Shown here piece after piece: positions 1-35,527 of a stretch of DNA of 35,527 nt (position 1 is the stretch's first letter; each line of letters starts with the position of its first letter). Under the pieces are notes generated by a model that was given only the letters and a program-made list of their open reading frames with translations, did not search any database and was not told the DNA's origin. A program made the translations under genes and the position numbers. This stretch comes from a virus (lineage: Duplodnaviria > Heunggongvirae > Uroviricota > Caudoviricetes): IMG/VR virus record IMGVR_UViG_2654587540_000003; one strand, written 5' to 3'.

Positions 1-7702: not shown

Positions 7703-8644
7703 ATGAGCACTAAATTAACCGGCTATGTATGGGATGGTTGCGCAGCGTCAGGCATGAAATTATCCAGCGTGGCAATTATGGCCCGCCTGGCTGATTTCAG
7801 TAATGACGAAGGTGTGTGCTGGCCATCAATTGAAACCATTGCCCGCCAGATTGGCGCGGGGATGAGTACCGTCAGAACGGCTATCGCACGGCTGGAAGCA
7901 GAAGGCTGGTTAACGCGTAAGGCGCGTCGCCAGGGTAACCGCAATGCGTCGAATGTTTATCAGCTTAACGTTGCGAAGCTTCAGGCAGCGGCATTTTCTC
8001 AACTGTCAGATTCTGACCCGTCAAAATCTGACGCATCAAAATCTGACCCGTCAAAATTTGATGCGTCGAAATCTGGCAAAAAAGCGGGTTTTCACCCGTC
8101 AGAATCTGGCGGGGATCCGTCAGTAAAATCAAAACATGATCCGTCAGATAAAAAACCTTCTCGTCCGGACGCTTCGCAACCGGACACGCAGACGGCTGAA
8201 CAGGATTTTTTAACTCGCCATCCTGATGCGGTTGTATTCAGCCCTAAAAAACGCCAGTGGGGGACGCAGGATGATTTGACCTGCGCACAGTGGCTCTGGA
8301 AAAAAATCATCGCCCTGTACGAGCAGGCTGCCGAATGTGACGGCGAGGTGGTTCGTCCCAAAGAACCGAACTGGACAGCCTGGGCAAACGAAATTCGCCT
8401 GATGTGTGTGCAGGATGGTCGTACTCACAAACAAATCTGCGAGATGTACAGCCGCGTCAGCCGCGATCCGTTCTGGTGCCGTAACGTGCTCAGCCCGTCG
8501 AAGCTGCGGGAAAAATGGGATGAGCTTTCCCTGCGCTTATCGCCGTCCGTCAGCACATACACAGAAAAACGTGAAGATCCGTACTTCAAATCCAGTTACG
8601 ACAACGTGGACTACAGCCAGATCCCGGCAGGATTCAGGGGGTGA
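7703..8644 (+). CDS. Replication initiator protein (lambda O-like; N-terminal helix-turn-helix, internal iteron-encoded linker)
   Basis: N-terminal winged-helix-like domain. Central low-complexity repeats (SDSDPSKSDASKSDPSKFDASKS) are encoded by tandem 15-bp DNA repeats. Confidence 0.7.
   Translation: MSTKLTGYVWDGCAASGMKLSSVAIMARLADFSNDEGVCWPSIETIARQIGAGMSTVRTAIARLEAEGWLTRKARRQGNRNASNVYQLNVAKLQAAAFSQLSDSDPSKSDASKSDPSKFDASKSGKKAGFHPSESGGDPSVKSKHDPSDKKPSRPDASQPDTQTAEQDFLTRHPDAVVFSPKKRQWGTQDDLTCAQWLWKKIIALYEQAAECDGEVVRPKEPNWTAWANEIRLMCVQDGRTHKQICEMYSRVSRDPFWCRNVLSPSKLREKWDELSLRLSPSVSTYTEKREDPYFKSSYDNVDYSQIPAGFRG
8003..8155 (+). repeat. Iteron array (putative phage origin) inside the initiator gene: tandem about 15-bp units TCTGACCCGTCAAAA with degenerate copies, ending in an A-rich tract
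   Basis: Units at 8012-8026, 8027-8041, 8042-8056, 8057-8071, then spaced copies of CCGTCAG through 8146, then AAAAAA. Confidence 0.55.
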
Positions 8645-9135
8645 TCATGAGTCTTTTGAATGAAGTTCAGAAATTCATTGAAGCCCATCCGGGGTGTACT
8701 TCCGGAGACATTGCGGATGCTTTTGCAGGTTACTCACGGCAGCGCGTTCTGCAGTCAGCAAGCAAGTTACGTCAGAGTGGGCGTGTGGCTCACCGTTGTG
8801 AAGGAGATACACGCAGACATTTCTCGCGCCTGACTGAGAGAGCGCAGGAGCCGGAACCACAACCAGTTCGTGAAACCAGACCTGTGCGCAAGTTCTATGT
8901 CGGCACTAACGACCCCCGGGTGATTTTGTGCCTGACCCGCCAGGCTGAAGAACTGGAGTCGAGGGGCTTATACCGTCGTGCTGCAACGGTGTGGATGGCG
9001 GCATTCCGTGAAAGCCACTCCCAGCCAGAACGAAACAATTTTCTGGCGCGTCGTGAACGGTGTTTACGGAAAAGCAGTAAGCGGGCTGCATCAGGTGAAG
9101 AGTGGTATCTCTCAGGGAATTACGTGGGGGCTTAA
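8641..9135 (+). CDS. PerC-family-like regulator (tentative)
   Basis: C-terminal segment AEELESRGLYRRAATVWMAAF resembles PerC/Pch prophage regulators. Translationally coupled to its neighbours. Confidence 0.35.
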   Translation: MIMSLLNEVQKFIEAHPGCTSGDIADAFAGYSRQRVLQSASKLRQSGRVAHRCEGDTRRHFSRLTERAQEPEPQPVRETRPVRKFYVGTNDPRVILCLTRQAEELESRGLYRRAATVWMAAFRESHSQPERNNFLARRERCLRKSSKRAASGEEWYLSGNYVGA

Positions 9136-9788
9136 TGAGTAATAAATATTGCCAGGCGCTGGCGGAACTGCGGAACAAACCAGCCCATGAACTGAAGGAA
9201 GTGGGCGATCAGTGGCGCACGCCGGACAACATTTTCTGGGGAATTAACACCCTGTTTGGCCCGTTTGTTCTGGATCTGTTCACTGACGGTGATAACGCCA
9301 AATGTGCTGCGTATTACACGGCGGAAGACAACGCGCTGGCGCATGACTGGTCAGAACGCCTTGCGGAGCTTAAAGGTGCTGCCTTTGGTAATCCCCCATA
9401 CAGCCGCGCCAGTCAGCATGAGGGGCAATACATCACCGGCATGCGTTACATCATGAAGCATGCCAGTGCCATGCGTGATAAAGGCGGGCGCTATGTTTTC
9501 CTGATCAAAGCTGCCACCAGCGAAGTGTGGTGGCCGGAAGATGCAGATCATATTGCTTTTATTCGCGGGCGTATTGGTTTTGAACTGCCTGCCTGGTTTA
9601 TCCCGAAGGATGAGAAGCAGGTGCCGACAGGCGCTTTCTTCGCTGGTGCTATTGCTGTTTTCGACAAGACCTGGAAGGGACCGGCAATCAGCTACATCGG
9701 GCGCGATGAACTTGAGGCATGTGGTGAGGCCTTTCTGGCGCAGGTTCGCCAGCAGGCAGAAAAACTGGTCAGGGAGATGGCGGCATGA
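9135..9788 (+). CDS. Phage N6-adenine DNA methyltransferase (Dam-like, orphan)
   Basis: NPPY motif (AFGNPPYSRA) in the translation from MSNKYCQALAEL. Start overlaps the upstream stop (TAATG). Confidence 0.75.
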   Translation: MSNKYCQALAELRNKPAHELKEVGDQWRTPDNIFWGINTLFGPFVLDLFTDGDNAKCAAYYTAEDNALAHDWSERLAELKGAAFGNPPYSRASQHEGQYITGMRYIMKHASAMRDKGGRYVFLIKAATSEVWWPEDADHIAFIRGRIGFELPAWFIPKDEKQVPTGAFFAGAIAVFDKTWKGPAISYIGRDELEACGEAFLAQVRQQAEKLVREMAA

Positions 9789-10111
9789 CGACGTTAACTC
9801 AATGCCAGCAGCAGGTGCTGGATATGCTGATTTCTTATCAGAAAGAACGTGGCTTCCCGCCAACCAATCAGGAGGTGGCAACCATGCTGGGATACCGTTC
9901 AGTGAATGCAGCGGTGGAGCATCTTCGCGCACTGGAGAAAAAAGGCGTCATCACGATAAAGCGTGGCGTGGCCCGGGGCATCACGCTTCATACCGCGGTG
10001 AAGGACGACGACAGCGAGGCGGTCGGGATTATCCGCGCACTGCTTGCCGGTGAGGCAAACGCCAGGCTGCGTGCAGCCCACTGGTTACATGAGAGGGGCC
10101 TGAAAGTATGA
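9785..10111 (+). CDS. LexA-N-terminal-like DNA-binding protein (winged helix only, no peptidase domain)
   Basis: QQQVLDMLISYQKERGFPPTNQEVATMLGYRSVNAAVEHLRALEKKGVI resembles the LexA DNA-binding domain. Confidence 0.5.
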   Translation: MTTLTQCQQQVLDMLISYQKERGFPPTNQEVATMLGYRSVNAAVEHLRALEKKGVITIKRGVARGITLHTAVKDDDSEAVGIIRALLAGEANARLRAAHWLHERGLKV

Positions 10112-10497
10112 AGCTAATACTGCCTTTTCCGCCCAGCGTGAACACGTACTGGCGACACCCCAACAAAGGGGCGCTTGCAGGTAAGAGCCTGATAAGCGCG
10201 GCGGGGCGAAAATTCCAGAGCGCAGCGTGTGCAGCCATCATTGAGCAGTTACGTCGTTTGCCGAAACCAACGTCGGCACCAGCTTCAGTGGAGATCGTGT
10301 TGTTTCCTCCGGATAACCGGCTTCGCGATCTGGACAACTATAACAAGGCGCTGTTTGACGCCCTGACCCACGCGGGTGTGTGGGTGGACGACAGCCAGGT
10401 GAAAAGAATGCTGGTGGAGTGGGGGCCGGTTATCCCGGAAGGGAAGGTCGAAATCACTATCAGTAAGTACGAGAAAACGGCGGGTGCAGCCGCCTGA
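10108..10497 (+). CDS. rusA: RusA-family Holliday junction resolvase
   Basis: MKLILPFPPSVNTYWR...DLDNYNKALFDALTHAGVWVDDSQV is characteristic of RusA. Confidence 0.85.
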   Translation: MKLILPFPPSVNTYWRHPNKGALAGKSLISAAGRKFQSAACAAIIEQLRRLPKPTSAPASVEIVLFPPDNRLRDLDNYNKALFDALTHAGVWVDDSQVKRMLVEWGPVIPEGKVEITISKYEKTAGAAA

Positions 10498-10516
10498 TTA
10501 AGAGGAGAAACGAAGT

Positions 10517-11326
10517 ATGAATAATCTGATGGTTATTGATGGTATTGAAGTTCGTCGTGATGCTTATGGGCGTTACAGCCTGAACGATCTGCATCGCGCA
10601 GCAGTAGCATCTGGTGCAAATGCCAGAACCAAGGAGCCAGGAAAGTTTCTTTCCAGCCAACAAACTGTTGAGCTTGTTCATGAATTAACCAACACCCAGA
10701 ATTTGGGTGTTGACCCGGTGAGTGTGATTCATGGGGGAAATGAACGGGGAACGTATGTCTGTAAGGAACTGGTGTATGCCTATGCAATGTGGATCAGCCC
10801 GTCATTCCATCTGAAGGTGATCCGTACTTTCGATATGGTAACCAGCGCACCGGAAAAATTATCCGGACAGGCTGCTGACAAGATGCAGGCTGGCGTGATT
10901 CTGCTGGACTTTATGCGCCGGGAGTTAAATCTGTCTAACTCATCTGTGCTTGGGGCCTGTCAGAAACTCCAGGAGGCTGTTGGCTTACCGAATCTGGCAC
11001 CGCGCTATGCCATTGATGCACCTGCTGACGCGCCTGATGGCTCAAGCCGCCCCACGCTGTCGCTGAGTGCACTGCTGAAGCAGTATGGTATCCGCCTGAC
11101 GGCTAATCAGGCATATCACCAGATGGTGAAGCTGGGGATCGTCGAGCAGCGCGAACGATACAGCCGTACCGGGATTAACAACATCAAAAAATTCTGGTCG
11201 CTGACGGCGAAAGGCTGCATGTTCGGCAAGAACATCACCAGTCCCGCAAATCCGCGTGAGACGCAGCCGCATTTCTTCGAATCCCGATTCCCTGAGCTGT
11301 TAAAGCTGCTCGATACCGTTCATTGA
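10517..11326 (+). CDS. KilA-N domain protein (antirepressor-like)
   Basis: N-terminal KilA-N-like region (IEVRRDAYGRYSLNDLHRAA...YVCKELVYAYAMWISPSFHLKVI). Confidence 0.65.
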   Translation: MNNLMVIDGIEVRRDAYGRYSLNDLHRAAVASGANARTKEPGKFLSSQQTVELVHELTNTQNLGVDPVSVIHGGNERGTYVCKELVYAYAMWISPSFHLKVIRTFDMVTSAPEKLSGQAADKMQAGVILLDFMRRELNLSNSSVLGACQKLQEAVGLPNLAPRYAIDAPADAPDGSSRPTLSLSALLKQYGIRLTANQAYHQMVKLGIVEQRERYSRTGINNIKKFWSLTAKGCMFGKNITSPANPRETQPHFFESRFPELLKLLDTVH

Positions 11327-11327
11327 G

Positions 11328-12323
11328 GTGACCGTGAGAGCACTACTGACCCCTGAAATAGCCCCGCGTATGGGGATTGTATTGTTCAGACCAGGTTCAG
11401 AGCTGATGCCCCTGTTTATGCAGGGGCGTGTCCTGCTGGAGCCTGAGCCGGAACGTTATTCATCTTTCGCCAGTGGTGCCGTTCCGGCGGCATCACAACC
11501 GCTGGCGGATGATCCTGCCGTTAGGGCCGTGTTCCGCAATGAGGCAGTGATCCGTCGTGCTGGTGGCGTGGAATGTCTTGAAAGCTGGTTACTTCGTGAA
11601 AAAGGCTGCCAGTGGCCTCATTCCGACTGGCACAGCGAGAACATGACCACAATGCGACACGCGCCGGGCGCGATCCGTCTGTGCTGGCACTGCGATAACC
11701 AGCTGCGCGATCAGTTCACGGAACGGCTGGAATCAATGGCAACGGATAACTGTGCCCGCTGGGTGTTGTCTGTAGTCCGTCGGGATCTCGGTTTTGATGA
11801 TAACCATGCCGTGACAATGCCGGAACTGTGCTGGTGGCTGATTCGTAATGACCTGGCGGATGCCTTACCGGAAAGTGCAGCCCGTAAGGCACTGAGATTA
11901 CCGAAGCCTGTTGTGCCGTCTGTCACCCGGGAAAGTGACCTTGTGCCTTCGGTTCCTGCCACCAGCATCATCCAGGATAAGGCGAAAAAGGTGCTGGCGC
12001 TGAAAGTGGATCCGGAGTCGCCGGAGTCTTTTATGTTACGCCCAAAACGCCGCCGCTGGGTTAATGAAAAGTACACGCGCTGGGTTAAGACACAGCCGTG
12101 TGCATGTTGTGGAAAGCCTGCTGATGATCCCCACCACCTGATAGGCCACGGTCAGGGTGGAATGGGTACAAAAGCGCATGACCTCTTTGTGTTGCCTTTG
12201 TGCAGAAAGCATCACGACGAGCTGCATGCGGATACCGTGGCATTTGAAGAGAAGTATGGCTCTCAGCTGGAGCTGATATTTCGTTTTATCGATCGTGCGC
12301 TGGCAATTGGCGTATTGGCGTAA
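11328..12323 (+). CDS. Nin-region protein with C-terminal HNH-like Zn-finger nuclease motif (DUF968/YbcO-like)
   Basis: C-terminus CACCGKPADDPHHLIGHGQGG...LCRKHHDELH. Start codon uncertain (GTG at 11328 or 11334). Confidence 0.45.
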   Translation: MTVRALLTPEIAPRMGIVLFRPGSELMPLFMQGRVLLEPEPERYSSFASGAVPAASQPLADDPAVRAVFRNEAVIRRAGGVECLESWLLREKGCQWPHSDWHSENMTTMRHAPGAIRLCWHCDNQLRDQFTERLESMATDNCARWVLSVVRRDLGFDDNHAVTMPELCWWLIRNDLADALPESAARKALRLPKPVVPSVTRESDLVPSVPATSIIQDKAKKVLALKVDPESPESFMLRPKRRRWVNEKYTRWVKTQPCACCGKPADDPHHLIGHGQGGMGTKAHDLFVLPLCRKHHDELHADTVAFEEKYGSQLELIFRFIDRALAIGVLA

Positions 12324-12336
12324 GTGGAGAACGAGC

Positions 12337-13089
12337 ATGAACCTTGAAGCCTTACCAAAATATTACTCCCCAAAATCTCCAAAATTGAGCGATGACGCAC
12401 CGGCGACAGGCTCAGGTGGTTTAACGATTACGGATGTGATGGCTGCGCAGGGGATGGTGCAGTCGAAAGCACCGCTTGGGTTTGCCTTATTCCTGGCAAA
12501 AGTTGGTGTTCAGGATCCTCAATTTGCGATTGAAGGTCTGCTCAATTACGCGATGGCACTGGATAAGCCGACATTGAACAAATTGAGTGAAGAAACCCGG
12601 TTACAGATCATCCCTTACCTTGTGAATTTTGCCTTTGCTGATTATTCCAGGTCTGCGGCAAGTAAGGCTCGCTGTGAGCATTGTGCTGGTACTGGATTTC
12701 ATAATGTATTGCGCGAAGTGGTGAAACACTCCAGAAGCGGGGAATCTGTTATCAAGGAAGAGTGGGTGAAGGAACTATGTCAGCATTGTCATGGTAAGGG
12801 AGAAGTCAGCACAGCGTGCAGAGGGTGTAAGGGTAAAGGTATTGTCCTGGATGAAAAAAGGACCCGGCTTCATGGCACGCCTGTTTATAAGATTTGTGGG
12901 CGTTGCAATGGAAACCGGTTTAGCCGTTTACCAACCACACTGGCGCGGCATCATGTCCAGAAGCTGGTACCAGACCTGACGGATTATCAGTGGTACAAAG
13001 GATATGCAGATGTCATTGATAAACTGGTTACAAAGTGCTGGCAGGAAGAAGCATATGCAGAGATACAATTGAGAAAGGTGACAAGATAA
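12337..13089 (+). CDS. Late-gene antiterminator Q-like protein with four CxxCxGxG zinc-finger repeats
   Basis: Sits immediately upstream of a sigma70-like late promoter and terminator and the lysis cassette. Contains CEHCAGTG, CQHCHGKG, CRGCKGKG and CGRCNGNR. GGAGAA ribosome-binding site. Confidence 0.6.
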   Translation: MNLEALPKYYSPKSPKLSDDAPATGSGGLTITDVMAAQGMVQSKAPLGFALFLAKVGVQDPQFAIEGLLNYAMALDKPTLNKLSEETRLQIIPYLVNFAFADYSRSAASKARCEHCAGTGFHNVLREVVKHSRSGESVIKEEWVKELCQHCHGKGEVSTACRGCKGKGIVLDEKRTRLHGTPVYKICGRCNGNRFSRLPTTLARHHVQKLVPDLTDYQWYKGYADVIDKLVTKCWQEEAYAEIQLRKVTR

Positions 13090-13120
13090 ATGGTTTTCGC
13101 CGAAGATGACGACATGATGC

Positions 13121-13149
13121 TTGCATTTTTCAAAAAATATGGATAAGAT
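13121..13149 (+). promoter_or_regulatory. Putative late promoter PR' (-35 TTGCAT, 17-bp spacer, -10 TAAGAT)
   Basis: Good sigma70 match placed between Q and a strong terminator, as in lambda PR'/qut. Confidence 0.5.
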
Positions 13150-13196
13150 TTTCCCAACGATGGGCTTTGTATGTCTACCGTTGATAAGATTTAGGA

Positions 13197-13220
13197 ACCC
13201 GCCACTGAGCGGGTTTTTTG
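13197..13220 (+). terminator. tR'-like rho-independent terminator downstream of the late promoter
   Basis: ACCCGCcactgaGCGGGTtttttt. Confidence 0.7.
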
Positions 13221-13341
13221 TACCTGTAAACTTGGTGCAGTACAGTAAACACGCTGGTGGTCGTGAATACTGACTTTTTATCTTGCTGGATTTTTAGACA
13301 AGGGTTATTGGTATGTCATGTTAACCAGAAGGGAAAAAGAC

Positions 13342-13545
13342 ATGCTAAAACAGCAAGATATGACAGAAACCGCCGCCGCAGTCCTTCATTTCTTACCTGC
13401 TGACAAGTGGGTAACGCCACGCATGATGACGAGAACTACCGGAGTAAGCGAAGCCCGGTGCCAGTTAATACTGACTCAGTTAGTTCTGGCGGGTCTGGCG
13501 AAGGATAACGGCGGGTACGGGAATAAATTCAGACGCTGCCAGTAA
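13342..13545 (+). CDS. Small hypothetical protein, possible helix-turn-helix; first ORF of the late transcript
   Basis: AAGGGA ribosome-binding site before ATG 13342. An upstream in-frame ATG at 13318 is an alternative start. Confidence 0.4.
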   Translation: MLKQQDMTETAAAVLHFLPADKWVTPRMMTRTTGVSEARCQLILTQLVLAGLAKDNGGYGNKFRRCQ

Positions 13546-13695
13546 TGGCGGTTTCCTGCTGTGAAAATGGGCGGCTGGTGGGTGTTGGTAGCACCTGCCA
13601 GCCATTCGCTCATGCTTACTGGTCACAAGCGAACCACGGCCCACTGCTTTAGCGCAAAAGCAGAGTGAGCCTACCAGAGTTACGCTTACTGATCC

Positions 13696-14748
13696 ATGAA
13701 AAATACTGTAAAAATAAACAGTGTTGATTTAATCAACGCTGATTGCCTGCATTTTATTCAGTCCCTGCCTGATGATTCCATTGACCTGATTGTTACCGAT
13801 CCGCCTTACTTCAAGGTGAAACCTAACGGTTGGGACAATCAGTGGAAAGGGGACGAAGATTACCTTAAGTGGCTGGACCACTGTCTGGCCCAGTTCTGGC
13901 GGGTGTTGAAACCTGCCGGAAGCCTTTACCTGTTCTGTGGGCATCGCCTGGCATCTGATATTGAGATCATGATGCGTGAACGTTTCAACGTGCTTAACCA
14001 TATCATCTGGGCGAAGCCGTCCGGACGTTGGAATGGGTGTAATAAAGAAAGTCTGCGCGCATATTTTCCTGCCACAGAGCGCGTTCTGTTTGCTGAACAT
14101 TACCAGGGGCCATATCGCGGCAAAAGTGACGGCTATGCGGCAAAAGAAAGGGAACTCAAACAGCACATAATGGCACCGCTGATATCGTATTTCAGGGATG
14201 CTCGTGCCGAACTGGGTATAACGGCAAAACAAATTGCCGAAGCCACAGGTAAGAAAAATATGGTTTCCCACTGGTTTGGTGCCAGTCAGTGGCAGTTGCC
14301 GAATGAGGCTGACTATCGGAAGTTACAGGCACTGTTTTCCCGTATAGCGGCAGAGAAGTTTCAGGAACAACAACTGGAACAACCACACCACCAGCTGGTG
14401 GCATCTTATGATTCACTGAATCGCAAATATTCTGAATTGCTGGATGAGTTTAAATCTCTCCGGCGCTATTTCTCCGTATCAGTCTCCGTGCCTTATACCG
14501 ATGTCTGGACGCATAAGCCCGTTCAGTTCTACCCGGGTAAACATCCGTGCGAGAAACCGGCGGATATGCTCCGGCAAATAATCAATGCCAGTAGTCGACC
14601 TGGTGATCTGGTTGCTGATTTCTTTATGGGATCCGGTTCCACAATAAAAGCAGCAATGGCGCTGGGGCGTCGGGCGTTAGGTGTTGAACTTGAGTCAGAG
14701 CGGTTTAATCAGACGGTGAAAGAGGTAAGTGAACTGGTGGGGAAATAA
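13696..14748 (+). CDS. DNA methyltransferase (N6-adenine/N4-cytosine family, DPPY motif; orphan)
   Basis: IVTDPPYF motif and a C-terminal AdoMet-binding FFMGSGST segment. Confidence 0.8.
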   Translation: MKNTVKINSVDLINADCLHFIQSLPDDSIDLIVTDPPYFKVKPNGWDNQWKGDEDYLKWLDHCLAQFWRVLKPAGSLYLFCGHRLASDIEIMMRERFNVLNHIIWAKPSGRWNGCNKESLRAYFPATERVLFAEHYQGPYRGKSDGYAAKERELKQHIMAPLISYFRDARAELGITAKQIAEATGKKNMVSHWFGASQWQLPNEADYRKLQALFSRIAAEKFQEQQLEQPHHQLVASYDSLNRKYSELLDEFKSLRRYFSVSVSVPYTDVWTHKPVQFYPGKHPCEKPADMLRQIINASSRPGDLVADFFMGSGSTIKAAMALGRRALGVELESERFNQTVKEVSELVGK

Positions 14749-14824
14749 TTCTGGTGGCCACGTTGCGTGGCCTTTTTATTTCCAACACAGCACCCGCAAA
14801 TATCGCGAGGTGAGAGATGACGAA

Positions 14825-15160
14825 ATGCCTCATAACCCAAATACCTGGCCGGACTGGCTGGAGTTGTTTCAGAGCTGGTGGCGTGGAGACACACCGCTGG
14901 GTGCAGTGATTATGTCGATCGTTATGGCTGGTTTGCGCATCGCCTATTTTGGCGGTGGTGGTGGCTGGAAGCGAAAAACGCTCGAGATTTTGCTATGTGG
15001 CGCTCTGACGCTGACCTTTGCATCCGCTCTTGAATATGTCGGATGGCCTAAATCGCTTTCTGTTGCCATTGGTGGTGGCGTGGGGCTGATCGGTGTCGAT
15101 GCTATTCGTGGGGCTGCAATGCGAGTAATCGGTAACAAATTTGGTAGCTCGAAGGAGTAA
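14825..15160 (+). CDS. Holin
   Basis: Small protein with hydrophobic transmembrane segments immediately upstream of the endolysin. GAGGTGAGAG ribosome-binding site before ATG 14825. Confidence 0.6.
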   Translation: MPHNPNTWPDWLELFQSWWRGDTPLGAVIMSIVMAGLRIAYFGGGGGWKRKTLEILLCGALTLTFASALEYVGWPKSLSVAIGGGVGLIGVDAIRGAAMRVIGNKFGSSKE

Positions 15161-15163
15161 TTT

Positions 15164-15640
15164 ATGCAGGCACTAAATTCCCAGCGTAAAGCTTTCCTGG
15201 ATATGGTGGCATGGTCAGAAGGAACGGATAACGGGCGACAACCGACACGTAACCACGGTTATGATGTTATTGTTGGTGGCGAACTGTTCACTGATTACTC
15301 CGATCACCCTCGCAAACTTGTCACGCTAAACCCCAAACTCAAATCAACAGCTGCCGGACGTTACCAGCTTCTTTCACGCTGGTGGGATGCTTACCGTAAA
15401 CAGCTTGGCCTGAAAGATTTTTCTCCAGAAAGCCAGGACGCTGTAGCTCTGCAGCAGATTAAAGAGCGTGGTGCTTTACCGATGATTGACCGCGGCAGTA
15501 TTCGTCAGGCAATCGACCGTTGCAGCAATATCTGGGCGTCGTTACCTGGTGCAGGTTACGGTCAGTATGAACATAAAATCGGTGACCTGATTGCCCGATT
15601 TAAAAAAGCTGGTGGGGTAGTAAATGAAGCTGAGATATAA
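15164..15640 (+). CDS. Endolysin, lambda R-type lytic transglycosylase
   Basis: Translation is near-identical in pattern to lambda R (QRKAFLDM.AWSEGTDNGRQ.TRNHGYDVIVGGELFTDYSDHPRKLVTLNPKLKST.AGRYQLLSRWWDAYRKQLGLKDFSP). Confidence 0.9.
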   Translation: MQALNSQRKAFLDMVAWSEGTDNGRQPTRNHGYDVIVGGELFTDYSDHPRKLVTLNPKLKSTAAGRYQLLSRWWDAYRKQLGLKDFSPESQDAVALQQIKERGALPMIDRGSIRQAIDRCSNIWASLPGAGYGQYEHKIGDLIARFKKAGGVVNEAEI

Positions 15641-16016
15641 GCTGGTTATTGTTGCCTTCGTTGTTAGCGTCATTGGTTCCTTCATCTGGTCTACCGGGCA
15701 TTACTACAGCAAATATCAGCACGAAAAGGAGCGTGCTGATGAGGCTGTACGAAATGCTGAATCAGCAACTGCCATTACCCGTAACGTTCTGCAATCACTG
15801 CAAATCATCAATACAGTTATAGAGGCTAACCAGCATGCAAAACAGCAGATCGCACTGGAGTCACAGAGAACCCAGGAAGATATCAAAGTGGCTGTTGCGG
15901 ATGATGATTGTGCTTCACGTCATGTGCCTGCTGCCGCTGCTGACCGGTTGCGGAAGTACGCGAACAGTTTACGTACCGATTCCGGCGGTACCGTTGCCAG
16001 CAAGCCTGACTACTGA
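15624..16016 (+). CDS. Rz-like i-spanin
   Basis: N-terminal transmembrane helix followed by a coiled-coil region. Overlaps the endolysin 3' end. Confidence 0.7.
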   Translation: MKLRYKLVIVAFVVSVIGSFIWSTGHYYSKYQHEKERADEAVRNAESATAITRNVLQSLQIINTVIEANQHAKQQIALESQRTQEDIKVAVADDDCASRHVPAAAADRLRKYANSLRTDSGGTVASKPDY

Positions 16017-16173
16017 AACTCCCCAGCCAGTCATTCCCGAGCCGCTGACCTATGGGGCCAGTCTGGATCTGAATGTGAGCCTGCTTTCGGCGTTGGGACA
16101 ATGCAATATTGACAAAGCGGGGATTCGAAATATCGAGATGCGCCGTAACGCTTTGCTGGCAGCAGGCAAATAG
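15901..16173 (+). CDS. Rz1-like o-spanin lipoprotein, overlapping Rz in another frame
   Basis: Lipobox LLTGC followed by a proline-rich sequence. Start codon uncertain (15901 or 15922). Confidence 0.5.
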   Translation: MMIVLHVMCLLPLLTGCGSTRTVYVPIPAVPLPASLTTETPQPVIPEPLTYGASLDLNVSLLSALGQCNIDKAGIRNIEMRRNALLAAGK

Positions 16174-16199
16174 TCCGGACAAAGAACAGGAATATATTT

Positions 16200-16550
16200 A
16201 TGCCCCCCCGAACTCCAAAAGCCTGCCGCGTTCGCGGCTGCCGTAATACCACGACAGACCCGTCAGGCTACTGCGAAAGCCACAAAAGCGAAGGCTGGAA
16301 GCAATACAAGTCAGGACAATCCCGTCATCAGCGCGGTTATGGTTCTAAGTGGGATGTTATCCGCGCGCGTGTCCTGAAGCGTGACAAAGGTTTATGTCAG
16401 TTATGTCTGCGTGCTGGTGTGGTACGTGAGGCGAAGACCGTTGACCACATCATCCCTAAAGCGCGTGGCGGCACTGATGCCGACAGTAATCTACAGAGCC
16501 TGTGTTGGCCGTGTCATAAGGCGAAGACGGCCCGTGAATGGCTGAAGTAA
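16200..16550 (+). CDS. HNH endonuclease (terminase-associated)
   Basis: Cys and His motifs (CRVRGC...DHIIPKARGG...CWPCH) directly upstream of the terminase small subunit. Confidence 0.8.
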   Translation: MPPRTPKACRVRGCRNTTTDPSGYCESHKSEGWKQYKSGQSRHQRGYGSKWDVIRARVLKRDKGLCQLCLRAGVVREAKTVDHIIPKARGGTDADSNLQSLCWPCHKAKTAREWLK

Positions 16551-16675
16551 GAACCAGCTCCCACTGCCAGAGGGGAGGGGCGGGTCAAATCCCTGTGACC
16601 TGACGTCTTCCGGACTGCCCGCCCCATCGTTTTTTTATACCCGCGAAAAATGAAATTTAACCAGGAGTGCCGCAT

Positions 16676-17170
16676 ATGGCTGGAACGGCGGGGCGTTCCG
16701 GGCGTCGCCCCAAGCCAACGGCGCGCAAGGCGCTGGCCGGAAACCCCGGCAAGCGAGCCCTGAATAAAGATGAACCTGTTTTTACGCCCATCAAAGGTGT
16801 TGAGCCACCGGAGTGGTTCGCAGAAGAAAATCTCCCTCTCGCCACGATCATGTGGCAACTGACAACCAAAGAACTCTGCGGTCAGGGCCTGTTGTGCGTG
16901 ACTGACCTCGCGGTGCTTGAGCGGTGGTGCGTGGCCTATGAGTTCTGGCGACGTGCCGTGAAAAATATTGCCATACAGGGCAACACCATCACCGGTGCAA
17001 TGGGCGGCAGGGTCAAAAATCCGGAGCTGACCGCCAAAAAAGAACAGGAGTCCGAGATGAGCAGCACGGGGGCAATGCTCGGACTCGACCCCAGCAGCCG
17101 CCAGCGTCTGATTGGCCTGGCGGGGCAGAAGAAAGCCACTAACCCGTTTCTGAAAATTATCGAATCATGA
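16676..17170 (+). CDS. Terminase small subunit (P27 family)
   Basis: [34 protein letters not shown] is typical of the P27 family. AGGAG ribosome-binding site. Confidence 0.8.
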
Positions 17171-18900
17171 GCCGGAAATCTTACCCCAACGTAAATGCTG
17201 CAAATCAGTATGCCCGGGATGTCGTGCGCGGAAAGATTGTGGCCTGCCAGTTTGTGATTCAGGCCTGCCAGCGCCATCTTGATGACCTGATGGCGGAAAA
17301 AAGTAAGTCGTTTCGTTACCGCTTCGACAAGGACCTGGCTGAACGGGCCGCCAAATTTATTCAGCTGTTGCCGCATACCAAGGGTGAGTGGGCATTCAAA
17401 CGGATGCCCATCACGCTGGAGCCGTGGCAGCTATTTGTGATCTGCTGTGCGTTTGGCTGGGTCAATAAAGGCACCCGATTGCGCCGCTTCCGGGAGGTGT
17501 ATACCGAAATTCCCCGTAAGAACGGCAAATCGGCAATCTCTGCCGGTGTTGCCCTGTATTGTTTTGCCTGTGATAACGAGTTTGGCGCGGAAGTGTATTC
17601 CGGTGCCACGACAGAGAAACAGGCGTGGGAAGTCTTTCGCCCGGCGCGACTGATGTGTAAACGCACACCCATGCTGACGGAAGCGTTCGGGATTGAGGTT
17701 AACGCCTCAAACATGAACCGTCCGGAGGATGGCGCGCGGTTTGAACCGCTGATCGGCAACCCCGGTGATGGTTCATCACCCCACTGTGCCGTGGTTGATG
17801 AATATCACGAGCATGCCACCGATGCGCTTTATACCACAATGCTTACCGGGATGGGGGCGCGACGTCAGCCACTGATGTGGGCCATCACCACCGCCGGGTA
17901 CAACATTGAGGGGCCGTGCTACGACAAGCGGCGGGAAGTCATCGAGATGCTCAACGGCTCGGTGCCTAACGATGAACTGTTCGGGATCATCTATACCGTT
18001 GACGAAGGTGACGACTGGACCAACCCACAGGTGCTGGAAAAAGCCAACCCGAATATCGGGGTGTCGGTTTACCGTGAGTTTTTGTTAAGTCAGCAACAGC
18101 GTGCGAAAAATAACGCCCGTCTGGCAAACGTCTTTAAAACAAAACACCTCAATATCTGGGTGTCGGCGCGTTCGGCGTATTTCAACCTGGTGAGCTGGCA
18201 GAGCTGCGAGGATAAATCACTGACCCTTGAGCAGTTCGAGGGGCAGCCGTGCATTCTGGCCTTTGACCTGGCGCGTAAGCTGGATATGAACAGCATGGCG
18301 CGACTTTATACCCGCGAGATTGACGGTAAAACGCATTACTACAGTGTGGCCCCGCGTTTCTGGGTACCGTATGACACGGTGTACAGCGTCGAGAAAAATG
18401 AAGATCGACGGACAGCCGAACGCTTTCAGAAATGGGTGGAAATGGGCGTTCTGACCGTTACCGATGGTGCGGAGGTGGATTATCGCTACATCCTCGAGGA
18501 GGCCAAAGCGGCGAACAAAATCAGCCCGGTCAGTGAGTCACCCATCGACCCCTTCGGGGCGACCGGGTTGTCACATGACCTTGCTGATGAAGACCTGAAC
18601 CCCATCACTATCATTCAGAACTACACCAACATGTCCGACCCGATGAAAGAGCTGGAAGCGGCAATTGAATCGGGGCGCTTTCATCATGATGGCAATCCCA
18701 TCATGACCTGGTGTATCGGTAACGTGGTCGGCAAAACCATTCCGGGTAACGATGATGTGGTGAAGCCCGTCAAAGAGCAGGCGGAAAACAAAATCGATGG
18801 TGCAGTTGCGCTGATTATGGCGGTTGGCAGAGCCATGCTGTACGAGAAAGAAGACACGCTGTCTGACCACATTGAGTCCTATGGGATCCGCTCGCTTTAA
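17167..18900 (+). CDS. Terminase large subunit
   Basis: 577-aa ORF coupled to the small subunit gene, with an ATPase N-terminal region and a nuclease C-terminal region. Confidence 0.9.
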
Positions 18901-18911
18901 CTGAGGTAATT

Positions 18912-19094
18912 ATGATCATGCTGATTCTCGCGCCTCTGGTGGGCGTGCTGGGGGCGCTTTTGCTGGCGTATGGTGCCTGGCTGATTTATCCCCCGGCGGG
19001 GTTTGTTGTTGCCGGGGCGTTGTGCCTGTTCTGGTCGTGGCTGGTGGCGCGATATCTCGACCGTACACAGTCGTCTGTCGGCGGAGGTAAATAG
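18912..19094 (+). CDS. Small hydrophobic (membrane) protein
   Basis: 60-aa ORF with two hydrophobic segments between terminase and portal. Confidence 0.35.
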
Positions 19095-20335
19095 TGTTCT
19101 TTTCGGGATTATTTCAACGAAAAAGTGACGCACCGGTGACCACGCCAGCAGAGCTGGCGGATGCTATCGGGTTGTCCTACGACACCTATACCGGAAAGCA
19201 GATCAGCAGCCAGCGGGCCATGCGACTGACGGCGGTTTTTTCCTGTGTCAGGGTGCTGGCGGAGTCGGTCGGGATGTTGCCCTGCAACCTGTATCACCTG
19301 AACGGCAGCCTGAAGCAGAGAGCCACTGGTGAACGTCTGCATAAGCTGATCTCCACGCATCCCAATGGCTATATGACGCCGCAGGAGTTCTGGGAGCTGG
19401 TGGTCACCTGTCTGTGCCTGCGGGGAAACTTTTACGCCTACAAAGTGAAAGCATTTGGCGAAGTGGCTGAACTGCTGCCCGTCGATCCCGGCTGTGTGGT
19501 ACCGAAGCTTAACAGTAGCTGGGAGCCGGTCTATCAGGTCACATTCCCGGATGGCTCCACGGATGTACTGAGCCAGGAGGATATCTGGCATGTGCGCACG
19601 CTGACGCTGGACGGACTGGTGGGGCTGAATCCCATCGCCTATGCCCGCGAGGCAATATCGCTGGCGGCAGCGACCGAAGAGCACGGGGCCAGACTGTTCA
19701 GCAATGGCGCGGTGACGTCGGGTGTGTTGCGTACAGAGCAGACGCTGTCGGATCAGGCTTATGAGCGCCTGAAGAAAGATTTTGAGGAGCGTCACACCGG
19801 GCTTGGCAATGCTCACCGCCCGATGATCCTTGAGATGGGGCTGGACTGGAAGTCGATGGCGCTGAACGCCGAGGACAGCCAGTTCCTGGAAACCCGCAAG
19901 TTTCAGCTTGAAGAAATCTGTCGTCTGTTCCGTGTGCCATTGCACATGGTGCAGAACACCGATCGCGCCACCTTCAACAATATCGAAGAGCTGGGGCTGG
20001 GATTTATCAACTATTCACTGGTGCCGTATCTGACCCGCATTGAGCAGCGGATCAACACCGGACTGGTACGAAAAAGTAAGCAGGGCGTTTATTACGCCAA
20101 ATTTAACGCCGGGGCGTTACTGCGCGGGGATATGAAGTCCCGTTTTGAAGCCTACGCCACCGGGATCAACTGGGGAATTTACTCTCCCAATGACTGCCGC
20201 GACCTGGAAGATATGAATCCGCGTCCCGGTGGTGATGTCTATCTCACACCGATGAACATGACCACGAAGCCCTCCGATGGCAGTAAAGCCGGTAAGCAGA
20301 AGGATAACGCCAATGCAGACGAAACAACGTCTTGA
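19094..20335 (+). CDS. Portal protein (HK97 family)
   Basis: GTG start with GGAGG ribosome-binding site. Size and position between terminase and protease. Confidence 0.85.
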   Translation: MFFSGLFQRKSDAPVTTPAELADAIGLSYDTYTGKQISSQRAMRLTAVFSCVRVLAESVGMLPCNLYHLNGSLKQRATGERLHKLISTHPNGYMTPQEFWELVVTCLCLRGNFYAYKVKAFGEVAELLPVDPGCVVPKLNSSWEPVYQVTFPDGSTDVLSQEDIWHVRTLTLDGLVGLNPIAYAREAISLAAATEEHGARLFSNGAVTSGVLRTEQTLSDQAYERLKKDFEERHTGLGNAHRPMILEMGLDWKSMALNAEDSQFLETRKFQLEEICRLFRVPLHMVQNTDRATFNNIEELGLGFINYSLVPYLTRIEQRINTGLVRKSKQGVYYAKFNAGALLRGDMKSRFEAYATGINWGIYSPNDCRDLEDMNPRPGGDVYLTPMNMTTKPSDGSKAGKQKDNANADETTS

Positions 20336-20963
20336 TGTACCGCTGAGTCTGAAATCTGTCAGTGACTCCGGTGAGTTTGAAGGGTATGGCTCCGTCTTTG
20401 GTGTAAAGGACAGCCACGATGATGTGGTGATGTCCGGGGCATTTGCTGCTTCCCTGCGGGCGTGGAGTGACAGAAAAGCGTTACCTGCGCTGCTCTGGCA
20501 GCACCGCATGGATGAACCCATCGGTGTTTACACCGAAATGAAGGAAGACGATGTCGGGCTTTACGTCAGGGGACGGTTGCTTATTGATGATGATCCCCTC
20601 GCAAAACGCGCACATGCACACATGAAGGCCGGTTCGTTAACCGGCCTTTCTATTGGGTACGTCCTGAAAGACTGGGAATACGACCGGAGCAAAGAAGCCT
20701 TTCTGCTGAAAGAAATCGACCTCTGGGAAGTCAGCCTGGTGACGTTCCCGTCTAACGACGAGGCGCGGATCAGCGACGTCAAGAACGCACTGGCCCGCGG
20801 GGAAATCCCCGAACAGAAAAAAATCGAAAGAGTCCTGCGTGATGTCGGACTCTCCCGTACCCAGGCCAAAGCATTCATGGCCGGGGGCTATGGCGCACTG
20901 TCCCTGCGCGACGCTGAGGATGTGGGCTCTGCACTGAATGCACTGAAAAATCTGAACTTCTAA
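20313..20963 (+). CDS. Prohead protease (HK97 family)
   Basis: Start taken at MQTKQRL with AAGGA ribosome-binding site. Position between portal and capsid. Confidence 0.8.
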   Translation: MQTKQRLDVPLSLKSVSDSGEFEGYGSVFGVKDSHDDVVMSGAFAASLRAWSDRKALPALLWQHRMDEPIGVYTEMKEDDVGLYVRGRLLIDDDPLAKRAHAHMKAGSLTGLSIGYVLKDWEYDRSKEAFLLKEIDLWEVSLVTFPSNDEARISDVKNALARGEIPEQKKIERVLRDVGLSRTQAKAFMAGGYGALSLRDAEDVGSALNALKNLNF

Positions 20964-20977
20964 TCAGGAGAAATACG

Positions 20978-22183
20978 ATGGCGGTTGATATTAAAGATGT
21001 CGAACAGGTCGCGCAGGAGCTGCAGCAGAAGTTTGACGACTTCAAAGCAAAGAACGACAAGCGCGTGGATGCGATTGAGCAGGAAAAAGGCAAGCTTGCC
21101 GGGCAGGTGGAAACCCTGAACGGAAAACTCAGCGAGCTGGAAAACCTCAAAAGCGATCTTGAAAAAGAGCTGCTTGAGCTGAAACGTCCGGCAGGTGGTG
21201 CGCAAAATAAACTGACCACCGAGCATAAAGAAGCGTTTGTGGGCTTCCTGCGTAAAGGCCGTGAAGACGGTCTGCGCGATCTGGAGCGCAAGGCATTACA
21301 GGTGGGCACCGATGAAGACGGCGGCTATGCCGTGCCGGAAGCGCTGGATCGCAACATTCTGACCTTGCTGAAAGATGAAGTGGTGATGCGTCAGGAAGCC
21401 ACGGTGATCACCATTGGTGGTTCCGACTACAAAAAACTGGTGAATCTGGGCGGCACGGCTTCCGGATGGGTTGGCGAGACTGACGCGCGCTCCCAGACTG
21501 CCACCTCAAAACTGGGCCTGATTGAACCTTTCATGGGGGAAATTTACGGCAACCCGCAGGCTACCCAGAAAATGCTGGACGATGCCTTCTTCAACGTGGA
21601 GGCCTGGATCAACAGCGAGCTGGCAACCGAATTTGCCGAACAGGAAGAAATTGCCTTTACCTCAGGCGATGGCACCAAGAAGCCGAAAGGGTTCCTGGCG
21701 TATGAATCCACTGATGAAAACGACAAGGTCCGGGCGTTCGGCAAACTTCAGCATATTGTATCCGGCGAAGCGACCGCGGTGACCGCAGACGCCATTATCA
21801 AACTGATTTACACGCTGCGTAAGGCACACCGCACTGGCGCGAAGTTCATGATGAACAACAACAGCCTGTTTGCCATCCGTCTGCTGAAAGACACCGAGGG
21901 TAACTATCTGTGGCGTCCGGGGCTGGAACTGGGGCAGCCGTCCTCTCTGGCGGGTTACGGTATCGCTGAAAACGAACAGATGCCGGATATCGCCGCTGAT
22001 GCGAAAGCCATTGCATTTGGTAACTTCAAACGGGGTTACACCATCGTTGACCGTATCGGCACCCGCATTCTGCGTGACCCGTACACCAATAAACCGTTTG
22101 TCGGTTTTTATACCACCAAGCGCACCGGCGGGATGCTGGTCGATTCGCAGGCCATCAAACTGCTGAAGATTGCAGCGGCGTAA
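20978..22183 (+). CDS. Major capsid protein (HK97 fold) with N-terminal coiled-coil delta domain
   Basis: 401-aa ORF with strong AGGAGA ribosome-binding site, followed by a GC hairpin. Confidence 0.85.
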   Translation: MAVDIKDVEQVAQELQQKFDDFKAKNDKRVDAIEQEKGKLAGQVETLNGKLSELENLKSDLEKELLELKRPAGGAQNKLTTEHKEAFVGFLRKGREDGLRDLERKALQVGTDEDGGYAVPEALDRNILTLLKDEVVMRQEATVITIGGSDYKKLVNLGGTASGWVGETDARSQTATSKLGLIEPFMGEIYGNPQATQKMLDDAFFNVEAWINSELATEFAEQEEIAFTSGDGTKKPKGFLAYESTDENDKVRAFGKLQHIVSGEATAVTADAIIKLIYTLRKAHRTGAKFMMNNNSLFAIRLLKDTEGNYLWRPGLELGQPSSLAGYGIAENEQMPDIAADAKAIAFGNFKRGYTIVDRIGTRILRDPYTNKPFVGFYTTKRTGGMLVDSQAIKLLKIAAA

Positions 22184-22293
22184 TCACTCAGGGGCGTGGA
22201 ACCGCGCCCCCTGTTCTGACGGGTGAAGAATCATGATCCTGAAACAAGATCTGAAATGGTCACCGGACGGTATGCGTGTTGAGGTCATTCGGG

Positions 22294-22303
22294 NNNNNNN
22301 NNN
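22294..22303. other. Run of 10 ambiguous bases (assembly gap)
   Basis: Literal N characters in the sequence between the capsid and connector genes. Confidence 0.95.
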
Positions 22304-22345
22304 ACAAAAGAGAAAAAAAGCCACGACCAGTAAAGAGGGCTGAGT

Positions 22346-22669
22346 ATGCTTCTGACAATGGAAGAGATTAAAGCCCAACTCAGGCTGGATGAGGATTTCG
22401 ATGCTGATGACCGCCATCTGCAACTGCTGGCCTGTGCGGCGCAAAAGCGGACGGAAACGTATCTGAACCGGAAGCTCTATGCTCCGGATGAAACCATTCC
22501 GGACAGCGATCCGGACGGGCTGCACCTGCCGGATGATATTCGTCTGGGGATGCTGATGCTTATCAGCCATTTTTACGAAAACCGCTCGTCGGTTACGGAA
22601 GTGGAGAAACTCGACATGCCGCAGAGTTTTGGCTGGCTTGTCGGCCCGTACAGGTACTTTCCGCAATGA
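22346..22669 (+). CDS. Head-tail connector (gp6-like DNA packaging protein)
   Basis: Size and position immediately after the capsid gene. Confidence 0.65.
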   Translation: MLLTMEEIKAQLRLDEDFDADDRHLQLLACAAQKRTETYLNRKLYAPDETIPDSDPDGLHLPDDIRLGMLMLISHFYENRSSVTEVEKLDMPQSFGWLVGPYRYFPQ

Positions 22670-23076
22670 AAATTCGTCAGGCGCAGACCAGCGCAACCTA
22701 CATTCTGCCGGACCCCGGTGAACTGAATAAACGCGTCCTGATCCGCCAGCGGGTGGATATGCCCGCGGATAACTTTGGCGTGGAGCCTCAATACCCGGTT
22801 ACGTTCCGGACATGGGCGAAGGTTATCCAGACCAGTGCCACCACCTGGCAGGAAACCGCGCAGACCGGGGACGCCATCACCCATTACATCACCATTCGTT
22901 ACCGCCGGGGGATCACTGCTGATTATGAGGTGGTCTGTGATGACAGTGTGTACCGGGTGAAACGTCAGCGTGATCTGAACGGGGCGCGGCGCTTTCTGCT
23001 GCTGGAGTGTACGGAGCTGGGCGAATGTAGGCAGAGTCACGGAGGCAGCAATGGCGACTCCCTTTTTTCACGTTGA
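22666..23076 (+). CDS. Head closure / head-tail adaptor protein
   Basis: Translationally coupled to the connector gene; assignment by synteny. Confidence 0.55.
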   Translation: MKIRQAQTSATYILPDPGELNKRVLIRQRVDMPADNFGVEPQYPVTFRTWAKVIQTSATTWQETAQTGDAITHYITIRYRRGITADYEVVCDDSVYRVKRQRDLNGARRFLLLECTELGECRQSHGGSNGDSLFSR

Positions 23077-23557
23077 TGTTCAGCAGCCCGCCGAGATGCG
23101 CTTTAACCGCGCCCGTGTCCGGCGGGCGTTTGTCACGATTGGGCAGCGTCATATGCGTGATGCCCGTCGGCTGGTGATGCGCCGTGCGCGGTCGGCACCG
23201 GGTGAAAACCCCGGTTATCAGACCGGACGCCTGGCTCGTTCGATTGGTTACATGGTGCCGAGAGCCAGTAAAAAGCGAGCCGGTTTTATGACACGCATTG
23301 CCCCTAACCAGCGCAACGGGAAGGGGAACCGGATGATCTCTGGTGACTTCTATCCGGCGTTTCTGTTTTTTGGTGTCCGGGGAGGAGCAAAACGTCGTCG
23401 TAGTCATCATCGTGGTGCATCCGGTGGCAGCGGCTGGCGACTGGCTCCACGTAATAACTTCATGGTGGAAACTCTTGAAAAGAACCGCAGCTGGACACGC
23501 TATTTTCTGGCGCGGGAATTGCGTAAATCACTGAAGCCGGAGCGACGACACAGATGA
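23051..23557 (+). CDS. HK97 gp10-like neck/tail-joining protein
   Basis: Position in the neck module; assignment by synteny. Confidence 0.55.
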   Translation: MATPFFHVDVQQPAEMRFNRARVRRAFVTIGQRHMRDARRLVMRRARSAPGENPGYQTGRLARSIGYMVPRASKKRAGFMTRIAPNQRNGKGNRMISGDFYPAFLFFGVRGGAKRRRSHHRGASGGSGWRLAPRNNFMVETLEKNRSWTRYFLARELRKSLKPERRHR

Positions 23558-24114
23558 AACTGACGCCTGTTATTGCTGCGCTGCGTGCCCGCTGCCCGTA
23601 TTTTGAAAACCGGGTGGCAGGCGCGGCACAGTTCAAAAATCTGCCGGAGGTCGGAAAGCTGAGACTCCCGGCGGCGTATGTGGTACCGGGTGATGACTCT
23701 CCGGGAGAAAACAAAAGCCAGACCGACTACTGGCAGGAGCTGAAAGAGGGCTTCTCCGTGGTTGTCATACTGAGTAACGGGCGTGATGAGCGCGGTCAGT
23801 TTGCTTCGTATGATGTGGTGGACGATGTCCGGCAGATGCTCTTTAAGGCCCTGCTGGGCTGGAACCCGGAAGCGTGCGGTAACCCGATTACCTATGACGG
23901 CGGCACGCTGCTGGATCTGAATCGTCATGAGCTGATTTATCAGTTCGATTTTTCGGTCATCAGCGAGCTGACCGAAGACGATACCCGCCAGCAGGATGAC
24001 CTGAACAGTCTGGATGAACTGCGAACGCTGGCGATTGATGTTGATTATCTCGATCCCGGTAACGGGCCTGACGGCGATATCGAACATCACACCGAAATAA
24101 CCCTTCCTTCCTGA
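23554..24114 (+). CDS. Tail completion/terminator-like protein (Mu-type)
   Basis: Position immediately upstream of the sheath gene. Confidence 0.45.
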   Translation: MKLTPVIAALRARCPYFENRVAGAAQFKNLPEVGKLRLPAAYVVPGDDSPGENKSQTDYWQELKEGFSVVVILSNGRDERGQFASYDVVDDVRQMLFKALLGWNPEACGNPITYDGGTLLDLNRHELIYQFDFSVISELTEDDTRQQDDLNSLDELRTLAIDVDYLDPGNGPDGDIEHHTEITLPS

Positions 24115-24122
24115 GGATCCTC

Positions 24123-24290
24123 ATGTTTGTGAAACCTGTTAAAGGGCGGTCAGTGCCTGACCCTGCCCGCGGTGACCTTTTGCCCACCGAAGGGCGAAAT
24201 GTTGATGAGAACAACTACTGGCTGCGCCGTGAAGCAGCGGGTGATATCCGGCGCGTGAATAAAAAGGTGAACACCGATGACGATAAGCTT
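24123..24290 (+). CDS. Small conserved protein preceding the tail sheath (55 aa)
   Basis: ORF MFVKPVKGRSVPDPARGDLLPTEGRNV... overlapping the sheath start. Not in the ORF track. Confidence 0.45.
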
Positions 24291-25773
24291 TAACACCATT
24301 CCGTCGAATACGCTGGTTCCGCTGTTTTATGCGGAAATGGATAACCAGGCGGCGAATACTGCACAGGACAGCGGAGCATCGCTGCTGATTGGTCATGCCA
24401 ATAACGGTGCAGAGATTGTTGCCAACAGTCTGGTGCTGATGCCGTCGGCAGACTATGCACGCCAGATTTGTGGTGCGGGAAGTCAGCTGGCGCGTATGGT
24501 CGAGGCTTATCGCCAGACCGACCCGTTTGGTGAGCTGTATGTGATTGCCGTTCCTGAATCCACGGGCGCGGCGGCAACGGTTACGCTGACGGTGACCGGG
24601 GCGGCAACCGAAACCGGCACGGTTAATGTTTATGTGGGACGTACCCGCGTACAGGCACCGGTGACCAACGGCGATAACGTTGCGACGATTGCCAGCAGTA
24701 TCAAAGATGCCATCAATGCCGTTCCGGCCCTGCCGTTTACGGCTTCATCTTCGGCAGGCGTGGTCACACTGACCGCGCGTCATAAGGGGCTTTGCGGGAA
24801 TGAAATTCCTGTCAGCCTCAATTACTACGGGTTTGGTGGGGGCGAAGTGCTGCCAGCGGGCGTACAGATTGCCGTGGCGACGGGTACCGCCGGAACGGGC
24901 GCTCCGGTTCTCACCGGCGCGGTGGCTGCAATGGCGGATGAGCCGTTTGATTATATCGGCCTGCCGTTCAACGACACGGCCTCCGTTAACACGCTGGTGA
25001 CCGAGATGAACGATACCAGCGGTCGCTGGAGCTATGCGCGTCAGCTGTATGGTCATGTGTATACGGCAAAGATCGGCACGCTGTCAGAACTGGTGACCGC
25101 AGGTGACCAGTTTAACCAGCAGCACATTACCCTGGCGGGATACGAAAAAGACACTCAGACGCCAGCCGACGAGCTGGCGGCAAGCCGTACCGCCCGCGCA
25201 GCGGTGTTTATTCGCAACGATCCGGCACGTCCCACGCAGACCGGTGAGCTGGTGGGTATGCTGCCTGCGCCGAAGGGGAAACGGTTCACGATGACCGAGC
25301 AACAGACCCTGCTGTCTCATGGCGTGGCAACGGCGTATGTCGAAAGTGGGGTACTGCGCATTCAGCGTGATGTCACCACGTACAGGAAAAACGCTTACGG
25401 GGTTGCGGATAACAGCTACCTCGACAGTGAGACGCTGCATACCAGCGCGTATGTACTGCGCAAACTGAAATCCGTCATTACCAGTAAGTACGGGCGTCAC
25501 AAGCTTGCCAGTGACGGTACCCGCTTTGGTCCCGGTCAGGCGATTGTCACCCCGGCGGTGATCAAAGGGGAACTGCTGGCAACCTACCGTCAGCTCGAGC
25601 GTGCGGGGATCGTGGAAAACTACGAACTGTTTAAGCAGTACCTGGTTGTGGAGCGTGATGCCAGCGATCCGAACCGCCTGAACACGCTGTTCCCGCCTGA
25701 CTATGTTAACCAGTTGCGTGTCTTTGCCGTGGTTAACCAGTTCCGTCTTCAGTATTCAGAGGAGTCTGCATAA
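24277..25773 (+). CDS. Tail sheath protein (Mu gpL-like)
   Basis: 498-aa ORF followed by a 118-aa tube gene. Confidence 0.75.
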   Translation: MTISFNTIPSNTLVPLFYAEMDNQAANTAQDSGASLLIGHANNGAEIVANSLVLMPSADYARQICGAGSQLARMVEAYRQTDPFGELYVIAVPESTGAAATVTLTVTGAATETGTVNVYVGRTRVQAPVTNGDNVATIASSIKDAINAVPALPFTASSSAGVVTLTARHKGLCGNEIPVSLNYYGFGGGEVLPAGVQIAVATGTAGTGAPVLTGAVAAMADEPFDYIGLPFNDTASVNTLVTEMNDTSGRWSYARQLYGHVYTAKIGTLSELVTAGDQFNQQHITLAGYEKDTQTPADELAASRTARAAVFIRNDPARPTQTGELVGMLPAPKGKRFTMTEQQTLLSHGVATAYVESGVLRIQRDVTTYRKNAYGVADNSYLDSETLHTSAYVLRKLKSVITSKYGRHKLASDGTRFGPGQAIVTPAVIKGELLATYRQLERAGIVENYELFKQYLVVERDASDPNRLNTLFPPDYVNQLRVFAVVNQFRLQYSEESA

Positions 25774-26129
25774 TGGCCCGTATCGGGGGAACCTGTTATT
25801 TCAAAATTGACGGTCAACAGCTATCGCTGACCGGCGGCATTGAGGTGCCCATGAACAGGACGGTCAATGATGACATCATCGGCCTGGACGGTTCAGTGGA
25901 CCGCAAGGAAACTCACCGTGCGCCTTATGTCAAAGGGACTTTCAAGGTGCCGAAGAATTTTCCGGTGAACAAAATCACCTCGTCTGATGAGATGACTATC
26001 ACTGCCGAGCTGGCGAACGGTCAGGTCTATGTACTGTCGTCTGCCTGGCTGCACGGCGAAGCGAACCATAATGCCGAAGAAGGCACGGTTGATCTTGAGT
26101 TCCACGGTGAAGAAGGGGATTACCAGTAA
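25773..26129 (+). CDS. Tail tube protein
   Basis: Stop-start coupled to the sheath gene (ATAATG). Confidence 0.7.
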   Translation: MARIGGTCYFKIDGQQLSLTGGIEVPMNRTVNDDIIGLDGSVDRKETHRAPYVKGTFKVPKNFPVNKITSSDEMTITAELANGQVYVLSSAWLHGEANHNAEEGTVDLEFHGEEGDYQ

Positions 26130-26398
26130 TGAAAGAGCTTGAGTTAAAGAAACCGATTACTGCTCATGGCGAGACACTCTCCGTACTGGAGTTTGATGAG
26201 CCCACCGGGAAAGATGTCCGCGAGCTGGGGTATCCCTACCAGATGAATCAGGATGAGTCAGTCAAACTTCTGGCGCATGTGGTGTCGAAATACATTGTGC
26301 GGCTGGCGAAAGTGCCGCAAAGCTCTGTCGACCAGATGTCTCCGGCAGACCTGAATGCAGCGGCGTTGCTTGTGGCTGGTTTTTTCCTCCAGGCCTGA
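26129..26398 (+). CDS. Tail assembly chaperone (short form)
   Basis: Small ORF upstream of the tape measure gene, ending just after a slippery heptamer. Confidence 0.6.
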   Translation: MKELELKKPITAHGETLSVLEFDEPTGKDVRELGYPYQMNQDESVKLLAHVVSKYIVRLAKVPQSSVDQMSPADLNAAALLVAGFFLQA

Positions 26399-26547
26399 CG
26401 GCTGAATACCTCACTGATCGCTTCTTTGACTGCGCCAGCTACTGGCGCATTAATCCTTTCGAATTGCTGAATATGCCGATCAGTGAAATTCCCTTACTGG
26501 TCAGTCAGGCAAACAGGATAGAGCAGGAGAAACGCACACATGGCTGA
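26380..26547 (+). other. Programmed -1 frameshift site (T_TTT_TTC at 26380-26386) and -1 frame extension of the chaperone, open to the tape measure start
   Basis: Slippery heptamer in the zero frame. The -1 frame is open for 162 nt across the apparent gap and stops at 26545-26547, overlapping the tape measure ATG. Confidence 0.5.
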
Positions 26548-28372
26548 ATTTGAGCTTAAGGCGTTGATCACCGGTGTCGACAGGCTTTCTCCCGCGCTGT
26601 CGAAAATGCAAAAGAAAATCCGGGGATTTAAACGCCAGGCGGAAGAAGCGTCACAGGGTGGGCTGGCGCTTGGTGGCGGATTGGCTGCGGGGCTGACGCT
26701 TTCCCTGAAATCTTATGCAGATCAGGAAAACGCCGCCACCGGGCTGAAAGTCGCCATGATGGATGCGAACGGCGAGGTTGGAAAGAGCTTTCAGGACATC
26801 AATAAACTGGCTATTGGCCTGGGTAACCAGCTACCCGGTACAACGGCTGATTTCCAGAACATGATGCAGATGCTGGTGCGTCAGGGGATCCCGGCAGAAA
26901 ACATTCTTGGCGGGGTGGGTAAAGCGACTGCTTATCTTGCGGTACAACTGAAAAAAACACCGGAAGCGGCTGCTGAGTTTGCCGCAAAGATGCAGGATGC
27001 TACCGGAACGGCGTCAGAAGACATGATGGGGCTGTTCGACACTATCCAGAAGGCGTTTTATCTGGGCGTGGACGATACCAACATGTTGTCATTCTTCACT
27101 AAAACCAGCTCTGTTCTGAAGATGGTGAACAAGGACGGTCTTCAGGCTGCACAGAGCCTTGCCCCCATCAGCGTCATGATGGATCAGATGGGGATGAACG
27201 GGGAGGCGGCAGGTAATGCCCTGCGAAAAGTTATCCAGTCCGGATTAAGTGTTAAGAAAATCAGGGACGTCAATAAAGTCATGGCCCGCCAGAAACTCGG
27301 GGTACAGCTCGATTTTACTGACGGCAAAGGAAGTTTTGGCGGTCTTGATAACATGTTTAAGCAACTGGCAAAGTTGCGAAAACTGACTGACGTTAAGCGA
27401 ACTAATGTACTTAAGGCAATATTTGGTGATGATGCCGAAACCATTCAGGTGGTCAATGCGCTGATCGATAAAGGAAAGGATGGTTACGATCAGATCCAGC
27501 AGAAGATGAATAAACAGGCCAGCCTGAATAAACGTGTTCAGGCACAGCTTGGTACGTTGTCCAACCTGTGGGAGGCAATGACGGGGACCGCAACTAACGG
27601 CCTTGCAGCTATTGGCGGCGCATTTTCTGGTGACGCTAAAAATATCACGCAATGGCTGGGGGAGTTGGGGGAGAAATTCACGAAGTTTGCGGATCAAAAT
27701 CCCCGGGTTATTCGCGGCGTCGTCGGGCTTGCTGCCGGTCTTGCGATTCTGAAACTGGGATTGATGGGCGTGGGCAGTGCCATCAGTATCGTCAGCAGGA
27801 TCATGTCGATGACGCCGATTGGCATGATTGCGACGGCGATTGCCCTAGCTGCGGGATTAATTATCACTAACTGGGATGTTGTTGGACCTTATTTCAAGAA
27901 GCTCTGGGAAACCATTGGTCCTTATTTTGAGGCTGGCTGGGAACTCCTTAAGAAAGTTTTTGCCTGGTCGCCGCTGGGGATGGTGATCAATAACTGGGGA
28001 CCGGTTGTTAAGTGGTTTCAGGATATGTGGGACAAGCTGAAGCCAATTATTGAGTGGTTTACTGACAGTTCCGGTGACACGGTCGATGCCATTAACTCTG
28101 CGCAGTGGGGCGCAGGTGCCTATGATGCTTATGGGACGGGAATACCGGCGCGGGGATACACACCTTATCCGGCGGTGGATCCGGCGCAGTCAAACAACGC
28201 CTCCGGTGCCACAGGCCCGAATCCCTTCATGATAAACAAAGCTTCTGCGCCAAAAGTTGATGGTGAGATCAAGGTATCTTTTGTGAATATGCCACCAGGT
28301 ATGCGGGTTATGGAAACGCGATCCAGCGGTATTGATGTCAGCCATGATGTTGGCTATACGCGGTTCAGGTAG
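26540..28372 (+). CDS. Tail tape measure protein
   Basis: 610-aa ORF with alpha-helical N-terminal part and C-terminal hydrophobic Gly/Ala-rich segments. Confidence 0.8.
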   Translation: MAEFELKALITGVDRLSPALSKMQKKIRGFKRQAEEASQGGLALGGGLAAGLTLSLKSYADQENAATGLKVAMMDANGEVGKSFQDINKLAIGLGNQLPGTTADFQNMMQMLVRQGIPAENILGGVGKATAYLAVQLKKTPEAAAEFAAKMQDATGTASEDMMGLFDTIQKAFYLGVDDTNMLSFFTKTSSVLKMVNKDGLQAAQSLAPISVMMDQMGMNGEAAGNALRKVIQSGLSVKKIRDVNKVMARQKLGVQLDFTDGKGSFGGLDNMFKQLAKLRKLTDVKRTNVLKAIFGDDAETIQVVNALIDKGKDGYDQIQQKMNKQASLNKRVQAQLGTLSNLWEAMTGTATNGLAAIGGAFSGDAKNITQWLGELGEKFTKFADQNPRVIRGVVGLAAGLAILKLGLMGVGSAISIVSRIMSMTPIGMIATAIALAAGLIITNWDVVGPYFKKLWETIGPYFEAGWELLKKVFAWSPLGMVINNWGPVVKWFQDMWDKLKPIIEWFTDSSGDTVDAINSAQWGAGAYDAYGTGIPARGYTPYPAVDPAQSNNASGATGPNPFMINKASAPKVDGEIKVSFVNMPPGMRVMETRSSGIDVSHDVGYTRFR

Positions 28373-28471
28373 TGTACAAAATGATTAATGTGTTTTTGTC
28401 TGGCATAATTTGGGTTTTCAACTTTAAGCAGTTAATATAATCACTCCTTACAAATGATTGAAGGGATGATT

Positions 28472-28966
28472 ATGCGTATCTTTGTGTTTTTTATATCTGC
28501 ACTTTTATCTTTTAACTTGGCAGCGGAAGAGTGTAAGTTCAGCTTTAATGAGTCAGAATTAATCTCTTCTATAGGTATTGCACCAGTTAAGCAAGAGATA
28601 GTAAAGGATGAAGGAATAACTAAGCGTCAATATGAATTCAGGAGAGAATTGTCTTTTGAAGAAATGCTTGGCGATGATGCTGATGAAAAATATGAGCCGC
28701 AGTTTTATATATCTATTTATAATCCATCATGTCCACAAAAGGTTATTATTTGGTTTTTCAAAGACAATAAAAACACACAAACTTTAAGTAATGAGGTCCT
28801 TGCTGGTAGAGCGTTCAAGTATTTAACTGGTGTTAATGAAAGTATTTTTGAAAATAAAATGAAAAAGTTTTCAAAGGTACAGTCATTTGAATCCTTTGAT
28901 GAGAGGACGGACTCTAAATTTATAAAGAGTGGTAATGTTTATTCCATTGATGTTCAACTCAGATAG
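28472..28966 (+). CDS. Moron: secreted/periplasmic protein of unknown function (about 164 aa, cleavable signal peptide)
   Basis: Very low GC compared with neighbours. Signal peptide MRIFVFFISALLSFNLAA. Own TATAAT -10 element at 28436-28441 and own terminator. Confidence 0.6.
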   Translation: MRIFVFFISALLSFNLAAEECKFSFNESELISSIGIAPVKQEIVKDEGITKRQYEFRRELSFEEMLGDDADEKYEPQFYISIYNPSCPQKVIIWFFKDNKNTQTLSNEVLAGRAFKYLTGVNESIFENKMKKFSKVQSFESFDERTDSKFIKSGNVYSIDVQLR

Positions 28967-28982
28967 TAATTGAAAATATTAG

Positions 28983-29041
28983 AACCCCGCCACATCTTCT
29001 GCGATGTAAATAACTGACAAAGCAGATTTGGCGGGTTTTTT
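28983..29041 (+). terminator. Rho-independent terminator downstream of the moron
   Basis: CCCGCCA...TGGCGGG stem with an extended imperfect stem, followed by TTTTTT. Confidence 0.6.
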
Positions 29042-29056
29042 GTATCCGGAGTTTAT

Positions 29057-30385
29057 ATGACGTGGAAAGACAGGCTTCAGGATGCGTCATTTCGCGGCGT
29101 ACCGTTTAAGGTTGAAGAAGAAAGTGCGGGAACCGGTCGCCGTGTGGAAACACACGAATATCCGAACCGCGACAAGCCCTATACCGAAGATCTGGGAAAA
29201 GTCACTTTCCGCCCGTCCATCACAGCTTATGTGGTGGGAGATGACTGCTTTGACCAGCGCGATCGCCTGATTGACGCGCTGAATAAACCCGGTCCCGGCA
29301 CGCTTGTCCACCCGACATATGGTGAGCTGAAAGTCTGTGTTGACGGGGAAGTTCGGGTCAGCACATCGAAAAGTGAAGGGCGTATTGTCCGCTTTGACCT
29401 GAAGTTTGTCGAAGCGGGAGAACTCTCTTACCCCACATCAGGTGCGGCGACGGCGCAGACGCTGATGTCATCCTGTTCTGCACTGGATGACTGCATCAGT
29501 GACAGCTTCAGCGGTTTCAGTATCGATGGTGTGGCGGATTTCGTGCAGAACGACGTTATCGGTAATGCCAGCATAATGCTGGGGTATGTTTCTGATGCGA
29601 TGAAAGTGGTGGATTCTGCCGTATCGGATGCCGCCAGGCTGTTGCAGGGGGATATCTCGGTACTTCTGCCGCCGCCATCGTCAGGCAAAAATTTCGTTGA
29701 GCAGGTGCAGAAAATGTGGCGTACCGGGAAACGCCTTTATGGTAACGCCAGCGACCTGGTCACCATGATCAAAACGCTTTCCGGTGTCAGCCTCGGCAGC
29801 GATCTGCAACCGCGCGGCATCTGGAAAACGGACAGTAAAACCACCGCTACGGCGACGCAGCAGCGTAACGTGGTTGCCAGCATCCTTCGTACGACCGCAA
29901 TCAGCGAAGCGGCGTATGCCGTCACCCGATTGCCTGCGCCAACAACTTCTGCGGTGATGCAGAATGCCGCAGTGGGGCAGGCAACAACACCTGCGCAGAG
30001 CACTGGCTGGCCTTCCGTCACGCATCCGGCACTGAACAATGCACCGGCGGTGAAAAACACGGTTGACCTGCCGACGTGGGAAGAACTGACTGACATTCGC
30101 GACACACTGAATACGGCAATTGATAAGGAGTTGTCCCGTACAACCAGTGATGCGCTGTTTCTGGCGCTGCGCCGGGTGAAAGCAGATCTGAATGCGGATA
30201 TCAACACGCGCCTTGAACAGTCTGCACGGATCATTCAGCGCACGCCGGATGAGGTTTTACCCGCGCTGGTGCTGGCGGCGACCTGGTTTGATAACGCGGC
30301 GCGTGACGCGGACATTATCCGGCGTAATGCCATTACGCATCCCGGCTTTGTGCCGGTGATCCCTCTGAAGGTGCCAGTGCAATGA
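29057..30385 (+). CDS. DNA circulation protein (Mu gpN-like)
   Basis: N-terminal region (MTWKDRLQDASFRGVPF...HEYPNRD) typical of this family. GGAG ribosome-binding site. Confidence 0.7.
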   Translation: MTWKDRLQDASFRGVPFKVEEESAGTGRRVETHEYPNRDKPYTEDLGKVTFRPSITAYVVGDDCFDQRDRLIDALNKPGPGTLVHPTYGELKVCVDGEVRVSTSKSEGRIVRFDLKFVEAGELSYPTSGAATAQTLMSSCSALDDCISDSFSGFSIDGVADFVQNDVIGNASIMLGYVSDAMKVVDSAVSDAARLLQGDISVLLPPPSSGKNFVEQVQKMWRTGKRLYGNASDLVTMIKTLSGVSLGSDLQPRGIWKTDSKTTATATQQRNVVASILRTTAISEAAYAVTRLPAPTTSAVMQNAAVGQATTPAQSTGWPSVTHPALNNAPAVKNTVDLPTWEELTDIRDTLNTAIDKELSRTTSDALFLALRRVKADLNADINTRLEQSARIIQRTPDEVLPALVLAATWFDNAARDADIIRRNAITHPGFVPVIPLKVPVQ

Positions 30386-31461
30386 ACGACAATGTCACGC
30401 TACGGGTAAATGGCCGGGAGTGGAATGGCTGGACATCGGTGCGCATCGGTGCCGGTATTGAACGGCTGGCGCGGGATTTCAGTGTGGAGATCACTCGCCA
30501 ATGGCCGGGAGATGAGGGTATCACCACGCTTCAGCCGCGCATTAAAAACGGTTCAAAAGTGGAAGTGCTAATTGGTGATGAGCTGGTGATCACCGGCTGG
30601 GTGGAGGCGACTCCCGTTCGTTACGATGCCCGTTCGGTCAGCACCGGTATTGCCGGACGTAGTCTGACGGCTGACCTGATTGACTGTGCAGCCGAACCGA
30701 CACAGTTTAACGGACGCTCGCTGGTGCAGATTGCGCAGGCGCTTGCTGCACCTTTCGGCATTGAGGTGGTGAACAGCGGTGCGCCGTCGGGTGTTATTCC
30801 TGATGTTCAGCCTGATCACGGTGAAACGGTGATTGAGGTAATCAACAAAATACTCGGTCAGCAGCAGGCGCTGGCTTACGACGACCCGCACGGCAGGCTG
30901 GTGATTGGCGGTATTGGCTCAACGCGGGCACATACCGCGCTGGTACTTGGGGAAAACATCCTTTCCTGCGATACGGAGAAGAGTATCCGGGAGCGGTTTT
31001 CTGTTTACCAGGTGGCGGGGCAGCGTGCCGGAAACGACGATGATTTCGGTGAGGCCACCACAACTGCGCTGCGGGCCCGCACAGAGGACGCATTTATTGC
31101 CCGTTACCGTCCGATGTATATCAGGCAGACAGGGCAGGCCACGGGGGCAGGCTGTATTGCGCGTGCTGACTTTGAAGCCCGACAACGGGCGGCGCGGACG
31201 GATGAAACCACTTATGTGGTGCAGGGCTGGCGACAGGGTAACGGTACGCTGTGGCAGCCCAACCAGCGGGTGATTGTCTTCGATCCGGTCTGTGGTTTCG
31301 ACAATACCGAACTGCTTGTTTCGGAAGTCACGTTTACTCAGGACCAGAACGGCACCCTGACGGAAATCCGTGTCGGCCCGCCTGATGCTTATCTGCCTGA
31401 ACCCGAAGATCCCGGCGCGCGGAAAAAGAAAAAAGCCAGAGTACAGGAGGACCCGTTCTGA
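30382..31461 (+). CDS. Baseplate hub / tail protein (Mu gpP-like)
   Basis: Position and size in the Mu-type baseplate module. Confidence 0.6.
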   Translation: MNDNVTLRVNGREWNGWTSVRIGAGIERLARDFSVEITRQWPGDEGITTLQPRIKNGSKVEVLIGDELVITGWVEATPVRYDARSVSTGIAGRSLTADLIDCAAEPTQFNGRSLVQIAQALAAPFGIEVVNSGAPSGVIPDVQPDHGETVIEVINKILGQQQALAYDDPHGRLVIGGIGSTRAHTALVLGENILSCDTEKSIRERFSVYQVAGQRAGNDDDFGEATTTALRARTEDAFIARYRPMYIRQTGQATGAGCIARADFEARQRAARTDETTYVVQGWRQGNGTLWQPNQRVIVFDPVCGFDNTELLVSEVTFTQDQNGTLTEIRVGPPDAYLPEPEDPGARKKKKARVQEDPF

Positions 31462-32009
31462 TGAGGGCGATTGAAGCCATGCAGCGACAACTCCTCGGCC
31501 TGATTGGGCGGGCCGTGGTGAAAAGCATCAGTGCCGCCACGAAATGTCAGACCGTGGATGTGTCCCTGATTGCCGGTGAACCCAAAGCCGGGGTTGAACA
31601 TCTTGAACCCTACGGTTTTACCGCAAGGGCAAACAGCGGTGCGGAAGCGGTGGTGTTGTTTCCGGATGGCGACCGTTCTCATGCGGTGGTTGTTACGGTG
31701 TCGGACCGGCGCTACCGCCTGAAAGGGCTGCAGACGGGTGAGGTGGCTGTCTATGACGATCAGGGGCAGTCCGTGACGCTGACCCGGGAGGGGATCGTGG
31801 TGGACGGTGCAGGTAAAACGATCACGTTTCGCAATTCACCTAAAGCACGTTTTGAAATGGACCTGGAAGTGACAGGACAGGTGAAAGACCTGTGCGACTC
31901 CAGCGGCACTACCATGTCAGCGATGCGGCTTGCCTATAACGGGCATCGTCACAGAGAGAACGGTCAGGGCAGTAACACCGACAAACCGGATAAAGCGATG
32001 GAGGCATGA
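31461..32009 (+). CDS. Baseplate assembly protein V-like (spike)
   Basis: Position and size in the baseplate module. Confidence 0.6.
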   Translation: MRAIEAMQRQLLGLIGRAVVKSISAATKCQTVDVSLIAGEPKAGVEHLEPYGFTARANSGAEAVVLFPDGDRSHAVVVTVSDRRYRLKGLQTGEVAVYDDQGQSVTLTREGIVVDGAGKTITFRNSPKARFEMDLEVTGQVKDLCDSSGTTMSAMRLAYNGHRHRENGQGSNTDKPDKAMEA

Positions 32010-32434
32010 TGGAACTGTGGCTGACGGTGAACGGTAAACGCACCTGCGCCAGCGCACCGCTGGATCCGCTGACCCGCGCCGTGGTGATTTCCCTGTTTAC
32101 CTGGCGGCGGGCGGAGCCTGATGACAACGCCGACGTCCCGATGGGATGGTGGGGGGATACCTGGCCTGCGGTACAGAATGACCGTTACGGCTCCCGACTG
32201 TGGCTGCTTCAGCGCAGCAAACTGACCAATCAGCTGGTGCAGACAGTAAGGGGGTATATCCGCGAATGCCTGCAATGGATGATTGATGACGGCGTGGTGT
32301 CCCGTATTGATCTGGATATCCGCCGCACCGGGATTAATGAGCTGGGTAACAGTATCACCCTCTGGCGTCGTGACGGACCGGTAATGATTTCTTTTGATGA
32401 TCTGTGGAGTGCGATAACGCATGGCGGACAGTGA
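32006..32434 (+). CDS. Baseplate protein (Mu gp46-like)
   Basis: Position and size in the baseplate module. Confidence 0.6.
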   Translation: MMELWLTVNGKRTCASAPLDPLTRAVVISLFTWRRAEPDDNADVPMGWWGDTWPAVQNDRYGSRLWLLQRSKLTNQLVQTVRGYIRECLQWMIDDGVVSRIDLDIRRTGINELGNSITLWRRDGPVMISFDDLWSAITHGGQ

Positions 32435-33479
32435 ATTTCAGCGCCCGACGCTGGCAGAAAATATCAGTATGCTCCGTAACGATTTATTCGCCAGGCTGGA
32501 CGTCAGCGACACGCTCCGGCGCATGGATGAAGACGTGCGGGCAAAGGTGTATGCGGCGGCGCTGCATACGGTTTACGGTTACATCGATTATCTGGCAATG
32601 AACATGCTGCCTGATCTGTGCGATGAGTCCTGGCTGGCGCGACATGCTGCGATGAAACGGTGTCCGCGCAAGGGGGCCACGGCTGCCAGCGGGTATATGC
32701 GCTGGGAAGGTGTCAGCGATGGCCTGAAGGTGACCGCCGGGAGTGTTATTCAGCGCGATGACCTGGTTCAGTACACGGCAACTGCCGATGCAACCAGCAC
32801 TGGTGGTGTCCTGCGCGTGCCGATCGCCTGCTCAAGTGCAGGCGCGGTCGGTAACGCTGACGACGGTACGTCATTAATCCTGGTCACGCCGGTGAATGGT
32901 CTGCCGTCTTCCGGCGTGGCAGATACACTGACAGGTGGATTTGATACTGAAGAGCTGGAAACGTGGCGCGCCCGCGTCATTGAGCGGTATTACTGGACGC
33001 CTCAGGGCGGGGCTGACGGGGACTATGTCGTCTGGGCTAAAGAAGTGCCCGGCATTACCCGCGCATGGACATACCGACACTGGATGGGAACGGGAACTGT
33101 CGGTGTGATGATTGCCGGCAGTGACCTGATTAATCCCATTCCGGAAGAATCAACGGAAACGGCGGCAAGACAACACATTGAGCCACTGGCCCCGGTGGCA
33201 GGCTCTGATTTGTATGTATTCAGGCCGGTGGCGCATAAAGTGGATTTTCATATCCGCGTGACGCCGGACACACCGGAAATACGGGCTGCCATCACCGCCG
33301 AGTTGCGTTCGTTCCTGCTGCGTGATGGTTATCCGCAGGGAGAACTGAAGGTGTCGCGTATCAGTGAGGCGATTTCCGGTGCGAACGGGGAATACAGCCA
33401 TCAGTTGCTTGCACCGGTGGACAATATCTCCATTGCGAAAAACGAACTGGCGGTTCTGGGGACGATTTCATGGACGTGA
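32421..33479 (+). CDS. Baseplate J-like protein (Mu gp47-like)
   Basis: Position and size in the baseplate module. Confidence 0.7.
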
Positions 33480-34054
33480 CAAACGATGATTACATCCGTC
33501 TGTTGTCGGCACTGCTGCCGCCCGGTCCGGCGTGGTCAGCCAGCGATCCGGCGATTGCAGGTGCGGCACCGTCATTAACCCGTGTTCATCAGCGTGCGGA
33601 TGCCCTGATGCGGGAGCTGGATCCGCGCACCACCACTGAACTGATAAACCGCTGGGAGCGTCTGTGCGGTCTGCCGGATGAATGTATTCCCGCAGGGACA
33701 CAGACCCTTCGCCAGCGTCAGCAACGGCTGGATGCGAAGGTTAATCTGGCGGGCGGCATCAATGAGGATTTTTACCTTGCACAGCTTGCTGCCCTGGGCA
33801 GACCAGACGCCACTATCACGCGATACGATAAAAGCACGTTCACCTGCTCATCGGCCTGTACTGACGCGGTGAATGCGCCGGAATGGCGGTATTACTGGCA
33901 GGTCAACATGCCAGCCGCCACCAACACCACCTGGATGACATGTGGCGATCCCTGTGATTCCGCACTGCGTATCTGGGGCGACACCGTTGTCGAGTGCGTG
34001 CTTAACAAACTCTGCCCTTCGCATACCTACGTAATTTTTAAATATCCGGAGTAA
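33470..34054 (+). CDS. Tail protein (Mu gp48 / YmfQ-like)
   Basis: Position directly before the tail fibre gene. Confidence 0.6.
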
Positions 34055-34057
34055 TCC

Positions 34058-34798
34058 ATGCATCGTATAGACACGAAAACCGCGCAGAAGGATAAGTTCG
34101 GCGCGGGTAAGAACGGTTTTACCCGTGGTAACCCCCAGACCGGCACGCCTGCCACCGATCTGGATGATGACTACTTTGACATGTTGCAGGAAGAACTTTG
34201 TAGCGTTGTGGAGGCATCCGGTGCCAGCCTGGAGAAGGGGCGGCATGACCAGTTGCTTACCGCACTTCGCGCACTGCTGTTAAGCCGCAATAATCCGTTT
34301 GGTGATATCAAATCGGACGGCACGGTACCAACGGCTCTCGAAAACCTTGGTTTAGGGGAAGGCTCGGCGCTGCCCGTTGGTGTACCCGTTCCGTGGCCTT
34401 CAGCCACCCCGCCAACGGGCTGGCTGAAATGCAACGGTGCAGCGTTTTCTGCCGTTGAATATCCTAAACTGGCGAAGGCTTATCCGACAAATAAATTACC
34501 GGATTTACGCGGTGAGTTTATTCGTGGCTGGGATGATGGACGCGGCATTGATACAGGACGTGCTTTATTGAATATTCAGAGTGATGATATTAAAAAGTTC
34601 GAACTTAAGTATTTTGGGCAAGGTGGTGGGCCTGGAACCGCAACAGTATTTGCATTGCAAAATGGTGTGAGTGGTATTTATACAACAGGAATTAATCAGG
34701 GAGTCGGATCTACAACCGCTAATGCTTTTCAAATTCCTGGTGGGCGTGAAACCCGTCCGAGAAATATTGCATTTAACTATATTGTGAGAGCTGCATAA
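34058..34798 (+). CDS. Side tail fibre protein; constant N-terminus fused to a variable C-terminus inside an invertible segment
   Basis: Contains the recombination site at 34335-34360. GC drops downstream of that site. Confidence 0.75.
34335..34360. other. DNA-invertase crossover site (gix/hix/pix-like) inside the tail fibre gene
   Basis: CTCTCGAAAACCTTGGTTTAGGGGAA matches the 26-bp Hin/Gin/Pin consensus with half-sites TT-TC-AAAACC around a central AACCTTGGTT. Confidence 0.6.
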
Positions 34799-35400
34799 TG
34801 AATAGCGCGATATTGAATAATGAACTTATTGCCGTACAGGCAGGAAACATCATCGTTTACAACTATGACAGTGAGACAAAGGAATATATTTCCGCATCAA
34901 CTGAATATCTTGCGGTAGGTGTTGGTATTCCGGCATATTCTTGTTTAGATGCCCCCGGCATACATAAGGCTGGTTATGCAATCTGCCGTTCTTTGGATTT
35001 AAATTCATGGGAATATGTGCCAGACCATCGCGGTGAAATCGTCTATAACACCGAAACGGGGGACGCCAAAGAAATCACTGCACCGGGCGACTATCCTGAA
35101 AATACAACCACTATTGCCCCGTTAACGCCATACGATAAATGGGATGGTGAAAAATGGATGACGGATACTGAGGCACAACACGGTGCCGAAGTAGAAGCGG
35201 CGGAAGCACAGCGCCAGTCGCTGATTAATGCAGCAATGGCTTCCATTAGTCTGATTCAGCTGAAATTACAGGCCGGACGGAAGTTGACGCAGGCAGAAAC
35301 AACCCGACTTAACGCCGTGCTGGATTACATTGACGCGGTGACGGTAACAGATACCAGCACCGCGCCGGATGTCATCTGGCCTGAACTGCCGGAGGCGTAG
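34798..35400 (+). CDS. Tail fibre assembly protein (Tfa)
   Basis: C-terminus ...RLNAVLDYIDAVTVTDTSTAPDVIWPELP is typical of Tfa proteins. Coupled to the fibre gene (TAATG). Confidence 0.8.
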   Translation: MNSAILNNELIAVQAGNIIVYNYDSETKEYISASTEYLAVGVGIPAYSCLDAPGIHKAGYAICRSLDLNSWEYVPDHRGEIVYNTETGDAKEITAPGDYPENTTTIAPLTPYDKWDGEKWMTDTEAQHGAEVEAAEAQRQSLINAAMASISLIQLKLQAGRKLTQAETTRLNAVLDYIDAVTVTDTSTAPDVIWPELPEA

Positions 35401-35527
35401 GCCATTCAATATCTGGAGCACTGGATGTATCAACCAGTTCCAGTGCGTCCAGATAATCCAGCCACAAATTATATTGCGCCAGTTCCTCACCTTTCAGACG
35501 ACCAATAGCCGCTTTACCAGGCCATTG
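35372..35527 (-). CDS. 3' end of an alternative tail fibre assembly gene on the opposite strand (partial; 5' end beyond window)
   Basis: Minus-strand translation ...LAQYNLWLDYLDALELVDTSSAPDIEWP parallels the plus-strand Tfa C-terminus. Confidence 0.6.
   Translation of the reverse strand, partial: QWPGKAAIGRLKGEELAQYNLWLDYLDALELVDTSSAPDIEWPTPPAVQAR

Follow-up and report, generated by a model that had tools for sequence, protein, structure and literature searches.

A predicted exported, non-structural cargo protein encoded between the tape-measure gene and gene N of SfV-type prophages: a candidate for phage exclusion

What is a small AT-rich gene doing among the tail genes of an SfV-type prophage of E. 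coli, and what might its product do? In the window studied here (the whole 35,527-nt stretch of viral DNA that was analyzed), an ORF of 164 aa plus stop (28472..28966, plus strand) lies between two genes of the tail-module backbone: upstream, the tape-measure protein gene (26540..28372, plus strand; PF10145 PhageMin_Tail, E=1.3e-26), and downstream, a Mu gpN-like gene N, for DNA circularization or the baseplate (29057..30385, plus strand; PF07157 DNA_circ_N, E=2.9e-34). The tape-measure gene shows 98-100% identity to its counterparts in phage SKA5 and the E. coli prophages. The gene N side of the flank contains the Pfam domains DNA_circ_N and GpP, and gene N is preceded by the Shine-Dalgarno sequence CCGGAG (29046-29051, plus strand). 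The fiber genes are located at about 34 kb, away from the inserted gene, which we refer to as the cargo gene. The original prediction for this locus described it as an AT-rich moron with its own promoter and terminator, encoding a secreted protein that would be expressed from the lysogen.

The reading frame 28454-28966 is open over 170 aa. The likely start is ATG 28472, with the Shine-Dalgarno sequence GAAGGGA (28460-28466) just upstream, and the same 164-aa form is annotated in RefSeq (WP_001219113.1; the exact window protein is WP_044501842.1). Alternative in-frame ATGs are present upstream at 28454 and 28466, and would give proteins of 170 aa and 166 aa, respectively. The predicted size and position of the ORF were thus confirmed, as was its marked AT-richness: GC and GC3 are 0.323 and 0.285 in the cargo ORF, versus 0.516 and 0.571 in the tape-measure gene and 0.561 and 0.607 in gene N, and flank GC of 0.52-0.58 compares with about 0.32 in the ORF. 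The lowest bin of the whole window in a 600-nt profile, at 0.37, includes the spacer along with two-thirds of the ORF from its 5' end. The GC3 of the cargo gene was lower than that of both neighbors in 8/8 lineages examined, with a slight margin in the lineage L058.

The cargo protein matched PHROG 8976 over its entire length (E=2.2e-104, residues 1-164 of a 164-position profile) and, by this match, is a member of a tiny family that carries no assigned function. Apart from this assignment no family was recognized, as had been anticipated: searches of Pfam, NCBIfam and PADLOC with the cargo protein did not reveal any match, nor did a Pfam search with 13 family members, and sequence searches of the PDB with the single protein and with a profile gave chance-level matches only. 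An HMM search of 1.84 billion representative proteins did not reveal any homolog outside the tape-measure/gene N slot. The 1766-aa repeat protein P0024, returned by the exhaustive HMM search, was rejected as a summed-repeat artifact. The literature did not yield any publication that treats the accession, the slot or the family.

The N-terminus of the cargo protein consists of M-R, 14 hydrophobic residues and L-A-A, followed by E-E-C, and the cleavage region reads N-L-A-A before E-E-C. A rule-based reading identified a signal peptide, MRIFVFFISALLSFNLAA (28472..28525, plus strand), with predicted signal peptidase I (SPase I) cleavage after A18 and without a lipobox. The features on which this reading relies recur across 35 distinct family proteins, in which the basic residue 2 of the n-region is conserved, the 10-residue hydropathy of the hydrophobic core is 2.4-3.4, position -1 is small (Ala in nearly all, Ser in L050), and position -3 is mostly small or aliphatic. 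The cleavable, non-lipoprotein signal peptide of the original prediction is in agreement with these conserved regions, and a lipoprotein reading was rejected because an SPase-I-type site is present, and a lipobox absent, in all lineages. A Cys residue at +3 after the cleavage site (+2 in the Yersinia lineage) is conserved. A few homologs contain a stray Cys in the hydrophobic core, none of which is conserved.

The mature domain (28526..28963, plus strand) comprises 146 aa, with a pI of 5.1 and a mass of 17.1 kDa, and is predicted to adopt an alpha/beta fold. Structure prediction, which had been proposed as a check, gave a globular and confident AF2 model of the mature part, with two beta-hairpins, two long helices and a three-stranded C-terminal sheet. 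The best-conserved stretch of the family corresponds to the two helices (LAGRAFKYLTG ... IFENK). The cysteine pair C21 and C87 (precursor numbering) is conserved across the 35 distinct family proteins, and one C21-C87 disulfide probably locks the protein. Despite the confidence of the model, its comparison with PDB folds did not match any solved structure. A neighbor in BFVD, A0A8S5RVB8, is auto-named 'ABC transporter periplasmic binding protein', a name that is not credible at 180 aa and a TM of 0.66.

The cargo gene occupies the tape-measure/gene N slot in 59/59 IMG/VR loci for which the upstream flank is available (60 loci in total), and was also found there in SKA5, Pantoea phage AH07 and metagenome contigs. 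Phages SfV, SfI and SfII have flanks about 97% identical and lack the cargo gene; in them, the tape-measure stop and gene N are about 45 nt apart, versus 684 nt here. Because these phages have functional tails, the absence of the gene argues that it is non-structural. The tape-measure/gene N junction of SfV-type prophages is present in about 20% of complete E. coli genomes. Among about 1,094 junction-bearing genomes, 84-85 (about 8%) contain the cargo gene, about 175 contain an unrelated signal-anchor protein in the slot, and 54-79 contain a membrane-anchored OB-fold protein encoded on the opposite strand, which must therefore have its own promoter. The remaining junctions mostly appear empty, as judged on a sample spread down the ranking. 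A 176-aa alternative occupant was ruled out as a diverged member of the family (HHalign probability 2.8%). Judged by these occupants, the slot is a cargo hotspot for at least three unrelated genes of predicted envelope proteins, which fits an envelope-directed accessory role for the gene studied here. The same tape-measure type was found both with and without the cargo gene, so that no specific partner is indicated.

These results suggest that the cargo ORF is very probably an exported, non-structural accessory gene. Its product would be exported through the Sec pathway and then released by signal peptidase I as a small soluble protein located in the periplasm, and would not be part of the virion. 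The gene itself is long-resident cargo of the SfV-type contractile-tail slot, just upstream of the tail operon's terminator. As its most likely role, we propose that the protein shields the producing cell from other phages while these cross the envelope. In the periplasm, it would bind to the tip or the tape-measure apparatus of an incoming contractile tail or, alternatively, to a periplasmic factor of the host on which this apparatus depends. We place the probability of phage exclusion at the injection step via periplasmic binding at roughly 0.4. HK97 gp15, the product of a tail-operon moron beside the tape-measure gene, blocks genome injection (PMC3594210), and exclusion by Ltp and gp15 is overcome by changes in the tape measure (PMC10883804). 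In T4, the periplasmic protein Spackle binds to the spike of the incoming tail (PMC7677548). Points against exclusion are the lack of a homology match in Pfam, NCBIfam, PADLOC, PDB sequences or PDB folds, and the absence of an obvious Spackle-like target, since a Pfam search did not detect any tail-associated muralytic domain in the neighboring genes.

Exclusion of the classical prophage type would need the protein to function in the lysogen. The 99-nt spacer upstream of the cargo ORF (28373..28471, plus strand) is AT-rich (GC 0.29) and contains candidate sigma-70 elements and a ribosome-binding site. The candidate -10 element TATAAT, from which a promoter of the gene's own had been predicted, is present at 28436-28441 (plus strand), and an extended -10-like TGgCATAAT at 28401-28409 (plus strand); by PWM score they ranked 2nd and 8th, respectively, among 35,497 plus-strand positions of the window. 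However, the PWM score of the spacer was equalled or exceeded in 10.5% of shuffles of the same AT-rich spacer (P=0.105), the element is not conserved, and the built-in sigma-70 scan did not call a promoter upstream of the cargo ORF. The first ~25 nt of the spacer are similar to the short spacer of SfV and SfII, and spacer sequence is not homologous between lineages.

The distance between the tape-measure stop and the cargo start also differs. Escherichia lineages have spacers of 61-133 nt with promoter-like boxes, whereas in the Yersinia lineage (L062-L072), two further divergent lineages (L058 and L060) and Pantoea phage AH07 the two are separated by 10-17 nt that contain just a Shine-Dalgarno sequence, which leaves no room for an intergenic promoter. 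We infer the timing of expression from this arrangement: judging by the spacing, the cargo gene in the short-gap lineages is operon-coupled and read with the late tail operon, and function in the lysogen is thus not a conserved property. With one unconserved hexamer in AT-rich DNA, and no room for it in some lineages, there is no conserved architecture that would predict expression in the lysogen, contrary to the autonomous unit originally proposed. In the Escherichia type, an AT-rich spacer has grown ahead of the gene and may supply a weak promoter that would allow the prophage to express it.

Downstream of the ORF, an intrinsic-terminator-like hairpin followed by T6 is located at 28986..29041 (plus strand). 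The CCCGCCA/TGGCGGG stem, formed by pairing of 28986-28992 with 29029-29035, encloses a 36-nt structured loop, with T6 at 29036-29041, and the folding energy of the hairpin is -24.2 kcal/mol (z = -2.8). A search of Rfam did not reveal any match in the region. A homologous ACCCGC-TTCG-GCGGG-T7 hairpin is present in 15 sequences, equally far from the Shine-Dalgarno sequence of gene N; they represent Escherichia/Shigella, Atlantibacter, Yersinia, Pantoea and unassigned lineages, and include the gene-less SfV and SfII. In SfII, a putative rho-independent terminator is annotated at the homologous hairpin. Every cell of the alignment of these 15 sequences pairs, compensatory double changes occur at 2/6 pairs, and the observed score was reached in 0/500 shuffles.

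Because the hairpin also precedes gene N in phages without the cargo gene, and shows compensatory changes, the terminator belongs to the backbone and not to the cargo; the window copy is a version with an expanded loop. The predicted terminator therefore exists, but the gene cannot claim it as its own. Since the terminator that follows the cargo is part of the tail operon, the combination of promoter plus terminator is not automatic proof of an autonomous moron. The prophage encodes a Q-type antiterminator (for the family, see PMC3851460), so that late transcription can read through the terminator.

We compared the divergence of the cargo gene with that of its neighbors. In Escherichia, Salmonella, Kosakonia, Atlantibacter, Yersinia and Pantoea, the cargo gene has diverged in step with the tail module, and its distances correlate with those of the neighboring genes (Spearman 0.75-0.83, versus 0.64-0.74 for the structural genes among themselves). 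With a mean distance of 0.51, versus 0.19-0.36 for the structural genes, it is the fastest-evolving gene of the module. Fast evolution with co-inheritance is common among proteins engaged in conflict. Selection on the family is purifying and not diversifying (dN/dS 0.12-0.23), which counts against the exclusion reading, and the reading frame is intact at 164-169 aa across divergence down to 36% identity. A recent horizontal import was rejected on account of the co-divergence with the tail genes; on this comparative evidence, the gene is a long-resident accessory gene of the tail module and not a recent mobile import. The designation as a moron, taken in the Juhala/Hendrix sense as summarized in PMC3594210, therefore applies in part: extra DNA of deviant composition is present, but a terminator of its own and horizontal spread among phages are not.

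A somewhat unlikely alternative is that the protein is a lytic-cycle helper, expressed late with the tail genes and inactive in the lysogen, which would act in the periplasm to spare progeny from the dying cell or its debris, or to tune envelope breakdown. The 10-17 nt gaps with a Shine-Dalgarno sequence alone in the Yersinia lineage, L058, L060 and AH07 are consistent with such a role, as are the position of the gene upstream of an internal terminator, within the abundantly transcribed sheath-tube-tape-measure segment, and its long co-inheritance with the tail module. The T5 protein Llp provides a precedent for the protection of progeny (PMC9586334). The gene is, however, dispensable, being absent in SfV, SfI, SfII and most E. 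coli prophages with the module. Its persistently low GC3 and the other cargo of the slot, one of it on the opposite strand, point to an accessory and not a core lytic function, and the acquisition of 61-133 nt spacers with promoter-like boxes in the Escherichia lineages is also at odds with a helper confined to the lytic cycle.

The protein could instead serve lysogenic conversion or bacterial fitness without any relation to phages. It would be a prophage product by which the bacterium is protected or better adapted, for instance when it meets colicins, type VI effectors, lysozyme-like host factors or stress on the envelope, as for Bor, Lom and prophage SodC; we consider this unlikely. An exported product of an AT-rich prophage accessory gene, with candidate promoter elements in the Escherichia lineage, would suit such a factor, diverse host-benefit roles are known for moron products (PMC3594210), and the presence of the gene in about 8% of the junction-bearing E. 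coli genomes is as expected of optional cargo. Against this stand the lack of likeness to solved folds, including any lysozyme-inhibitor or immunity proteins among them, and the operon coupling without room for a promoter in some lineages. General host-benefit genes usually move between phage types and chromosomal sites, whereas this gene is confined to one slot of one tail-module type, with which it co-diverges.

That a structural or assembly component of the tail has been mistaken for cargo is very improbable. Its fixed position in the tail operon in every lineage and its co-divergence with the tail genes would be compatible with such a component, but its cleavable signal peptide and its conserved pair of cysteines do not fit, since tails assemble in the cytoplasm. 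In addition, plaque-forming relatives with near-identical tails lack the gene, and homology to a structural tail component, a possibility that the original prediction had itself raised, was sought in Pfam and among PHROGs tail families and not found. A decaying or spurious frame in AT-rich junk DNA, which the unusual composition and the lack of a known family might suggest, is effectively refuted by the purifying selection, the intact frame and the confident structure model.

For exclusion at the injection step, HK97 gp15 (Cumby et al. 2012, reviewed in PMC3594210) provides a comparison in both gene arrangement and mechanism. Both genes are extra tail-operon DNA of deviant GC beside the tape-measure gene, followed by a terminator, and encode an envelope-targeted (here by prediction) non-structural product; the tail- and tape-measure-dependent entry block of gp15 is the mechanism proposed here. 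The two differ in that gp15 is a small, horizontally acquired inner-membrane protein related to host YebO, whereas the cargo protein combines a cleavable signal peptide with a soluble domain of 146 aa, is without chromosomal relatives (only prophage and phage copies in the slot were found) and co-diverges with the tail module. The cargo gene also adjoins the opposite end of the tape-measure gene, belongs to a contractile tail of the Mu type, and has a backbone terminator and a candidate promoter.

T4 Spackle (gp61.3) is likewise a small Sec-exported periplasmic protein, as predicted here, and acts on the tip of an incoming contractile tail (PMC7677548, PMC7650644). Its synthesis takes place during infection and does not depend on a prophage, as would be the case in the operon-coupled lineages. 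The gene for Spackle is, however, expressed early, whereas the cargo gene belongs to the tail operon. The target of Spackle is a tail lysozyme, a domain not detected beside the cargo gene. Its crystal structure has been published (PMC7677548), and as the alpha/beta model of the cargo protein did not match any solved structure in the PDB, there is no fold relationship.

Cor (phi80, N15 and HK022) and Llp (T5), the receptor-blocking proteins to which the product had been likened, resemble it as envelope accessory proteins whose genes lie among or close to tail genes, and protect against superinfection (PMC9586334, PMC3594210). As outer-membrane lipoproteins, they plug the receptor FhuA, and they are encoded beside the receptor-binding genes, whereas the cargo protein shows neither a lipobox nor a fold match and its gene adjoins the tape-measure gene and gene N. 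The analogy was therefore abandoned.

Should the protein indeed act by blocking phage entry, the small number of periplasmic exclusion proteins known so far would be joined by a new family, apparently with a new fold, and the protein would offer a way to study how contractile Mu/SfV-type tails cross the periplasm, a poorly understood step. We tentatively extend this to a broader scenario that we regard as doubtful, in which the family would have a new fold and form a new class of proteins that act against injection in the periplasm, long co-evolved with the Mu/SfV-type tape-measure/baseplate-hub apparatus. Ancestrally, it would have been made with the late tail genes, so that the infected cell shuts the door; in the Escherichia type, growth of a promoter-bearing spacer would have turned it into prophage-expressed exclusion, and the tape-measure/gene N junction, insulated by the internal terminator, would be a dedicated envelope-defense hotspot like those of P2 and P4. 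As it stands, the gene is an uncharacterized accessory gene. For prophage annotation, the tape-measure/gene N junction can be treated as a cargo hotspot. In a scan of a one-genome-per-species collection, the family was found in Atlantibacter alone.

The window represents a temperate phage or prophage of E. coli that is of the SfV type; its regulation is lambdoid and its contractile tail is Mu-type. Among cultured phages, the closest is Escherichia phage SKA5, with the same ORF at 94.7% DNA identity, and a near-identical prophage is located beside dusA in E. coli K-15KW01, where a Q-type antiterminator precedes the lysis and late genes. The ORF, hereafter the cargo gene (28472–28966, plus strand), is surrounded by sheath, tube and tail chaperone genes, and lies directly downstream of the tape-measure gene (26540–28372, PF10145) and upstream of a Mu-N-like gene (gene N, 29057–30385, PF07157), which is followed by a GpP-type hub gene (gene P). 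The reading frame is open from 28454, and the ATG at 28472 was favored as the start, giving a 164-aa protein, because of the Shine-Dalgarno sequence GAAGGGA (28460–28466) and the RefSeq annotation WP_001219113.1. The GC content is 0.32 and GC3 is 0.28, compared with 0.52–0.58 and 0.57–0.64 in the surrounding genes, and the lowest value in the 600-nt GC profile of the window falls in the bin that spans the spacer and most of the ORF. ORF, start signals, composition and GC profile all agree with the small AT-rich ORF between tail genes of the original prediction. A run of 10 N in the head-gene region (22294–22303) indicates that the window derives from a scaffolded or masked assembly.

Sequence and profile searches of Pfam, NCBIfam, PADLOC and PDB returned no relative of the cargo protein. 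Its sole family match is PHROG 8976, to which it belongs and which is unnamed and functionally unannotated, consistent with the lack of a recognizable family noted at the outset. The family comprises 11 clusters among 5.8 billion proteins and 12 genuine representatives among 1.84 billion proteins, all named "hypothetical", from Escherichia, Shigella, Salmonella, Kosakonia, Atlantibacter, at least seven Yersinia species and Pantoea phage AH07. A literature search found no paper on the family or on the slot between the tape-measure gene and gene N; the family is catalogued, yet uncharacterized. Close alleles of the cargo gene have a dN/dS of 0.12–0.23, compared with 0.01–0.09 for the sheath, tape-measure and P genes and 0.16–0.25 for gene N. 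The ORF encodes a real protein under purifying selection, with a constraint weaker than that on sheath, tape measure and P, and similar to that on N.

The N-terminus of the cargo protein consists of M-R, 14 hydrophobic residues, L-A-A and then E-E-C. The same architecture is present in 35 of 35 distinct homologs: position 2 is basic, a hydrophobic core follows, position −1 is small (Ala in nearly all) and −3 mostly small or aliphatic, and a Cys lies two or three residues past the predicted cut. Comparison of the family N-termini revealed a conserved lipobox in no lineage. By sequence rules, we read this region as a Sec/SPase-I signal peptide and the mature part as a periplasmic 146-aa domain (pI 5.1), and the features of the originally proposed cleavable signal peptide without a lipobox recur throughout the family. 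A second Cys, C87, is invariant and lies 65–66 residues downstream of the first, and the mature domain is probably disulfide-bonded. A nine-sequence alignment gave a confident AlphaFold2 model (pLDDT 89.6, pTM 0.84), with a predicted fold comprising two β-hairpins, a pair of long helices and, at the C-terminus, a three-stranded sheet. Conservation is highest in the helices, in the motif LAGRAFKYLTG...IFENK. A Foldseek search against PDB gave no match at E ≤ 1e-3, and one BFVD neighbor (TM 0.66, 14% identity) carries an implausible automatic name; the model is without a convincing solved structural relative.

In phages SfV, SfI and SfII, which lack the cargo gene, the tape-measure stop and gene N are separated by only ~45 nt, with flanks ~97% identical. 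This empty spacer already holds a short GC hairpin and T-run, for which the SfII annotation gives a putative rho-independent terminator. In 15 sequences with and without the cargo gene, the hairpin keeps a constant spacing to the gene N Shine-Dalgarno sequence CCGGAG and has the form ACCC[G/A]C-NNNN-G[C/T]GGG followed by T6–T8. Every position pairs in every sequence, with compensatory double changes in 2 of 6 pairs, a covariation reached by 0 of 500 shuffles. The hairpin occurs in Escherichia/Shigella, Atlantibacter, Yersinia and Pantoea lineages, inside the tail operon just upstream of the Shine-Dalgarno sequence (28986–29041 in the window; 2483–2521 in locus L002); the window copy shares the core stem, with one additional pair, and its loop has grown to 36 nt. 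Because it is conserved in phages with and without the gene, this terminator belongs to the backbone and is internal to the tail operon, with the cargo gene placed before it. The gene had been credited with its own terminator; a hairpin and T-run do follow it, but they are a covarying element already present at empty sites. The hairpin may set the expression ratio of sheath, tube and tape measure versus baseplate genes, or may insulate the cargo. In one divergent lineage (L058), a ClpP-family serine protease-like ORF (7543–8094, minus strand; PF00574, E = 2.7e-11) lies between the cargo-gene terminator and gene N.

The tape-measure/N junction was found in about 1,094 of 5,426 complete E. coli genomes, 84–85 of which contain the cargo gene. 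An unrelated gene, present in the slot in ~175 E. coli genomes, encodes a 176-aa protein with an N-terminal signal-anchor (L074 1892–2422, plus strand, in NZ_CP023386; WP_000679480.1). This AT-rich gene belongs to no family, its product is ≥99% identical across these genomes, with four copies on plasmids, and a variant hairpin and T-run of its own lies downstream. Its relationship to the cargo family was rejected, the HHalign probability being only 2.8%. A third occupant, in 54–79 genomes, is a 148-aa membrane-anchored tRNA_anti-like OB-fold protein (PF12869; WP_000734912.1) with an N-terminal transmembrane segment, encoded on the minus strand, antisense to the tail operon (L073 1832–2278, in NZ_LR882990); at this locus the hairpin before gene N is missing. 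Among junctions sampled from across the ranking, an empty slot (663-bp span) was seen most often. Each of the three cargo genes is AT-rich (GC3 0.28–0.34) and encodes a protein with an N-terminal export or anchor segment. The slot is a three-cargo hotspot, used also by other envelope-protein cargo.

The cargo gene occupies the tape-measure/N slot in 59 of 59 IMG/VR loci that include the upstream flank (60 loci in total), and likewise in metagenome and genome contigs. Across lineages, identity falls from 99% to 36% for the cargo protein, and to 56–59% for the tape measure and 54–57% for N. Cargo-gene distances correlate with those of sheath, tape measure, N and P (Spearman 0.75–0.83, 66 lineage pairs) as tightly as the structural genes do among themselves (0.64–0.74), and the cargo gene is the fastest evolving of the module (mean distance 0.51 versus 0.19–0.36). 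It is not a recent import, having been deeply co-inherited with the tail module. Cargo GC3 is below that of both neighbors in 8 of 8 lineages examined (0.27–0.41 versus 0.43–0.64; only marginally so in L058, at 0.48), including the operon-coupled L060 (0.30 versus 0.58). This bias persists although the gene is co-inherited with GC-rich tail genes and synonymous sites are saturated between lineages; one might guess that selection maintains it, for example through H-NS-mediated control or low translation. Two lineages contain ~1.8 kb of extra DNA between genes N and P (L009 7980–9778; L050 about 5270–7200), so that this tail module has a second site for cargo; the Atlantibacter insert (L009) encodes 506-aa and 93-aa proteins without a Pfam match. 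One Yersinia-type contig (L063) has an N-like gene in tandem duplicate (7546–8877 and 9065–10396), which is either genuine or an artefact of assembly.

The cargo protein is of the exported type, non-structural and selected, and occurs only in a single slot, within one type of tail module. We class it with the prophage accessory envelope proteins of tail operons; it is very likely an exported accessory protein rather than a tail component, and would act in the periplasm. By analogy with known systems, we tentatively favor (probability about 0.4) a role in exclusion from within the periplasm, at the point where an incoming phage crosses the envelope or injects its DNA. The protein would bind the tail-tip and tape-measure apparatus of that phage, or a host factor on which this apparatus depends, and binding in the periplasm would interfere with phage entry. 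The moron product HK97 gp15, whose gene adjoins the tape-measure gene, blocks injection (PMC3594210), the blocks by Ltp and gp15 are overcome by tape-measure changes (PMC10883804), and the periplasmic T4 Spackle binds the tail spike (PMC7677548). The cargo protein is a homolog of neither Spackle nor gp15/YebO. The suggested likeness to Cor/Llp-type lipoproteins was not sustained, as the protein has neither lipobox nor fold match and its gene is not beside receptor-binding genes. The gene works much as a tail-operon moron for an envelope protein does, but departs from a classical moron in three defining features: its terminator is not its own, it shows no evidence of horizontal spread, and a promoter of its own is a candidate in the window and has no intergenic room in several lineages. 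Deep co-inheritance, a backbone terminator mimicking moron architecture and a hotspot with three cargo types go beyond the first reading.

One rival is a lytic helper expressed only late, for instance a protector of progeny resembling Llp; its mechanism overlaps with exclusion, and the main difference is one of timing. In L058, L060, the Yersinia group (L062–L072) and phage AH07, the start codon is only 10–17 nt past the tape-measure stop and the gap contains only a Shine-Dalgarno sequence; there the gene must be transcribed as part of the late tail operon unless the tape-measure gene itself contains a promoter. A built-in promoter scan found none for the cargo gene. By PWM, TATAAT (28436) and TGgCATAAT (28401) rank 2nd and 8th among all plus-strand window positions, and 10.5% of shuffles of the AT-rich spacer match this score. 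Upstream spacers are not homologous between lineages, with a significant match only in L053 (P = 0.014). Of the predicted own promoter, the TATAAT stands, but it is statistically weak and has no intergenic room in several lineages. In some lineages the cargo protein would be made together with the late genes, and in Escherichia lineages the prophage may express it as well; a purely lytic helper is conceivable but doubtful. A fitness factor unrelated to phages, for an exported-type protein confined to a phage tail module, seems slightly less probable still. That this co-inherited but exported-type protein is a structural component is highly improbable, and a spurious ORF, given the purifying selection, can be dismissed. 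The best plus-strand σ70-like score of the whole window is at 6512, in a divergent intergenic region flanked by a minus-strand ORF (5800–6453) and a plus-strand ORF starting at 6774, and looks like an early promoter of the immunity region.
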